In this document: one piece after another, positions 1 through 64,000 of the stretch
Layout: each line of letters begins with the position of its first letter
How positions within the stretch are numbered: position 1 is the stretch's first letter
Assembly: GCA_963749085.1 (NCBI GenBank)
Contig: CAVVLG010000002.1
Coordinates: 155,093-219,092, forward strand
Direction: 5' to 3'
Length of the DNA: 64,000 nt
From: Candidatus Adlerbacteria bacterium
GTDB lineage: Bacteria; Patescibacteriota; Minisyncoccia; Phycocordibacterales; SBAW01
Notes under the pieces: model-generated
Database searches by the model: none
What the model was told of the DNA's origin: nothing
Seen by the model: only the letters and a program-made list of their open reading frames with translations
Position numbers and translations under genes: made by a program

Positions 1-700
1 GCCCGAGCAGGAAATCGACTTTGTGATAGGCAAAAACTTCCTCATTACCTCGCGCTACGGCAGCACCGACCGGCTTCACGCGTTTGCCAAAGCCTTTGAA
101 GTCAATAGCGTACTCAACCGTCAAACTCCCATGACCCACGGGGGTCACTTGTTCGCCGCCATGGCGCGCAATCTCTATCAAGCCCTTGAGAGCGAGTGCG
201 ATGCGCTGAAGAGGCGGCTTGAAGATATCGAGGAGAAAATATTCAGCGGGGACGAGCGCAGCATGGTCATTGAAATCTCCCAGACCGGGAGGGTACTCCA
301 CGATTTCCGCCAGGCGCTCCTGCCGCACGAGGAGATGATCAATTCCCTTCGACCGGTCGCAACGCGCTTTTTCGGACCGGAGTACAGCTTCTACGTTGAT
401 GCCGTGGAAGGCCAATACGGGCGGGTGCGCAACGTGCTAGAGCATCTGCGGGAATCGCTTCACGAATTGCGCGAAACCAACAACTCTCTTCTTTCAACCA
501 AGCAAAACGACATTATAAAAATGTTCACCATACTGGCATTTCTGACACTGCCCCTTACCCTTATCACTAACCTGTTTGCGATGAACACCCGCTACACCCC
601 CATTATCGGCACGCCGGGAGATTTTTGGATTATCCTCGGTGGTATGCTCATCATCGCCGCCTGCATCACCCTCTACTTCAAGCGCAAGGGGTGGCTCTAG
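1..700 (+). CDS. CorA-family divalent cation transporter, C-terminal part (5' end outside window)
   Basis: ORF open from the window edge. C-terminal pair of TM helices with LFAMNT (AMN variant of the CorA GMN signature) and a preceding coiled-coil-like region. Confidence 0.55.
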   Translation, partial: PEQEIDFVIGKNFLITSRYGSTDRLHAFAKAFEVNSVLNRQTPMTHGGHLFAAMARNLYQALESECDALKRRLEDIEEKIFSGDERSMVIEISQTGRVLHDFRQALLPHEEMINSLRPVATRFFGPEYSFYVDAVEGQYGRVRNVLEHLRESLHELRETNNSLLSTKQNDIIKMFTILAFLTLPLTLITNLFAMNTRYTPIIGTPGDFWIILGGMLIIAACITLYFKRKGWL

Positions 701-773
701 ATACCGCATGGCATTTTTTTCTCTTATTAAGCCAAAACAAAGCGAGCTGCCAACCTTATGGGTGCACAACACC

Positions 774-2171
774 ATGAGCGGCAGCCTTGAGGTGTTCAAG
801 CCCTTAAACAGCACGGTAAGGCTCTATAACTGCGGGCCAACCGTCTACGATCAATCGCACATTGGCAACTTGCGCGGGCCGCTTCTTGCAAACGTGCTGC
901 GCCGCACGCTTGAGCGCTGGGGCTACAGCGTCAAGCACGTCAGCAACATAACCGATGTGGGCCACCTAACAGGAGACAACGAGGGCGATGCCGACGTGGG
1001 CGAAGATCGGATTGAGGCGAGCGCCAGAAAACAAGGTCTCTCCGCACAGGATATCGCGCGGGAATACACGGATGCCTTTTATAAAGACCTCGATCTGCTC
1101 GGTATTGATCTGAAAAAAATATTGTTTGCTCCGGCAACTCACTACATCGGGGAGCAGATAGCGCTCGTCAAAACGTTAGAAGAAAAAGGCTACGCGTACA
1201 AGATACAAGACGGCGTCTATTTCGACACCAGCAAGTTCCCTTCCTACGGTAAGCTCGGGAACGTTGATCTCGCCCAGCTGCGGGAAGGAGCACGGGTGGA
1301 AGAAAACAAAGATAAGAAAAACCCGCACGATTTCGCACTGTGGAAATTTTCCAAACCAAACGAGCGACGCCAGCAGGAATGGGAATCCCCGTGGGGCGTG
1401 GGCTTCCCCGGCTGGCACATCGAGTGCACCGCGATGATTTTCAAACTCTTGGGCAGGCAAATAGACATCCACATGGGCGGTGTTGATCTTATTCCCATTC
1501 ACCACAACAACGAACTAGCGCAGGCCGAAGCCATTACCGGCAAACAATTTGTGCGCTACTGGATGCACAATGCACTCATAACGATCGAGGGCAAGAGAGT
1601 ATCCAAGTCACTCGGCAATACCGTGTACCTCCATAACATTGTCGATAAAGGTCTCTCACCTTTGAGCCTGCGCTATTTATTTTTGACCGCGCACTACCGC
1701 TCGCCGATGAACTTCACCTGGGACGCCGTCGAAGCCGCGGACACGGCGCTCACGCGGCTGAATCGGTCCTTCCTTGAACTGCCCAAGGCCTCCGGAAAGT
1801 CCGAACCTTCTTTCCTGAAAGAGTTTTATGCAGCCATAGCCGATGATCTCGATACGCCGAAGGCCCTTGCGCGAGTATGGGAACTTCTTAGAGACGAAAC
1901 AGTGTCTCTCGCCAATAAACGTGCGTCGCTTTTGGAAGCCGATCGGATCCTTGGACTTGGGTTCTCAGAAATGCGGCCCGTGGCTAAACTTCAGGTTAAA
2001 GCATCTCAGTTGCCGCAGGACGTGCAGCAGATGCTTACTGAACGAGAGTCAGCTCGCATGGAACGGAATTTCCAAAAGGCCGACGAGCTGCGGCTCAAAA
2101 TAGAGGAGGCCGGTTTTGACATACAAGATACCCCGCAAGGGGCGAAAGTAAGCCCCAAAGAGAAGCAGTAG
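774..2171 (+). CDS. cysS: cysteinyl-tRNA synthetase
   Basis: Class I aaRS signatures CGPTVYDQSHIGN (HIGH) and RVSKSLGN (KMSKS-like). Start set at ATG 774 (MSGSLEVFKPL). The longer 639 ORF runs into the preceding gene. Confidence 0.9.
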   Translation: MSGSLEVFKPLNSTVRLYNCGPTVYDQSHIGNLRGPLLANVLRRTLERWGYSVKHVSNITDVGHLTGDNEGDADVGEDRIEASARKQGLSAQDIAREYTDAFYKDLDLLGIDLKKILFAPATHYIGEQIALVKTLEEKGYAYKIQDGVYFDTSKFPSYGKLGNVDLAQLREGARVEENKDKKNPHDFALWKFSKPNERRQQEWESPWGVGFPGWHIECTAMIFKLLGRQIDIHMGGVDLIPIHHNNELAQAEAITGKQFVRYWMHNALITIEGKRVSKSLGNTVYLHNIVDKGLSPLSLRYLFLTAHYRSPMNFTWDAVEAADTALTRLNRSFLELPKASGKSEPSFLKEFYAAIADDLDTPKALARVWELLRDETVSLANKRASLLEADRILGLGFSEMRPVAKLQVKASQLPQDVQQMLTERESARMERNFQKADELRLKIEEAGFDIQDTPQGAKVSPKEKQ

Positions 2172-2226
2172 CTTTATCCCCCGTTTATCCACTGTTCCAA
2201 CACAAAAGCGGCTATTTTTCCATCTG

Positions 2227-3645
2227 TTGCAAGAACCTCAAAAACGCTACTCTAGAGTCATGGCCAGGAAGCGAAACGACCCCTTCAGAGTCCCTCCGCA
2301 AACAACCGAGTCGGAGAAAGCGCTTCTCGGCGCCCTCATGATCCGACCCGAGGGCATGGCGGAGTCGGTCGACGTGCTCTCCCAGGATGCATTTTACAGC
2401 GAGAAGCATCGTATTTTGTATCGTGCGATGCTCGCGCTCTACAGCAAAAACGAGCCCATTGACATCGAGAGTGTGCGCGCCCGCCTAGCTGATGACGGAC
2501 ACCTTGAAGCCGTTGGTGGCGTGCCATATTTGGCGGAATTAGTCTCCGATGTCCCGGCGGCGAGCAACGCGCGCCACTACGCCGGGTTGGTGCAGAAAAA
2601 ATACATGCTTCGCTCGCTTATCGACGCCGGAGAATACGTGGCAGAACTCGGTTACGACGAAGGAGAGGAGCTTGATGAGACGCTCGATAAAGCGGAGAAG
2701 AGAATATACGAAGTGACCGAATCCCCTTCCCTTTCCAAATTCGTGCCGCTGAAAGACACACTCACCGACGCGTGGGCGAGGCTTGAGCGTCTGCAGGAGC
2801 ACAGAGACGAGCTGCGCGGCATCCGCACCGGATTCAAAGATCTCGATGCTCTTCTTGCAGGACTCCAGAAATCCGACCTCGTCATTCTCGCCTCGCGCCC
2901 TTCTATAGGTAAAACCGCGCTTGCGCTTGATATCGCGCGACAAACCGCCATTCACTACGGTACCACGGTCGGACTTTTCTCCCTTGAGATGAGCGCGCAG
3001 CAATTGGTGGACCGCATGGTCGCGGCGGAAGCAAAAGTCAATTCCTGGAATTTACGCATCGGCCGCATCAGCGACGAGGATGACTGGGACCGCATCCGCG
3101 AGGCCTATGAGCGCCTCGGTGCGGCCCCTATTTTTATCGACGCTTCGCCGGGCTCCAATATTTTAAAGATGCGCTCGGTGGCACGAAGGCTCAAGCGCGA
3201 GCACGGCTTGGGACTTCTTATCGTCGACTATTTGCAACTCATGGTGCCGACCGGCACCAAAGCATCCGACTCCCTTGTCCAGCAGGTCACCGAAATATCC
3301 CGCTCACTTAAAACCCTAGCTCGCGAGCTTGATGTGCCGGTCTTGGCGCTTTCCCAACTCTCGCGCGCGGTGGAGCAGCGCCGTGGCAAACCACGGCTCT
3401 CTGATCTGCGCGACTCCGGCTCCATTGAACAAGACGCCGACGTGGTGATGTTCATACACCGCGACGACAAGATGAACGAGAATTCTGAACGCCCCAATGT
3501 TGCCGAGATTATGGTAGAGAAACACCGCAACGGCCCCATCGGCAAAGTGGAACTCTATTTCGATGACAAGCGCACCACGTTTGTCTCGCTTGAGAAGAGC
3601 GACTTCGGGGCATTTGAGAGCGCGGGCTCGACCAACGACCTGTAA
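2227..3645 (+). CDS. dnaB: replicative DNA helicase DnaB
   Basis: N-terminal DnaB domain (EKALLGALM), Walker A SRPSIGKTALALD and the RecA-like C-terminal domain (LIVDYLQLM, SQLSR). Alternative start at 2260. Confidence 0.9.
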   Translation: MQEPQKRYSRVMARKRNDPFRVPPQTTESEKALLGALMIRPEGMAESVDVLSQDAFYSEKHRILYRAMLALYSKNEPIDIESVRARLADDGHLEAVGGVPYLAELVSDVPAASNARHYAGLVQKKYMLRSLIDAGEYVAELGYDEGEELDETLDKAEKRIYEVTESPSLSKFVPLKDTLTDAWARLERLQEHRDELRGIRTGFKDLDALLAGLQKSDLVILASRPSIGKTALALDIARQTAIHYGTTVGLFSLEMSAQQLVDRMVAAEAKVNSWNLRIGRISDEDDWDRIREAYERLGAAPIFIDASPGSNILKMRSVARRLKREHGLGLLIVDYLQLMVPTGTKASDSLVQQVTEISRSLKTLARELDVPVLALSQLSRAVEQRRGKPRLSDLRDSGSIEQDADVVMFIHRDDKMNENSERPNVAEIMVEKHRNGPIGKVELYFDDKRTTFVSLEKSDFGAFESAGSTNDL

Positions 3646-4271
3646 TGAACCCTATTGATCGCCTCACGGAGCTATTTGAGAAATTTCCCGGCATAGGGCC
3701 ACGGCAGGCGCGCCGTTTCGTGCAATACCTCCTCTCAACCCAACCTTCGACGCGCACGGAGCTCGCCGGTTTAGTGGGACGCATCGGGGAGGAGACCGCC
3801 CAGTGCAAAAAATGCTTCCGCTGGTTTTTGTCCAATAGAAGCTCCGGGAAGAAAGCTCATGTGTGCGATATTTGCGCTAGCCCCGCGCGCGACCAAAGTA
3901 CGCTCTTTGTGGTTGAAAAAGACGCCGACATAGAACAAGTCGATCGCAGCGGCTATCGCGGACTCTATTTCGTGCTCGGAGGCACTATTCCGCTTGCCGC
4001 AGAGGACACGCACAAGCATGTTCATTTGCGTGAGCTCGTCAAACGAGTCGAGGAGGATGCGGCACAGAAAAAATCGAAGGAAATTATATTAGGGTTATCG
4101 GCAACCACCGAAGGCGACCATACCCGTCTTATCGTGCAGGAAAAGCTGCTTCCCATAGCGGAAGGCTTCAAACTGAAACTCACCAGCCTCGGACGCGGAC
4201 TTTCAACCGGCAGCGAGCTTGAATACGCAGATCCGGATACTATTGCAAGCGCTTTCAATTCGCGGATTTAA
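3645..4271 (+). CDS. recR: recombination protein RecR
   Basis: N-terminal HhH (FPGIGPRQARR), C4 zinc finger CKKCF...CDIC and a Toprim-like region. Start overlaps the dnaB stop (TAATG). Confidence 0.9.
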   Translation: MNPIDRLTELFEKFPGIGPRQARRFVQYLLSTQPSTRTELAGLVGRIGEETAQCKKCFRWFLSNRSSGKKAHVCDICASPARDQSTLFVVEKDADIEQVDRSGYRGLYFVLGGTIPLAAEDTHKHVHLRELVKRVEEDAAQKKSKEIILGLSATTEGDHTRLIVQEKLLPIAEGFKLKLTSLGRGLSTGSELEYADPDTIASAFNSRI

Positions 4272-4282
4272 AAACTCCCCGG

Positions 4283-4603
4283 CTAGGCGAGTTTGGTTAT
4301 CGTAATCTCAAAATAGGGTTGTCGATGTCCTCGCTTTTTAAAATAGTTTGATTTTGCCTTGTATTTGATGACCGTTACTTTCTTGGCGCGGTCGATTCTT
4401 TTGATCTCGGCGGATACCTTGGCACCCGGGATATAGGGAGCTCCGATAGTTGCATCCTTGCCGTTATCAACCAAAAGGACTTTGTCGAATACGACAGAGT
4501 CACCCACTTTGTGGGCGCCGGAAATTTTCTCTATTTTGACGGTGTCTCCCTGAGAGACCATGTACTGTTTGCCGCCAGTTTCAAATATCGCGAATTCCTT
4601 CAT
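4283..4603 (-). CDS. rplU: 50S ribosomal protein L21
   Basis: 106 aa with MKEFAIFETGGKQYMVSQGD, a basic C-terminus and GHRQPYFEITI, as in bL21. Confidence 0.85.
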   Translation of the reverse strand: MKEFAIFETGGKQYMVSQGDTVKIEKISGAHKVGDSVVFDKVLLVDNGKDATIGAPYIPGAKVSAEIKRIDRAKKVTVIKYKAKSNYFKKRGHRQPYFEITITKLA

Positions 4604-4925
4604 GGTGATAGAAAAATGCGCCTAGGCGCCTCACTAATCTACACTACTCTTTGCCTGTGGGCAAGTTCCATTGACCCCATGGTAAGGGATGGGATGATGA
4701 GGGCGGTTGCGGAGGTTTTGAAGTACGAAGGAAGGGGTGTCATGACGCAATTCGTCCTGGCTATGTGTGCCTTCGGAGGCGTCTACGCGGCTTGGTTGAT
4801 TCGCGACAAGCGGAAGATCAGACACTGCGAGACTTTCAAATTCGACTTCTCAGCCCGGCGAGGAGAACAACGGGCGTGAAGATTCCGCATCCGTTTCGGG
4901 CCCGGCGATTTCCGACGGGCCTTTT

Positions 4926-6017
4926 TTATTCTCTGCCCTCAAGCAGAGGCCGCTCTATAGAATCCACCTCAAGGCCCATGGCCTCGTCTTTGGTAATGCA
5001 CACCACATCTTTTTCTATCTTTCCCAGCTCTTTATACCCGGTATTCCAATGGTTGACCGTGGTTGAAAGCGAGCTGCCTAACTTTTTGTAATAGTCCTCA
5101 TACGCCTTGATGTGCCGACCGAGCGCCTCGACGTTCTTGGAAATTTCCTTCGCCGTCTCCTCCACCTTGAACGCCCGGAAGCCATACAGGACCGACTGCA
5201 AGTACGCCGCGAAGGTCGTCGGTGAGACAATAATCACTTTCTTTTCGTTGTAGGCGTAGTCTATGAGGTTGCGGGTGTTTACCTTGACGGAACCTACCTC
5301 GTTGATAAGGAGATCGTAGTAAATGGCTTCTGCAGGAATATACATGAACGCGAAGGGCAGCGTGTTATCTTTCGGTCGAACATACTTGGCACACTCGTCT
5401 ATGCGCATCTTCAGATCGTTTTTGAAGAGTTTTTCCATCTCGTCGCGCTGTTTGGCATCAATGGCATTGATGACGCGGTTGTAGTTTTCAAGCGAGAATT
5501 TAGCGTCGACGGGAATAAGGCCTTCTTTGGTGACAATCACGGCATCCACCGTTTCTCCCCCTGGAAATTCATACTGCATTTTGTACGCGGTCGGCGGCAA
5601 TATATTCCCCAAGATGAGCTCCAGCGACGCCTCTCCGAGGTTGCCGCGCTGTTTTTGATGCGTGAGCACCTTCTCAAGATTCTGCAGCTGCTCGGCAATG
5701 GTAAATACCTGCTTGGTCGATTCTTTAGTCTCGGAAACACCCTTGGTCACTTCAAGCAGTTGTTTGGAAACCTGATCGGTGATATTCGACATGAGTTGCT
5801 GGCTTTGACTGAATTGCGTTTTCATAGACTCAAACATCCGATCGGTGCCTTCGCTGAGCTTCCCTTCCATGGAACGCGAGAGGTCCTGTAGTTGATTTTG
5901 CAGAAGCATGAGACTATCGGTCGGTGCGGAGTTGTTCTGCCCTCGACGCCAAAGCAGGAAAAGCATGCCGAGATTTCCCAGCACGAGGATAAGCAGGATT
6001 AATATTAACCATTCCAT
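4926..6017 (-). CDS. rmuC: DNA recombination protein RmuC family
   Basis: N-terminal TM helix, a long coiled coil and a C-terminal RmuC-like nuclease-fold region (DAVIVTKEGLIPVDAKFSLENY). Confidence 0.65.
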   Translation of the reverse strand: MEWLILILLILVLGNLGMLFLLWRRGQNNSAPTDSLMLLQNQLQDLSRSMEGKLSEGTDRMFESMKTQFSQSQQLMSNITDQVSKQLLEVTKGVSETKESTKQVFTIAEQLQNLEKVLTHQKQRGNLGEASLELILGNILPPTAYKMQYEFPGGETVDAVIVTKEGLIPVDAKFSLENYNRVINAIDAKQRDEMEKLFKNDLKMRIDECAKYVRPKDNTLPFAFMYIPAEAIYYDLLINEVGSVKVNTRNLIDYAYNEKKVIIVSPTTFAAYLQSVLYGFRAFKVEETAKEISKNVEALGRHIKAYEDYYKKLGSSLSTTVNHWNTGYKELGKIEKDVVCITKDEAMGLEVDSIERPLLEGRE

Positions 6018-6044
6018 TTCGCCATTCTAACATTTTTTGCTACT

Positions 6045-6506
6045 ATGGGACTTATGACACAACAAGATCTGCGGGAGGCAATGAAAACCGCTATGAAGAA
6101 CAAGGAGACCGTGAAGCTCAGCGTCATTCGTGGCCTTATTTCCGCCTGTACCAACGAATTGGTCGCCAAAGGCCGCGGGCCGGAGGGGAAACTCAGCGAC
6201 GACGAACTACTCACTCTTATCTCCCGAGCTGCAAAGCAACGCAAGGACTCTATCGAGCAATTTGAAAAAGGCGGACGTCCTGAACTCGCAGCCAATGAAA
6301 AAGAAGAGCTTGCCATTCTTGAGACCATGCTCCCTGTCCAGATGTCACGTGTGGAAATAGAGGCGGCAGCCAAGGCAAAAGCGGCGCAGTTAGGAATTAT
6401 TGATAAATCAAAGGCTAACCAGCTTATGGGTATGCTTATGAAAGATCTCAAGGGGAGAGCCGATGGTACAGTCGTCAAAGGCGTTGTTGAAGCTCTATTT
6501 CAATAA
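6045..6506 (+). CDS. GatB/YqeY domain protein
   Basis: 153 aa helical protein with the typical YqeY pattern (LREAMKTAMK...KQRKDSIEQFEKGGRPELAANEKEE). Confidence 0.7.
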   Translation: MGLMTQQDLREAMKTAMKNKETVKLSVIRGLISACTNELVAKGRGPEGKLSDDELLTLISRAAKQRKDSIEQFEKGGRPELAANEKEELAILETMLPVQMSRVEIEAAAKAKAAQLGIIDKSKANQLMGMLMKDLKGRADGTVVKGVVEALFQ

Positions 6507-6626
6507 TTTTCCACAACTTCACTTGACTTTTAGTTATTTTTGTGCAAAATTAAACCCAGAGGGAGAGGTTTCGGCCTCATAGGTAATGCGTTCCCTCGTG
6601 TCACCAACTGATGCGAGGAGGCATGT

Positions 6627-6854
6627 ATGTCCATTGATACGCTAGAGTTGGCCTCAAAAGCTGCGAAGCGATGGTTTGAGTCTAGTGACCGTTCGCGTTT
6701 GCGTTTTTACACTATCACTGCAGATGCGGTGAAAGGTACGGGAATCCGGCACAAACCCGATCTTGTTCGTATAACAAAAGAGGTCCGTCGCAAAATGCGA
6801 TTCTTTCATGCCGAACCAGCGAGAGAGAATCGTCTGACAAGGCGGAGAGCGTGA
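6627..6854 (+). CDS. hypothetical protein (75 aa)
   Basis: ATG preceded by GAGGAGG at -11..-5. No recognisable family. Confidence 0.4.
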   Translation: MSIDTLELASKAAKRWFESSDRSRLRFYTITADAVKGTGIRHKPDLVRITKEVRRKMRFFHAEPARENRLTRRRA

Positions 6855-7303
6855 TGGGCGACATCCCTGTCATCGAATTCGCCCATCTGAACTTCCCTTC
6901 GCTTACTGAGTTCGAACTCGATAGCGCCATCGGCTACGCCCGATTGTGTTACGAGCAAACGCTCGATCGCGACTTGCTACGCATCTTAGTCAATACCACG
7001 CATAAGCGGCGCGAACAGAAAGGAGTGATCCTTCCGATGCTTGCGGCGATGGTCGTGAAGGAGAATGTTCGATTGCTCTGGCGCGCTACGCCAGAGCAAA
7101 TCGAAGACTATCGATGGAAAGTTGAGGCGTGCAAAGCGGCTGTCATGAAAATCATGAGCATCCGTCGTGTATGGCAACAACAGCAAGAGGCACAAAAGCG
7201 TGCTCGAGGCGAGCCAGTAGCACGAAAACCCAAAGCGAAGCAGACGGAACATCCAGTTGAAGTAACACCTTCGCAAGAAGATCAGCTCAGGCTCTTTTCC
7301 TGA
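6851..7303 (+). CDS. hypothetical protein (150 aa)
   Basis: 4-nt overlap with the upstream ORF. Followed by a strong hairpin terminator. Confidence 0.4.
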   Translation: MMGDIPVIEFAHLNFPSLTEFELDSAIGYARLCYEQTLDRDLLRILVNTTHKRREQKGVILPMLAAMVVKENVRLLWRATPEQIEDYRWKVEACKAAVMKIMSIRRVWQQQQEAQKRARGEPVARKPKAKQTEHPVEVTPSQEDQLRLFS

Positions 7304-7332
7304 AGCACCGACCGTCACTTCTTCTAGGTTCA

Positions 7333-7371
7333 GACTCCCCATTCGGTATACCGATTCGGGGAGTCTTTTTA
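7333..7371 (+). terminator. rho-independent terminator
   Basis: GACTCCCC-loop-GGGGAGTC stem followed by TTTTTATATTT. Confidence 0.7.
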
Positions 7372-7384
7372 TATTTGTTACTGT

Positions 7385-7409
7385 ATCAACAACTTGAAAT
7401 CCATGACCC
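7385..7409. repeat. 25-bp perfect direct repeat, copy 1 (ATCAACAACTTGAAATCCATGACCC)
   Basis: Identical to 8045..8069. Brackets the ORFan at 7599..7943. Confidence 0.8.
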
Positions 7410-7598
7410 TGACGATGCAGAAGTCAAAACCAATGATGGATTTCCTGAAAGAGTTAAGCAGTGTGGCTTCTAAGTTCTTGAGCTTCCAAAATAAACCTTC
7501 TTTCCTCACCAAGCAAGCTGAGGGAGTAATACCTTATATTTGACTAAAAAACTCCTGTGGTGTTTACTCGCTGTGGTAGTTCACTGTTGGAGAGGAAC

Positions 7599-7943
7599 AT
7601 GAGCACACATTTAGGTAGCAGTGAGTTGGACGAACTTGAGGATTCTATTGGCGCATCTATACTCGAAGCCGATAGAATCGGACGAGTTTCGCAAGCCCAG
7701 GAGTTTGTGTTGAGATTGGAAGCGGCTCTTCAAGTCGAAGATGATCTCAAATTTTGGGTCAGGCGCATTCGGCGGGCGATGAAGTTCAACAACAATTCCA
7801 CTGATAATCATTGGAGCATGCGCGGCAGCATGAGCATCTACTATATAGCTGCACTGCAAAAGCGCCTGGGCACGGACTTCAATGTGCAATCCCTCCGCTC
7901 GCATTTTCTGGATAATGTAGAATTGGTATCAGTTTCGTGGTGA
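7599..7943 (+). CDS. hypothetical protein (115 aa)
   Basis: ATG at 7599 with GGAGAGG upstream. TTGACT-17-TTTACT promoter-like sequence at about 7540. No family recognised. Confidence 0.4.
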   Translation: MSTHLGSSELDELEDSIGASILEADRIGRVSQAQEFVLRLEAALQVEDDLKFWVRRIRRAMKFNNNSTDNHWSMRGSMSIYYIAALQKRLGTDFNVQSLRSHFLDNVELVSVSW

Positions 7944-8044
7944 CCGTCGAGGTTTTGAAGCGGCAGATCAAAAACTCTGCCGCTTTCTTTTTGGTTCAAA
8001 TAATCGTTAGGATCGACATAAAATCCACTCAAAAAGTGGCTCAA

Positions 8045-8069
8045 ATCAACAACTTGAAATCCATGACCC
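8045..8069. repeat. 25-bp perfect direct repeat, copy 2
   Basis: Identical to 7385..7409. Confidence 0.8.
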
Positions 8070-8167
8070 ATTAGGGTGGCTTTCCGAATTTTCACTCTGG
8101 AGGGAGGAAATACAAATCAGCATTAGAGAGTTAGAGGGTTTGATGCTCTACCCAACCTCGTGACTCA

Positions 8168-9076
8168 CTATATCTGCTGGACTATATTACCCCACAAATA
8201 CTCATGGTTTTTGTCTTGAGCAGTATAGTTACAATCATTGCCACACTGTTCAGCAGTGGCAACTTGAAAGGTGGTTGGATCTGCACCTTGAACAATCGAG
8301 GCCCCACCACCCGTATCAACGTACACATTGTTTTTATCCTTGGCGTAAAAATCATTTAAAAGTACAAAGGTGCTTAGATCGACACCTGTTATTAAATGAC
8401 CCATACTATCGTAGACGCCATTTTTATCCTTCGCATAATAATCACTTAGAATTATAAAAGTACTAGGATCGGCGACTGCCACTGTAGAACACTCAAATTG
8501 TGGGTTTATTCCGATACCTTCGCCACAAAAGTAAACATGGTTTTTGTCCTTTCCGTATCCTCTCTCCCCCACCGGTACAAATGTTGCAGGATCGGCTTGG
8601 GGTAACACTTTTTGTTCATCAAAGTATATAGCATGTGCGTCTTTTGCAAATGCGCTATCAGTAAAATCTACAAAAGTAACTGGATCTGAACCTGGTATTA
8701 AATCTCCTCGCCAATAGACGTGATCTTTATCCGCTTCGTAATTTTCATCAATGAGCTTAAACGTGGGTGCATCGGCACCAATAATTTGGGAGCCAGGACC
8801 ACTAATGGCATTTTCCATGCCGAAGACTTGTGTTGCGTCTTTCACATATTCATCCGTCAAGACCATAAATGTGGCTGGGTCTATTTTACCCGTGAATGTT
8901 TGCCATGGGTTCATGGTAATGGCTATACTTTCTTCGATTGGACGATCCTCAAAATAGACTTGTTGAGAACCGAGCAGAGGTGTTAAGGGACTGGCCCAAG
9001 ACTCTGCCCGCAACCGACGATTCAACGTACGGTGCGAACTCCAGCCCTCGAAGGGGAAAGATGTCTCAGCGAACAA
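8168..9076 (-). CDS. DKNYY repeat protein
   Basis: At least five repeats of the (Y)AKDKN(H/G/N)VY-x-...ADP(A/S)TF motif characteristic of the DKNYY family. The true start is probably internal (MNPWQTF). Confidence 0.55.
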   Translation of the reverse strand: MFAETSFPFEGWSSHRTLNRRLRAESWASPLTPLLGSQQVYFEDRPIEESIAITMNPWQTFTGKIDPATFMVLTDEYVKDATQVFGMENAISGPGSQIIGADAPTFKLIDENYEADKDHVYWRGDLIPGSDPVTFVDFTDSAFAKDAHAIYFDEQKVLPQADPATFVPVGERGYGKDKNHVYFCGEGIGINPQFECSTVAVADPSTFIILSDYYAKDKNGVYDSMGHLITGVDLSTFVLLNDFYAKDKNNVYVDTGGGASIVQGADPTTFQVATAEQCGNDCNYTAQDKNHEYLWGNIVQQI

Positions 9077-9121
9077 ACCACTCTTCCTGGGGTGGTTTGT
9101 TCTTTCACATAGGAGTCAGCT

Positions 9122-9511
9122 ATGTCAACCACCGTACACGAGATACAGGCGGAGATACGAAACGAGGCCAAGAGCGGCCTCCACTTCTGTCGGGTATGCA
9201 ATGCATACGCTCTTCATACCCGGCCTCTCCTCATGCTCCCGTTCCGTTGTGTAGCCAGTCACGGAGGCACCACCCTGTGCGATGAATGTCATACCTTTGT
9301 GGCCTTCATAGCAAAGGTAGTCGTCACCGGTCAATGGAGCTACAAGCGATTCTGCTCCCTCTGCTGTGAGCCCGAGTCAGAAGAAAAACAACGGCGGCTC
9401 GACGAACGAAGGAACAGAAATGGAGAAGAGGCCCATAAACCTCTGGACTTGAATGACCCTGCGAGTATAGCTAGGGCGCTCGGAGCATCGTCTTTCGCAA
9501 AGAGGCGTTAA
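9122..9511 (+). CDS. hypothetical Cys-rich protein (129 aa)
   Basis: CRVC...C...CDEC...C..CC spacing suggests a zinc-binding fold, with a charged C-terminal tail. Confidence 0.4.
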   Translation: MSTTVHEIQAEIRNEAKSGLHFCRVCNAYALHTRPLLMLPFRCVASHGGTTLCDECHTFVAFIAKVVVTGQWSYKRFCSLCCEPESEEKQRRLDERRNRNGEEAHKPLDLNDPASIARALGASSFAKRR

Positions 9512-9533
9512 TCTCGCAAAAAGGAGAGGCGTT

Positions 9534-9743
9534 ATGACACGATGGAACCCCTGTGGTGAACGCATTGCCATTCGGTTTGATACTGGAGAGGAGGTCGATG
9601 CGGCCGTCACCTTCATCTACAAGCACCCAGAGTTGAATCGCCTACCCTTCGACTCACCGGACGGCTATGAACTGCATATACCCGCAGAGGCCGAAGCTAT
9701 CTTTAAGCAGAGTGGTCTTCGCTACAAAAGCTTCCGGCTCTAA
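9534..9743 (+). CDS. hypothetical protein (69 aa)
   Basis: ORF with AAAGGAGAGG 6 nt upstream of the ATG. Confidence 0.35.
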   Translation: MTRWNPCGERIAIRFDTGEEVDAAVTFIYKHPELNRLPFDSPDGYELHIPAEAEAIFKQSGLRYKSFRL

Positions 9744-9856
9744 AAAAGTTACCCGCCTCAGAGCAATCTGCGGCGGCTTTTTTCTTTTACAAAAGTTCTG
9801 AAAGTGCTTCTTTTGCAATTTTCAAAACGTTGAAAAATATAGCTTTTCTGACCCCA

Positions 9857-9928
9857 TGACCCTACGGGGAATCGAACCCCGATTTAAGCCTTGAGAAGGC
9901 TCCGTCCTAACCGTTAGACGATAGGGCC
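9857..9928 (-). tRNA. tRNA-Glu (anticodon CUC)
   Basis: Reverse complement folds as GGCCCTA acceptor, GTCT/AACGGTTA/GGAC D-arm, anticodon loop TTCTCAA, TTCGATT T-loop and discriminator A. CCA is not encoded. Confidence 0.85.
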
Positions 9929-9950
9929 GTCAACACAAATTACAGTATTT

Positions 9951-11252
9951 CTATCTTTTTCTCCACTCCGCGTCCTGTCGAACCAACAATTGTTCAGCGC
10001 GCTCAGGGTACGCCATGAGTTCCAAAACCGTGCGCTCCATGCGCATCGATTGGGAACCCTTGACCAAGATGCAGTCGCCCGGCACAACGAGTTCCTCGAG
10101 CTCCTCCCCCGCGCGCTCGGCATTCTCGAACTGCAAAATGTTCTGTTCGCTGAAACCTCCGTCGAGTGCGCCCGCGACGATATCGCGCGCTCGGAATCCA
10201 ATCGTCACTAAAAGGTCGCTTGTTTTAGCCACATGCGCTCCAATTTTTCGATGCTCCTCCACCGAATGGCGCCCGAGCTCGAGCATGTCGCCGAGCACTG
10301 CAATCTTTCTTCCCCTCGGCGCCGCAAGCACCAAGGTATCAAGCGCCGCAACAACGGCTGCCGGAGAGGAGTTGTAGGTATCATCAATAATAAGGGAGTT
10401 CTTGACGCCTTCAATGAGATGCATGCGCCCCGGCGGCGGCTCATAGCTCTTCAGTGCGCCAACTATGTCTGGCAGACTTCTTCCCACTGCATCCCCTACA
10501 GCGGCAGCGGCAAGGGCTGGCAACATAGCGTGACTTCCAAGCGTTCCCACGATTTCAACCGGAGCAGAACTACCTCGGATGCGGATGCGGGCGCTCATGC
10601 CTATCGGCCAGCGCTCGACACCCTCTTCAAAAAGAATCTTAAAATCCTCCACGCGCACGTCACAGGAAGAAGAAAATCCAAACGTACTCACTTTTTTATG
10701 TCCCACTCGCCGTGCGAACTCTGCGGCCCGTTCATCATCACCATAGAGCACCAATACGCCTTCCGGCACCAATGCGTTAATAAGTGACGCTTTTTCCTCT
10801 ATGACCGCTTCGGGCGAATCAAAAAACTCCACGTGCACGGGAACTTCCGGGAGCCGTGTGATGACCGCGACGTCAACCCGAAGCCACTGTGCAACGCGTC
10901 TGATGTCGCCCGGTCGGTCGGCGCCTATCTCAAGCACGAGCCACTGCGGATAACGAGAAGCTGAGAGCGCGAGGAATAACCCGTCCACGACATTTTCAAT
11001 CCAGCGCAGCGGATTGTTCCAGGGGTTGGGTTGCCCGAGAATGGTTAAAGGTAACCCGATGTCTCCGTTGAAGCTTTTTTCGCTTTTGCGGACATAGCTC
11101 CCCATCGCGATGACGGAATAAATGGCGTCTTTGGTTGAGGTCTTGCCGACACTTCCCGTCACCGCGACAATATGCGGCTTGCAGCGCTTCACGACTGCGC
11201 GCGCCTCAAGCATTAAAAGTCCAATCAATAGTTTTTTAAGAAATTTTTTCAT
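9951..11252 (-). CDS. murF: UDP-N-acetylmuramoyl-tripeptide--D-alanyl-D-alanine ligase
   Basis: Mur ligase P-loop VAVTGSVGKTSTK and the MurF-type IDDTYNSSP motif. Last gene of the minus-strand dcw cluster. Confidence 0.8.
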   Translation of the reverse strand: MKKFLKKLLIGLLMLEARAVVKRCKPHIVAVTGSVGKTSTKDAIYSVIAMGSYVRKSEKSFNGDIGLPLTILGQPNPWNNPLRWIENVVDGLFLALSASRYPQWLVLEIGADRPGDIRRVAQWLRVDVAVITRLPEVPVHVEFFDSPEAVIEEKASLINALVPEGVLVLYGDDERAAEFARRVGHKKVSTFGFSSSCDVRVEDFKILFEEGVERWPIGMSARIRIRGSSAPVEIVGTLGSHAMLPALAAAAVGDAVGRSLPDIVGALKSYEPPPGRMHLIEGVKNSLIIDDTYNSSPAAVVAALDTLVLAAPRGRKIAVLGDMLELGRHSVEEHRKIGAHVAKTSDLLVTIGFRARDIVAGALDGGFSEQNILQFENAERAGEELEELVVPGDCILVKGSQSMRMERTVLELMAYPERAEQLLVRQDAEWRKR

Positions 11253-11257
11253 ATCAC

Positions 11258-12961
11258 TTAGCGATCCGGCGGTACATTGTAATAATTAATAAGGAATTGC
11301 ACCATAGAGTGGAAGTAACTTCCCCACGTATCGGAGGAGTAGGGTGCCCCGACCGGCTCAAACGCAAAGAAAAAAAGAATGAACTGCGGATTAGTCGCGG
11401 GGAAATAGCCGAAATAGCTGTGTACATAGGTGTTGGGATAATAGGTGCCAGTCGTCGGATCGGCTATCTGGGCCGTGCCCGTTTTTGCCGCCACACTGTA
11501 ATTGGGAAAGCTCATGCCCTTGGCGAATGCGACATCGACGACGGTGACAAGCATTTGTGTGAGCGTCTGCGCGGTCGAGGGTTTGATCACGGGGCCGATC
11601 TTCGGCCAGTTGAGCGTCTGCGTAACACCAGTATCGTAGTGTATAGCGCTTACGAGGTGCGGGGTCACCAAATAGCCACCGCTTGCAAGAACGTTGAGCG
11701 CGCGAATCATCGTCACCGGTGTTACTGCAATGCCCTGCCCGAAGGCCGCGGTGTCATAATCCACCTGTTCGGACGTATAGAGGTTGTTCACCAGCCCCGC
11801 TTGTTCGTCCGGCATATCAATGCCGGAGATTTGCCCCAAGTCGTAATGGTTGAGAAAGTAATTTCGCATAGTAGTCGATCCCATTTGAGTTGCGACGAAG
11901 GAGGCACCGACGTTGAGCGAATCATTGAGAATGGTCTGCATCGGGATGACGCCGTGCCCAAGGACGTCCCAGTTGCAGATGCGGGACTTGTCGACCGTAA
12001 TGCAGGCAGTGTCTTCGTACGTGGTCGTCGCAGTAATAGCGCCAGAATCTATGCCCGCCGCCATGGTTAAGGGCTTCATAATGGAGCCCATCTCGTAGTC
12101 GCCGCCGACGAGAAAATTGTTGTAGATACTGGGGTCGGTCTGCGCGCCGAAATCATTGAGGTCAAAGGTGGGATTTATGGCCATCGCATAAATAGCTCCC
12201 GTCTGCGGATTCATGACAATGCCGCCGGAGAATTCTGAGTGCCACTGCGCCTGATACGACACCAAGTCGCGCTCAAGTTCCTCCTGCACCGAAGGTTCAA
12301 TAGTGGTAATAATATCTCCCGTCTGCGGCGCTCCTTGCAACAATCCTTTCACCCCTCCGAAGAGTTGCACGAAGAAATTGCTATAGAGGTCATCTATCTT
12401 CGCGAGCACATCCTGATACTCGGCCTCAAGTCCGTAGCGCCCAACCTCTGTGTTGCCGTCGTAGGCGACGAATCCTATTTCCTGCGCAGCCAAGGAGCCT
12501 CCGGGGTAATACGGCCAGCGATCCTCCGCCAAGACAACGCCGGGGAGGTTTTCGGCCTGTATCTGCTGCCCCAGAGGGGTGGCGAGTTGATTGGCGAGAA
12601 TTTCGTACTCTGTTCCTGTCGCGGTCGCCTTCTGCATAAAGTCGCCCTCCGAGAGGGGCACAAAGGCATTGAGTTCCTGGTAGAGCTTCCCAGGGTCCAC
12701 CACCTTGGTCGGGTTTATGGCCAGGGTGAAGCCCGTGTCCATGGTGGCTGCGGTTATCTCGGTACCGTCTTTGGCGGTGAAATAAATGCTGTCGCGATCA
12801 GGGAGCGGAGAGGCCGGGATTTCAAACTGGGCGTCAGCGCGCTCAGTATACGCTGAACCTTCGATTATCTGCAGCAGATAGAGCCTACCGATGATAAGAA
12901 GCGCTACCGCAAGACACAGGAAGGTTACTATCCTCACGCGCGCGACAAAACGGGCATTCAT
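11258..12961 (-). CDS. ftsI: penicillin-binding protein (FtsI-like transpeptidase)
   Basis: N-terminal TM anchor, SIMK (SxxK), SxN and KTG(T) transpeptidase motifs. Sits between ftsL and murF. Confidence 0.85.
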   Translation of the reverse strand: MNARFVARVRIVTFLCLAVALLIIGRLYLLQIIEGSAYTERADAQFEIPASPLPDRDSIYFTAKDGTEITAATMDTGFTLAINPTKVVDPGKLYQELNAFVPLSEGDFMQKATATGTEYEILANQLATPLGQQIQAENLPGVVLAEDRWPYYPGGSLAAQEIGFVAYDGNTEVGRYGLEAEYQDVLAKIDDLYSNFFVQLFGGVKGLLQGAPQTGDIITTIEPSVQEELERDLVSYQAQWHSEFSGGIVMNPQTGAIYAMAINPTFDLNDFGAQTDPSIYNNFLVGGDYEMGSIMKPLTMAAGIDSGAITATTTYEDTACITVDKSRICNWDVLGHGVIPMQTILNDSLNVGASFVATQMGSTTMRNYFLNHYDLGQISGIDMPDEQAGLVNNLYTSEQVDYDTAAFGQGIAVTPVTMIRALNVLASGGYLVTPHLVSAIHYDTGVTQTLNWPKIGPVIKPSTAQTLTQMLVTVVDVAFAKGMSFPNYSVAAKTGTAQIADPTTGTYYPNTYVHSYFGYFPATNPQFILFFFAFEPVGAPYSSDTWGSYFHSMVQFLINYYNVPPDR

Positions 12962-12985
12962 CTCCCTTATTCTACTGCATTTCTC

Positions 12986-13354
12986 CTACTGATCCCCGGA
13001 TGCAGGAGCGGGTGGAGTTACCGCCAACGAAAGTGATTGGGACTCTACGGTATCAACGACAGTGTCTATCTGGGTTGGCACCACAAACCCGAGGGCTTCT
13101 GCTCTGTCGGGCGTGAGCGCTATCGTTTGTGCCAAATATTGCGCCTCTAGGCTGCCGAGTTGTTCGTTGAGGGCACTTATCTGCCCTTGCGCCTCGGTGA
13201 AGCCTGCTGCGTGAGCCACCGCTTCAAGCAAAAAGAACCCGTAGAGAAGGGCGCACACAGCGCACACAATCGCTAAAAGCGCCATGACCCGGTTGAAGTA
13301 GGGTTCAATGGAGAACGCGGCGCTTGTGACTGGTTTTATTATTGTTTGATGCAT
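12986..13354 (-). CDS. ftsL: cell division protein FtsL-like
   Basis: 122 aa bitopic protein with one TM helix and a coiled coil, in the canonical slot between rsmH and ftsI. Confidence 0.5.
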   Translation of the reverse strand: MHQTIIKPVTSAAFSIEPYFNRVMALLAIVCAVCALLYGFFLLEAVAHAAGFTEAQGQISALNEQLGSLEAQYLAQTIALTPDRAEALGFVVPTQIDTVVDTVESQSLSLAVTPPAPASGDQ

Positions 13355-14319
13355 ATCTTTTCTATGGCGCGCAGCTTCGCACTGCGTGCGGAAGGATTGA
13401 GCCCTATCTCCTCCCGTCTGGGAATGAGCGGCTTTTTAAAAATAATGTGACCGTGGGCCGCGCCTTTTTGTTTTGCATAGTGAGCGAACATTCTCTTCAC
13501 CAGACGATCTTCGATACTATGAAAAGTAACGACGGCGATGCGCCCCTCACAGGAGAGATACTTCCATGCGGCGCTCACTCCGCGCTCAATGCTTTTGAGT
13601 TCGTCATTAACGGCGATGCGCAGAGCCTGGAATGTTTTGGTCGCGGGATGGAGACGGCCGTGGCGATAGCGCGCGGGCACCGCATCTTTGATGATCTCAA
13701 CGAGCTCCAGCGTCGTCTCAATTCGTTTTATTTTTCTTCTCTCAACTATTGCCTTGGCGATTGGCCGCGCGTAGCGCTCTTCCCCGTAGCCAAAGAATAT
13801 ATCCGCAAGCACTTTTTCCTCCCAGGTATTGAGTATCTCGGCAGCATTAAATCCAGACGCGGGTTTTTTCCCGTAACTCATGGAAAGCGGCTCGTCGTTA
13901 AGAAAGGAAAATCCGCGACCTGAGAAGAGCTGGGTGCTATTCCATCCCAAATCAAAGAGCACCTTATCGAGCACCGGTATGTGTTCATGCACCAGTATGC
14001 GAGGGAGGTCTCCGAAATTACCCTCAATAACGCGTACCTGTGGGAGACGCGCTTTAGTTGCGGCGACTGCTTCGGAGTCGGCATCAAGAGCGATGACCGT
14101 ACCGCCCGCTTTGTGGAGCGCCTCGCTGTGCCCGCCGAGACCAACGGTCGCATCGAGAACTAGGTCTCCCTTTTTAATAGCAAGTGCTTCGACTGCTTCT
14201 TTGAGCAAGACGCTCGCATGTTTGTGCCGCAATGTCTGCTCGCGAACCGTGCCACTCTCCTCTCGAGAGGAGTGGTGCGACCCACGAACAGGCATCGATG
14301 CAAAAAGTGTAGTCTCCAT
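13339..14319 (-). CDS. rsmH: 16S rRNA (cytosine1402-N4)-methyltransferase RsmH
   Basis: SAM-binding LDATVGLGGHSE and conserved RsmH core (DLGWNSTQL). Follows mraZ. Confidence 0.9.
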   Translation of the reverse strand: METTLFASMPVRGSHHSSREESGTVREQTLRHKHASVLLKEAVEALAIKKGDLVLDATVGLGGHSEALHKAGGTVIALDADSEAVAATKARLPQVRVIEGNFGDLPRILVHEHIPVLDKVLFDLGWNSTQLFSGRGFSFLNDEPLSMSYGKKPASGFNAAEILNTWEEKVLADIFFGYGEERYARPIAKAIVERRKIKRIETTLELVEIIKDAVPARYRHGRLHPATKTFQALRIAVNDELKSIERGVSAAWKYLSCEGRIAVVTFHSIEDRLVKRMFAHYAKQKGAAHGHIIFKKPLIPRREEIGLNPSARSAKLRAIEKICIKQ

Positions 14320-14322
14320 ATA

Positions 14323-14757
14323 TCAAAGAATTCCTAAATCGCCCAGAGTCTGTGCCATCTTATCCGCTCCTTTCTCAATGCGGCGTTTATACTCCTCCCA
14401 CGTTTTTTCGTTCCAGATCTCTATGCGGTCTGAAACGCCCGCGAGGACGACCCGGGAGCGAAGATCCGCAAATGTTTTCAGGAAATCCGGAATGAGCACA
14501 CGACCAGCGCCATCGATATCTACTTCGACCGCGCCGCTTAGGAGAAAGCGACTCATGCCGCGGGTGTCAGCGCCTCCAATCGGGAGCTTCTGCATTTTTT
14601 GTGCTATATCCTTCCACGCGCTCAGCGGAAACATAAAGAGGCACGCATCAAGGCCGCGCGTGATGACCACCTTCCTCCCCATTTCTTTGCGGAATTTCGC
14701 CGGAAGCGAAAGTCGCTTCTTGCTGTCCAGTGTATGTAGATATTCGCCGATGAGCAT
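14323..14757 (-). CDS. mraZ: transcriptional regulator MraZ
   Basis: Two MraZ half-domains each with a D-x-K-x-R-L-S-(I)P type motif (LDSKKRLSLP, IDGAGRVLIP). Start set at MLIGEYLHTLDSKKR. The longer ORF begins at a GTG inside the operator. Confidence 0.85.
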   Translation of the reverse strand: MLIGEYLHTLDSKKRLSLPAKFRKEMGRKVVITRGLDACLFMFPLSAWKDIAQKMQKLPIGGADTRGMSRFLLSGAVEVDIDGAGRVLIPDFLKTFADLRSRVVLAGVSDRIEIWNEKTWEEYKRRIEKGADKMAQTLGDLGIL

Positions 14758-14773
14758 AGCGTTTGTTGAAGAT

Positions 14774-14788
14774 CCCACTTTATCCCAC
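14774..14788 (-). promoter_or_regulatory. putative MraZ boxes (TGGGA-N5-TGGGA on the minus strand)
   Basis: Two direct TGGGA pentamers with 10-bp periodicity 17-30 nt upstream of the mraZ start, resembling MraZ operator direct repeats. Confidence 0.4.
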
Positions 14789-15009
14789 TAACAATGGAGT
14801 TTATACTACTTTGCCCCACTTTGAATGTCTATTTATCCACAAATTTCCTCTAAAATACATACTAGGACAACCCTTCTCGGACGAGACGCTCAAAAAGCCT
14901 TATACCAAAGGCTTTGCAAGTCCTTGACATTTTTATATTTTTAGCCTACACTGTACGCCAGAAACGTTAATGGGAGGCGCTCAGACATCAACCCCCACTT
15001 AAGGAGCGT

Positions 15010-15231
15010 GTGATGACTGCGGCATTAAAAAAGTTTTTCCAACCCGAAACGAACGAAGAGATGCTGAAGCGCGTCGCGATGATTCTCATCGCCTCGATTT
15101 CAGTTCTGTTCGTCACGATTCTACTCAACAAGCTCGAGGAGGTTCGCCACACGAAGTATTATCGCTTCGGCGGTTCCGTCATTGCAGATTCTCCCGATAA
15201 AGTTGTTGTGTACGAATTTCATCACCACTGA
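15010..15231 (+). CDS. hypothetical small membrane protein (73 aa)
   Basis: Single TM helix. TTGACA-17-TACACT promoter-like sequence at about 14946-14974. Confidence 0.35.
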   Translation: MMTAALKKFFQPETNEEMLKRVAMILIASISVLFVTILLNKLEEVRHTKYYRFGGSVIADSPDKVVVYEFHHH

Positions 15232-15356
15232 AGCACGGGCGGCCTGCAATGCGAGCCGCCCGTTTACTTTTCCCCATACTACACGTTTACTTTCATATAC
15301 GAATCTGTTATAAGAAAAAGTAGTTGAGTTCTTCGCTCAAAAAGGAGGCTCGGGAA

Positions 15357-15554
15357 ATGACCCGACGAAATACTAATATCTCACAGTGCGATCGACCAGG
15401 TTGCCAAGGATATCTTGGGCTGAGGTATGTCAAACTTCGTGGTAGGAGGTTTTGCAGTCGCAGATGTCGCAAACGGTATAACTCGGAGAATCCGAGTTCC
15501 TCTATTTTAAAATGGTGGCGATTGTCCTGGTTACGTTTGCGTTCGTATCCGTAA
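15357..15554 (+). CDS. hypothetical small zinc-ribbon protein (65 aa)
   Basis: Strong SD AAAGGAGG 5 nt before ATG 15357. C-x4-C ... FCSRRCRKRY cysteine pattern. The overlapping minus-strand ORF 15308..15628 was judged spurious. Confidence 0.35.
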   Translation: MTRRNTNISQCDRPGCQGYLGLRYVKLRGRRFCSRRCRKRYNSENPSSSILKWWRLSWLRLRSYP

Positions 15555-15644
15555 ACGTAACAACGACAGGTGTCACAACTGCCCTTCCGCTCACGCGGAT
15601 AGTGGAACTTATGAGTTAGCCCCGCCACACTTTGGTGGGGCTGT

Positions 15645-17321
15645 TTATTGCGTTGCTTCCTTAAGTCGCTTTACTACAAACTTCCGCGGGAGCACCGAGA
15701 GAAACCACCCCGCTTTGGGACCAAACGACTTCCCTAAAAATGAAAGATAGATGGCCCCGAACAGTTCTGCCGGGGGAATCGGTACTTCTTCTTTCAGTTG
15801 ATGAAGCTGGTGGTGTATGTCCTCACCGGAGGGCATAGCCTCTGACACTTCAAGATATTGAAGTAATCCAACGAGTGCTTTCTTTTGCACAATACTAAGA
15901 GACCGGGCAGCAGTCGGGAGCGTTTCCTGCAACTTAAAGACAAATTTCTCTGGGGCATATTCATCAAGCCACCGCTTGGCGTAGGTTGAGCGCTCTTCCA
16001 ATTCTTTTTTATCAAAAGCAGTCAAACTACCTCCCTTAAGATGTTCGACTTCCTTCTCCAGATTTAAGTGCTGCATCTGCACTAAAAATGCCACTTGGGA
16101 AAATCGCGGCAAAAACATTTCTGTTGGTACGGTGCGACTGGGATGTACGAATTCAAACAGACGCGCGTAATCGTCTTTGACACCCGACCAATACCCGAGA
16201 GCTAATTTGTCGTACTGATCGTAGAGTACCGGGATGGTGTCTCCTTCCGGATCGAAGTTAAAAGCCTGGTTGATATCCTTACCCAAGAGCGCAAGGCGGA
16301 ATATTTTTGCCGGGAGAAGATCTGAGATCTCTTTAGCGCTTGAGCCTCGGCCTTTAGAGGACGACATTTTTTTGCCGCCGACCAGGAAGAACTCATACGG
16401 AATATCAAACGGCGGCTCGCGGTGGAATACCTCGCGACTTATGTGGTTGGCTACGTCGCGGGCTCCCCCTTTGGTTGAGTGGTCTTTTCCTCCGCCTTCA
16501 ATAGCAACGCCCATAACCTTCCATTTGGCGGCCCACTCAACCTTCCACGGCAATTTGGCACTGCCTCCAAAAGGAGAAACCCGGCCTTCAAAGCCGCAGC
16601 CTTTGGTGTAGGCGACCTTCTCAGCCTGGCAGTGCACCAAAACCGTCGAACCGTCGAAATCCTCCGCCTGTGTGGTCGCTAGCTTACCGCACGTGGGGCA
16701 TATAACTGAGATGGGAAGCCATTTCTCATCGCGCTCTCCTCCGGACACTTCCTTATATATGCGCCGAATGGCGGGAGCACCCATGAGAGCCTCCTTAATA
16801 ACAGAATCCATTTTCCCAGAGAGGTAGAGTTCGCTTCCCCAGTAAAACTGGGGGTTAAATCCCGCGTCCGTTATGACCTTCTGGAATTCGGTGGCAAAAT
16901 ATTCAGCGTAATTCTTTGCCGACGGTTCTGGTGAGGGCACTTGATACAGGAGCATGCCCAGATATTTCTCAAACTTCTCCCGCGGCAAATATGAAGGCAC
17001 GTCATCCATGACGTCAAAGTCGTTATGCTCCCAATAAAACATGGTCTTTACTCCCTGCTCAGCGAGCACCTTGGAGATTAGGCCATGTATAGCCACTCCT
17101 CGCATGGAGCCCACATGCACGCGGCCAGATAACGTTTTCTCATCGCGAATGACGAGAGCTTTATTTGGTTTTCCAAATTGTTTCTCTATCTCCCCTGCAA
17201 TCCGGTCTGCCCAAAACATACGCTCTAGCTTAGCTTTTTTTTGACCGAAGCTATAGTGCTTGACAAAGTAGTTAAGACAGGACATTCCCAACACATCGCG
17301 CCGGGGAATTTTTTTATTCAA
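15645..17321 (-). CDS. lysK: lysyl-tRNA synthetase, class I
   Basis: 558 aa class I aaRS with HVGSMRG (HIGH-like) and KMSSSKG, the KMSKS variant typical of class I LysRS. Confidence 0.65.
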   Translation of the reverse strand: MNKKIPRRDVLGMSCLNYFVKHYSFGQKKAKLERMFWADRIAGEIEKQFGKPNKALVIRDEKTLSGRVHVGSMRGVAIHGLISKVLAEQGVKTMFYWEHNDFDVMDDVPSYLPREKFEKYLGMLLYQVPSPEPSAKNYAEYFATEFQKVITDAGFNPQFYWGSELYLSGKMDSVIKEALMGAPAIRRIYKEVSGGERDEKWLPISVICPTCGKLATTQAEDFDGSTVLVHCQAEKVAYTKGCGFEGRVSPFGGSAKLPWKVEWAAKWKVMGVAIEGGGKDHSTKGGARDVANHISREVFHREPPFDIPYEFFLVGGKKMSSSKGRGSSAKEISDLLPAKIFRLALLGKDINQAFNFDPEGDTIPVLYDQYDKLALGYWSGVKDDYARLFEFVHPSRTVPTEMFLPRFSQVAFLVQMQHLNLEKEVEHLKGGSLTAFDKKELEERSTYAKRWLDEYAPEKFVFKLQETLPTAARSLSIVQKKALVGLLQYLEVSEAMPSGEDIHHQLHQLKEEVPIPPAELFGAIYLSFLGKSFGPKAGWFLSVLPRKFVVKRLKEATQ

Positions 17322-17778
17322 CCTTTAAAATTTTATATTTCTGCGTGCCCTTCGGGGTGTGAAATGAAAACTCGTCGCTTTTCTTTTTGCCTAACAATGC
17401 TGCCCCCAGGGGCGAGTGATAGGAAATTTTGCCTGAAATAACATCAGCTTCCTCCGCACCCACGATAAGATAATGGTGTTTTTCGTCCGCGCCGATTTTT
17501 TGCACCGTGACTTGGGAGCCCATACCGACGGTGTCGCTTTTGGAGCCGCGCACGATTTTCGCGTTCTTTAATATGGCTTCGAGCTTCTGGATACGCTCTT
17601 CAACGGCCGCCTGCATTTCGCGTGCTTCCTGGTACTCGGCGTTTTCCGAAAGATCGCCGAGCGAGCGAGCATATTCAAGCTGCTCCGCCACTTCGCGCCT
17701 ACGAGTTGTGCGCAAATCGTCAAGTTCTTTGGTCAATTCCTCAAATTTCTCCTGCGAGATGAGTTCTTCCTTCGGCAT
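17314..17778 (-). CDS. greA: transcription elongation factor GreA
   Basis: N-terminal coiled coil with SLGDLSENAEY and a C-terminal FKBP-like domain. Start set at MPKEELIS. The longer ORF has no homology-supported N-terminal extension. Confidence 0.85.
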   Translation of the reverse strand: MPKEELISQEKFEELTKELDDLRTTRRREVAEQLEYARSLGDLSENAEYQEAREMQAAVEERIQKLEAILKNAKIVRGSKSDTVGMGSQVTVQKIGADEKHHYLIVGAEEADVISGKISYHSPLGAALLGKKKSDEFSFHTPKGTQKYKILKVE

Positions 17779-17818
17779 ATCGAAAGACAAGTGTATAGGA
17801 AGGGTATAAATTGTCAAA

Positions 17819-19498
17819 CTACTGTAGATACTGCGGCTCGTTTGCTTCCATCCACTCAAAAAACTGCTGCATGACGGTGGGAGATTCAATCAACGTGCCG
17901 GCGGGGCCTTGCTGGAGCACCACCGCGAAGGCGTACTCGGGATCTTGGTACGGCCAATATCCTATCATCGAAGAATTTTGATATTGGTTGTGCGAGCCTA
18001 CCTGCGCTACGCCGTCTTTTGCCGCAATGGCGACAAATGGAAAATTTACCTCCTGGACAATCCCCCAGGTGACGCCGAGTCGCATGCCCTGCTGTACCAC
18101 TTCCAGATCGCCCTGGGGCAAATTCATATTTACTCCCTGCGGAGTCGAACTTGCAAGCAAAGTCGGAGTGAGCAGTATGCCGCCGTTTGCAATTGCGGCT
18201 GCTTCCCGCACGGCCTGCAGTGGCGTTATTTGCGTCCCGTACTGCCCTATCGCGGTGTGGTAGGTGTCGCCGAGACGCCACGTGGGGTCGCTTGGAAAAT
18301 TAAGCGCTTTCCACGCGGGGCTTGAGACCGTGCCCGCCGCTTCGGTAAAGCCTTGAAGTCCCGTCAGGGAGCCGAATCCGAAGAGATTGAAATACTTATC
18401 GAGCTCGGTGATGCCGAGTCCTGGCTGGTTTTGGTATCCCCCGCCCACTTCATAAAAATAGACGTCCGAGGACAGCGCTATCGCCTGCTGCATGTCCATG
18501 AGTCCATTGGCGCGCCAGTCCTTGAAAATAGAGGGCTGCGCCGGATCATACGGGTTGGGAATGGATATAGAGCCGGTTGAAAGTATCTGCGTGCTCGGAC
18601 TGATGACGCCGTCGACAAGCGCCCCGACTGCCACAATGGGTTTGACAATGGAGCCCGGGGAGTACAGACCATCGACCGCGCGATCAAGAAACGGCTGATC
18701 CGGATCGCTATTGTAGGAAGCCACGGCCGCCGCGTTACCGTCAGTCATCGCCGTTTGGGAATATTCCGGATAACTGGTGAGAGCCAAGAGTGCTCCGGTA
18801 TGCACATTCATGATGACGCCCGCGCCTCCCTGAAAACCCGACTGCTGCACTATCTTCGCTATTGTGTCGTAGAAGCCTTGCGTGACGTTTGCGTCTATGG
18901 ACAGCGTGATGGTTTGGCCAGGCACTGGCGGCTGCTCGACGCTTTGGGACACAACGTTGCCGTGCGCGTCAATTTCAGTGAGTGCCAGCCCATTGGTACC
19001 AGAAAGCTCACCATCAAACGCCCGCTCGGTGCCATCCATACCTTCAAAGTCATCCTGGTAATAGACGCCACTGGAGTCTTTGGCCGGCGGCTTCACATAC
19101 CCGACCACGTGGGAGAGTCCGACGTATGGCGCATAGACGCGCTGCGCAAAATCATCGGCCACGCTACTCCTAACATTGTACGCAAGCGGGATACCATTTA
19201 CATCGAGTATGCTGCCGCGATCGGCAAAAATAACTTTCTCTACTAGCTGATTTTGTTGGGCCTGTTGTGCATAGGCACTACCGTCCACGAGTTGGAGATC
19301 GCTGGCGCGCGCAATAAAAGCAAAGAATACCAACACTAAAAAGGCACCGGGGTAAAAGAAGGAGCGGGAACGCAGCGGCCGCTCGATGCGTCCCTCAAAC
19401 TGATCGCGGTCCAACTCGGCAATATTTTCAGCGTCTATGAGTATCTCGTCCGGATGGATTTCAGTATTTATTTTCGATTTTCGTCTGAATATTCTCAT
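17819..19498 (-). CDS. mrdA: penicillin-binding protein 2 (elongasome transpeptidase)
   Basis: TM anchor, SIVK (SxxK), SSD (SxD) and KDG motifs. Immediately downstream of mreBCD. Confidence 0.8.
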   Translation of the reverse strand: MRIFRRKSKINTEIHPDEILIDAENIAELDRDQFEGRIERPLRSRSFFYPGAFLVLVFFAFIARASDLQLVDGSAYAQQAQQNQLVEKVIFADRGSILDVNGIPLAYNVRSSVADDFAQRVYAPYVGLSHVVGYVKPPAKDSSGVYYQDDFEGMDGTERAFDGELSGTNGLALTEIDAHGNVVSQSVEQPPVPGQTITLSIDANVTQGFYDTIAKIVQQSGFQGGAGVIMNVHTGALLALTSYPEYSQTAMTDGNAAAVASYNSDPDQPFLDRAVDGLYSPGSIVKPIVAVGALVDGVISPSTQILSTGSISIPNPYDPAQPSIFKDWRANGLMDMQQAIALSSDVYFYEVGGGYQNQPGLGITELDKYFNLFGFGSLTGLQGFTEAAGTVSSPAWKALNFPSDPTWRLGDTYHTAIGQYGTQITPLQAVREAAAIANGGILLTPTLLASSTPQGVNMNLPQGDLEVVQQGMRLGVTWGIVQEVNFPFVAIAAKDGVAQVGSHNQYQNSSMIGYWPYQDPEYAFAVVLQQGPAGTLIESPTVMQQFFEWMEANEPQYLQ

Positions 19499-19501
19499 GG
19501 G

Positions 19502-19792
19502 TCAGAGTGTTTCCGGAAAATCCTTGTTCATGACGTACCCCATGCCAACGTAGCGGACGAGGGAAAGTACCACTGCGGCGAGCGTAAAGGGAAAGTAGAG
19601 GTAGTGGAGCGTTCCCAAAGGAGCCCCGTAAGCGAGATCAAGGAGCACCCCTATGGCGATCGCAAATACCCATCTCCCCGAGAGAGCCGCGAGTGCAATG
19701 CCCAAAAGCGAAAGCGGCCACAGCGGCAGGAGAAATCCCACTGCCGCAAGGAGAAACGAAATCGAAAGTATCCACTTAGTGTTTGCGCTCAT
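19502..19792 (-). CDS. mreD: rod shape-determining protein MreD-like
   Basis: 96 aa polytopic membrane protein in the slot between mreC and PBP2. Confidence 0.5.
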   Translation of the reverse strand: MSANTKWILSISFLLAAVGFLLPLWPLSLLGIALAALSGRWVFAIAIGVLLDLAYGAPLGTLHYLYFPFTLAAVVLSLVRYVGMGYVMNKDFPETL

Positions 19793-19794
19793 GA

Positions 19795-20556
19795 TTAGTT
19801 AGAGGGTAATTCTACTTCCACATACTGCAGTGAGAAAAGATCAACCGGAAGATTTATATACATAGTCTCAAACGACTGCCCACTGGGCGCTACTATTTGC
19901 GATACTGACCCTATAAATCCACCCGCGATCCCGGGGAACATTACCGTGTCACCCACACTCGCTGCAGTCCCGGCAGGAACGGTACCATCCATAGAGCCCG
20001 CTCCCTGCCCCTCAATGGTAATAGGGACCGTTGTGCCGGAGGAAAGCATAAGCAAGGCCTGATAGGTTTGTCCCGATGCGGAGTAGAGTGTCACGCGAGA
20101 GATGCTGTCGTAGGCGTTGCTCACTTCTCCTATGGCCGTAGTCCCGCCCGCGGAGACTACATCTCCCGCCACGACCCCGTTTTGCGTTCCCACGTCAATG
20201 ATGAGGGTGTCGTATGGAATGCCCGGAGGGCCCTGAAGCACGCCAGCAAGCACCGTGCGGCTGCTTATTTGCCGTCCGAGTTCGGCTTTCAGCGCCAGAT
20301 TTTCCTCATACAGCATATCGCGATCAGCGATAAGTGCCGAGGTGGAGGCAAGCTCCGCTTCTAGTTGTGTAGTTTCACTTTGATCAAGCGAGTTACGCAC
20401 TGCGACGAGAGGGGTGACAACCCGCCACAGGAGTGCGCTAAGTTGTGAGCGCCATAGAATCGCTATGCCGATAATCAAAAGTAACAAAAGTATCAGGAGT
20501 GCGGTCGGGGCCACCGGGGTGCGGCGTCGGCTAGGAGATATCGTCGTCATGTTCAA
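19795..20556 (-). CDS. mreC: rod shape-determining protein MreC
   Basis: N-terminal TM helix, a coiled coil (LYEENLALKAEL) and a beta-rich C-terminal domain. Downstream of mreB. Confidence 0.7.
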   Translation of the reverse strand: MNMTTISPSRRRTPVAPTALLILLLLLIIGIAILWRSQLSALLWRVVTPLVAVRNSLDQSETTQLEAELASTSALIADRDMLYEENLALKAELGRQISSRTVLAGVLQGPPGIPYDTLIIDVGTQNGVVAGDVVSAGGTTAIGEVSNAYDSISRVTLYSASGQTYQALLMLSSGTTVPITIEGQGAGSMDGTVPAGTAASVGDTVMFPGIAGGFIGSVSQIVAPSGQSFETMYINLPVDLFSLQYVEVELPSN

Positions 20557-21586
20557 GGAAGACGTCGCGGTGTGTCTCCAAGTTCTCCAAAATGACGCCC
20601 GTGCCGCGCACGACCGCAGTCAGAGGATCGTCCGCCACAAAGACCGGCACTTTAAGCCACTGGGAGAGCAGCGAATCGAGGCCTTTGAGTAGTGCTCCCC
20701 CGCCCGTGAGAACTATGCCCGAGCGCATGATATCGGAGAGAATTTCCGGAGGTGTTGTTTCAAGCACTTCGCGCACGGACTCAATCAGGGTATCGACCGA
20801 CTGCGAAATGGCTTCGCGAACATCCTGATCCGTCAAAATGACTTCGCGCGGCAGCCCCGTGATAAGATCTCGACCGCGCACCACTGCCTCCGTGTGAGAG
20901 CCGAATTCCATGACCGAGCCTATGGCCATCTTCACGCCTTCGGCACTCTTCTCCCCTATCAATATCTTAAATTCGGAGCGCACGTGGGCGATGATGTCTT
21001 GGTTTAGTTTGTCTCCCGCTATGCGCAGATTTTTGGAGCGGATGATGCCGCCCAAGGAGAGCACCGCGATGTCGGAGGTTCCTCCGCCGATATCGACTAC
21101 CATGGAGCCTACGGCTTCGCGTATGGGAAGCCTGATGCCGAGGGCTGCGAGTATCGGCTCCTCGACGATGTGCACCTCTCGGGCACCCGCGTTTTGCGCT
21201 GCGTCTTTGACCGCACGAATTTCAACGTTGGTGATGCCGGAGGGTACGCCGATGACCGCGCGGGGACCCAGCATTTTTTTCGATACCCCCTGCGAGCGAG
21301 TGATGAGGTAGGCGAGCATCTCCTCCGTCGCTTCGAAATCGGACACGACGCCGTCAATCAGCGGTCGAACGGCGCTCAAATGTCCGGGGGTGCGTCCGAG
21401 CATGGCTTTGGCTGAAGCACCCACCGCAACCACCTGGCCGGTTTTTTGATTTATGGCGACAACCGAGGGCTCGGAGATGACGATACCCTTGCCGCGCAAA
21501 TACACCAGCGTATTAGCGGTTCCGAGGTCAATGCCGACATCGTTTGAGACCAGCGGCCATATCCGATTTTTCACTCGCTCAAGCAT
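20531..21586 (-). CDS. mreB: rod shape-determining protein MreB
   Basis: Actin-fold motifs GIDLGTANTLVY, DIGGGTSDIAV and ALLKGLD. Start set at MLERVKN. The 419-aa ORF extension overlaps proS. Confidence 0.9.
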   Translation of the reverse strand: MLERVKNRIWPLVSNDVGIDLGTANTLVYLRGKGIVISEPSVVAINQKTGQVVAVGASAKAMLGRTPGHLSAVRPLIDGVVSDFEATEEMLAYLITRSQGVSKKMLGPRAVIGVPSGITNVEIRAVKDAAQNAGAREVHIVEEPILAALGIRLPIREAVGSMVVDIGGGTSDIAVLSLGGIIRSKNLRIAGDKLNQDIIAHVRSEFKILIGEKSAEGVKMAIGSVMEFGSHTEAVVRGRDLITGLPREVILTDQDVREAISQSVDTLIESVREVLETTPPEILSDIMRSGIVLTGGGALLKGLDSLLSQWLKVPVFVADDPLTAVVRGTGVILENLETHRDVFLEHDDDIS

Positions 21587-21596
21587 GGGAAGGGGG

Positions 21597-22871
21597 TTAG
21601 GACGTGAGGTGGCCAATAAGTTCTGAAAGACTTTTGTGCGAAATGGTGCCGCTTTTGCGCTCGACGCACTCGAATTTCCCTGCGGCGAGCGTCTTTTCCG
21701 ACACAATGACGCGCGAGGGAATCCCGAGTAGGTCGCTGTCGGCGAACTTCTCCCCCGCGCGCGCATCTCGGTCGTCATAGAGTACTTCAATGCCAGCTGC
21801 GGTCAATTCCCGGTACAATTCTTTCGCCTCGGCGACGACCTCTTCGTTGTCCCCGAGCTCTATAAGATGTACTTGGTATGGCGCCACACTCTCCGGCCAC
21901 ACCAGTCCCTTCTCGTCGGAAAACTTCTCGACCAACACACCCATAACGCGGGAGGTGCCGAGCCCGTAGCAGCCCATGTATACTATTTTTTTCTCCCCGT
22001 TCTCGGCGCTGTAGGTATAGTTAAACGCCGTGCTGAATTTGGTATTGAGCGGGAAGATATTCCCCACTTCGCAGGCCTTCACCTGCTCAAGGGACCCAAA
22101 CTTCACGCCGAGTTTTTTGGTATTCTCCGGGGTGGCTACTTCTTTGTTATAGGCGATGTTGTTTGAGCGGTCGAGATAAATAGTGTCCTCGCCTGCCTCG
22201 CACACCGTTTGAAATTCGTGGCTAAAACCTGTGGTGAAATCTCCGCCGGAGGCGAGCGTAATAAAGGTATCTTCTCCCAGCCCCAGACGCTCAAAAATCG
22301 CATGGTAGGAATCTTTGACACGCTCGTAGTATTTCAGCAAATCTCCCTCATCGGTATGGAAGCTATAGAGATCCTTCATGCGGAATTCCCTTCCACGCAG
22401 GAGGCCCGATTTAGCCCGCGCCTCGTTGCGGAACTTAGTTTGAATTTGATAGAGCGCGAACGGAAAATCCTTATACGACTGGTTGTTCTCCTGGGCTATC
22501 GGCGTGATGATCTCCTCGTGGGAATAGTTGAGCACGTAGGAGGCGTCGCTTTTGGCAAGGGAGAGCTCGTTGGCTCCCATAGTGCGCATGAGGACATCGA
22601 CGGTGGAGAGGCGACCACTTTCCTTCCATACTTCCTGCGACGACAGGCTCGGCATCAGCACTTCGCGCCCTATCTTGTCCATCTCCTCGCGCACAATATC
22701 TTCTATTTTTTGAAGGACCCGCAAACCCAGAGGCAAAAAAGAGTAGACGCCAGCCATCTCTTTGTGCATGTAGCCGGTACGTAAGAGGAGCTGCGCGTTT
22801 TTTGAAACTTCATCCGATGGTGCTTCGCGTCTCGTCTTGGTGAACAACTGAGATTGGCGCATGAGTGCCAT
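21597..22871 (-). CDS. proS: prolyl-tRNA synthetase (short form)
   Basis: N-terminus MRQSQLF..TRRE.P.D.E..SH.LLLRTGY and class II core motifs. 424 aa without an insertion domain. Confidence 0.8.
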   Translation of the reverse strand: MALMRQSQLFTKTRREAPSDEVSKNAQLLLRTGYMHKEMAGVYSFLPLGLRVLQKIEDIVREEMDKIGREVLMPSLSSQEVWKESGRLSTVDVLMRTMGANELSLAKSDASYVLNYSHEEIITPIAQENNQSYKDFPFALYQIQTKFRNEARAKSGLLRGREFRMKDLYSFHTDEGDLLKYYERVKDSYHAIFERLGLGEDTFITLASGGDFTTGFSHEFQTVCEAGEDTIYLDRSNNIAYNKEVATPENTKKLGVKFGSLEQVKACEVGNIFPLNTKFSTAFNYTYSAENGEKKIVYMGCYGLGTSRVMGVLVEKFSDEKGLVWPESVAPYQVHLIELGDNEEVVAEAKELYRELTAAGIEVLYDDRDARAGEKFADSDLLGIPSRVIVSEKTLAAGKFECVERKSGTISHKSLSELIGHLTS

Positions 22872-23004
22872 TGTAGAGCCAAAGTACCCTTATGTAAAAG
22901 CTATTTCGCTCTTTGCGCCATTTATTGACTTTTACATATTTATATGCTAGCTTAAACGCGGCTGTTCCCTGCCCTCAGCCAGGCAAACCACAGGAGAGAA
23001 TCTC

Positions 23005-23619
23005 ATGACGAGTTTAGATGTTGCCCCATTGGCGACCTCGTCACGCATATCGGTCGAAGTTATCAAGCGCGAATCATTGTGGCGCGGGGGGATTGTCGAA
23101 ATCAAAATTCCCCTGGTCTGCCGTGAAGGCATGACCAATGACCTGCACTTCATCCAGTTCGCTCGAACTGTGAAGGGCGGCCTCATCAACTTCTTCGTGC
23201 GGGACGAAAATCCCATCCAGCATTGCGGCAGGACTATCACGGCCGAAGCTGAGATCTTGCGTAAAGAGTACGCCGACGGCCGTTCGTTCGTGTACGTCGA
23301 TCTACGACCCGCTCCCGACAAAGCGGCAACGCTGCGGCTGATCGTTGAGCAGAAACTCAACCTTTCGGTACCACGAAATGAAGTTCTCTTCGCGGCTCAA
23401 ACGACGCTACCGCTTGAGGGCATTGTCGTCATCTCGACACGCAAGGCGGCGCCGAAACAAAGGATCTCCACCACTGGCGACTCGCAGCTCGATCGGCTCC
23501 TCGCCGATGGGTGGGTGGTTACTGCAGAAAGCGCAAGCGAGGTCTACCTTCGAAAAGGTGAGCGGGGCAGTCTCGGTGAGCGCAAGCTGATCCATCATCG
23601 GCCGAAGAAAAAGAAATAA
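23005..23619 (+). CDS. hypothetical protein (204 aa)
   Basis: TTGACT-17-TAGCTT promoter-like sequence at about 22925-22955 and AGGAGAG upstream of the ATG. No family recognised. Confidence 0.4.
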   Translation: MTSLDVAPLATSSRISVEVIKRESLWRGGIVEIKIPLVCREGMTNDLHFIQFARTVKGGLINFFVRDENPIQHCGRTITAEAEILRKEYADGRSFVYVDLRPAPDKAATLRLIVEQKLNLSVPRNEVLFAAQTTLPLEGIVVISTRKAAPKQRISTTGDSQLDRLLADGWVVTAESASEVYLRKGERGSLGERKLIHHRPKKKK

Positions 23620-23685
23620 ATTCCTCTTGTCCAATTCTATATACCGCTGTGGCAATCCCGCGGCGGTTTTTTTATTACCCAACTA

Positions 23686-24771
23686 TTACCCAACTAATTT
23701 CGCAATATCGTGATAGGAAACGACTACCATTAAAAGGATGAGGAGCGCGAAGCCTGCGATGGTAAGCATGTTAACCACACGGACGGAAACCGGCCGGCGA
23801 GTGATGCCTTCAAACACGATAATAAGGAGTCGACCGCCGTCGAGTCCCGGTATCGGAATAAGATTAATGAGTGCGAGATTAATGGAAATAAGTGCGGTTA
23901 ACACCACTCCCGCGGCAAATCCTTGTTTGAGCGCCGCGGCGCCGAAGGCAGTGATGCCTATTGGTCCGGCCACATCGCTGAAATTGGCAGTTCCCGTAAA
24001 AATTTGTGCAAAAAATTGCACCAAGCCGGTCGCAGTTGAGCGTGTGATGTCCCACCCAAGGATTCCTCCCTGGAGCAATGCCAGAGGTGGCGAAAGTTGC
24101 AGCGTCCCTACGTCGTCGAACTCCACTCCTATCGCTTTACGTCCAGGTACTACACCATTGGCGGGTTTGGCAAGAAATATTTTTTGCGCTCCGTCGCGCG
24201 TGACAGTCAAAATCACACTTTCTTCTTGATGCGAAGAAATGAATTGCTGCGTTTGCTCGGCATCTTCCCCTTGCGCCTCGACTGCGGTTGCTGTCTGCAC
24301 CTTCTGAACGACATCGCCCGCCATAAGACCAGCCATGTCTGCGGGTGAATTCGACAAGACGTCCACAATGGTCACTTGTGGATTGCTGACTGTGCCGAAG
24401 CCTTCGTGATCAACTGAGGTCGGCAACCCGACCATATAACCGGCTGATAACAAAAGCCACGCGAAAAGTAGATTGAACACAATGCCGGCGACGATAACCG
24501 TCGCTTGTACCCACCTAGATTTATTGATGAAACTGCGGGGGTCATGTGTGCCTTCATCGTAATTCTCGCCAAAAATCTTCACAAATCCGCCGAACGGTAG
24601 CCAATTTATCGAATATTCCGTCTCTCCCGCTCTCACTGCCGCAATGCGAGGTGGGAAAAAAATTCCAAACTCATCGACGCGGATGCCGAACACTTTGGCG
24701 ATGATGAAATGCCCAAACTCGTGCACAAGTATGAGCGCGACCAGAATGAGGATAAAAAAGACGAAGAACAT
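23686..24771 (-). CDS. rseP: RIP metalloprotease RseP (site-2 protease, M50)
   Basis: HEFGHFIIAK HExxH in TM1, a PDZ-like middle region and a C-terminal LDGG motif. Confidence 0.8.
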   Translation of the reverse strand: MFFVFFILILVALILVHEFGHFIIAKVFGIRVDEFGIFFPPRIAAVRAGETEYSINWLPFGGFVKIFGENYDEGTHDPRSFINKSRWVQATVIVAGIVFNLLFAWLLLSAGYMVGLPTSVDHEGFGTVSNPQVTIVDVLSNSPADMAGLMAGDVVQKVQTATAVEAQGEDAEQTQQFISSHQEESVILTVTRDGAQKIFLAKPANGVVPGRKAIGVEFDDVGTLQLSPPLALLQGGILGWDITRSTATGLVQFFAQIFTGTANFSDVAGPIGITAFGAAALKQGFAAGVVLTALISINLALINLIPIPGLDGGRLLIIVFEGITRRPVSVRVVNMLTIAGFALLILLMVVVSYHDIAKLVG

Positions 24772-24772
24772 A

Positions 24773-25324
24773 TTAACCGGCTATTTCCTTTTCTTTTCGA
24801 GCCAAGGAATTGTCAAAGTTTTTGTTGGCCGCATCAACACGCTTCTGCATTTCCTCTTTGGCGCGAAATTTGTCGTCCTCCGGCATGTTGCCATCCCGTT
24901 CAAGCTTCTGTATGCCGCTCCAGACTTCATCGCGGGCCAGGCGCAGCGAGGTACGCATCTCCTCGACTTTTTCTTTGGCCATTCTAACGAGCGACATCCT
25001 TCGTTCAGAGGTTAATTCGGGAAACGATACACGCACACCCTTTTCATCCATAGCGACCGAAAGTCCGAGATTGGCTAGCGTCAGGGCTTTCTCTATTTCT
25101 TTGGCATTACTCATATCCCAGGGCGCAATCCGCAGGGTGCGTGCATCTTCAATGGATACGGCCGCAAGCTGATGTATCGGCACCCGCGTGCCGTAACTCT
25201 CCACGAGTACGCCATCTAAAATAGCCGGGGCTGCGCGCCCGGTGCGGATACCGCTCAACTCCCTCTGTAATTTTTCGCTTATGTCCGCAATCTTTTTCTC
25301 GAACGGTTTGAAGTCATAGGCCAT
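24773..25324 (-). CDS. frr: ribosome recycling factor
   Basis: 183 aa, conserved RRF sequence throughout (LSGIRTGRAAPAILDGV..., C-terminal helical bundle). Confidence 0.9.
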   Translation of the reverse strand: MAYDFKPFEKKIADISEKLQRELSGIRTGRAAPAILDGVLVESYGTRVPIHQLAAVSIEDARTLRIAPWDMSNAKEIEKALTLANLGLSVAMDEKGVRVSFPELTSERRMSLVRMAKEKVEEMRTSLRLARDEVWSGIQKLERDGNMPEDDKFRAKEEMQKRVDAANKNFDNSLARKEKEIAG

Positions 25325-25581
25325 TCAGACATTGTAGCAAACTTATATAAAAAAGAGCCCCCGCGCTAAACGCGAAGGGCGGTGAGGAGCAGAAAAAGGC
25401 TAAGCTTGCATGAGCCTCGCGAGGCATATAGCGCGCTTAGGATTGAGCAACCCTCGGAACTAGTTGGGTAATCTCTCCGTCAGAGATCCCACATCGCCAG
25501 GACGGCTGGAAGCTCCTTCCGGTTGCCAAGTGCCCGCTTCCCCTACTCCCCACCACTGTCATACCAAAGCTTAAAAAAATG

Positions 25582-26259
25582 TCAAACTCGAAATTTTTTT
25601 GCCGCCTTTGGGTATATTCTCATCAATGGATCCGTGGCGGTATCGTAGGCTCGCGCGGGAGCGAGGCGGCGGCCATACCATATGACGCGATGAGTGAAGT
25701 CACGCCACTCTTTTTTTGGCAGGAGCTGCATCAGATCTTTTTCAATGCGCACTGGATCTCTATAGTTGCTCAAATCAAAACGTTGCACGAATCGAATGAC
25801 GTGCGTGTCCACCGTAATACCCCCCAAAATGCCGTACGTTTCAGTCAACACGACGTTGCCCGTCTTGCGCCCTACACCGGGCAACATGAGGATCCCCTCC
25901 ATCGTTTTTGGCACTCTGCCGTTGAATTTCTCTTTGAGCATTTTTGAAGCACCGAGAATATTTTTTGCCTTGGCTCGATAAAAACCGGAAGCAAAAATAC
26001 CCTTTTCGAATTCGTGTATCCTCCTCTTGGTCCTCCCCGCGCGTACGTAATCCTCGAGCGTCTTATATTTTCTAAACAATGTCGAGGTTATTTTGTTGAC
26101 ATTTTTATCCGTCGACTGGGCCGAGAGCTGCACGGCGACCATAAGCTGCCAGGGGGTCTTGAATTTTAGCTCTATAGCTGCGTGTGGATAGAGTTTCTTA
26201 AGTGTCGCGTTGAGCTTCCGAATGCGTGCCTTGCGCTCCAGTAGTTTTTGAGCATCCAT
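25582..26259 (-). CDS. nth: HhH-GPD family DNA glycosylase (endonuclease III-like)
   Basis: HhH-GPD motif LMLPGVGRKTGNVVL with catalytic Asp region. No C-terminal 4Cys Fe-S motif seen. Confidence 0.7.
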   Translation of the reverse strand: MDAQKLLERKARIRKLNATLKKLYPHAAIELKFKTPWQLMVAVQLSAQSTDKNVNKITSTLFRKYKTLEDYVRAGRTKRRIHEFEKGIFASGFYRAKAKNILGASKMLKEKFNGRVPKTMEGILMLPGVGRKTGNVVLTETYGILGGITVDTHVIRFVQRFDLSNYRDPVRIEKDLMQLLPKKEWRDFTHRVIWYGRRLAPARAYDTATDPLMRIYPKAAKKFRV

Positions 26260-26327
26260 GGTACGACTATACCAAGAATAAAAGCGGCCGCCCCTGGTAA
26301 GGAGCGGCTGCGCTCTAAAGAAGACCC

Positions 26328-26678
26328 TTATGGAATGATCTCGACGTCAAGAAGTCCCACGCTTCCCATTCCAAGTAACTGCTTGAGTGCGTAGGTCACG
26401 TCGAGACTTTTGCCTTTCACAAATGGGCCTCGGTCGTGCACCGTGCAATACGCTACGGTTCCGTTGCCTATGTTGAGAAGTCTCAGGCGCGTGCCGAAAG
26501 GCAATGTACGGTGAGCACAAATGGTTGGGTCGTAGGCACTAAAGGGCGTGCCGTCGGACGTACGCGGGAGGCTGTGATCGTGCAAGCCGTACCAACTCAC
26601 TCTCATCCTCTGGACCTGCGCGGGTGCCGTGGCTCCAATCAGGAGTACGAGGGCACTCGTGAGACATACTCGATACAT
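26328..26678 (-). CDS. RlpA-like double-psi beta-barrel protein
   Basis: Signal peptide, VSWYG, LPFGTRLRLLNIGNG and VHDRGPF motifs of the RlpA/DPBB lytic transglycosylase fold. Confidence 0.7.
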   Translation of the reverse strand: MYRVCLTSALVLLIGATAPAQVQRMRVSWYGLHDHSLPRTSDGTPFSAYDPTICAHRTLPFGTRLRLLNIGNGTVAYCTVHDRGPFVKGKSLDVTYALKQLLGMGSVGLLDVEIIP

Positions 26679-26745
26679 AGGTTACTCCTTATTTGGGTAC
26701 TGTCCCCTTCTCACTAAACCGCACCATGCCTGAAGCGCAAGTGAG

Positions 26746-27390
26746 CTAGAGCGCGGGCAGAGTCGCTGCCAGATGTTCCATGAGCATTTTCAGCGACGGC
26801 GATCGGTCGGCGACATAGGAACGCACCTTGGCTATATCTTCTAGCCCTTCGCGCACCTCTTTGTCTTTCGGGAATTTGATATAGAGTGCTGCTTCAAGTC
26901 CCTGGAGAAATTTCCGGGTGCGCTCTTTCACGCCTTCATCCTCCTCCAGAAGCTCACCTATCATAGCGCTGCGCTCTTTGTAGGAGGAAGCTAGAAATTT
27001 CTTTATCTGAGGGCTCGAGCGGCTAGCCTTCTCTATTTCCTGCGGATAGGGCAAAAATCGAGAGTGCAAGGTCGGTATGAGCATACCGTGCGGTAGGAGA
27101 AGGACGAATATGACACCTTCCTGCGGCTCCTCGAATAATTTCAGGAGAGCCTGCTGCGCTTCGGTGGTGATGGAACTTATCCCGATAACAAAGAGTGAGC
27201 GACCGGAGAATGTTTTAAGAAGTGCCCGCTCTTTGAGACGCTGCGCGTCCTCGATGCCAAATTTCTCCACCTGCTCGACATACACGTCCGGATCATTGCT
27301 CTTTTTGAATGTGAACAGCGCCCGCGCGTGCTCGGCGAGCGTCTTAAGCGATTCCTGCGAACCTTCATACAGATACGCGTGGTGATTCAT
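26746..27390 (-). CDS. holB: DNA polymerase III delta'-like subunit (degenerate P-loop)
   Basis: HAYLYEG (box II region), AQQALLKLFEEPQ (sensor-1 region) and TLHSRF (SRC-like) in clamp-loader order, but no GKT Walker A. Start set at MNHH. Confidence 0.5.
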   Translation of the reverse strand: MNHHAYLYEGSQESLKTLAEHARALFTFKKSNDPDVYVEQVEKFGIEDAQRLKERALLKTFSGRSLFVIGISSITTEAQQALLKLFEEPQEGVIFVLLLPHGMLIPTLHSRFLPYPQEIEKASRSSPQIKKFLASSYKERSAMIGELLEEDEGVKERTRKFLQGLEAALYIKFPKDKEVREGLEDIAKVRSYVADRSPSLKMLMEHLAATLPAL

Positions 27391-27397
27391 CTCTTGG

Positions 27398-28411
27398 TTA
27401 TCTCTTCGCAATGATGGCCTTCTTGTAGGTGTCGAGGTGATCAAGCGCGATGCCGGTGCCGCGCGCAACCGCGGTCAGGGGATCGTCGGCCACCTGCGCT
27501 TTGACCCCGGTACGCCGGAGCACCAACTCCGGGAAGTTTCGTAGAAGCGATGTGCCTCCTGTCATGGTAATGCCGCGATCAATGATGTCGGAGGCGAGTT
27601 CCGGCGGGGTCTCCTGAAGCACGTCGCGAATAGCTTTGACTATCTCGCGTAGTTCCTTGCCTATCGCTTTGACGATGTCGTTGGTCTTTATCTCAACGGT
27701 CCTCGGGAGCCCCGTGATGAAATCACGCCCGCGCACCTGGCACACTAATTCATCTTCAACCGGCACGGCGGAGCCTATGGCGATTTTTACGTCCTCGGCG
27801 GTCTTATCCCCTATGCCGAGATTGAAGGTCTTCTTTATATAGTCCGCTATGGCCCTGTCTATTCTATCTCCCGCGCATTTAATTGACGTTGAGGCCACGA
27901 TGCCTCCCAGGGAAATAACCGCGACATCGCAGGTGCCGCCGCCAAGGTCCACAACCATGTTACCGTGTGCTTCCTGAATGGGAATGCCGGCGCCAATGGC
28001 GGCCAAGACCGACTCTTTGACAACGTAGGCGCTCTTAGCCCCGGCGCGTATCGCCGCCTCGACAACCGCGCGCCGCTCGGTTGAGGTGACTCCGGTCGGC
28101 ACACTTATCATCACTTCAGGTTTGAAGAATTGAAAGCGGCCGAGCGTTTTAGAAATAAAATAGCGCAGCATCGCCTGGGTGACGCGGTAGTCAGCAATGA
28201 CGCCGTCACGCAGCGGACGATAGGCGACTATTTCTCCCGGCGTACGCCCTATCATCGCTTTGGCTTCAGCTCCTATTGCCAAAATCCGTTTGTCCACTTC
28301 CGAAATAGCGACGACCGATGGCTCGTTTAACACCACTCCCTTTCCCGGCACAAACACGAGTGTATTAGCGGTGCCTAAATCAATGCCGAGTTTTGGCGTA
28401 AAAAAAGCCAT
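27398..28411 (-). CDS. mreB: MreB-like actin homolog (second paralog)
   Basis: GIDLGTANTLVF, DLGGGTCDVAV and the same actin-fold motifs as the first MreB. About 55% identical to the mreBCD-linked copy, by eye. Confidence 0.8.
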   Translation of the reverse strand: MAFFTPKLGIDLGTANTLVFVPGKGVVLNEPSVVAISEVDKRILAIGAEAKAMIGRTPGEIVAYRPLRDGVIADYRVTQAMLRYFISKTLGRFQFFKPEVMISVPTGVTSTERRAVVEAAIRAGAKSAYVVKESVLAAIGAGIPIQEAHGNMVVDLGGGTCDVAVISLGGIVASTSIKCAGDRIDRAIADYIKKTFNLGIGDKTAEDVKIAIGSAVPVEDELVCQVRGRDFITGLPRTVEIKTNDIVKAIGKELREIVKAIRDVLQETPPELASDIIDRGITMTGGTSLLRNFPELVLRRTGVKAQVADDPLTAVARGTGIALDHLDTYKKAIIAKR

Positions 28412-28914
28412 AAAGCCAAATCATCATACGCGACTCCAGGGCACAAAACAAACGGACGTATATTTTACGCATGCATTTCTTCACCGGTCTATGTTTTCGG
28501 TGTTTTTATCCTTTAGGTACTCATATTCGTGGTCGGATATTTCCTTTAGGGCCCGCTAAGAGCCATCTAGCTCTACATGTTTTTGGCGGATTCCTCTTAG
28601 GAATGCTCAGCATGAATATAGCCGTGCATGTCTACGGACATTAGAAAGACTAAACTGCTTGTAATGGCCCAAAAGACCAAAAGGTTGACAAAGTAATATA
28701 GTGGGGTAAGATGGTCCTAGGTACGTATGAATCGCGTCTTCGGTTTGTCCTTCCCCGGCTGGACCTCATGCCAGCCCGAATCGAAGGCGTAGCGCGCTGC
28801 GATATGCATGCTAGTAGCTATAGGTCGCATGAAGGACTGAAAAGCGAACTCCATGGTTCACATAACGCACGAGCGCGACAGGCGGGTGGTCCCGGACCAC
28901 TCGCCTTTTACTTT

Positions 28915-30204
28915 TTATATCCTCTCTCTTTTAATATCCAATCCTAATTTTTGCAGACGCTCCTCTATATGCTCATAGCCTCTATCAATGTGATAGACGT
29001 TATCAATGGTTGAGACGCCGTTGGCTATTGCAGCGGCCAGAAGAAATGCCAAACCAGCGCGGATATCCGGGCTTTCAAGATTCCTGCCCCGAAGCGGGGT
29101 CGGTCCCGTAATAGTCACTTGCTGGGGATTCCACAAGGTGATCTTTGCACCCATGCGCACAAGATCCTCAACGTAATTGAGCCGTCCGCCGTAAATCGTC
29201 TCAAACAAAGTGCTCTCGCCCGTGGCCTGGGTGAGAAAAAGCACCATAGGTGGCTGTAAGTCGGTAGCAAAACCTGGATATTCATGCGTACGTACATTGA
29301 GCGCTTTCAAAGCGTTTCGCGCGCCGTGCACTACGATTGAGGCGCCATTAATATCGATATCTACCCCCGACTCCCGCAGAAGTTCTATAAGCATCTCAAT
29401 GTGGGAAGGATCGCAATTGGTGACGACTACTTCTTCGCCCGCCAAGGCGCCCAGAATGACGAAGCTTCCCGCTTCTATCCGGTCGGGCACGGTGGCAAAA
29501 CTTTTTCCTTTCGCCTGAAGCATGCCGCCACCTACAATGGTTACGGTTGGAGTACCGACGCCCTCTATGTGCGCGCCGCAAGCGTTAAGAAAATTGGCGA
29601 GGGCCACTATTTCAGGCTCCATCGCGGCGTTGCGCAATATCGTGGTGCCTTCGGCCAGCGTGGCCGCCATCATTAAGGTCTCGGTGCCTGTGACGCTGAC
29701 GAAACGAAAGAATATTTCCGCTCCCTGAAGTTTCCCGTCTCGCGCGGTTATCGAATACCGCTCGCCCTCAAGCGACACTGTGCAACCCATTTTTACAAAT
29801 CCGTCGAGAAAGAGATCAATGGGCCGAGGGCCGATGATGTCGCCGCCGGGGTGCGGAAACGATGCGCGGCCGAAGCGCCCCAAAAGGGGTCCCGCGAATA
29901 CTATTGAGGCGCGTAGCCGCCTTGCTAGGTCGTTGTTTAAGTCCCTCTTTGACACGCCGCCGGTGCGGATAGAGGCCGTGTGATCTCGGCATTCAACCTC
30001 GGCCCCCAAATCTTTAAGGAGCTCCGCAACCCGCGCTACGTCCTCGATATCGGGTACGTTCGTGAGCTCCACGGTATCCTTAAAAAGGAGTGCGGCGGGC
30101 ATCGATTTCAGTATGGCGTTTTTGGCTCCCCCGACCGCGATAGAGCCTTTCAGGAGGTGCTGACCCCCTAAGCCCTCAACGACGAAGCGCTCGGGCTCAT
30201 TCAT
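28915..30204 (-). CDS. murA: UDP-N-acetylglucosamine 1-carboxyvinyltransferase
   Basis: EPSP-synthase fold with MurA motifs (KNAILKSMPAALL, catalytic region around GGDIIGPRPIDLF). Start set at MNEPERF. The 648-aa ORF prefix has no homology. Confidence 0.9.
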   Translation of the reverse strand: MNEPERFVVEGLGGQHLLKGSIAVGGAKNAILKSMPAALLFKDTVELTNVPDIEDVARVAELLKDLGAEVECRDHTASIRTGGVSKRDLNNDLARRLRASIVFAGPLLGRFGRASFPHPGGDIIGPRPIDLFLDGFVKMGCTVSLEGERYSITARDGKLQGAEIFFRFVSVTGTETLMMAATLAEGTTILRNAAMEPEIVALANFLNACGAHIEGVGTPTVTIVGGGMLQAKGKSFATVPDRIEAGSFVILGALAGEEVVVTNCDPSHIEMLIELLRESGVDIDINGASIVVHGARNALKALNVRTHEYPGFATDLQPPMVLFLTQATGESTLFETIYGGRLNYVEDLVRMGAKITLWNPQQVTITGPTPLRGRNLESPDIRAGLAFLLAAAIANGVSTIDNVYHIDRGYEHIEERLQKLGLDIKRERI

Positions 30205-30506
30205 GGGTGTTTTTTGGGATTGACTTCCCACCAAAATTTTTTTGAGAAGTCGCGCGCCTGCTCGCACACGCTTTTGAGATAATAGAGGTCTTTGGTCGGA
30301 ATAGCGACCAAGATGCGCCCCATACGCGGCATGGTCAGCGAGGGAAGCCCGTCGCGCACGCGAGCGCGGTTGAGGTGTTCCATAAAATAGCGCATGAGCT
30401 CGCCGCGCTCGGTGGCGCGTTCTTTTTTGGCATTGGTTTTTGAAATATGGGCGCTGATGTGGTCCATGAACTCTGTTATTGTATAGTATCGGTATGAAGG
30501 ACCCAA
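30201..30506 (-). CDS. hypothetical protein (101 aa)
   Basis: ORF ending in a 4-nt overlap with the murA start. No family recognised. Confidence 0.4.
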   Translation of the reverse strand: MGPSYRYYTITEFMDHISAHISKTNAKKERATERGELMRYFMEHLNRARVRDGLPSLTMPRMGRILVAIPTKDLYYLKSVCEQARDFSKKFWWEVNPKKHP

Positions 30507-31033
30507 TAGTGCAGGCTGGATCGCCCATTTTGCGCGCGAAGGTCTTGTCTGTCGCTAAAAAAGACATCGGATCTCGAAAACTCAACGGCATTGTGAGGCA
30601 CATGAAAGAGACCCTCAAAAAAGAGAAGTTTGGCGTGGCAATAGCGGCCCCGCAGATAGGAGAGTCTCTGCGCCTGTTTGTCGTCTCAGGAAGGGCGTTC
30701 CAAACCGAAGATAAAGAGGAAGAAAAGTTGCCAGCGGACATGGTGTTTATCAACCCAGAGCTCACGCGCCTGTCGCGTACTAAAAAAGAAGTGACCGAAG
30801 GATGCCTATCGGTGCGGCATAAATACGGCAGCGTACTGCGCCACGAAAAAGCGGGCGTCAAAGCGCTCGACGAAAAAGGCCGCCCCTTTATCTACCACGG
30901 CTCGGGCCTCCTGGCGCAAATCTTTCAACACGAAGTTGATCATTTAAATGGCGTGTTGTACACCGATAGGGCGATAAAGCTCGTCGAGGACAAAGAGTGG
31001 GCACAGCTGAAAACAAAACGGGCGAAAAAATAA
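30479..31033 (+). CDS. def: peptide deformylase
   Basis: GVAIAAPQIG, EGCLSV and HEVDHLNG metal-binding motifs. Confidence 0.9.
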   Translation: MYSIGMKDPIVQAGSPILRAKVLSVAKKDIGSRKLNGIVRHMKETLKKEKFGVAIAAPQIGESLRLFVVSGRAFQTEDKEEEKLPADMVFINPELTRLSRTKKEVTEGCLSVRHKYGSVLRHEKAGVKALDEKGRPFIYHGSGLLAQIFQHEVDHLNGVLYTDRAIKLVEDKEWAQLKTKRAKK

Positions 31034-31034
31034 T

Positions 31035-31877
31035 ATGGCTCGTCCTCTTTTTGCATTTTTTGGCACGCCGCGATTTGCGGTATGCGTCCTTGACGCGCTT
31101 GAGGCGCACGACCTTCTGCCGACGCTCGTGGTATGCGCGCCCGACAAACCTCAGGGTCGCGGGCTTTTACTCACCCCCTGCCCCGCGAAACTGTGGGCGA
31201 ATGAGCGCGGCATAGATATCATGACTCCCGCGACACTGAAGGACGAGTCGCTTGCGGCCGAACTTATAAACAGCGAGTGGGATGTCTTCGCGGTCGCCGC
31301 ATACGCGAAATTAATTCCAAAAAAAGTTCTCGATATACCTCGGCACGGGTGTCTCAATGTTCATCCGTCATTGTTGCCGAAATTCCGCGGGCCCTCCCCT
31401 GCCCGTTCGGCGATATTGGCTGATGAAAGAGAAGCGGGGGTGTCGATAATGCAGATGGACGAGCAGATGGATCACGGCCCCATTGTGGCACAAGCGAAAG
31501 TAGAGCTTAAAGAAGAGGCATGGCCCCCGAAAGGATCACTATTTGAGGACCTGCTCGCGACTGAAGGAGGTAATCTGTTTGCGGAAGTCATGGAGCCGTG
31601 GATAGAGGGCGAGATATTGCCGGAAGTGCAGGATGAATCCAAGGCGACGTTCACCAAAAAATTTAGCGACGAAGACGCGCTCGTCGATATGAGCGGCGAC
31701 CCTCGGACGCAGCTGTTAAAAATCAGGGCGTTTGATAAAAATCCGCGGGCGCATTTTTTCGTGAATGGTATACGAGTCATCATCACTGAGGCCGCTATCA
31801 GAGACGGTTCATTGGCTATCTTGAGTGTTATCCCACAGGGTAAAAAAGAAATGCGCTATCGAGATTTTCGCGTTTAA
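31035..31877 (+). CDS. fmt: methionyl-tRNA formyltransferase
   Basis: Formyltransferase N-domain (CLNVHPSLLPKFRG) plus the C-terminal Fmt domain. Immediately follows def. Confidence 0.9.
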   Translation: MARPLFAFFGTPRFAVCVLDALEAHDLLPTLVVCAPDKPQGRGLLLTPCPAKLWANERGIDIMTPATLKDESLAAELINSEWDVFAVAAYAKLIPKKVLDIPRHGCLNVHPSLLPKFRGPSPARSAILADEREAGVSIMQMDEQMDHGPIVAQAKVELKEEAWPPKGSLFEDLLATEGGNLFAEVMEPWIEGEILPEVQDESKATFTKKFSDEDALVDMSGDPRTQLLKIRAFDKNPRAHFFVNGIRVIITEAAIRDGSLAILSVIPQGKKEMRYRDFRV

Positions 31878-32236
31878 ACGTCCTTCCTCCAGCCCCGCAG
31901 AAACTCTTTGACGCGCAGCGCGCTGTGGCGAAAGATATGGAGGCGCTTTTTTTTGCTGCGGGAAAGCTCTCCGAGAAGCTCCCCCTCCGCAAGGTCTATC
32001 ACCTCGTGGAGGCTGCCGCCTCGTGCTTCGGCGCGCAGCGGTTTATTGCCAGGATCGCGAATAGTGAATTCGGCGCGGTAGGTACGCGCCTCGCCGCGCA
32101 AAAACTCCAATTCAACATCGGCGCGAGCGGCTTCTTTATCCATCAAAAATTTATCGAGCGATGAAAGCCGCTTCTCAAGATATTCCCTGATCTCCGCAGT
32201 TATGGAGAGCTCGGTACCCTTGAGGTTGTAATGCAT
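31874..32236 (-). CDS. hpf: ribosome hibernation promoting factor / RaiA
   Basis: 120 aa. N-terminus MHYNLKGTELSITAEIREYLEKRL matches the sigma54-modulation/YfiA family. Confidence 0.8.
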   Translation of the reverse strand: MHYNLKGTELSITAEIREYLEKRLSSLDKFLMDKEAARADVELEFLRGEARTYRAEFTIRDPGNKPLRAEARGGSLHEVIDLAEGELLGELSRSKKKRLHIFRHSALRVKEFLRGWRKDV

Positions 32237-32320
32237 GTCTCTCTGAGTATATCAAACTGCCTTCTCAAAAGAGCATATATTCGCTATTATCTCCTTATAT
32301 TCCCAAAGGAATATGCATAT

Positions 32321-32392
32321 TCCGCGGTAGCTCAATGGTAGAGCAGCTCCCTGTTAAGGAGTTGGTTGTAGGTTCGAGTCCTACCCGCGGAG
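32321..32392 (+). tRNA. tRNA-Asn (anticodon GUU)
   Basis: TCCGCGG/CCGCGGA acceptor, GCTC-AATGGTA-GAGC D-arm, anticodon loop CTGTTAA, GTAGG-TTCGAGT-CCTAC T-arm and discriminator G. CCA is not encoded. Confidence 0.85.
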
Positions 32393-32497
32393 CTTAATTT
32401 GACAGGTATGAGTGCTCGTGTTAAATAATAGAAAGACTTCGAGTTATTTAAACCCGTTTCTCTAATTCTAAACCACGCGCCAAAGGACGCTTGAGTA

Positions 32498-32848
32498 ATG
32501 CCGATGATTAAGGTTTGGTGTCTTCCCGATGATCTCACCGAAGGAGAGCTTCGCGAAATTCATCAGGACATCGTGAAAGCCGCCATGAGCGTCGAGGTGC
32601 TCGGCTTTAAGGGTGAGGAAGATATGCTCACTCTTTTCCCAAAGGACATGATGACCTACGGTCTTGGGACCGAGATCGCCATCGAAGTAACCGAGCTCTG
32701 GGACAAGCCGGAACGGACTGATGAAGTTCGTGCGGAGCTCGCGAAACAACTCGGCGAGGCGGTCAGCAAGCACTTCCCCACGGCCAAAGTGATGTGCTAC
32801 ATCACTCCCTTCAGTCAACGACAAGGTTTCTGGATGAAGGGTTGGTAG
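32498..32848 (+). CDS. hypothetical protein (116 aa), possibly tautomerase/MIF-like
   Basis: Begins MPMIKVW (Pro after the initiator Met, as in tautomerase-superfamily proteins). Length similar to MIF. Weak call. Confidence 0.3.
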   Translation: MPMIKVWCLPDDLTEGELREIHQDIVKAAMSVEVLGFKGEEDMLTLFPKDMMTYGLGTEIAIEVTELWDKPERTDEVRAELAKQLGEAVSKHFPTAKVMCYITPFSQRQGFWMKGW

Positions 32849-32912
32849 AACTAGGCCACGCATTCTCGAAAGAGGGTGCGTGGCTCTTGCTTTTATATGG
32901 AGGCCAATCGAG

Positions 32913-33590
32913 TTACCACTCCCGTTTCTTTCCAAACTTCCAAAAATTCCCAGAGGCGCTGTTGCTCGTTGCGAGCCGATAAATATCCTCGGCTGCCTGC
33001 TCGGGTTCTCGATCTGGTTTATCAGTTTCCGTCGCAACGGCCATTCCCATATCCGTTTTCACCCAACCTGGATCAAGTGACGAAACGATAATCCCTTTCT
33101 CTTCTAGATGGAGCGCAAGGACCCGGGTGTACATATTTAGGGCCGCCTTACTCATGCGATACCCAGCGGAGGTCTGATCGTCTATGAGGAAAGAGAAGGA
33201 GCCATATACCGAATCAATATTGATGATGTGTGCTCCGCGATCCATCAAAGGTAGAAGATGGTTAGTGAGATCGATGGTTCCAAACAGATTTACCTCGAAT
33301 GTCTGTCGTATTTTATTCAGGTCAATCGTCGAATCGTGATTGTCCTTGATGATCCCCGCATTGTTCACGAGAACGTCCACGCTCGGACATACCCGCTTAA
33401 TATCCTGGGCAGCTCTCTCGATGTCCTTGGGAGATGAAAGATCGAGTTTTATTGAGATCAGCTGCTCGGATGTCAGCGGAATGGCGGTGTTGTTATACGT
33501 CCCGACTACCTTCCATCCGTTTGCAAGGAAGACCTTGGCGGTGGCCAATCCTATTCCCCGGCTAGCGCCCGTAATGACCGCAGTTTTCAT
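32913..33590 (-). CDS. short-chain dehydrogenase/reductase
   Basis: TGASRGIG Rossmann motif, NNAG, and the catalytic YRMSK (YxxxK). Confidence 0.85.
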   Translation of the reverse strand: MKTAVITGASRGIGLATAKVFLANGWKVVGTYNNTAIPLTSEQLISIKLDLSSPKDIERAAQDIKRVCPSVDVLVNNAGIIKDNHDSTIDLNKIRQTFEVNLFGTIDLTNHLLPLMDRGAHIINIDSVYGSFSFLIDDQTSAGYRMSKAALNMYTRVLALHLEEKGIIVSSLDPGWVKTDMGMAVATETDKPDREPEQAAEDIYRLATSNSASGNFWKFGKKREW

Positions 33591-33674
33591 GTCTCAAGCA
33601 TAGCAGACCAGGTTCTAGACTCCCCTATCCAACTCAGCTGCCCCAACTCCCTTTCAATCTGCGCCCAGTTTAGA

Positions 33675-33719
33675 GTTCTGAACTTGACCGCGTGGCGGAG
33701 CCATGTTCTGAACTTGTCC
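33675..33719 (+). repeat. pair of 15-bp direct repeats GTTCTGAACTTG(A/T)CC spaced 30 bp, with GGAGCC between
   Basis: 33675..33689 and 33705..33719. The same bipartite module recurs at 34775..34819. Confidence 0.75.
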
Positions 33720-33836
33720 AACCAGTTTTTGAATGCAAGAATTTCATAGACTTTTTCAAAAAATGTGATAATGTTTTGGCGGATGTTCGCATCCGTCTAT
33801 CAACCCAAATTGGCCCAGCGGGTCAGGAGGTGAGAC

Positions 33837-34667
33837 GTGAATACACAGCTCCAAGCAATGGTTGACGTTGCGGTAGACGATTCCCGAGGTTTAGGGGCGA
33901 TTGGAACTTTGCCGAAAGCCCAAGCAGTCCTGCGCAGATTAATAGGAGTCTTGAGGCCGGAGGAATTGCTCGAGCGTATCCTTCACTCTCCGCTTCAAGC
34001 TGCTTTAATCAAAGCCCTTCCCAATCTTGTCGGCACTACCTCGGTTCAGTTGCGCCCCTATGTGGACGCAATGCTTAACTGGAACGACGAGAATGCTGAG
34101 TGGGAACTCGACTCACACCACGCACTTGCAGCGGCATACTGGCAAGCAGTAGTGCTTGAGCGCATCACGCTCAGGGATTACCGGCGAGCTTGGGATGAAA
34201 TCCGACGGGCATATCGAGGGTTTCAATCTCAAGAAGACTCAAGCTTTGGCGACCCCAACCGAACTCCTACCGATGAGGTGCTCTGCGGTGGCCCGTCTGA
34301 AATGGCGGCGACTTCCGAAGTCGTTGAAAATCTCGTCATCGAACTTTACTCGAAGATGTTGGTGGAAAGGCTGGTACCGGCGGTAAGCAGTACGCCGGTG
34401 CAGGTCGATGACTACGAGAAGCACACCGTCTACCGTGTTCAGAAGCGGGAAGGCAAGCAAACCAAACCCGCCAATTACACAAGCCACAAGCCAGTGCCTG
34501 GCATCGGGTTTGCGAAAGCAGTGGGCAACACAATCAGCGGCTATGATCGGATAGGCCAGATGGTCCTCGCTCTAGCTCGATACGCTTCCTCTGGCCGCAA
34601 CAAGAAGCGGCTAAGGCAACAGAAGCGGGCGTTCGAGAATGCCGTGGCTTCATATCGGCGCCACTGA
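33837..34667 (+). CDS. hypothetical protein (276 aa)
   Basis: GTG start with AGGAGG 6 nt upstream. Followed by a hairpin terminator at 34689..34723. No family recognised. Confidence 0.4.
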   Translation: MNTQLQAMVDVAVDDSRGLGAIGTLPKAQAVLRRLIGVLRPEELLERILHSPLQAALIKALPNLVGTTSVQLRPYVDAMLNWNDENAEWELDSHHALAAAYWQAVVLERITLRDYRRAWDEIRRAYRGFQSQEDSSFGDPNRTPTDEVLCGGPSEMAATSEVVENLVIELYSKMLVERLVPAVSSTPVQVDDYEKHTVYRVQKREGKQTKPANYTSHKPVPGIGFAKAVGNTISGYDRIGQMVLALARYASSGRNKKRLRQQKRAFENAVASYRRH

Positions 34668-34688
34668 GTGCAGATCCCATAATCTTCG

Positions 34689-34723
34689 ACGGCACGACCC
34701 ATCAGGGCCGTGCCGTTTCTTTT
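34689..34723 (+). terminator. rho-independent terminator
   Basis: CGGCACG-loop-CGTGCCG followed by TTTCTTTTT. Confidence 0.65.
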
Positions 34724-34774
34724 TACATAAACCCCAACACCGCAACCTCTTTCGCGATAATCCTCCAATCCAAA

Positions 34775-34819
34775 GTTCTGAACACGTCCAAGGAGGGGAG
34801 CCCTGTTCTGAACTTGTCC
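34775..34819 (+). repeat. second bipartite GTTCTGAAC(ACG/TTG)TCC - GGGAGCC - GTTCTGAACTTGTCC module
   Basis: 34775..34789 and 34805..34819, with the same 30-bp offset as at 33675. Confidence 0.75.
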
Positions 34820-34851
34820 AAGCGGCCCCCTCCAGGGAGGGGTAATGTATA

Positions 34852-34887
34852 ATTTTAAAAAGCGACCATCGAAAAAAACGATGGTCG
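34852..34887 (-). terminator. rho-independent terminator of the minus-strand ORF
   Basis: GCGACCATCG-A7-CGATGGTCGC with a T-run on the minus strand. Confidence 0.6.
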
Positions 34888-34922
34888 CTACTACTGGGGA
34901 AACAAAGCAAGAATCCAGACTG

Positions 34923-35318
34923 TCAATTGCGCCAGCCGTCGCCGGCAAAGATGCCGTCATTGTGGGGCCGGTTGACGTTCTGTGAGACATCACCGCGAGT
35001 TGGGAGCGGACTGGGCTCGGCTTTTTTTGTGCCACGTTTCTTGCGCAGTGCCTTTTCTTCTGCGAGAAGCTTTGAAAGCGCTTCTTCGACACACTGTTCA
35101 TCCTCCATGTCGAGTTGTTTTGCGCGGACCCTGATGAGTTGCCGCCAACTTTTGTGGTTTCGCGGGATTATGCTGGCACACACCAGTGCCAAGTGGGTGT
35201 AGAAGATAAGTCGCCGTTGCCCTAGGTCCGCAGAGAGCAATATGAATTTCTGCCCGAGTTCCCGCATCGCGGCGATGTGATAGGGCCGCGGTTTCTTGGA
35301 TTTTGTGGCCTGTGCCAT
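34923..35318 (-). CDS. hypothetical protein (131 aa)
   Basis: Basic and coiled-coil rich ORF. Two adjacent hairpins lie in its 5' region (35335..35385). Confidence 0.4.
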   Translation of the reverse strand: MAQATKSKKPRPYHIAAMRELGQKFILLSADLGQRRLIFYTHLALVCASIIPRNHKSWRQLIRVRAKQLDMEDEQCVEEALSKLLAEEKALRKKRGTKKAEPSPLPTRGDVSQNVNRPHNDGIFAGDGWRN

Positions 35319-35482
35319 GCCTGCCTCGTTAGTAAGAGCTACTCGTTGTTAAAACGAGGCTCCACGTTATGGAGCCGCAAGAGTATATCATAAAAATCGA
35401 TTATCTCAATACTGTCACGAAAAATGAGGTATTCTTAATTATAAATAAGTGCATTTCCTCCTCAATTTGCCTCCAATTCAGC

Positions 35483-35497
35483 GTTCTGAACTTGTCC
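35483..35497 (+). repeat. GTTCTGAACTTGTCC repeat (single copy) followed by GGAGCC and TTGACT
   Basis: Same 15-mer as at 33705 and 34805. Lies about 95 bp upstream of the 35590 ORF. Confidence 0.7.
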
Positions 35498-35589
35498 TTG
35501 TAGCGGAGCCAGCTATTGACTCAATTTATTTTAAATGTTAAAGAGGTAACAGAAGTACTGCTTCTAAATTCAATATATGGAGGTGCGCA

Positions 35590-36828
35590 ATGGAAGACAT
35601 TGCATCACAACGTCTGCAAGCGGCGCTTAACTATTGGAAATCGGCCTGCTGGCTTCTGGAAGCAAAACTTAGACTTCAGTCTCCGGAATATAAGCTTGTC
35701 GCCCAATCGGATATTATCCCTCCCCAGCTCTATAGGTGGAGGAACTTCGATCACACTGTGTTCGACAACACGGTACAGGAATTGAAGCCAAGCGAATGGG
35801 GCACACCGGACTCGGCAAAAGGCGATCTGAAGGATTTCGATGAGGTCTGTGAGTTTCCTTTCGAATTCTTTCAGTGGAGTCGTAAGTCGCGCCGGGTTTT
35901 CCATCTTCCGGAAGGTCTTACACGGACGCTCATCATGGCGACCTACCCCGAGGTCTTGTGGGAAGATGTCCTATTTCCCTTCGAAAGTTTCGTAATAACT
36001 CTTGACAGGAATATTGGAGAGAGCGATTACGACGGAGAAATGGGCTCTGTTGCCAATAAAGCGGATGCGCTCCTCGTATCAAAAAGTCCTGGAGGTTCAA
36101 AAAGCCCTGGGGGTATCACAATACAGATATTGAACGAAAACACGCCACTTCATAATGTCGTGACGGAAGAGGCACAACACCGCTTTGAGGTCATGCTGAG
36201 GAGAGGTAAAGATAAAGCAACATCTTTTCTCGAGAAGATCGAGAATAGATGGCGCGATAGCTACTCTTTTCCTCCCCTGTGGCTACGCTTCTTGCTGTGT
36301 CGTAATGGGACTTCTCCCCAATCGCGAGTAGGGTTGGAACCAGAGGACCTTCTTGAATTAATCAATCCTTCCGAACGAGAACTTTTCAAAGGAAAAGAAA
36401 AAGACTCGTACGAATGGGACGTTCTTCTGGGAACCTGCAGCGATGCGGCGAAAATTGTAGTCGGATGGTGTCTCTACCTACAGACCCTTTCCACTACGGA
36501 TGTGGCATGGAAGGCACAAGAACGTGTCAAACGGATCCGGGGAACCCGCGGTGCGACTGGCATCATTACGCAGGTGGACCATATCTGCACGGTGCTTGGT
36601 AAGGCTCGTCTAGATCCCTCAACCTACGGGGTACGAGAAAGCCCAAGACAATCTTCTGGCTTCTTCAAGCGACCGCACTGGCGCAGGGCTCATAAGAAGC
36701 GTCCCAACCGGACACCACTTAGTACGCCAAAGACAATCAAGGTTCCACCTCGGTTAATCCGGAAGGATCTGGTTCCCTTTTTCGGTATCATTGGCGGAAC
36801 AAAGACGGAAGTGCTCCCTGAGGAATAG
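35590..36828 (+). CDS. hypothetical protein (412 aa)
   Basis: GGAGGTG 5 nt upstream of the ATG. Hairpin terminator at 36855..36885. No family recognised. Confidence 0.45.
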   Translation: MEDIASQRLQAALNYWKSACWLLEAKLRLQSPEYKLVAQSDIIPPQLYRWRNFDHTVFDNTVQELKPSEWGTPDSAKGDLKDFDEVCEFPFEFFQWSRKSRRVFHLPEGLTRTLIMATYPEVLWEDVLFPFESFVITLDRNIGESDYDGEMGSVANKADALLVSKSPGGSKSPGGITIQILNENTPLHNVVTEEAQHRFEVMLRRGKDKATSFLEKIENRWRDSYSFPPLWLRFLLCRNGTSPQSRVGLEPEDLLELINPSERELFKGKEKDSYEWDVLLGTCSDAAKIVVGWCLYLQTLSTTDVAWKAQERVKRIRGTRGATGIITQVDHICTVLGKARLDPSTYGVRESPRQSSGFFKRPHWRRAHKKRPNRTPLSTPKTIKVPPRLIRKDLVPFFGIIGGTKTEVLPEE

Positions 36829-37006
36829 ATAGACGGAGTAACGAGGTCCCTATAAGCGACTTCCTACGGGGAGTCGCTTTTTTCTTTCCTTACTTCCCTG
36901 CCAACTATGTTTCCAAAATAAGAAATGGCGGACACAAAATTTCGAACTGCTCCTCTATTTCCTTCCAGTTCAGCGTTCTATAGGCGGACAATAGGGGGAG
37001 CTTGAC

Positions 37007-37035
37007 TTGACAGATATTCGAATACGTGATACATA
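37007..37035 (+). promoter_or_regulatory. sigma70-like promoter (TTGACA-17-TACATA) with a conserved downstream leader
   Basis: Near-identical promoter and about 45-nt leader recur at 38496..38570 upstream of the transposase remnant. Confidence 0.5.
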
Positions 37036-37099
37036 AGTAAAAGAATTCGGACTTTGTAATCCGTCTTCCCTTCCATTCTAACGCACACAGGAGGTGGCC

Positions 37100-37699
37100 A
37101 TGCCACCATATGCTAATGCATATCTGAAACTCAATCCGCGAGATACCCTCGATTGGATAAAGTTGCAAAGAATAATGAGTTCGGACATTCCGGACCACCT
37201 ACGCCAGGAGATAGTAAATCACTGTCATGGTTTATTAAATCCTCGCGACACCCTTGATTACATAAAGTTAAACAAACTGACCCAATATCAAAGGGGTGGA
37301 AGAGGCAACGGGGGTAACGCTGCGGCATCCCCGGTAATAGATCGACAGATAGTGTCTCTACAAGGGCAAATCACAAGCTTGCACCGGAAGCTCCGCGAGA
37401 AGGATGCGAGAATAGTTGCTCTTGAAAAAGACGTCCGCTGGGCCGCAGGGGAAATAGTACGGCATATACGTGAAAAGGTGGAACTGCAATCACATCCTCA
37501 CCATAATCATTCTTCCCCACTGAAACCGGAAGAGTTTCTAAGGGATATAAAGCGGCGCGGATTATCACAGGCGGAGCATGTGATGAACGGTAAGAGTATC
37601 CCGGCTGGTCAAAGTCGGAAACATGCCGTGCATATGCGGGCCGTGCACCTGATCCACGAAGCGATAAACGAGCTAGTCCGAGAGGCTCGTAAGCTCTGA
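37100..37699 (+). CDS. hypothetical protein (200 aa) with internal NPRDTLD(W/Y)IKL repeat
   Basis: AGGAGG 5 nt upstream of ATG 37100. Two copies of LNPRDTLDxIKL. Terminator 37692..37726. Confidence 0.45.
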   Translation: MPPYANAYLKLNPRDTLDWIKLQRIMSSDIPDHLRQEIVNHCHGLLNPRDTLDYIKLNKLTQYQRGGRGNGGNAAASPVIDRQIVSLQGQITSLHRKLREKDARIVALEKDVRWAAGEIVRHIREKVELQSHPHHNHSSPLKPEEFLRDIKRRGLSQAEHVMNGKSIPAGQSRKHAVHMRAVHLIHEAINELVREARKL

Positions 37700-37924
37700 C
37701 CACTGTTGGTCGGAGCTTTTTTCTTTCCCGATATTGACTCTGTAAAAAATATGCTGTATTCTGCCTTTGGATTGTTGGGAGGAATACATGTTCCAAGAAC
37801 AATTCGGTCAAGTGGACGCTAAACACAGGAGTGGAAAATGAGCGATAGTCTAACGGATTTCTTTCTTTTCTCTGCTCCCCACTAATTCATTGACCATAGG
37901 AAAACATATCTATATATTTCTAGG

Positions 37925-38065
37925 TATGGGAACTCGACAATGAGGCCCTCAGGCGTCGCGTCGACTGGGTTCGCGACCCTCTTGGACAGTCTGTTGGCGG
38001 GGTAAACGCCCACCAAGACAAGACGCCTCCAAACATCAGGCCGTCTCATGTGGACGGCCTTTTTC
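37925..38065 (+). ncRNA. candidate small RNA / micro-ORF transcript (about 140 nt)
   Basis: TTGACC(37890)-17-TATATT(37913) promoter, an internally structured region (GTCGCG...CGCGAC) and an intrinsic terminator GGCCGTC-N7-GACGGCC+TTTTT at 38038..38068. Contains only 5- and 21-codon ORFs. Confidence 0.3.
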
Positions 38066-38172
38066 TTTCACCTACTTCCCCACCACAAACTATAGTGAGT
38101 CACACGGTCGGGAACAATCGGTGGTAGAATGAGGCGAAGGCCGTCCATTCACCGGATCAATACTTATTACTA

Positions 38173-38346
38173 TGAACTCTCCATACGTTGTAGCAGTCGT
38201 CGTCGTGCTGTTGGTTACCGTCGTAGTCAGCGTGGATCTTCTGTTTTTCAGATACCACTTCTGGGAACGGCTGATCGCGAATGTAGGAATTGTCCTTGTA
38301 TTCTTAGCATTCTCCTTGAGATTCCTGAAGTGATGAACCCGCTCGT
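38173..38346 (+). CDS. hypothetical 57-aa hydrophobic peptide (two predicted TM segments)
   Basis: ATG ORF MNSPYVVAVVVVLLVTVVVSVDLLFFRYHFWERLIANVGIVLVFLAFSLRFLK. Below the 60-aa cutoff of the ORF track. Confidence 0.3.
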
Positions 38347-38730
38347 TTTTCTTATCCTCAATCTCGGGTGGGTAAACAATCAATAGACTAAGTCTGCTCT
38401 GTGGTCGTAGGTCTGGGACGTAAATATATATCTTTCCTTCCTCTCCAAAATGGTTCTAACGTTGTGCACGGTGCGGAGCCATCCATCGACAGGTATTTGA
38501 CAGGTATTTTTAATACGTGATATACAAGCAAAAGACTCCGGACTTTGTAATTCGTTTCCTCCAACATCCTATCGCGCCTGAAAGGACGCTGGGCCAATGA
38601 CGATACCACAACAACTTATTGAATTCTGGACGTGGGTGCGTGTCCAATTCTTTGAGTTAATGGAAAAAATATCAGGCTGATTTCGTGATACCATGGCTTT
38701 ACTGCAAGCTAATTTGCATACAAACTAACT

Positions 38731-39509
38731 ATGCGTACTAAAAAAGAGTTCGAAAGTGCCCCGCGTGCGGTTCGCTGAAGACGAAAAGGAACGGGGCTCC
38801 GAGAGGAGTCCAGTGGTTTCGTTGCCGCGCGTGCGGTACATCATTTCAATCAGGACGGCGTCCGAAAGCGAAACAATCTGAGCTCTACGAGCAGTACGTC
38901 TTCAAACGCCAGACCCTGGCAGAACTCGCCATGCGTGAAGAGAAGAGCGTGCGCTGGGTGCAGACACAGCTCGATGCGGCGACATCGGATTTCCCTCCGC
39001 TTCCTCCGCGGGCAACCGTCATGCTCGCCGATACCACTTTTCTGGGTCGCGCCTACGGCGTGTGCGTGTTTCGCTCGCCCACCCTCAAACGTAACCTCTG
39101 CTGGACTGAAGTGGAGCAGGAGACCGCAGCGGTCTACACCCAAAGCCTCATAGGACTCCGGGACAGAGGATGGACTGTCACTGCCGCGGTCATCGACGGG
39201 AGGCGAGGCGTGGCAAGGGTGTTCGAGCGACAGGGTATCCCGGTGCAGTACTGCCAGTTCCACCAGATGCAGACGGTGACGAAGTACCTTACCCGCAGGC
39301 CGGAGAGCGAAGCAGCGCAAGAGCTACGCGCACTTTCTCTCATGCTGCACAGGACCACTGAACAAACATTTACCGCAGCCCTTACTGCGTGGCACGCACG
39401 GCACGAAGTCTTCCTCAAGGAGCGGTCGCCGGCTCCGCACACCAAGCGCGGCTGGGAGTACACGCCAGTCCTTATGTTGCGGAGGCAAAAGCAGATTTCA
39501 AGATCATAA
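38731..39509 (+). pseudogene. zinc-ribbon + DDE transposase (IS1/IS1595-like), disrupted by a frameshift near the 5' end
   Basis: ATG 38731 gives MRTKKEFES then stops. The +2 frame continues CPACGSLKTKRNG...FRCRACGTSF (C2C2 zinc ribbon), an HTH-like segment and a DDE-like core (DTTF, IDGRRG, QYCQFHQ) to 39509. A single missing T at about 38756 would restore one 259-aa ORF. Confidence 0.5.
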
Positions 39510-39693
39510 CCATTCTGCATCCAAGACCGCCTTGAGGAAGCTTGAGGCGGTATTTTTCTTTTCCTACTTTCCTCTCCTGCAGGTTCTAACGTCGTTCAGC
39601 AAGAGCAAATTAGTTTTCCCTTCATCTTGCAAACAGATACAAATGATAGAACGTTAGGGGTCCAGGCTTTTGTCATCACAGGGGAGGAAGGTA

Positions 39694-39870
39694 GTGGAGA
39701 AGCAAGAACATGAAAGCAGGGATGAGATATTGTTGCCTCGCCAAGACCTAGAGTTTATTGCAGGGGTAATTACCCTGCAGCGTCGAAAGCAAAAAATACT
39801 CGGGAAGTGGCGTGGTGTGCCGTTAGCTCGAGAGCAAATCGACATGGGTGACAACTTGGTCGCGGTATAA
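39694..39870 (+). CDS. hypothetical small protein (58 aa)
   Basis: GTG start after GGGAGG. Followed by the CCGCCAAAACTTTTGGCGG hairpin and T-run terminator at 39877..39912. Confidence 0.3.
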   Translation: MEKQEHESRDEILLPRQDLEFIAGVITLQRRKQKILGKWRGVPLAREQIDMGDNLVAV

Positions 39871-39955
39871 CTCGGCCACCCTTACCTAAACGACCGCCAA
39901 ACTTTTGGCGGTTTTTTCTTTCCCCATTCCCCTCTTATATCGCAGAACTAATCTG

Positions 39956-40237
39956 TTAAAAGCCAAAATAGACATTGTTCAAGCATGCCCACGGCAGATC
40001 GCCTTGAAGAAACCAACGTCCGTGGTACTCCACGATAGTTATGGTCTGCCCATCGGTAGTCTTGCAGACGCCCGACGTGTCCGTACGGCTCATCAGCTGT
40101 GTGCATCCACGAAATGCGTAGTAGTTCTCAAACGTGCTGTGCGCAATCCGGAGATAGTTCCATTGATACACCGCAAACGTACCGCCGGCGAGGACTAGGC
40201 AGAGCGATACAATCCAGAAAATCTTATTTTTTACCAT
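39956..40237 (-). CDS. hypothetical secreted/membrane-anchored protein (93 aa)
   Basis: N-terminal signal-anchor helix. Cys-containing mature part. Confidence 0.4.
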   Translation of the reverse strand: MVKNKIFWIVSLCLVLAGGTFAVYQWNYLRIAHSTFENYYAFRGCTQLMSRTDTSGVCKTTDGQTITIVEYHGRWFLQGDLPWACLNNVYFGF

Positions 40238-40309
40238 CGTGCTATCTACAACTCTTTAGAAGTAAATTAGTTCTAACTATATACCACTGCTGAATGATAG
40301 AATGAGAAA

Positions 40310-41098
40310 ATGAGAAAAGTTCCCTCCGTGACGGTGTTCTTTTGGATAGTGAAAATCCTTACCACCGCCGTTGGTGAGAGCACCTCCGATTACTTTGTCC
40401 GGACTATCAATCCAGTCGTCGCGGTAGCGATTGGAGGCATTGTATTTGTCTTGGCGCTCGCATTACAGTTTTGGACGCGACGCTACAATGCGTGGGCCTA
40501 TTGGTTTTGCGTTGCCATGGTTGCTGTGTTCGGCACCATGGTGGCCGACGTGTTGCACATCGGCTTAGGTATTCCGTACCTCGACACAACGACGTTCTTC
40601 ACCGTCGCGCTCATTATTGTATTCATCCTTTGGTACGCAGTTGAAAAAACGCTCTCCATCCATAGCATTTATACAAAACGCCGCGAGCTGTTTTATTGGC
40701 TGACGGTAGTAACGACATTCGCGCTCGGCACCGCTGCCGGCGATATGACCGCTAGCACGCTCGGTTTGGGATATCTGGTTTCAGGTATTTTGTTTGTGGT
40801 ACTGATTGCAGTTGTCGCTCTCGCGCACTACATCGCGAAAAGCACCTTGGCCGTCGAGCATACACAGCAATCGAGAAGTGTGGTTGTCGCTTTTTGGCTC
40901 GCGTACATTCTTACCCGGCCGATCGGCGCCTCCTTCGCCGACTGGTTCGGCAAGGCTAAGAGCGTAGGCGGCCTTGGATGGGGCGACGGGACGGTCACTC
41001 TTGTGCTCACGGTTGTCATCGTCGTCTTTGTGGCATACCTTGCGATTACTCAAGTAGACGTTGAAAGAGAGCCGGCTACTCCTGTGTCACGTAGATAA
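40310..41098 (+). CDS. membrane protein with internal duplication (DUF347-like repeat)
   Basis: Two homologous halves each with a TTAVGE/TAAGD motif inside TM helices, as in the COG4705/DUF347 repeat family. Confidence 0.45.
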   Translation: MRKVPSVTVFFWIVKILTTAVGESTSDYFVRTINPVVAVAIGGIVFVLALALQFWTRRYNAWAYWFCVAMVAVFGTMVADVLHIGLGIPYLDTTTFFTVALIIVFILWYAVEKTLSIHSIYTKRRELFYWLTVVTTFALGTAAGDMTASTLGLGYLVSGILFVVLIAVVALAHYIAKSTLAVEHTQQSRSVVVAFWLAYILTRPIGASFADWFGKAKSVGGLGWGDGTVTLVLTVVIVVFVAYLAITQVDVEREPATPVSRR

Positions 41099-41238
41099 TC
41101 ACGTCTTTGGTTTTTTTCTCTCTACATACCGCGCTGACTACGGCGTACCTGTATACTTAGCTCATGTTCTTTCATCACCCCGACCGCAGAAAAGCACGTG
41201 GAAGATCTCGATCTTCTGCGGCGGTGACGTCGGCAAGG

Positions 41239-41505
41239 ATGTACATTCTTGACCGCGTTATATATGTCGTCGGGATTGTTGGTCCTCTGTTTACGATTCC
41301 GCAGCTAATCAAAATTTATTATTTCCAGAGTGCCTCCGGCGTGTCTGTCATCTCCTGGGGTGCGTACGCTCTGTTCGATATTCCCTGGATACTGTACGGC
41401 ATACTTCACAAAGAGCGTCCGATAACGCTCACGTACATATTATGGTTTTTCTTTAATGCGCTGGTATTCGTGGGTGCGATACTGTATAGCAACAATCCCC
41501 TATGA
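41239..41505 (+). CDS. SemiSWEET-like PQ-loop transporter
   Basis: 88 aa, three TM helices, and a PQ motif in helix 1 (VGIVGPLFTIPQLIKIY). Start set at MYILDRV. Confidence 0.5.
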   Translation: MYILDRVIYVVGIVGPLFTIPQLIKIYYFQSASGVSVISWGAYALFDIPWILYGILHKERPITLTYILWFFFNALVFVGAILYSNNPL

Positions 41506-42782
41506 AAAAGCGTCTGCGACGATTTTTTCGCATCTTCGGCCCCGGTTTTATTACTGGCGCAGCGGATAACGATCCGGCAGGGATAGCGACCTACACGCAG
41601 GTGGGAGCGCAGTTCGGATACGGACAGCTCTGGACGGCGGTGTTTGCACTCCCTCTCCTCATGGCCGTACAAGAGGCATGTGCGCGGATAGGAGCAGTCA
41701 CGGGAAAAGGCCTCGCCACGGTTATCAAGGAGCATTACAACAAAACGATACTGTATGGAGCTATCGTCATTCTTTTGGTCGCGAATACTCTCAATATTGG
41801 CGCCGACATCGGCGCCATGGGGGAATCGATACGGCTGGTCATTCCGCTGCCTTTCACGGTGCTGGTACTCTTTTCGACGTTTATGACCTTGGTGCTTGAA
41901 ATATTTACCTCCTATCGGGTCTATGCGAGGTACCTCAAATGGCTCGCGGCGGTATCCTTCTTATACTTGGCGACGGTCTTTGTGGTGAGCGAACCGTGGA
42001 CGGTCATACTCAGAGCGACGTTTGTGCCACATATAGAGCCGAGCTTTGCGTTTTTCTTTATCATCGTGGCTAACATAGGTACGACTATTTCTCCCTATAT
42101 GTTTTTTTGGGAGGCCTCGGAAGAAGTCGAGGAAGCTAAACAGCATCGGCTCATCGACGGCATCGGAGAGGTATCAGTCTCTAAACACTGGATGCGCAAA
42201 GTACGTCTCGATAACGCCATTGGCATGTTCGTCTCCCAACTTATTTCCTGGTCAATTATCGTCGTCGCCGGAACCGTTCTCTATGCCAATGGCATCACCA
42301 CCCTTACGAATGCCGCCGATGCGGCAAAAGCGCTCGAGCCCTTGGTGCACACTTTTCCCTATGCGGGTACGCTCGCGAAAACGCTCTTTGCTATCGGCAT
42401 CATAAGCGCAGGGTTGCTGGTCGTGCCGATCTTGTCCGGCTCCGCAGCCTACGCGCTCTCGGAAACAGTCAATTGGAAAGAGGGCCTTAATCTTAAACTC
42501 AAACGGGCGCACGGTTTTTACGGCATTATTACCATCGCAACCCTTATTGGGTTGAGTATTAACTTCTTCGGCATCAATCCCATACGACTCCTTATTTATA
42601 CGTCAGTGCTCAACGGCGTCGCCGCTGTACCGCTCCTCTTTCTCATTGCCCGTATCGGAAGCAATAAGAACATTATGGGCGAGTATAGCAGTGGGAAATT
42701 ATCCCTCCTTCTCACCTGGATAGCATTCGTCACGATGGCGGGTGCCGCTATCGGCGCTCTCTTAACTTTCTCATATACTTGA
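41502..42782 (+). CDS. mntH: NRAMP-family divalent metal transporter
   Basis: GPGFITGAADNDPAGIATYTQVGAQFGY and MAVQEACARIG consensus transport motifs. 11-12 TM helices. Confidence 0.85.
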   Translation: MKKRLRRFFRIFGPGFITGAADNDPAGIATYTQVGAQFGYGQLWTAVFALPLLMAVQEACARIGAVTGKGLATVIKEHYNKTILYGAIVILLVANTLNIGADIGAMGESIRLVIPLPFTVLVLFSTFMTLVLEIFTSYRVYARYLKWLAAVSFLYLATVFVVSEPWTVILRATFVPHIEPSFAFFFIIVANIGTTISPYMFFWEASEEVEEAKQHRLIDGIGEVSVSKHWMRKVRLDNAIGMFVSQLISWSIIVVAGTVLYANGITTLTNAADAAKALEPLVHTFPYAGTLAKTLFAIGIISAGLLVVPILSGSAAYALSETVNWKEGLNLKLKRAHGFYGIITIATLIGLSINFFGINPIRLLIYTSVLNGVAAVPLLFLIARIGSNKNIMGEYSSGKLSLLLTWIAFVTMAGAAIGALLTFSYT

Positions 42783-42785
42783 CCT

Positions 42786-43250
42786 ATGGACCGAGGTACA
42801 TGGATTGCGCTTATTGTGCTCATCGTGGCAAGTGTCGGTTTTATTGCTATACAGACGATCATTACCTCGCCTAATATCCCTGCTCCCTCCCCCTCCACGG
42901 GTACTAATACTACCGACACACAAGGAAGTCCTACACCTCAATCGCTTGACACTGCGTCGGGATGTCAGACCTTAGCTGCCGACACGGCCCAAAATGATCA
43001 AACTGCAACGGGAGAAACGACGTCGGTCATTGAAACTAATTTTGATCAGGCACTTGGGCAGTGTTATTACGAACTTGATATCTTTACGCCCTCCGGCAAC
43101 GAAACCGACCTTCGAGTGGCGCCCAACGACGGGGTGGTCGCCTCCTGTACCACCAATACCAACGACACGCTCGCCTGTCGGAACGGGACAGGTGCCACCA
43201 TAACCGAGCCGCAGTTTAAAGCGCTCCTTACCACATACCTTGGAGATTAA
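42786..43250 (+). CDS. hypothetical secreted protein (154 aa)
   Basis: N-terminal TM/signal, then a Thr/Ser-rich linker and a Cys-containing domain. Confidence 0.4.
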   Translation: MDRGTWIALIVLIVASVGFIAIQTIITSPNIPAPSPSTGTNTTDTQGSPTPQSLDTASGCQTLAADTAQNDQTATGETTSVIETNFDQALGQCYYELDIFTPSGNETDLRVAPNDGVVASCTTNTNDTLACRNGTGATITEPQFKALLTTYLGD

Positions 43251-43273
43251 GCAGCGATTGGTATACTGACCGT

Positions 43274-43654
43274 ATGATTGAGCACCTATCCATTCCTATA
43301 AGCAATTACAAAAAATCAGTCGCGTTTTATTCCGCGGCCCTCAAACCCATGGGATATCGACTGCTGAGAAAATATCCGCCCTATGCGGCCGGCTTCTGCG
43401 AGGGAGACTCAACGAGCGTGTGGGTAGCGCGCCAAAGCGGCAAAGTGCAGCCGATACACATAGCGCTGCGAGGAAAGAGCAAAAAGTCGGTGGAACAATT
43501 CCACAAGGAGGCGCTCAAGGCGGGTGGCAGAGACAATGGCAAGCCGGGTTTTCGCAGGGACTACGGTGACAATTACTACGCCGCATACGTGCTTGATCCA
43601 GACGGCAACAATGTCGAAGCGTGCTTTTTCGGAGCCAAGGCGCCCAAGCAATAA
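43274..43654 (+). CDS. glyoxalase/bleomycin-resistance/VOC family protein
   Basis: 126 aa paired beta-alpha-beta-beta-beta modules (MIEHLSIPISNYKKSVAFY..., YAAYVLDPDGNNVEA). Confidence 0.75.
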   Translation: MIEHLSIPISNYKKSVAFYSAALKPMGYRLLRKYPPYAAGFCEGDSTSVWVARQSGKVQPIHIALRGKSKKSVEQFHKEALKAGGRDNGKPGFRRDYGDNYYAAYVLDPDGNNVEACFFGAKAPKQ

Positions 43655-43668
43655 TAAATACTTTTTAA

Positions 43669-43719
43669 AGAGTCTGAACAATGCATCGCATGGTTCAGAC
43701 TCTGAACTTTAGAATTTTT
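43669..43719 (+). terminator. hairpin terminator (11-bp perfect stem AGAGTCTGAAC / GTTCAGACTCT) with a distal T-run
   Basis: Perfect inverted repeat 43669..43679 / 43693..43703. T7 run at 43713..43719. Confidence 0.5.
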
Positions 43720-44133
43720 TTGCTGCAAATGAGATAGCATCGTTCATGCATTCCATTCTCGTGCTCAAGGCGCAGATCACACCGGGCAGTGCCATCCGCA
43801 GAAAAGTCGTATCCCAGGTTCTCAACCGCTTTAATAGTGCCTCCGACGATTGGTATGGTACGGCCTCGCTTCGGTACTATCGGCTGGGCTCGTACGCCCG
43901 GACAGCACCTGCGTCGGCAACGATATTCTGTCATGAGTACCTCCTGAAAAGGACCTCTGCAGTACACTACCGCACGCTATAACAAGAAACAACCAGTCGC
44001 TGTGGTATTGCCAGACGTGTGCACCGCTCTCGTTTTTAAGCGCGTATATACTTCCAGAGGCTCCCTTAGAACCAATCTCAAAAATACCGTTGTAGACTAA
44101 AGGCACAGGGCGTTACCCGTAATTTGCCTGCCC

Positions 44134-44676
44134 ATGCCTCTCACCAACGAGCAGTGGAGCGTCATCGCTCCGTTTGTCACACCCCTCAAGCGTTTGGAAA
44201 CCCGCGGCCGTCCCCGGCAGGACGACCGCAAGATACTGGAAGGTATCCTCTGGGCACTGAAGACCGGCGCCCAGTGGAAGCACCTGCCGAAAGACTACCC
44301 GCCCTACCAGACCTGCCATCGCAGGTTCCAGCAGTGGGTGGAGAGCGGCGCCTTTGACCGCATCGTCGAAGCCCTGGCCATGGACATGGAATACCGGGGG
44401 CGCATCAAGCTCAGGAGCTGCTTTCTCGATGCCACCTTCGCGGGGGCAAAAAAGGGGGTCTTGGCGTGGGACCCACGAAGCGTGGGAAAGGCACCAAGAT
44501 CATGGCGATTGCGGACGAAGGCTCTCTTCCAGTCGCCGTCTATGTGGCCTCTGCTTCTCCGAGCGAAGTCCGGTTGGTTGAAGACACGCTTGCCCGGCGA
44601 TTTACCCGACAGAATCCGCTTCGCCTCACGGCTGACCGAGCATATGATTCCGATCCGCTGGATGGAACGCTCCTGA
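44134..44676 (+). CDS. IS5-family transposase OrfA (N-terminal DNA-binding part)
   Basis: LTNEQWSVIAPFV...GRPRQDDRKILEGILWALKTGAQWKHLPKDYPPYQTCHRRFQQW matches the DUF4096-type N-terminus of IS5/IS427 transposases. Confidence 0.8.
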   Translation: MPLTNEQWSVIAPFVTPLKRLETRGRPRQDDRKILEGILWALKTGAQWKHLPKDYPPYQTCHRRFQQWVESGAFDRIVEALAMDMEYRGRIKLRSCFLDATFAGAKKGVLAWDPRSVGKAPRSWRLRTKALFQSPSMWPLLLRAKSGWLKTRLPGDLPDRIRFASRLTEHMIPIRWMERS

Positions 44677-44906
44677 ACAAATACCGCATCAAACTCATTT
44701 CACCGCATCGCAGAGGCCGGGTGCGCAGAGCAACACAGGACGGCAGGGCGCTGCGCTCCTACAAGCGCCGGTGGAAGATTGAGCGGCTGTTCGCGTGGAT
44801 GCACAACTGGAGAAAGCTCGTGACTCGCTACGAATACAAACTGCAGAACTTTGCCGCCTTCGTGAAGCTCGCGTGCATCATGCTATTACTCAAACATTAT
44901 TTTTGA
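44452..44906 (+). CDS. IS5-family transposase OrfB (DDE domain), expressed as an OrfAB fusion by -1 frameshift
   Basis: The -1 frame from the A6G5 tract reads KKGGLGVGPTKRGKGTKIMAIADEGSLP...ADRAYDSD...YKRRWKIERLFAWMHNWRKLVTRYEYK, the DDE_Tnp_1 C-terminal signature. Confidence 0.8.
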
Positions 44907-44955
44907 GACTGGTTCTAGTGTTCGTTATTAATCCACATAATTAATTTAATTCAGT

Positions 44956-45714
44956 ATGAAAAGTAAACTGACACTTCTAGTTACCTCCTCGGCACTTCTC
45001 GGCTCCCTCCTCATAGTGGGAGTTGCCTCCGCGCAGACCACGACTCCCCCGCTCTCGGGTTCCCAAGGCGGCCACTGGGGTATGGGCACGGGTAGCCGTA
45101 TGCCTGGCGTCTTTGGCACCGTCTCAGCAATTAACGGCACGACGCTCACTGTCACGAGTAAGGGCTTCGGCCAAAACGCAACCGCGACGACCTATACGGT
45201 TGATGCTTCGAATGCGACCGTCTCGAAAGCCGGCGCAAGTTCATCGGTCTCCGCCATCGCAGTCGGCGACACGGTCATGGTACAGGGCACCGTCTCGGGC
45301 GACTCGGTTACGGCAACCTCTATTCGCGACGGCGCAATGCCGGGCGGCCCAGGCATGGGACAGAATATTATCCAGGGTAACGGCGAGCCCGTAGTCGGCG
45401 GAACGGTAACGGCTATAAGCGGCTCGACGGTAACTATCACCAACAAAAGCAATGTAACCTATACCATTGACGTCTCAAGCGCGACGGTTGAGAAGGATAA
45501 TGCAACCTCCTCAGTCCCCGCTATTGCGGTCGGTGACAATGTCGTCGTCCAGGGTACGGTCAATGGCACCTCGGTCACTGCTTCTTCGGTTATTGATAGT
45601 GGTGTCTCCACGGGAACTTCTTCCTCAGGCGGCATGTCAGACATCAGCCACCGGTTGAGCGGATTCATGGGGGCCATTGGGGGTTTCTTCCAGCATCTCT
45701 TCGGATTCTTCTAA
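44956..45714 (+). CDS. secreted tandem-repeat protein (DUF5666-like beta repeats) with C-terminal QHLFGFF
   Basis: Signal peptide. Two ~100-aa repeats (GTVSAINGTTLTVTSK...TYTVDASNATVSK...SAIAVGDTVMVQGTVSGDSVTATSI). C-terminus GGFFQHLFGFF. Confidence 0.5.
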   Translation: MKSKLTLLVTSSALLGSLLIVGVASAQTTTPPLSGSQGGHWGMGTGSRMPGVFGTVSAINGTTLTVTSKGFGQNATATTYTVDASNATVSKAGASSSVSAIAVGDTVMVQGTVSGDSVTATSIRDGAMPGGPGMGQNIIQGNGEPVVGGTVTAISGSTVTITNKSNVTYTIDVSSATVEKDNATSSVPAIAVGDNVVVQGTVNGTSVTASSVIDSGVSTGTSSSGGMSDISHRLSGFMGAIGGFFQHLFGFF

Positions 45715-45780
45715 AACACCAGTGGGTTGCATCAGCACAAGGCCGGCGCTGCCGGTCTTGTGTGTTAGAATGGAGCACCT

Positions 45781-46368
45781 ATGGATACACTGAAGATAAG
45801 GGTGATTATCGGCAGCACGCGACAAATGCGCTTCAGTGAGAAACCTGCGCAATGGATATTCGAGCTCCTGGCGAAAAAGGAAGGGGTTGGGGCGGAGCTT
45901 TTGGATTTGCGCGATTACTCCATGCCGTTTTTCGAGGAAGCAGCGACGCCGTCGTATAAAACCGCCCCGTACACCAACCCCGTCGTCGCAGAGTGGACGA
46001 AAAAAATTGCTGAAGCTGACGCCTTTATCATCGTGACTCCCGAATACAATCACGGCTATCCGGCGGTGCTGAAAAATGCGCTCGATTATGTCTATCAAGA
46101 ATGGAATAACAAGGCGGTGGGGTTCGTGGGCTATGGAAGCGTCAGTGGCGCGCGCTCAATTGAACAACTGAGGCAGGTAGTTGTGGAGCTTCAAATGGTG
46201 CCCATACGAAGCGCCATACACGTGCCTCCCGATATGTTTAGAGCCTACTGGACGGGAGACGGAGCAAAAAATCCCGACTTCTTTAAGCCTCTGGAACCCT
46301 TCGCTGAAACATTTCTGACGCAGCTTTTGTGGTGGGCGCGGATGCTCAAAGGGGCGCGAGGGAAATAA
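45781..46368 (+). CDS. NAD(P)H-dependent FMN reductase (flavodoxin-like fold)
   Basis: IIGSTRQMRFSEK and TPEYNHGYPAVLKNALDY motifs of the SsuE/ArsH-like FMN reductase family. Confidence 0.8.
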   Translation: MDTLKIRVIIGSTRQMRFSEKPAQWIFELLAKKEGVGAELLDLRDYSMPFFEEAATPSYKTAPYTNPVVAEWTKKIAEADAFIIVTPEYNHGYPAVLKNALDYVYQEWNNKAVGFVGYGSVSGARSIEQLRQVVVELQMVPIRSAIHVPPDMFRAYWTGDGAKNPDFFKPLEPFAETFLTQLLWWARMLKGARGK

Positions 46369-46448
46369 CACAAAAATGCATCTCTGTCTCCTGCACCCTC
46401 AAAAGGAGCTTTTTCGTATTTATTTTATTAACATGTTATTCATAATTC

Positions 46449-48233
46449 ATGAATGAAAAAACTGCGGGCCGTGTGGGCGTGTATGGGTTTTTGGCGTTTC
46501 TTTTGGTTTTGTTCATTCCTCTCTCCTTTGCCCTGGCACAAAGCGCTCCGTCGCTCTCCATTACCTCCCTCACGCCGGGAGGCACCGTCAACGCGGGAAC
46601 ACAGGTGTCCTTCGCAGTCGTGGCAACCGGATTCACGAACCCTACTTATTCCATAAGCGACTCCTACAGTGGCACCTCCGTCTCAAGCTCCGACCTTAAC
46701 TCCTCCGGGGTCTTCACCTGGACGCCCGCGCAAGGCGACATCGGCACGCACAACCTCACTATTACCGCCATTGATTCCTCGGGCGACAACGCGAGCATCA
46801 CTCAGCAAATCATCGTCAACAACACGCCGTCGCTGTCGGTCTCCAGTCTCTCTCCGGGCACCTCGGTGAGCGTGGGTCAGGATATTACGTTTGACGCCTC
46901 TGCTTCGTATTTCACCGGCACCCCCGCGTATTCCGTGAGCGATTCCTTCTCGGACTCCTCGATGACGACGGGCGCCATCAATTCCTCCTCCGGCACATTT
47001 TCCTGGACGCCTGAATCGCAGGATGTCGGTACGCACACGATAACGATTTCTGCGACCGATTCCAACGGGGACAGCGTCAACACGACCGAGACCATCACGG
47101 TCAACCAAAGCGCCTCGCTTTTCATCACCTCTCTGTCTCCCGGATCAAGCGTTGCCTATGGCAATCCGGTGGCGTTCACCGTGACGGCAACCGGATTCAA
47201 TAGTCCCACCTTTACTATTGGAGATTCGGACTCCGAGACGAGTGTCAATAACGGCGACATAAACTCCTCCGGGTATTTCAGCTGGACGCCTTCGAGCTCC
47301 GACGTCGGCACCCACACACTCAGCATCTTCGCGACCGACTCCTCAGGCCACAGCGCCAACGTTTCGCAGACGATAACGGTGACGAGCGCCGCTCTTACGA
47401 TTGAGTCCATCTCACCGGGCTACGTCGACACAGTCGGGGAACCTCTGACCTTCACGGTCTCGGCTCCCGGATTCTCAAGCTCCACCACCTACTCAGTGAG
47501 TGATTCCTTCGGGGGGTCGACACCCACACAAACCAGCATCACCAGTGCGGACATAAACGCTGCCGGATACTTTAGCTGGACGCCCCTTGCAACCGACGCG
47601 GGCGTGCACGACATCACGATAACCGGCGCGGACACCTCCGGGCACAGCGGAAACGCGAGCATCAATATCATTGTTGATCCCGCGACTACCACCACCTCGG
47701 TCACCCCGACAACCACAACCATCTCCGCTCTGACTACCACCACTTCAACCACCGAATTCACCGAATACCTCTCGCTGGGTTCGACCGGCTCGCAAGTCAC
47801 GGCGCTCCAGCAGATCCTCTATACCGACGGGTATCTCAGCGTTCAACCGACGGGATACTTCGGCACTCTCACCGCCGCGGCCATCAACGAGTTCCAGGCG
47901 GCACACGGGATTTCGCAAGTCGGCGTTGTGGGACCGCTTACACGGGCGGCGCTCAATGCGCTCGGTTCCTCCTCAACGTCGAGCGCCTCAAACACTTCAA
48001 CTACCACCACTTCAACCACCGAATTCACCGAATACCTCTCGCTGGGTTCGACCGGCTCGCAAGTCACGGCGCTCCAGCAGATCCTCTATACCGACGGGTA
48101 TCTCAGCGTTCAACCGACGGGATACTTCGGCACTCTCACCGCCGCGGCCATCAACGAGTTCCAGGCGGCACACGGGATTTCGCAAGTCGGCGTTGTGGGA
48201 CCGCTTACACGGGCGGCGCTCAATGCGCTATAA
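46449..48233 (+). CDS. secreted cell-wall-associated protein: 5 Ig-like (putative Ig / He_PIG-type) repeats + 2 peptidoglycan-binding domains
   Basis: Signal peptide. Five ~95-aa repeats (LSxTSLxPG...F(T/S)WTP...D(I/V)GTH(N/T)(L/I)TI(T/S)A(I/T)DS(S/N)G). Two identical PG_binding_1-like modules (LQQILYTDGYL...GYFGTLTAAAINEFQAAHGI). Confidence 0.6.
   Translation: MNEKTAGRVGVYGFLAFLLVLFIPLSFALAQSAPSLSITSLTPGGTVNAGTQVSFAVVATGFTNPTYSISDSYSGTSVSSSDLNSSGVFTWTPAQGDIGTHNLTITAIDSSGDNASITQQIIVNNTPSLSVSSLSPGTSVSVGQDITFDASASYFTGTPAYSVSDSFSDSSMTTGAINSSSGTFSWTPESQDVGTHTITISATDSNGDSVNTTETITVNQSASLFITSLSPGSSVAYGNPVAFTVTATGFNSPTFTIGDSDSETSVNNGDINSSGYFSWTPSSSDVGTHTLSIFATDSSGHSANVSQTITVTSAALTIESISPGYVDTVGEPLTFTVSAPGFSSSTTYSVSDSFGGSTPTQTSITSADINAAGYFSWTPLATDAGVHDITITGADTSGHSGNASINIIVDPATTTTSVTPTTTTISALTTTTSTTEFTEYLSLGSTGSQVTALQQILYTDGYLSVQPTGYFGTLTAAAINEFQAAHGISQVGVVGPLTRAALNALGSSSTSSASNTSTTTTSTTEFTEYLSLGSTGSQVTALQQILYTDGYLSVQPTGYFGTLTAAAINEFQAAHGISQVGVVGPLTRAALNAL
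47733..48229 (+). repeat. perfect 230-bp direct tandem duplication (period 267 bp) inside the 46449 gene
   Basis: 47733..47962 is nucleotide-identical to 48000..48229. Encodes the duplicated PG-binding module. Confidence 0.85.
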
Positions 48234-48283
48234 TTATTCAATATTTATCATCTAATCTTTACATTTAATCGGCAACAACCCTT

Positions 48284-48757
48284 ATGAAAACATCTACCAT
48301 TATCTGGATCGTCGTCGCCATAGTTATCATTCTCGGCGCCGTCTTTTGGTTCACTTCCTCAAGTACCGCAACACCAACCGTATCCCCGGTACAAACGAGC
48401 ACAACACCTCCCACCACAACCGCCGTGCTCTCGCTCGCCTCGAGCACCACTCTCGGCAGCTATCTCACGGCGTCAACCAATAATCTCACCCTCTACACCT
48501 ATGCGGACGATCAGCAAAACGTGAGCAATTGCACGGGTACGTGCGCCACCACCTGGCCTCCCTACACAGTGCAAAGCACCGCGGGACTCACTGCGGGAGC
48601 GGGAATAAGCGGCACCGTCGGCACAATCACACGCACGGACGGCACCATTCAGGTGACCTACAACGGAGAGCCCCTCTACTTCTATTCAGGCGACGTCAAT
48701 CCTGGAGATACCAACGGCAACGGCGTGAGCGGCACCTGGTCCGTCGCCACACCCTAA
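48284..48757 (+). CDS. secreted protein of the Yx(FWY)xxD lipoprotein repeat family (COG4315-like)
   Basis: LTLYTYADDQQNVSNCTGTCATTWPPY and TYNGEPLYFYSGDVNPGDTNG motifs typical of this family. Confidence 0.6.
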   Translation: MKTSTIIWIVVAIVIILGAVFWFTSSSTATPTVSPVQTSTTPPTTTAVLSLASSTTLGSYLTASTNNLTLYTYADDQQNVSNCTGTCATTWPPYTVQSTAGLTAGAGISGTVGTITRTDGTIQVTYNGEPLYFYSGDVNPGDTNGNGVSGTWSVATP

Positions 48758-48765
48758 GAGCACAA

Positions 48766-49524
48766 TTATGATTTGTCTGACTGGATGAACTTCAGTGCCT
48801 CGCGCACGGTCGACATGAATTGCGCCGGGAATATAATGGTCGAATTTTTTTCGACGCTTATCTCCGCCATAGTCTGCAAGGTTCTGAGCTGCAGCGCCAC
48901 CGGGTGCTTGCTGATGATGTCGGCCGCGTCCGCGAGCTTCTGAGCCGCCTGCATCTCTCCGAGTGCCGCGACGATTTTTGCGCGGCGCTCCCGCTCGGCC
49001 TCGGCTTCCTTCGCCATGGCCCGCTGCATGTTATCCGGAAGCACGATGTCCTTTATCTCCACCGCGGTGACCTGCGCGCCCCAAGGTTCGGTATGTGTGT
49101 CAATAACGTTCTTGATCTGGGTATTGATATCCGCGGTCTGCGACAGCAGCTGGTCGAGCATGAATTGCCCCACGACGTTGCGCACCGTCGTCTGGCTTAT
49201 TTGATTGACAGCATCGTGCACGTTTTGAATGGCAACGACTGCTTTTAAGGGGTCGACGACGTGGTAGTACGCGACGGCAGCGATATCAATGGAAACGTTA
49301 TCTTTAGTGATAATCTTTTGGGATGGTATGGCCATAGTAATCGTGCGCAGTGTCACCTTGGTCATGAGCTCAATCAATGGAATGAGATAGATGAGGCCGG
49401 GACCGCGTACATCGACGACCCGGCCCAAACGGAAGACGACGCCGCGGTCGTATTCTTTGACGATACGGATGGAGAGTAATGTCACAAAGGCAACGACGGC
49501 GACCAGTATCCAGATAGTAAGCAT
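48766..49524 (-). CDS. SPFH/band-7 (stomatin-like) protein
   Basis: N-terminal TM helix followed by an SPFH domain ([25 protein letters not shown]) and a C-terminal coiled coil. Confidence 0.8.
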
Positions 49525-49584
49525 GGGAGCGATTATATAGCAGATAGCCGGACAAGTATATGCGGAGTCTGATACACTACGAAA

Positions 49585-50418
49585 ATGCTTTCATATCCGC
49601 AGGCGATTATCCTTGGGCTCCTCCAAGGCATAACTGAGCTCTTCCCCATCTCCTCCCTCGGCCACAGCGTCCTAATCCCCGCACTTCTCCATTGGCAGGT
49701 AAACCAATCGAGCAACCAGTTCGTAGCGTTCGTGGTTCTCACGCATTTAGCAACGGTACTCGTGCTAGTTCTCTTTTTCTGGAGGGATTGGGTGCGTATT
49801 ATATTTGGCCTCATCCACTCCCTCGTGGTACGTCAGCTTTCAAACCCCTATGCGCGGCTGGGATGGCTTCTGGTAGTGAGCACCGTACCGGCCGGACTTC
49901 TCGGACTTCTCTTCCAGCAAAAAGTGCAGGATCTTTTCAGTGACGCCTCATTAGTGGCCTGTGTGCTTGTGGTGAACGGCGTCGTGCTGTATGCGGCGGA
50001 CCACCTGCGCAAGCGCGCCGAGGAGGGTTCAATGAATACGCTTGCGGGGCTTACCTTCTGGCAGGCTGTCTATATCGGGCTTTTGGAGTGTTTTGCCCTC
50101 ATTCCCGGATTCTCTCGTACCGGCTTTACCATGACCGGCGGCCTATTGGGCGGCCTCTCCAGAGAAGACGCAGCTCGCTATTCCTTTCTTCTGGCGACCC
50201 CGGTTATCTTTGCCGCATCAGTGCTGAAAGTTCCGGATCTTTTTAAAAACGGGCATGCGGGTCTCTTTCCTGCCCTTGTGGGTGCTGTGTGCGCTGCAGT
50301 GGCTTCGTTTGTATCCGTGCGCTTCTTGGTGAAGTACTTCCGCACAAAAACGCTGAAGCCGTTTGCCCTCTACTGCATCCTCGCGGGTCTACTCTCCCTT
50401 ATACTTCTCATGCTCTAA
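49585..50418 (+). CDS. uppP: undecaprenyl-diphosphatase
   Basis: [17 protein letters not shown] and [12 protein letters not shown] BacA/UppP motifs. 8 TM helices. Confidence 0.85.
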
Positions 50419-50467
50419 GGAAAAACCGCCTTTTGGGGTGGTTTCTCTTTAAAAACGTAGATTTGAA

Positions 50468-50725
50468 TTAGGTAAGGTGGTCTGAGACCAACTTGGTCAT
50501 TTCAAACATGGAGACTTCCTTTTTGCCACCAAAGACGACTTTGAGTTTCTCGTCAGCCAAGATATTCCTCTTATTCTGCGGGTTCTGGAGGTTGTGCTTC
50601 TTAATATAGACCCAGATCTGCTTGACGACCTCGGAACGAGGCATAGGACCCTTGCCGACAACCGCTTCAAGATCGGAAGACAGATGCATCGGTTTTAATA
50701 GAGCTGGGTTGGCTTTTCTGACCAT
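50468..50725 (-). CDS. SWIB/MDM2 domain protein
   Basis: 85 aa with LSSDLEAVVG...RSEVVKQIWVYIKKHNLQNPQNKRNILADEKLKVVFG, the SWIB domain signature. Confidence 0.75.
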   Translation of the reverse strand: MVRKANPALLKPMHLSSDLEAVVGKGPMPRSEVVKQIWVYIKKHNLQNPQNKRNILADEKLKVVFGGKKEVSMFEMTKLVSDHLT

Positions 50726-50820
50726 AAAATATAGTTCTTGTTAATGGCTAACTCGACCGGCCTATTGTAGCAGCCTATAGAAGAGCCTGCCACCCCCTTA
50801 GGGGATAACCCCTTTTAGGG

Positions 50821-51579
50821 CTATTTTGGCCGTACGTCCTTATACACATGACTAAAGGGCTTCCCGAAAAAGGTTATCCAGAAATAATTGATCGTATAGC
50901 GCATGCTGGTGACGACTATACCCTCCCCCTTAAGGCGCCTCCCGGAGGCGTAGACCGGGAGTCTAAAGGTCCATTTGACCTTCCCCACTTTGTTGAGACG
51001 CTTTGCCACGTCCGTGTCCTCACCGTAGAAGGTTATGGTGGTGTCATAGCCGCCTGCTTTGTCCATGGCGGCGCGTCGTATGACAAAATTGCCACCCTGG
51101 AGCATGGAGCCTATGTGCAGTACGAATCGGTTGAAAAGATACAGGAGGAAGGCAAAGAAATAAAAGATTTTGACCAGGGTGCGGAACAAAGCTGAGAGAT
51201 CGTAGTAAATGAAGGGCCCAGAAAGCGCCACCAGTTGGCTGTCTTTTTGAAACTCATTCATGACCGTGTGAAGCCAGCCCGAAGGCAAAATGACGTCAGC
51301 GTCTATATTGGCAACCAGATCGCCCGTCGCCGCTTTATGTCCTGCTTGGCGCGCCATGACAAGGCCTTTCTTCGGTTCATCGACAATTTTCACTCCAGGG
51401 AAACTAAGTGCTGTCTCTTTAGTCTTATCGGTTGAGGCGTTGTTGACAACGATGGTCTCGGCCTCATACCTGCCTCCCTTGAGCTCCGTTTGGATAGATT
51501 CCAGGCACGCCCCTATTCGATCCTCCTCGTTATAGGCAGGGACGACGAAACTGATTTTCATGTTATGTAAGCCTACCAC
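50821..51579 (-). CDS. glycosyltransferase family 2
   Basis: ISFVVPAYNEEDRI and a DAD (DxD) motif. C-terminal membrane-associated segment. Confidence 0.8.
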   Translation of the reverse strand: MVGLHNMKISFVVPAYNEEDRIGACLESIQTELKGGRYEAETIVVNNASTDKTKETALSFPGVKIVDEPKKGLVMARQAGHKAATGDLVANIDADVILPSGWLHTVMNEFQKDSQLVALSGPFIYYDLSALFRTLVKIFYFFAFLLYLFNRFVLHIGSMLQGGNFVIRRAAMDKAGGYDTTITFYGEDTDVAKRLNKVGKVKWTFRLPVYASGRRLKGEGIVVTSMRYTINYFWITFFGKPFSHVYKDVRPK

Positions 51580-51633
51580 CCCTTATAAAAAACAAAAACC
51601 GGACGGGGATTCTATCCCCGTCCGGCCAAAAAC

Positions 51634-52248
51634 TCAGCGAAGTGACAACCAGGAGAGGGCCGTGAGGCCAAAGCCTGCACCTGCCCACACCACAAGCGTT
51701 ATGACGTCTGCCGGCGGTTGTGGCGAAAACCATGCTGGCGACCACAACTTCACCACCAAGTGAGTGCCGAGGACCACATGAATCCAGAGCAAAACGCTTG
51801 AGCCTACGACGATCCATACCGGTAGATCGGTCGTGCAGAGGAAAAAGAGGCCGATGATGGTTAGCGCTGCCAGCATAAACCAGAAATGCACGTATGCCGG
51901 CGCAGTGAGTCTTCCGTGATGCATGTGCGAATTGGGGATGTGGTCTTGCAAGTACTGATAGTGCATCACTGCACTCAGTACAAGCGCGGCCAACCCCACA
52001 TACAGGATTTCTCGTCCGCTCCATTGATAGCCGTAGTTCGCCACGACGATTCCGCACCACAGAGCGATGACTATATCGCCCCACATGATGCCGAAGTGCC
52101 ACACCATCGGTAATCCCTTACCATGATGGAGCATCATGTCTTGGGGAGTGAAGAAATGGTCCTCATAGGCAAGCGCTGCCTGAAGGAAGATCAGACTTAT
52201 TCCGACGAGAGAGATCAGAATGCCTGAGATAATGCTTTCGAGCGCCAT
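51634..52248 (-). CDS. hypothetical polytopic membrane protein
   Basis: 6-7 predicted TM helices, His-rich loops. Alternative start at 52275. Confidence 0.4.
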   Translation of the reverse strand: MALESIISGILISLVGISLIFLQAALAYEDHFFTPQDMMLHHGKGLPMVWHFGIMWGDIVIALWCGIVVANYGYQWSGREILYVGLAALVLSAVMHYQYLQDHIPNSHMHHGRLTAPAYVHFWFMLAALTIIGLFFLCTTDLPVWIVVGSSVLLWIHVVLGTHLVVKLWSPAWFSPQPPADVITLVVWAGAGFGLTALSWLSLR

Positions 52249-52388
52249 ACGCGCCTCCTCTGTTTGTTGACCCAAGCTCGATGAAGTTACAAGGACCTAA
52301 TTCATTTTGGAGAGTATCATATTTAATTAAAAACGTCAAGATTAAAAACCCTTTGTACGCAAGGGGAAAAAGGCACATACTTACTTTA

Positions 52389-53582
52389 ATGCGTATCGCC
52401 TATTTTGCCGACAATTTTTATCCGGAGATAAGCGGTATTTCGGATTCGATCATCACGACTGGCGAGGAACTACGCAAGCGCGGGCACGAGGTGGTGTACG
52501 TGGCTCCGCGATACGGCAGAAAGGAATATGAGCCCGCGCAGCGCTTCGACGCCAATAAAAAACCGCTTCATGACCCGCGCGGAGATTTGCCGGTACGGCG
52601 CGTCCCGTCTCTCCCCTTCCCGAACTCGCCGACGAGCCAGTCGCGCATCGCCGTGCCTTTGGGATTTATGCTCCCTTTCATGCGGCGCTTTAAGCCCGAT
52701 ATTATTCACAGCCAAGCGCCCCACGGTGTGGGACTTGAGGCGCTCTACACCTCGAGAGCCTTGGGAGTTCCGCTCATCGGCACGGAGCACACCCCTATTG
52801 AGGAGTTTTTCCATTACAGTCCCGCCGTTTCAAAAACGTTTGGAGCGGCCTGGCTACGCTGGGAAGTCTGGTACTACAACCGCTGCGACTTTGTCACCAC
52901 CCCCTATCAAGGCCTTATTGAGGAGATGCGCGGGCGAGGTCTTCGCTCAAGGGCCCGCGTCCAGGCAAATCCTGTTCCGTTTGAATCCATGCTCTCAAGC
53001 GCTCCGCAAAAAGAGGCGGCCAAAAAGGGCAATGGGTTTACGGGCTCAGTCCTTCTGTGCTCTGGACGTTTAGCTCCGGAGAAAAAAGTCGATGATATCA
53101 TTAAGGCGCTTCCTTCCGTGCTCAAGCAATTCCCCAATGCAACCCTGGTCGTTACCGGACACGGGTCAGCTGAAGCGGCGCTCAAGGCGCTTACCAAAAA
53201 ACTTGGTATAGAAAATAATGTCCGTTTTGTAGGGTTTGTCTCAAACACGCAGTTGGAAACGCTCTACCGAGCAGCAGATATCTATCTCATCATGTCGACC
53301 GCCGAGACTCAATCGCTCTCGCTCATGGAAGCGTTTGCCAGCGGCATTCCCGCCATATCTGCCCGCGCACGCGGTCTTATCGACTACACACCTCCTGAGT
53401 GCGGTTTTTTAATTGAACCCGGCGATGACAAGGGATTGTCTGAAAAAATACTCCTTCTTTTAAGCGACAACGCACTCAGGGAGCGTATGGGTAGCGCGGG
53501 AACGCAGTTTGTCAAAAAATTTACGCCACAGACAATAGCCGAGGACTGGGAGCGGATATACCAAGAAAACCTTATAAATTAA
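52389..53582 (+). CDS. glycosyltransferase family 4 (GT-B, group 1)
   Basis: N-terminal ISGISDSI...GHEV and the C-terminal E-x7-E region (LMEAFASGIPAI). Start set at MRIAYFADNFYPE. Confidence 0.8.
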   Translation: MRIAYFADNFYPEISGISDSIITTGEELRKRGHEVVYVAPRYGRKEYEPAQRFDANKKPLHDPRGDLPVRRVPSLPFPNSPTSQSRIAVPLGFMLPFMRRFKPDIIHSQAPHGVGLEALYTSRALGVPLIGTEHTPIEEFFHYSPAVSKTFGAAWLRWEVWYYNRCDFVTTPYQGLIEEMRGRGLRSRARVQANPVPFESMLSSAPQKEAAKKGNGFTGSVLLCSGRLAPEKKVDDIIKALPSVLKQFPNATLVVTGHGSAEAALKALTKKLGIENNVRFVGFVSNTQLETLYRAADIYLIMSTAETQSLSLMEAFASGIPAISARARGLIDYTPPECGFLIEPGDDKGLSEKILLLLSDNALRERMGSAGTQFVKKFTPQTIAEDWERIYQENLIN

Positions 53583-54190
53583 AGGCTTTTCTCCTCCGCC
53601 TCTTCTTGTTTGAGCAGGCGGCGGCGCATGAAATGCGTGAAGATGTAGTATCCAGTGACGAAGATGCTCACCGCCAGAAGCACCAGCGCCAGGTTATTGA
53701 GGATATTGGAGACCGTTCCGAATGCGCTGCCGAAATAGTAGCCCAAAAACAGGAGCGTGCCGTATTGGAGTATAGTCACGATGATGGCACAGGTAAAAAA
53801 CTTTTTTGGCGACATCTTCACAAGTCCCGCCACCACCAAAAATGTCCCTGCAAGCCCGTAGGAGAGCTTGCTGAAGAACATGGTCCTGCCCGGATATTTC
53901 TCCCACAGCTTATGAACGCCCATGAGGTGCTCGTGCGTGACCCCTATTTTTTTGAGAAACCACTTCGCCACGCGCGTCTGTCCCCCGAAGCGCCCGAGCA
54001 CGTACATGAATGCGTCGACAATGATGTCGCGGAGGAAAAATATGACTGCCAAGAGGATCAGGTTGAAATACCCGAGCGACGCTAAGGTACCGGCGACGAA
54101 GGCCACAATGGGCCCCTCAAGAAAGCACAGCGGAATGAGTATCCAGTAGCGGTAGGTGAGGATAAGGTGGGTGAGGGTCTGTGCGGACAT
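53579..54190 (-). CDS. DedA/SNARE-associated (TVP38/TMEM64) family membrane protein
   Basis: CFLEGPIVAFVAGTLASLGY and GRFGG motifs of DedA proteins. Confidence 0.75.
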   Translation of the reverse strand: MSAQTLTHLILTYRYWILIPLCFLEGPIVAFVAGTLASLGYFNLILLAVIFFLRDIIVDAFMYVLGRFGGQTRVAKWFLKKIGVTHEHLMGVHKLWEKYPGRTMFFSKLSYGLAGTFLVVAGLVKMSPKKFFTCAIIVTILQYGTLLFLGYYFGSAFGTVSNILNNLALVLLAVSIFVTGYYIFTHFMRRRLLKQEEAEEKSL

Positions 54191-54237
54191 TCTGCCAGTA
54201 TATACGATCGAGTAGTATACTGAGGGAAAAGAAATCT

Positions 54238-54909
54238 ATGTATGCGAATTACTACAGTGAGGTTATCAAGCGCTACCGCGTGCACTGCTCCAAACGTTCG
54301 TTCTGGAAAGCGTCCTTTATTGCTTTCCTGTTATTTTTTGCGGCACTTAGTATCAACAGCTATGCGGAAAATTACACGACTTCGGTGGCAAGCAACTCCG
54401 TCACCGATATCGTGCTCTCCAATACCCCGGTATTCGACGTCGACGCGCTCTTCGTCTACGGCATCACGATATTTATTGTTTTTGTCGTCTTAGTGTTGCT
54501 CGCGCACCCGCAGGAAATTCCCTTCACACTCTGCAGCTTCGCGCTGTTCTACCTCACCCGCTCGGTGTTCGTCTCTTTGACTCACATTGCGCCCTTCCCC
54601 ACCGAGACGCCGATAAACTTCACCAGCAGCATAGGGATATTCCTTAGCCATATTTTCTTCGGCGGGGACAGCCTTTTCTTCTCCGCCCACACTGGAGCGC
54701 CTTTTTTGCTGGCGCTCATATTTTGGCGCCAAATCTGGCTTCGATATATCTTCCTCGCCTCCTCGGTCTTCTTTGGCGCGGTGGTACTCCTAGGACATAT
54801 CCACTATTCGATAGACGTCCTCTCCGCCTTCTACATTTCCTTCGGCATCTATCACATGAGCGTATGGCTTTTTAGGAAAGACTACCTGCAATTCCTCGCC
54901 GGGCCTTAA
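54238..54909 (+). CDS. hypothetical membrane protein, possibly PAP2-like
   Basis: 6 TM helices with SAHTGAP and GHIHYSIDV resembling PAP2 motifs 2 and 3. Weak call. Confidence 0.3.
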   Translation: MYANYYSEVIKRYRVHCSKRSFWKASFIAFLLFFAALSINSYAENYTTSVASNSVTDIVLSNTPVFDVDALFVYGITIFIVFVVLVLLAHPQEIPFTLCSFALFYLTRSVFVSLTHIAPFPTETPINFTSSIGIFLSHIFFGGDSLFFSAHTGAPFLLALIFWRQIWLRYIFLASSVFFGAVVLLGHIHYSIDVLSAFYISFGIYHMSVWLFRKDYLQFLAGP

Positions 54910-55098
54910 AAAAGAAACGCCTGGGGTCTCTCTCAGGTTCTAAAGGGCATACCAGATAACCAGCGCGTCGGTATGAAGTACCGGTCTTAAGCCGAGGGGG
55001 CCCCGAAGCACTGCAAGGAGCCCCCTCGGCGCGCCCGCGGACGAAACTTCTCCACTTTTTTTGCACCACCGGAGAGGATTCTAGCGTATAATGAGCGA

Positions 55099-55452
55099 AT
55101 GGATGGCCTTCCCAACTACGAGAGGGAGATTCGCCCGTGGGGAAACTTCGAGCGATTCACCCTTAATGAGAAAACAACGGTCAAGATAGTGACCGTCAAT
55201 CCCGGCGAGGCCATTAGTTTGCAAACGCACGAGCATCGGGACGAATTTTGGCGGGTTATCCGTGGGCTGGGCACTATCCGCATAGGAGATACCACGCACG
55301 AGGCCACCGCAGGCGCCTCGTATTTTAGTCCGCGACACTCTGAACACCGGGTCGAGGGGGGTTCGGAGGGTCTGCAGTTTCTTGAAATCGCGTTCGGCGA
55401 TTTTAATGAGCAAGATATTACAAGACTAGAAGACAAGTATGGGCGCGCGTAA
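55099..55452 (+). CDS. cupin protein of the type II phosphomannose isomerase (ManC C-terminal domain) type
   Basis: REIRPWGNFERF...VKIVTVNPGEAISLQTHEHRDEFWRVIRG...EHRVEGGSEGLQFLEIAFGDFNEQDITRLEDKYGR matches the MannoseP_isomer cupin. Confidence 0.7.
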   Translation: MDGLPNYEREIRPWGNFERFTLNEKTTVKIVTVNPGEAISLQTHEHRDEFWRVIRGLGTIRIGDTTHEATAGASYFSPRHSEHRVEGGSEGLQFLEIAFGDFNEQDITRLEDKYGRA

Positions 55453-55465
55453 TCATTAAGCAAGC

Positions 55466-56599
55466 ATGAGCATGTTGGCGGCGGCAGTTGCGTTCACGGA
55501 GATAACCGTTGTCGGTCTTGTTGGCCTTTTGCTTGTGTGTATTGCGCTCCTCTTCGCCCTTCTCGCGCTTTTCGGCTGGTGGAAAAAGAAGCCCCTGCTC
55601 CTCAAACGCGTACCCGAAAATCCCATTCTCTCGCCCGTACCGGAACATTGGTGGGAATCGCAGGCGGTGTTTAATCCCGCGGCCTTTGCCGAGGGCGATC
55701 GCGTTCACCTTTTATATCGAGCACTCGGCCAAGACGGCATCTCACGCATCGGCTATGCCTCAAGCCTCGATGGTTTGCATTTTGACGAGCGACTTCCCTA
55801 TCCGGTCTACACGCCCTCGCGCGATTTCGGTATTCCGCAGAAAAACCGCGTCTATGGGCCCCTTTCCTACGACACCTATACCTATGCTTCGGGCGGCGGT
55901 TGGGGAGGAGCGGAGGATCCGCGCGTTGTCAAAATAGATGGGGAGCTCTATATGACTTTTGTTGCCTTCGACGGCTGGGGATTTGTGCGCATGGCTCTCA
56001 CCGGATTGGGTCTTGAACATTTCCGCAATAAAAATTGGAAGTGGAGAGTGCCGGTGCTCCTCTCCCCCCCGGGCGAGGTCAATAAGAACTGGATTCTCTT
56101 TCCCGAAAAAATACACGGTAAGTTTGCCATCCTGCACAGTGTTTCGCCTGAGATTCGCATCGAATACGTCGATGATCTCAATGAATTTAACGGCAAAAAA
56201 TTTATTCAAGGCTCGACCCGTTCGGGGGGACGCCCTCATCATTGGGACAAACTGGTGCGCGGGGCCGGTGCCCCTCCCATAAAAACCCCTTACGGATGGC
56301 TTCTTTTGTATCACGGCTTTGATCCGGCACACTCGGAGGTAGCGTATAAAGTGGGTGCCATGCTTCTTGACTTGGAAGATCCGACTAAAATTTTATACCG
56401 CTCCAGCAACCCCATACTGGAGGCCAAGGAGTGGTACGAGAATGACTGGAAGCCGGGCGTTACCTATGCCTCGGGCGCAGTGGTGTTTCATGATGACTTG
56501 CTCGTGTTCTACGGCGGGGGCGATAAGCGCGTCAACGCGGCAAAAATGAATCTCAAGCTGTTTTTAACAGAGCTCAGAGAAGAGAGGAATAGGGTATGA
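55466..56599 (+). CDS. GH130-family (DUF377) beta-mannoside phosphorylase-like protein with N-terminal TM anchor
   Basis: TM helix, then WESQAVFNPAA...HLLYRALGQDG-SRIGYASSLDGLHF...GAEDPRV...YMTFVAFDG...LFPEK...GAPPIKTPYGWLLLYHG, the 5-bladed propeller motifs of GH130. Confidence 0.65.
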   Translation: MSMLAAAVAFTEITVVGLVGLLLVCIALLFALLALFGWWKKKPLLLKRVPENPILSPVPEHWWESQAVFNPAAFAEGDRVHLLYRALGQDGISRIGYASSLDGLHFDERLPYPVYTPSRDFGIPQKNRVYGPLSYDTYTYASGGGWGGAEDPRVVKIDGELYMTFVAFDGWGFVRMALTGLGLEHFRNKNWKWRVPVLLSPPGEVNKNWILFPEKIHGKFAILHSVSPEIRIEYVDDLNEFNGKKFIQGSTRSGGRPHHWDKLVRGAGAPPIKTPYGWLLLYHGFDPAHSEVAYKVGAMLLDLEDPTKILYRSSNPILEAKEWYENDWKPGVTYASGAVVFHDDLLVFYGGGDKRVNAAKMNLKLFLTELREERNRV

Positions 56600-57189
56600 G
56601 ACTGCTACAAAAGGTCAGACCATTGGAAGTGAAAAGATCTTTCGTGCTGTCTGATTTCATCCGGCATCATGAATACAATACCCAGGCCATGGCTCCTCTG
56701 AGTCCTTCCCAATACAAGCGCGAGGTGAAAAGGGCGAACCGCATCGTGCGGGAGATACCTGAAGTGCTGCTCGATCGCATCATCAAGGGAACGTTTGAAA
56801 AGCGTCTCACGGCCTATAAAAAGTTAACGTGGCACATCGGCATAGTGCGCACCGACGAGGTGCGGGTCTGGAGGGGCGCGGGAGGATTGCCAAAAAAATA
56901 CACTATCGGATCTGTAGCTCATACCGGCGATGTCGTACGGAAGGTGCTGGCGAAAAATCCTCGCACGCTCGGAGCGCGTGCACGAAGTGCTATACCAAGC
57001 ATCCTGCACACGTCCCTTTCCATCATCCAACGGGAGAAGTATCTGTTACCGATTGTCATTCCTGGAGGAACGCTCGACAAGAGTGGCTCTCCTGCGTTTC
57101 TTGATATCGATGACGGCTGTATGCGCTCCATTGCGCTTGCGGTCAGTGGAAAGAAAACAATAAAAGTCTACGTCGGCAGGAAAAAATAG
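56596..57189 (+). CDS. hypothetical protein (197 aa)
   Basis: Start overlaps the upstream stop (ATGA). No family recognised. Confidence 0.4.
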   Translation: MRLLQKVRPLEVKRSFVLSDFIRHHEYNTQAMAPLSPSQYKREVKRANRIVREIPEVLLDRIIKGTFEKRLTAYKKLTWHIGIVRTDEVRVWRGAGGLPKKYTIGSVAHTGDVVRKVLAKNPRTLGARARSAIPSILHTSLSIIQREKYLLPIVIPGGTLDKSGSPAFLDIDDGCMRSIALAVSGKKTIKVYVGRKK

Positions 57190-57208
57190 CCTATAATCAA
57201 ACACTATC

Positions 57209-59128
57209 ATGTACGTCATCCGCCGCTCCTCCCATAATCCCTTAATCTCGCCTATCGCCGACAAAGCGTGGGAGGCGCGTGGCACCTTCAATCCCTGTCC
57301 TATACGGTGCGGCAACATTACCCATGTGCTCTATCGCGCCTTGGGACGCCCCGACGCACTTATGACTCCTGCAGGCGTTTCAACGATAGGGAAAGCGCTC
57401 TCCATAGACGGCAAGCACTTCCAGAACCGCCGGCAGTTTATCGCTCCCGAGGAACCCTGGGAGAAATTCGGCTGCGAAGATCCGCGGGTTACGTTTTTTG
57501 AAGGACAGTACCTTATTTTCTACACGGCGCTTGGTGGCATGCCGTTCGGCCCTGGAAACATCAAAGTAGCGTGCGCGATTTCCAAAGATCTTGAGAGTAT
57601 TTCGGAGCGTCACCTTATCACTCCCTTTAACGCCAAGGCGATGGTACTCTTCCCTGAGCGCGTGAATGGAAAAATTACCCTGCTACTCACCGCGCACACC
57701 GATGAGCCTCCGGCCAAAATCGCTATAGCCCAGTGCGACAGGCTCGAGGAGCTCTGGGACCTTTCGTTTTGGGAGAAATGGCATTCAGAAATTGACGAGC
57801 ATACGCTCCACCCGCTGCGCAGCGACCGCGATTTTGCCGAAGTCGGAGCACCGCCGCTAAAAACCAAGGACGGGTGGCTCCTGTTTTACTCCTACATGCA
57901 AAATTACTACGATGGCGAGCAAAAGCGTGTCGTCGGTGTCGAGGCCCTACTTCTCAATCTCAAAGACCCCCACGAGATAGTCGGGCGCACCAAAGGCCCC
58001 ATTATGGTGCCGGAGGAAATTTACGAGAAATACGGCATCGTGCCTAACGTCGTCTTTCCTACAGGAGTGCTGCTGTATAAAGACCGGCTGGATCTCTACT
58101 ACGGCGCGGCGGACACGGTGTGTGCGCGGGCCTCGCTTAATCTTCCTGATCTGTTGGATGCCTTGGTACCTGAGCGGCGGGTTGAACTCGTAATGCGTGC
58201 CAAGGAAAATCCGATACTGAAGCCCCTCGACTCCCACCCGTGGGAGAAGAAAGCGGTGTTTAACCCGGCGGCGGTTGATATCGGGGGCTCGGTGCGCCTG
58301 CTCTACCGCGCTATGGGGGACGATAATACCTCAGTCTTAGGGTATGCCGCGAGTAAAAACGGGGTAAAGATAACCGAGCGCTCTTTGGAGCCGGTGTACA
58401 AACCGCGAGAGGATTTTGAAATGAAAAAAAACTCCGGCAACTCCGGCTGCGAGGACCCACGCATCACGCGCATGGGCAGTACCTTATATATGACCTATAC
58501 CGCCTTCGACGGAGTACACGCGACTCGAGTGGCCCTTACCTCCATTACTATAAAAGATTTCCTCGCGGGACGATGGGAAAAGTGGCAAAAGCCGCAGCTC
58601 ACCACCCCTGAAGGGATCAACGACAAGGATACCTGTCTCTTCCCCGAGAAGATAGGCGGACAATATATGTGGCTTCATCGTATCGATCCGCAGCTGTGTG
58701 CCGATTTTCTCGATACGCTCGATTTCTCCAAAAGCCACCTCACCCGCTGCATTGAAATCATGGGTCCGCGTCGGGGCATGTGGGATTCAGAGAAAATAGG
58801 CATCGCGGGCCCCCCGATAAAAACTCCCAAGGGCTGGCTCCTTATCTACCATGGGGTTTCCAAGACCTTGACCTACCGCCTCGGAGCCGTGCTACTTGAT
58901 CTCAAAAATCCCTCCATTATTATCTCGCGCACGGTGGATACTATTTTCGAGCCCATTGAGGAGTATGAGCGAGTCGGCGTGGTTCGGAATGCAGTGTTCT
59001 CCTGCGGCGCCATTGTGCGCGGCGATACCATATATATCTACTATGGAGGTGCTGATACGGTGACTGGGGTTGCTACATGCTCGATGAAGAAATTGCTGAA
59101 GATTTTACTGCCAAATAATTTAAAATAA
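57209..59128 (+). CDS. tandem double GH130-domain protein (639 aa)
   Basis: Two complete GH130-like modules, residues ~1-320 and ~330-639. Each has WE.(R/K)(G/A)(T/V)FNP, LYRA(L/M)G, GCEDPR(V/I)T, Y(T/M)(A/T)(L/F), LFPE and GWLL(F/I)Y motifs. Confidence 0.65.
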   Translation: MYVIRRSSHNPLISPIADKAWEARGTFNPCPIRCGNITHVLYRALGRPDALMTPAGVSTIGKALSIDGKHFQNRRQFIAPEEPWEKFGCEDPRVTFFEGQYLIFYTALGGMPFGPGNIKVACAISKDLESISERHLITPFNAKAMVLFPERVNGKITLLLTAHTDEPPAKIAIAQCDRLEELWDLSFWEKWHSEIDEHTLHPLRSDRDFAEVGAPPLKTKDGWLLFYSYMQNYYDGEQKRVVGVEALLLNLKDPHEIVGRTKGPIMVPEEIYEKYGIVPNVVFPTGVLLYKDRLDLYYGAADTVCARASLNLPDLLDALVPERRVELVMRAKENPILKPLDSHPWEKKAVFNPAAVDIGGSVRLLYRAMGDDNTSVLGYAASKNGVKITERSLEPVYKPREDFEMKKNSGNSGCEDPRITRMGSTLYMTYTAFDGVHATRVALTSITIKDFLAGRWEKWQKPQLTTPEGINDKDTCLFPEKIGGQYMWLHRIDPQLCADFLDTLDFSKSHLTRCIEIMGPRRGMWDSEKIGIAGPPIKTPKGWLLIYHGVSKTLTYRLGAVLLDLKNPSIIISRTVDTIFEPIEEYERVGVVRNAVFSCGAIVRGDTIYIYYGGADTVTGVATCSMKKLLKILLPNNLK

Positions 59129-59224
59129 GTAAATAGAGCTTGTTGTCTAGTACGATGTTGGAACCATTGTGACAAAAAAGGGAACGTCCGACTGAGGACG
59201 CCCCTGTGTCTCGCTCTGCATGGT

Positions 59225-59623
59225 TTACACGGTTTGAAGTGCTCGAGCTAGTTGAAGTCTCGGTCTCACGGCGCTCGGTTTGTACCTTGAAAGATACTCG
59301 CCTCGCTGGTGTGTGATGGATTCGGTCACCACCAAGAAGAAGACCCAGATGTAGAAAGTCACTAGACCCATGCATATGAGGATCAATGTCGGTGGCGCAT
59401 CGAAAGCTCGCGGTACCACGAGGGTCATCACGCGAGCCGATTCAAAGCAGTTCGTGATCAACCCACAAATCAGGCATGCCCCTAAATACCCTACCGACAG
59501 CCAGATGCCAATCGTTGCGTACCAGCCCACCACTTGGACTAACACGAACACTGGAACGAAAACTGGAATCGAAAAGATCGTTCCCACTATCAAAGCCATG
59601 AATACTCGCAGATATAACGGCAT
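59225..59623 (-). CDS. hypothetical membrane protein (132 aa)
   Basis: Four predicted TM helices. Confidence 0.35.
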   Translation of the reverse strand: MPLYLRVFMALIVGTIFSIPVFVPVFVLVQVVGWYATIGIWLSVGYLGACLICGLITNCFESARVMTLVVPRAFDAPPTLILICMGLVTFYIWVFFLVVTESITHQRGEYLSRYKPSAVRPRLQLARALQTV

Positions 59624-59723
59624 GAGATATCCTCCCTTTGTGTTCGTCTAACTACACGATACAAAAATTAGATTAAAAAGTCGAGCTGGGAGACTAGGAT
59701 TCGAACCTGTTATAGTTACCTCT

Positions 59724-60476
59724 ATGAATTTCAAACCGAAGCTAGTCGCGTTTGATCTCGATGGGACTATCGCAGAAAGTAAAAGTCTTGTCACTGTTGA
59801 TATGGGCGAGCGCTTGAGTCGGTTATTACAAAAGATACCGACCGCAGTGATGTCGGGGGCTGGTTTCCCCCAGTTTGAGCGGCAACTCCTCCCTGCCATC
59901 CCGGAAGGTGCCCGATTAGAGCATCTCTATATATTCCCGGATAATGCAGCGCAGTGCTTTACTTATCAAAGTGGCGCCTGGAGCATGCGCTATGACAATG
60001 CCTTTACGATGATGGAGCGCGACCGCATACTGCAGTGCTTAAAGGAGGCGCTCGAAGAGACAGGGCTCAGTGACGTGCCGGTGCGCGTGTGGGGGGAACA
60101 GATAGAAAATAGAGGCGCGCAGATAACATTCTCGGGCTTGGGCCAGCAGGCTCCGGTTGAGGAGAAAAAGATGTGGGATCCGACTGGTGAGAAGCGCGAG
60201 CGCCTTCGCGCTGCTCTTATGAAGCGCCTGCCTGAATTTTCAGAGGCAACGGGAGGCATGACCTCAGTCGATATCACACGAAAAGGCATCACCAAAGCCT
60301 ACGGAATACGAAAACTGGTCGAGATGACCGGAATTACGGTGTCTGAAATGCTCTATGTGGGCGATGCGCTTGAGGAAGGTGGCAATGATTACGTTGTGGT
60401 AGAAACAGGGGTACGTACGCAGCCCGTGTTCGGACCTGAAGAAACCGCCAAACTTATCGAGCAGTTACTTTCATGA
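59724..60476 (+). CDS. HAD-IIB hydrolase resembling eukaryotic-type phosphomannomutase
   Basis: FDLDGTI (DxDGT), a cap region, and GGMTSVDITRKGITKAY / GDALEEGGNDYVVV colinear with the PMM family (GGQISFDVFPDGWDKRY / GDKTMPGGNDHEIF). Confidence 0.55.
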   Translation: MNFKPKLVAFDLDGTIAESKSLVTVDMGERLSRLLQKIPTAVMSGAGFPQFERQLLPAIPEGARLEHLYIFPDNAAQCFTYQSGAWSMRYDNAFTMMERDRILQCLKEALEETGLSDVPVRVWGEQIENRGAQITFSGLGQQAPVEEKKMWDPTGEKRERLRAALMKRLPEFSEATGGMTSVDITRKGITKAYGIRKLVEMTGITVSEMLYVGDALEEGGNDYVVVETGVRTQPVFGPEETAKLIEQLLS

Positions 60477-60586
60477 TGTGCGAAGCCCATTGAAATGAGC
60501 CGGAAAGGGTGGTATAAAAAACCGTACACTATTGGGTATAGCGTAGAGCGTTTTTCGCGGTTTGTAGGCGGTGTCTCTCTATAAAA

Positions 60587-61834
60587 ATGACTCGTATACA
60601 ATTAGGCATAATGTCAGCAATCTTTCTTAGCGCGATCTTGTTGGGCGGCGGCGCTACTGCCTACGGCCAGGAAACGAATGTGCCGGGAGACGCCCAATTC
60701 CAGCAAAGGATTGCCGACAGGCTTGCCGAGCTTTCCCAGATACAAAATAAAGGGGCATGTGCCGAAGCCGCCAACGGGTATGCATCTTGTGGTGTACGGG
60801 TGGTTGTCGATTCAAGCGGCCGTGCAAGAGCGAATGTAGCGCCCAGCGGGTACGGTCCGAGTCAATTTCTCGGAGCCTACGACCTCACCGGACTTTCTTC
60901 TTCAAATACGATCGCCATTGTCGATGCATACGATGATCCTAATATCGCGAGCGACCTTAGCACGTACGACTCCTATTTTAAACTTCCCGTGTTTCCGGCC
61001 TGCAGCAGCACCATCACGACTAGTTGTTTTGAGAAGCTAAATGAGAACGGCAAGACCTCTCCCCTGCCGCAATCAAATTCGTCGTGGGATCTTGAAATTT
61101 CGTTGGATGTCGAGGTCGCTCACGCCACGTGCCAAAATTGCCGCATTTTCTTGGTTGAGGCCAATTCCAGCAGTTTTGCTGATCTGCTCAAGGCGGTCGA
61201 TACGGCGGCGAGCAATTCGAGCGTGGTATCGGGCTCCTGGGGCGCAAGCGAATTCTCCGGCGAGACAGCCTACGACAGTACCTTTGACAAGACGGGCGTC
61301 GCGTTCACCTTCAGCGCGGGGGACGGCGGCTATGGGACTTCCTATCCAGCAGCCTCGCCGTACGTGACCGCAGTCGGAGGAACAACGCTGCTGCTCAACG
61401 GCAATTCCTATCTCAGCGAGAGCGTCTGGAGCGGAACGGGCAGCGGCTGCAGTGTCTATGAAACTAAGCCTGCCTGGCAGAATAGCCCCTGCGCCAAGCG
61501 GACCATGAATGACGTTTCGGCAGATGCCAATCCGGCTACTGGTGCTGCTATCTATGATAGTGTCCCATACGATGGGGTTTCGGGATGGTTTGAAGTAGGC
61601 GGCACAAGTCTATCAGCGCCCCTCATCGCCGCAGTGTATGCCCTACAGGGAGTGCCGAGTGGCGTTAAAGCTAATGCATTGCCGTACAGCCAAGGCACTG
61701 CTTCTAATTTAAATAAGGTAACCACCGGGAGCAACGGGTCCTGCGGCACCTATTTGTGTAATGCTGCAGATGCGCTCTTAGGCTATAGCGGTCCCATTGG
61801 AGTAGGTACTCCGAGGGGTACCTCGGCATTCTAG
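60587..61834 (+). CDS. secreted serine peptidase, S8/S53 (sedolisin-like) fold
   Basis: Signal peptide, TIAIVDAYDD (Asp), SAGDGGYG (sedolisin SGDxG-like oxyanion Asp) and GGTSLSAPLIAA (catalytic Ser). Confidence 0.6.
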   Translation: MTRIQLGIMSAIFLSAILLGGGATAYGQETNVPGDAQFQQRIADRLAELSQIQNKGACAEAANGYASCGVRVVVDSSGRARANVAPSGYGPSQFLGAYDLTGLSSSNTIAIVDAYDDPNIASDLSTYDSYFKLPVFPACSSTITTSCFEKLNENGKTSPLPQSNSSWDLEISLDVEVAHATCQNCRIFLVEANSSSFADLLKAVDTAASNSSVVSGSWGASEFSGETAYDSTFDKTGVAFTFSAGDGGYGTSYPAASPYVTAVGGTTLLLNGNSYLSESVWSGTGSGCSVYETKPAWQNSPCAKRTMNDVSADANPATGAAIYDSVPYDGVSGWFEVGGTSLSAPLIAAVYALQGVPSGVKANALPYSQGTASNLNKVTTGSNGSCGTYLCNAADALLGYSGPIGVGTPRGTSAF

Positions 61835-62148
61835 AGCGGTACGGCTTGATTTTGTGCCACGCACACTCTCCGGGGCACCTGGCCTACCACTATAGGACCT
61901 TCCGCCAGGCAGGAGTACCCGGCGGGGCAATCGCTCGTGCTTGTGCAAGTAAGCGTGCCGTGATGTGAGGTCGGCACACTCGGGTTTGACGTTGGGATGC
62001 TGGGGACGGTTTGTATAGGTGCTGCGTAATACTCCTGCGTTTGTTGATATAGCGCACCGGTTTTAAATCCGATGAAGAAGGTCGCTATGAACACCAGCAC
62101 GGCGAGCGCTTTGGAATACCAGGTTACCGTGTTCCATTCAATAGCCAT
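61831..62148 (-). CDS. hypothetical small membrane-anchored protein (105 aa)
   Basis: One TM helix. Cys-rich C-terminus. Confidence 0.35.
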   Translation of the reverse strand: MAIEWNTVTWYSKALAVLVFIATFFIGFKTGALYQQTQEYYAAPIQTVPSIPTSNPSVPTSHHGTLTCTSTSDCPAGYSCLAEGPIVVGQVPRRVCVAQNQAVPL

Positions 62149-62214
62149 TGAGCCTTAGTATACCGCGTGCTCGTACAGTGGTGAGGATACCGCTGACTCA
62201 CCTTCCCTCTTTGG

Positions 62215-62565
62215 TTACCATTTGAAAAATCCAAACACATGCTGCAGGAGCGCGGAGATATGTCCGAAGAGTCGCGCGGTGAACGCAGGCGCTATGGGAG
62301 GGGTGGACGTCGCAGAAGAAGCGGCAACATAGATATGGATAGTCTGATGACCTCGTGGAGATGAGGTCGTGGTCGCATATTGATAGTGTGTACCATCAAC
62401 GTCGGTAGTGATAGAGATGCTCGAAGTCCCGCCCCCGCTCATCTGCGTGTCTATATCAGCCGAGGCACTTGAGGAGCCGCTTGCGCTCGCCTCAGTGTAG
62501 TCATAGGTGTAGTTGTACACCTGGGGCATGGGAGGTAGTGGTGGGATAAGCATACGTAGCGTCAA
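62215..62565 (-). CDS. hypothetical Ser/Thr-rich protein ending in QHVFGFF
   Basis: Start overlaps the upstream stop (ATGA). C-terminus LFGHISALLQHVFGFFKW parallels the C-terminus of the 44956 protein. Confidence 0.35.
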   Translation of the reverse strand: MTLRMLIPPLPPMPQVYNYTYDYTEASASGSSSASADIDTQMSGGGTSSISITTDVDGTHYQYATTTSSPRGHQTIHIYVAASSATSTPPIAPAFTARLFGHISALLQHVFGFFKW

Positions 62566-63998
62566 AAAGAAAAGACGGATTTCAGCCAGCTACTCAACGT
62601 TGGGGGGGTACTGTGAGTGCTTGCGGGCGTTTTCTTTTTGGGAGTGGCCGGTTTTAGTTTCGCCGGTTGAACAGATGCCTGCGGGACAGATACTTGCGAG
62701 GAGGTGGAAGAGGGAGTGACAGGGGCGGATGCCTGCGTACCGCAGGAGAGCTGGTTAATTCTAGTTTTGGTAAGCGTGTAGACATTCCCGGTCGCGGGTA
62801 TGCCGTTTGCTGCCTGAAATTTCTTCACTGCTGCTTCAGTGAGGTTACCGTAGTAGCCCGTTGGCTCAACCGAGAGATACCCCTCCTGATTGAGGATAGT
62901 CTGCAGCACAGTCACATCGGCGCTGCTATTATTTTTTGACCCGGGGAACAGATAACCGGCAAGCGGGGGCGTGCACGAGGTGGTTTCATTCGACGTGTTC
63001 TTGTTGATCGATACGTTCGCGAGATCCACGGTCGATGTCCCCAGTACTTCCCCTCCCCCCGAAAAACCGCTCGTTGAAGTGGCGATCATGCTTCCGTTGG
63101 GGAAATACTCCACATCACCCTCTCCATCAACAGGGGTTATAAAGTTGGTGTCGAAGTCCTGTCCGGTCACTTCAGCAACGTTATGGTAGATACCCGGCGT
63201 GGTGCTGGCCGTAAATTGCGCCGCGTACGTAAGGGTGACTTGATCTCCCGGCTCAAGAACATCCAGATTCCACGAGCGGGTATACACGATCCCTCCTGAG
63301 GGGTTATAGAGCGTGTCAGTCAGCGTTGAATTGTAGAGGGGTCCGGCATTTGGATCGTCGGTGACCACGACTTGATAGTTTACCGAGGCAGGCGTGGTGT
63401 CGGCTACCGTGAAGGTTTTCACCACGGTTATCTCTGCGGAAGACAAAATATTTGATCCGGAGCTGCCTCCTCCACCTCCGCTGCCGCCTCCCCCTGCGCC
63501 TCCTCCTCCTGCGCTCGAGGACGTAGTACTCGAAGGACTACCCGTAGTGCCACTGGAGGCGCCGCTGCTTGCGCCCCCACCGCCGCCTCCACCTCCGCTT
63601 GAGGTAGAGCTGCCTCCGGTTGTACTGCCGGTGGTAGGTGGAGCGCTACCACCCCCGCTTCCTGAGCTTGCGCTGCCTCCGGTAGGTGGATCGCCGCCGC
63701 CGCTTCCTGAGCTTCCGCTGCTGGGGTCAGTGCCTGAGGCCGAAGAAATGACGATCGAGACGGTTTGGGTATTATCGGTGTCGTTCTGGTTGTGCTCGTC
63801 TGAGGTGGCGGTTGCGGTCAATGGCACGGCCACCGAATCCCCGGTCGGCAATCCGGGCGCTTCCACGCGCATGATGGCGTCTATCTCAACCGAAGCACCC
63901 GGGGCGATGCTGCCGAGCGTCCACTGCGTGCCTCCTGAGATGCTGGAACTCGTGCCACCGTCGCTTCGCTCCAGAAAGAGCAGGTTCTGATTGTACAC
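62562..63998 (-). CDS. cell-surface protein with Gly/Ser-rich linker and C-terminal peptidoglycan-binding domain (N-terminus outside window)
   Basis: ORF open to the window edge. PG_binding_1-like VLQTILNQEGYL...GYYGNLTEAAVKKFQAANGI. Long G/S/T low-complexity tract. Confidence 0.5.
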   Translation of the reverse strand: MYNQNLLFLERSDGGTSSSISGGTQWTLGSIAPGASVEIDAIMRVEAPGLPTGDSVAVPLTATATSDEHNQNDTDNTQTVSIVISSASGTDPSSGSSGSGGGDPPTGGSASSGSGGGSAPPTTGSTTGGSSTSSGGGGGGGGASSGASSGTTGSPSSTTSSSAGGGGAGGGGSGGGGGSSGSNILSSAEITVVKTFTVADTTPASVNYQVVVTDDPNAGPLYNSTLTDTLYNPSGGIVYTRSWNLDVLEPGDQVTLTYAAQFTASTTPGIYHNVAEVTGQDFDTNFITPVDGEGDVEYFPNGSMIATSTSGFSGGGEVLGTSTVDLANVSINKNTSNETTSCTPPLAGYLFPGSKNNSSADVTVLQTILNQEGYLSVEPTGYYGNLTEAAVKKFQAANGIPATGNVYTLTKTRINQLSCGTQASAPVTPSSTSSQVSVPQASVQPAKLKPATPKKKTPASTHSTPPTLSSWLKSVFSF

Positions 63999-64000
63999 CG

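Follow-up and report, generated by a model that had tools for sequence, protein, structure and literature searches.

GH130 enzymes are well studied and are used in oligosaccharide synthesis, and the interconversion of phosphorylases, hydrolases and transferases is an active question. The window analyzed here (the whole 64-kb stretch of DNA) encodes a protein with two GH130 modules, hereafter the tandem protein. The best match of both of its halves, in sequence and in fold, is a pair of GH130_6 enzymes from Thermoanaerobacter sp. X-514, the 1,2-β-oligomannan phosphorylase Teth514_1788 and the β-1,2-mannobiose phosphorylase Teth514_1789 (PDB 9fj8/9gph, 7fip), with 38–40% identity and TM scores of 0.88–0.91 for the best-matching module. 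The C-terminal module has every catalytic, phosphate-binding and β-1,2-specificity residue of this pair; the Thermoanaerobacter enzymes are cytoplasmic, as is predicted for the tandem protein, and in both cases two GH130 units lie side by side near mannose-phosphate genes. However, Teth514_1788 and Teth514_1789 are true phosphorylases that each form a homodimer of single-module subunits from a gene of their own, whereas the tandem protein is fused and has lost one phosphate site. Their gene partners also differ, being ManC, an ABC transporter and GH5 for the Thermoanaerobacter pair, and a mannose-6-phosphate isomerase (MPI) and a phosphomannomutase-like protein (PMM) for the tandem gene.

The N-terminal module can be compared with the GH130_3 β-1,2-mannosidases BT3780 and BACOVA_03624 (PDB 5a7v, 3qc2), with which it shares the donor Asp, the adjacent Glu and the β-1,2 Lys. 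In both, the basic phosphate ligands are absent and carboxylates are found in the pocket; Asp165, Glu211 or Glu245 of the N-terminal module might correspond in position to Glu227/Glu268, the base candidates of BT3780. HMMER coordinates seem to place BT3780 Glu268 close to Asp206–Asp208 of the N-terminal module, an acid that occurs in phosphorylases also. However, the N-terminal module falls outside the GH130_3 clade, with bit scores of 65 for BT3780 and 139 for Teth514_1788. The BT3780-type NCBIfam model NF058598 gives 191 bits relative to a cutoff of 550, with its best stretch on the C-terminal half, and when the PDB was searched with the N-terminal pocket region only, hydrolases ranked below the best five alignments. 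Further, the Bacteroides GH130_3 enzymes are secreted single modules from yeast-mannan PULs, whereas the N-terminal module has no signal peptide, is predicted to be cytoplasmic and is fused to a putative phosphorylase.

A more distant analogy is offered by MTP1–7 of Leishmania (GT108; PDB 6q4x, 6q50), which have in common with the tandem protein a five-bladed propeller and inverting chemistry on β-1,2-mannan, and whose paralogs are split into phosphorylases and non-phosphorylases (GT) via changes around the phosphate pocket. However, at 14–16% identity and TM scores of 0.60–0.70 the MTPs ranked under all GH130 structures, which places the tandem protein outside GT108. The MTPs are also separate proteins, and the non-phosphorylase ones use GDP-Man, of whose use there is no sign for the tandem protein.

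As the original prediction assumed, GH130 enzymes are normally single-domain: over 99% of them consist of one module, and CAZy in 2018 contained just four GH130-GH130 sequences (Li et al., 2020, PMC7660257). These uncharacterized entries likewise carry two GH130 modules per polypeptide. However, both modules of each entry fall in the same sequence-similarity meta-node, notably C3/UC4 (hydrolase-like), and the entries are therefore homotypic, unlike the tandem protein, whose modules fall in different clades and differ in their active sites. The architecture described below was not found in literature searches on GH130 in Patescibacteria and on GH130 pseudoenzymes/heterodimers; one Microgenomates genome paper just lists two GH130 genes.

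Two propellers with unlike active sites

The tandem gene comprises the following features, for which we use the labels T-type and P-type throughout.

57209..59128, + strand: tandem GH130 gene (T-type and P-type modules), 639 aa, PF04041 in two stretches
57209..58174, + strand: N-terminal GH130 module, T-type, residues 1–322; donor and sugar subsites kept, phosphate pocket changed
57689..57709, + strand: Thr161 and the extended loop His163-Thr164-Asp165-Glu166-Pro167; Thr161 is the structural equivalent of Arg491 and of Teth514_1788 Arg161
57830..57943, + strand: rest of the remodeled N-terminal pocket (Asp208, Phe209, Glu211, Ser228, Val242, Gly243, Glu245)
58175..58195, + strand: linker, residues 323–329 (VPERRVE..), from the C-terminal helix of module 1 to the first strand of module 2, as drawn from model secondary structure and HMM boundaries
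58196..59125, + strand: C-terminal GH130 module, P-type, residues 330–639; canonical β-1,2-mannoside phosphorylase signature

The ORF is intact, with an ATG start, a TAA stop and 639 codons for amino acids, and Pfam finds PF04041 (Glyco_hydro_130) in two stretches (E = 1.3e-92, 310.6 bits, cutoff 26). Four motif pairs occupy equivalent positions in the two halves: WEARGTFNP (21–29) and WEKKAVFNP (345–353), LYRALG (41–46) and LYRAMG (365–370), GCEDPRVT (88–95) and GCEDPRIT (413–420), and GWLLFYSY and GWLLIYHG. Against Teth514_1788 (PDB 9fj8), the N-terminal half aligns end to end at E = 1.5e-39 and the C-terminal half at E = 1.2e-58; each half thus matches GH130 PDB chains at E ≤ 1.5e-39, and both are GH130 members. 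The AlphaFold2 model (pLDDT 93.6, pTM 0.90) contains two complete propellers joined by a seven-residue linker, each with a target-normalized Foldseek TM score of 0.88–0.91 against 9fj8/9gph/7fip, and the tandem protein is modeled as a rigid two-propeller unit. The claim of two complete GH130 propellers within 639 aa is therefore borne out by ORF, Pfam, motifs and model alike. The identity of the halves had been put at 35–40% by eye, which was too high: BLASTP of residues 1–326 against 327–639 gives 101/335 identities (30%, E = 1e-40), a similarity that is still far above chance. There is neither a signal peptide nor a TM segment (maximum 19-aa Kyte-Doolittle hydropathy 1.01), from which the protein is predicted to be cytoplasmic.

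Key-residue criteria were taken from Li et al. (2020), Cuskin et al. (2015) and PMC12814180, by which a phosphorylase has a proton-donor Asp, no catalytic base, and an Arg/His pair equivalent to R168/H231 of UhgbMP. The C-terminal module has this constellation, its signature being Asn352, Arg367, Glu415, Asp416 (donor), Lys473, Asp474, Arg491, Lys529, His548, Tyr556, Arg557 and Asp616. Asp416 and the phosphate ligands Arg491, His548, Arg557 and Lys529 are conserved in 78–80 of 80 species, and the +1-subsite pair Glu415/Lys473, which predicts a β-1,2 linkage, in all 80. The D/R/H/R + E/K set was likewise found throughout 120 close homologs and 12 distant clusters. The best NCBIfam model is that of β-1,2-mannobiose phosphorylase (NF052550), located on residues 330–629; the whole protein scores 429.8 bits, narrowly under the cutoff of 450, and is thus a relative rather than an equivalog, in agreement with the “hypothetical protein” labels of its homologs. 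Judged by its residue set, then, the C-terminal module is predicted to be a complete β-1,2-mannoside phosphorylase, and the suggestion that one half would be a phosphorylase is supported for this half.

The N-terminal module retains the sugar site: proton-donor Asp91 and the sugar-subsite residues Asn28, Arg43, Glu90, Lys143 and Asp302 are all kept, these six being present in 79–80 of 80 species genomes and throughout the close homologs and distant clusters. Its phosphate pocket, by contrast with that of the C-terminal module, consists of Ala144, Thr161, Phe209, Ser228, Val242 and Gly243, with the phosphate ligands replaced by Thr161 (Arg), Ser228 (His) and Gly243 (Arg). The donor Asp thus occurs in both halves and the phosphate ligands in the C-terminal half alone. 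The Arg/His pair is missing across the family, position 161 being S/T/A in 80/80 species and position 228 being Ser in 79/80, and neither Arg nor His was seen at the phosphate positions in 120 close homologs, 12 distant clusters at 42–51% identity, or the 80 species genomes. Instead, three carboxylates were gained, Asp165 (invariant in 32/32 aligned family members), Glu211 (80/80 species) and Glu245 (79/80). Asp165 lies in the loop 163–169, which has seven residues here and two in the C-terminal module. A mapping by hmmalign, in which Thr164 was the equivalent of the lost Arg and Asp165 looked variable in distant members, was overruled by the model secondary structure and a 64-module MAFFT alignment, which identify Thr161 and an invariant Asp165.

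On these alignments, the N-terminal phosphate pocket is charge-inverted relative to that of a phosphorylase. Lacking the phosphate Arg/His and carrying carboxylates, the module is not a phosphorylase by the published criteria (Cuskin et al., 2015; Li et al., 2020), and its absent phosphate ligands, together with conserved Asp91 and Lys143, match that part of the criteria for GH130_3 hydrolases. The original prediction of an equal motif series in both halves therefore stands as far as the four pairs go, but not for the active sites, as GWLLFYSY marks the loss of the phosphate-binding His from the N-terminal half, and the Arg residues are gone too. Its description of the protein as heterodimer-like with two different sites was a fair one, given that the active sites of the halves differ, and the rigid two-domain model fits it. 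The N-terminal module is conserved as well as the C-terminal one (79.4 vs. 75.5% identity for close homologs, 42 vs. 39% for distant homologs), and is therefore under constraint.

Operon, distribution and phylogeny of the fusion

Three neighbors of the tandem gene recur in related genomes.

55099..55452, + strand: cupin-type mannose-6-phosphate isomerase (MPI), 117 aa
55466..56599, + strand: S-type GH130 paralog of 377 aa; TM helix at the N-terminus
59724..60476, + strand: HAD-IIB phosphomannomutase-like protein (PMM), 250 aa, PF03332

The conserved order is (PMM)-MPI-GH130(S-type)-[T-P], so that one operon holds three flavors of GH130. In 78/80 related genomes, the tandem gene is immediately preceded by a gene of the S-type; in the S-type product of the window, the Arg161 equivalent is Ser while His and Tyr-Lys are retained, and the TM anchor is not general (23/78 loci). 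MPI is an operon partner in 59/80 loci and PMM in 40/80, on either side of the operon. Genes for BacA, a small GT2, GT4, DedA/VTT and PAP2 are found just upstream in the window, and BacA again at two further loci (L001 and L006). A link to lipid-linked glycans was considered and dropped, since genes of the BacA/GT2/GT4/DedA/PAP2 types accompany the operon in just 2–7 of 80 loci each. A link to GDP-mannose was likewise rejected: ManC overlaps a triple-fusion gene at one locus (L002), but it is missing from the 64-kb window and occurs in only 3/80 loci.

Patescibacteria are ultra-small bacteria. Full-length relatives of the fused protein, all annotated as “hypothetical,” were found in at least 574 species-level Patescibacteria genomes (Paceibacteria/Parcubacteria), a count taken from the 600 candidate stretches covered within species representatives, and all of the best 120 database clusters have 624–664 aa at 97–100% coverage. 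The tandem fusion, for which the original prediction had proposed a database search, is thus the normal form in Paceibacteria.

In an NJ tree without bootstrap values, T-type modules form one clade apart from P-type, S-type and Teth514 enzymes. The two modules also occur in other arrangements, including a T+P fusion in reverse order (P0126), an S-T-P triple fusion (P0121), T and P as overlapping separate genes with the split T-type adjoining the canonical gene (L090), and stand-alone T-type proteins (P0143, P0165). In the longer homologs P0123, P0242 and P0264, Pfam shows no domain besides GH130. Proteins of ~610 aa make up a large sister group, in which the N-terminal propeller is degenerate and has lost its catalytic residues while the C-terminal module is intact.

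Proposed function of the N-terminal module and of the operon

GH130 phosphorylases become hydrolases when carboxylates take the place of the basic phosphate ligands (Cuskin et al., 2015, PMC4599007), and the ligand loss and gained carboxylates of the N-terminal module resemble this switch. We hypothesize, with somewhat more confidence than doubt, that the tandem protein is a covalent heterodimer of a C-terminal phosphorylase and an N-terminal non-phosphorolytic paralog, the latter probably cleaving with water, and that it serves a nucleotide-sugar-free β-1,2-mannoside pathway. Two anciently diverged GH130 paralogs would thereby be packed as one covalent cytoplasmic unit. The C-terminal module would catalyze the inverting reaction β-1,2-(Man)n + Pi ↔ α-Man-1-P + (Man)n-1, in which Asp416 would be the proton donor, Arg491, His548, Arg557 and Lys529 would hold phosphate, and Glu415 and Lys473 would set the β-1,2 specificity. 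The N-terminal module, whose -1 and +1 subsites are intact, may bind a β-1,2-mannoside there, with Asp91 as donor. Since its basic ligands became small or neutral (Thr161, Ser228, Gly243, His/Phe209) and the carboxylates Asp165, Glu211 and Glu245 appeared, it would be unable to employ phosphate as phosphorylases normally do. Cleavage with water seems most likely, making this a β-1,2-mannosidase-type site in the cytoplasm, probably hydrolase-like in analogy to BT3780, that would have arisen independently of the secreted GH130_3 hydrolases. As a counterpoint, known GH130 hydrolases are secreted, whereas the tandem protein is predicted to be cytoplasmic. Together with the S-type GH130, MPI and PMM, it could form a compact pathway between β-1,2-mannosides and fructose-6-P that needs neither nucleotide sugars nor ATP. 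The architecture, the asymmetry and conservation of the sites, the module phylogeny and the operon are established with sequence and model as basis; we infer which substrates are used, that the N-terminal module is hydrolytic, and which way flux runs (catabolism or a reserve-glycan cycle).

Alternatively, the N-terminal module might be a pseudoenzyme, either a lectin-like β-1,2-mannoside binder that feeds or holds the chain for the C-terminal phosphorylase, or a structural stand-in for the homodimer partner seen in Teth514_1788. Every phosphate ligand has been lost, a rigid two-domain assembly is predicted by the model, and Teth514_1788 and Uhgb_MS are obligate dimers, the donor site of Uhgb_MS being built by loops from both subunits (PMC12814180). 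A module that merely binds mannosides would likewise be expected to keep the sugar residues and Asp91, given that this Asp makes a hydrogen bond to the -1 mannose as well, and the sister group of ~610-aa proteins indicates that a non-catalytic N-terminal propeller is viable in the superfamily. Nevertheless, we consider this unlikely, as the donor and all six sugar/acid residues are so widely kept, the three new carboxylates are (nearly) invariant, the module evolves no faster than its partner, and T-type proteins stand alone in some genomes; acid gain in a former nucleophile pocket fits new chemistry better than decay. Less probable still is that both modules are phosphorylases of different chain-length or acceptor specificity, in effect a fused form of the Teth514_1788/1789 gene pair. 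That pair provides the best matches of both halves, and Thermoanaerobacter does have two adjacent GH130 phosphorylases differing in chain-length preference, but the N-terminal module has no Arg/His/Lys at four phosphate-contacting positions in 80 species and has carboxylates instead, which makes this reading very hard to sustain. As for a joining of adjacent GH130 genes by sequencing or assembly error, adjacent or overlapping split versions do exist in other lineages, yet the full-length fused ORF, with its conserved short linker, recurs in hundreds of independent assemblies; the uniformly full-length best clusters and the number of species genomes leave practically no room for an artifact.

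The original prediction had imagined a transferase-like half, and the N-terminal module could be a β-1,2-mannosyltransferase dependent on GDP-mannose or another activated donor. Together with the C-terminal phosphorylase it would then be a bacterial analog of the synthase and phosphorylase that act on mannogen in Leishmania. All tested β-1,2-specific GH130 phosphorylases are weakly active as GTs with GDP-Man (PMC12814180), and strict GT108 GTs lack the phosphate-pocket Arg. The smaller residues lining the N-terminal pocket may leave room for a bulkier leaving group, the new Asp/Glu could bind a metal bridging a diphosphate, and the triple-fusion homolog overlaps a ManC gene. However, two of the three residues proposed to hold the GDP-Man phosphates in Uhgb_MS are lost (R202 to Thr161, R242 to His/Phe209), and R242A in Uhgb_MS lowers GT activity 10-fold (PMC12814180). 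The net negative charge would disfavor a diphosphate if no metal took part. As noted above, ManC is scarce at these loci, and the conserved partners MPI and PMM make Man-1-P, not GDP-Man. Moreover, the GT/GP partition is unreadable from pocket residues alone (Franceus et al.). A transferase role is therefore improbable in our estimation, and is not the best reading of this half.

What these genomes add is a large unannotated clade, spanning at least 574 species, whose members permanently join a predicted complete phosphorylase to a paralog with a retained sugar site and an inverted charge in its nucleophile pocket. On its residues, the T-type module seems to represent a second departure of GH130 from phosphorolysis, independent of the first and located in the cytoplasm. 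The genomes of Paceibacteria are tiny and encode very few carbohydrate-active enzymes; three GH130 modules with MPI and PMM in a conserved operon are therefore likely central to their sugar economy, possibly in ATP-free harvest of β-mannosides from hosts or as a reserve glycan. A bolder and doubtful extension is that Paceibacteria (CPR) run a nucleotide-sugar-free β-1,2-mannan cycle via a five-gene operon, as a counterpart of Leishmania mannogen, with labor divided among P-, S- and T-type sites. The P-type site would reversibly add or remove mannose with Man-1-P/Pi, the S-type protein, membrane-anchored in this genome, might prime or localize the glycan, and the T-type site, always accompanied by a P-type one and here fused to it, would trim with water or use a new nucleophile in its charge-inverted pocket. 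If so, the T-type chemistry would be new for a cytoplasmic GH130, and the tandem protein an obligate heterodimer whose two different active sites work on the same glycan chain.

The copy in the window deviates at two positions of the remodeled pocket, having Phe209 where 31/32 relatives have His, and Val242 where 29/32 have Phe; it could thus be impaired itself if His209 is catalytic.

Two GH130 propellers in one chain and their spread

An intact ORF (57209-59128, forward strand) encodes a product of 639 aa that is a GH130 member by both profile and fold. PF04041 (Glyco_hydro_130) in Pfam matches it in two stretches (E=1.3e-92), and residues 1-326 and 327-639 align with each other end to end (E=1e-40), so that the repeat of GH130 modules in one polypeptide is real; the four motif pairs quoted in the original prediction were all found at equivalent positions in both halves, although the identity between the halves, estimated by eye at 35-40%, is somewhat lower when measured (30%). 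Both halves also align end to end with solved GH130 enzymes (E=1.5e-39 for the N-half, E=1.2e-58 for the C-half), with the beta-1,2-mannoside phosphorylases Teth514_1788 (9fj8) and Teth514_1789 (7fip) as their top structural-chain matches. The AlphaFold2 model, built with 32 homologues as input (mean pLDDT 93.6, pTM 0.90), has two complete propellers and a linker of ~7 residues. Since a pTM of 0.90 for a two-domain chain indicates that relative domain placement is predicted with confidence, the protein is modeled as two rigidly packed GH130 propellers. The top Foldseek matches were 7fip, 9gph and 9fj8 (target-normalised TM 0.88-0.91, rmsd 1.8-2.8 Å), and none of the solved chains spans both domains. 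Signal peptide and TM segment are both lacking, and the protein is predicted to be cytoplasmic. We refer to residues 1-322 as the N-module (T-type) and to residues 330-639 as the C-module (P-type).

GH130 sequences are more than 99% monomodular (Li et al., 2020, PMC7660257), in agreement with the initial view of the family as normally single-module. GH130-GH130 tandems are in themselves not new to CAZy, which holds four such sequences, none characterised (Li et al., 2020, PMC7660257). However, both modules of those entries belong to one similarity cluster (Li et al., 2020, PMC7660257), whereas the protein studied here pairs a T-type with a P-type module. In a collection of 5.8 billion proteins, the best 120 clusters were all from Patescibacteria, 624-664 aa long and 73-80% identical at 97-100% query coverage, and were labeled "hypothetical protein" or "predicted GH43/DUF377". 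An exhaustive HMMER search over 1.84 billion cluster representatives gave 4588 matches (536 below 1e-30), of which the top 150 were mostly 600-650 aa. The same fusion architecture, proposed as a database check, proved common: among 600 candidates listed from GTDB contigs (one genome per species), at least 574 stretches encode relatives of the fused protein, with Adler-, Nomura-, Zambryski-, Taylor- and Kaiserbacteria, Paceibacterota and Minisyncoccia as the groups named on labelled genomes. Such widespread occurrence at full length across many genomes excludes an assembly artefact as the source of the fusion.

No description of a heterotypic GH130 tandem was found in the published literature. 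The tandem protein is neither a new fold nor a new chemistry class; what appears to be undescribed so far is the conserved heterotypic T-P pairing, its pocket of inverted charge and, in Paceibacteria, an operon with three GH130 flavours. The T-P proteins show how two active sites have diverged within one covalently joined enzyme pair, in an example that is widespread, lacks annotation and is easy to test. The pair probably has a central place in the sugar metabolism of an uncultured phylum.

Divergent phosphate pockets

GH130 phosphorylases are recognized by a proton-donor Asp (D104 in UhgbMP) and an Arg/His pair that binds phosphate (R168/H231), and they have no catalytic base; specificity for beta-1,2 linkages is predicted by Glu/Lys at the positions of UhgbMP Y103/R150 (Li et al., 2020, PMC7660257). 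The GH130 phosphate ligands are three basic residues, which are gone in the hydrolases BT3780 and BACOVA_03624, with glutamates in their place (Cuskin et al., 2015, PMC4599007). In Uhgb_MS, K184, R202 and R242 were proposed to hold the donor phosphates (PMC12814180).

An alignment of Teth514_1788 with 64 modules taken from 32 family members served to compare the columns at least 90% conserved within both module types. Fifty conserved positions are common to both modules, including the donor and every sugar-contacting residue (N/C: Asn28/352, Arg43/367, Glu90/415, Asp91/416, Lys143/473, Asp302/616). Another 12 are conserved in each type yet different between types. Among those to which a role can be assigned, most sit in or beside the phosphate pocket.

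Positions that differ between the module types (N-module vs C-module; Teth514_1788 equivalent where assigned)
Thr161 vs Arg491; R161
Ser228 vs His548; H214
Gly243 vs Arg557; R223
His209 vs Lys529; R195, in the column of Uhgb_MS R242
Phe242 vs Tyr556
Ala142 vs Asp472
Glu211 vs Gly531; carboxylate gained in the N-module
Glu245 vs Gly559; carboxylate gained in the N-module

Outside these 12, the N-module has Ala144 where phosphorylases have D/N after the beta-1,2 Lys (Asp474 in the C-module; 80/80), and its seven-residue loop 163-169 (His-Thr-Asp-Glu-Pro-Pro-Ala), with Asp165 invariant in 32/32 members, corresponds to only two residues in the C-module. The N vs C pattern is also kept in 120 close homologues and in clusters only 42-51% identical.

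Residue counts in 80 species genomes (53-79% identity; N-module, C-module)
Conserved N, R, E, K and D: 80/80, 80/80
Proton-donor Asp: 79/80, 80/80
Arg161 position: basic 0/80, Arg 80/80
His214 position: Ser 79/80, His 80/80
Glu211 position: Glu 80/80, Gly 80/80
Glu245 position: Glu 79/80, Gly 80/80

Judged from mean pairwise identity, which is higher among N-modules than among C-modules in both the close family (79.4 vs 75.5%) and distant members (42 vs 39%), the N-module is not decaying. The C-module shows all the sequence hallmarks of a beta-1,2-mannoside phosphorylase, and its site lacks none of the residues needed to phosphorolyse beta-1,2-mannosides; the module just misses the NCBIfam equivalog cutoff (429.8 vs 450 bits). 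In the N-module, the -1/+1 subsites and the acid are intact, with the phosphate pocket turned from basic to acidic. The module lacks the phosphorylase signature, shows that of hydrolases in part and, like BT3780 and the GH130_3 enzymes, has lost the basic phosphate ligands, yet it falls outside that clade. The copy in the window deviates further, with Phe209 and Val242 (57833-57835 and 57932-57934) where its relatives have His (31/32) and Phe (29/32). It may differ functionally from the family norm, since Phe209, His elsewhere, occupies the position of a phosphate-contacting Arg (Arg195 in Teth514_1788, Arg242 in Uhgb_MS).

Lineage and possible role of the N-module

In a neighbor-joining tree of 48 modules, drawn without bootstrap values, every T-type module falls in one clade, and the P-type modules, the S-type modules (a third GH130 paralogue encoded upstream) and two Thermoanaerobacter enzymes lie on the other side. 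Mean identity is 31% between T and P, 33% between T and Teth514, and 40% between P and Teth514. These comparisons point to the T-type as an ancient lineage that accompanies a canonical module. T-clade modules occur in reversed order, P then T, in P0126 (645 aa; locus L003, 2243-4180) and in an S-T-P triple fusion, P0121 (971 aa; locus L002, 6001-8916), whose coding region overlaps a mannose-1-phosphate guanylyltransferase (ManC) gene at the end of the latter and is preceded by a GT2 cellulose-synthase-like gene. Stand-alone T-clade proteins also exist (P0143, P0146 and P0165): in L090 (3-1572, spanning both genes) a canonical GH130 gene with MHRIYP...LIYHAV overlaps that of P0146 from upstream, and the P0143 gene in L001 follows a 612-aa two-propeller GH130 gene. 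Fusion in both orders together with adjacent split genes is a classic signature of two proteins working as a pair.

Teth514_1788/1789, the enzymes closest to both halves, provide the model for the C-site, which would interconvert beta-1,2-mannosides plus Pi and alpha-Man-1-P. This fits the phosphorylase half of the original prediction. Glycans of this kind would also be bound at the N-site, where water is the most probable nucleophile and Asp165, Glu211, Glu245 or the family-wide Asp208, alone or in combination, would act as base. Hydrolysis is proposed because carboxylates in place of basic ligands make GH130 hydrolases (Cuskin et al., PMC4599007). The hydrolase switch would then have arisen separately a second time, given that GH130_6 phosphorylases are much nearer relatives of the N-module than GH130_3 is.

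Its failure to match the published phosphorylase criteria excludes the N-module as a second phosphorylase. A GDP-Man transferase, one form that the transferase-like half originally envisaged could take, is disfavoured, as the equivalents of Uhgb_MS R202 and R242 are lost and ManC is absent. It is plausible that the N-module is a non-catalytic mannoside-binding or dimer-partner domain, as shown by a large sister family of ~600-650 aa (P0148, P0152-P0154 and ~90 more; also L001:2808-4646 and L003:4210-5949). Its C-terminal GH130 module is intact (300-380 bits), but in the ~270 aa ahead of it the GH130 signal is faint (20-78 bits) or undetectable and the catalytic residues are gone. In these ~610-aa proteins the N-terminal propeller looks like a case of advanced, in effect full, degeneration.

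The mannose operon and its surroundings

Genes flanking the tandem gene
55099-55452, cupin mannose-6-phosphate isomerase (MPI), upstream
55466-56599, forward strand, S-type GH130 of 377 aa, upstream
59724-60476, PMM-type HAD phosphomannomutase, downstream

Across 80 species the gene order is (PMM)-MPI-S-[T-P]-(PMM). An S-type gene lies directly upstream in 78/80 loci, the aligned ends being separated by a median of ~46 nt; MPI is present in 59/80 and PMM in 40/80, all but one on the same strand. This conserved operon supplies both enzymes linking Man-1-P with Fru-6-P.

Three further ORFs were observed nearby. A 197-aa ORF (56596-57189, forward strand), whose start overlaps the upstream stop, sits between the S-type and tandem genes; it has no Pfam or NCBIfam match and is present in only 2/80 loci, and so looks like a lineage-specific operon insertion. 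A very hydrophobic ORF of 132 aa (59225-59623, reverse strand) without a family match separates the tandem gene from PMM, which in relatives begins within ~20 nt after the tandem gene, and a 415-aa protein (60587-61834, forward strand) has a hydrophobic segment at its N-terminus and resembles mycosin-type serine proteases only faintly, below threshold; both are absent from all 80 related loci. Just upstream of the operon lies a BacA (undecaprenyl-diphosphatase) cluster. This cluster (49585-54909: BacA, a 251-aa GT2, GT4, DedA/VTT and PAP2_C), which looked like a module for lipid-linked glycans, was rejected as a partner, since each of its genes occurs together with the operon in just 2-7 of the 80 species; the association of ManC is likewise not conserved across the 80 loci.

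In the S-type protein, the Arg161 equivalent is missing in 76/78 (S/N/A/G; Ser in the window), while the His is kept in 76/78 and Lys stands at the Arg223 position (Tyr-Lys in the window). With the S- and T-type phosphate sites incomplete, only one of the operon's three GH130 modules has a complete one. The S-type protein in the window further has a TM helix at its N-terminus (residues ~18-36) with KKK directly behind it, suggesting that its domain lies on the cytoplasmic side; such an anchor is found in only 23/78 loci.
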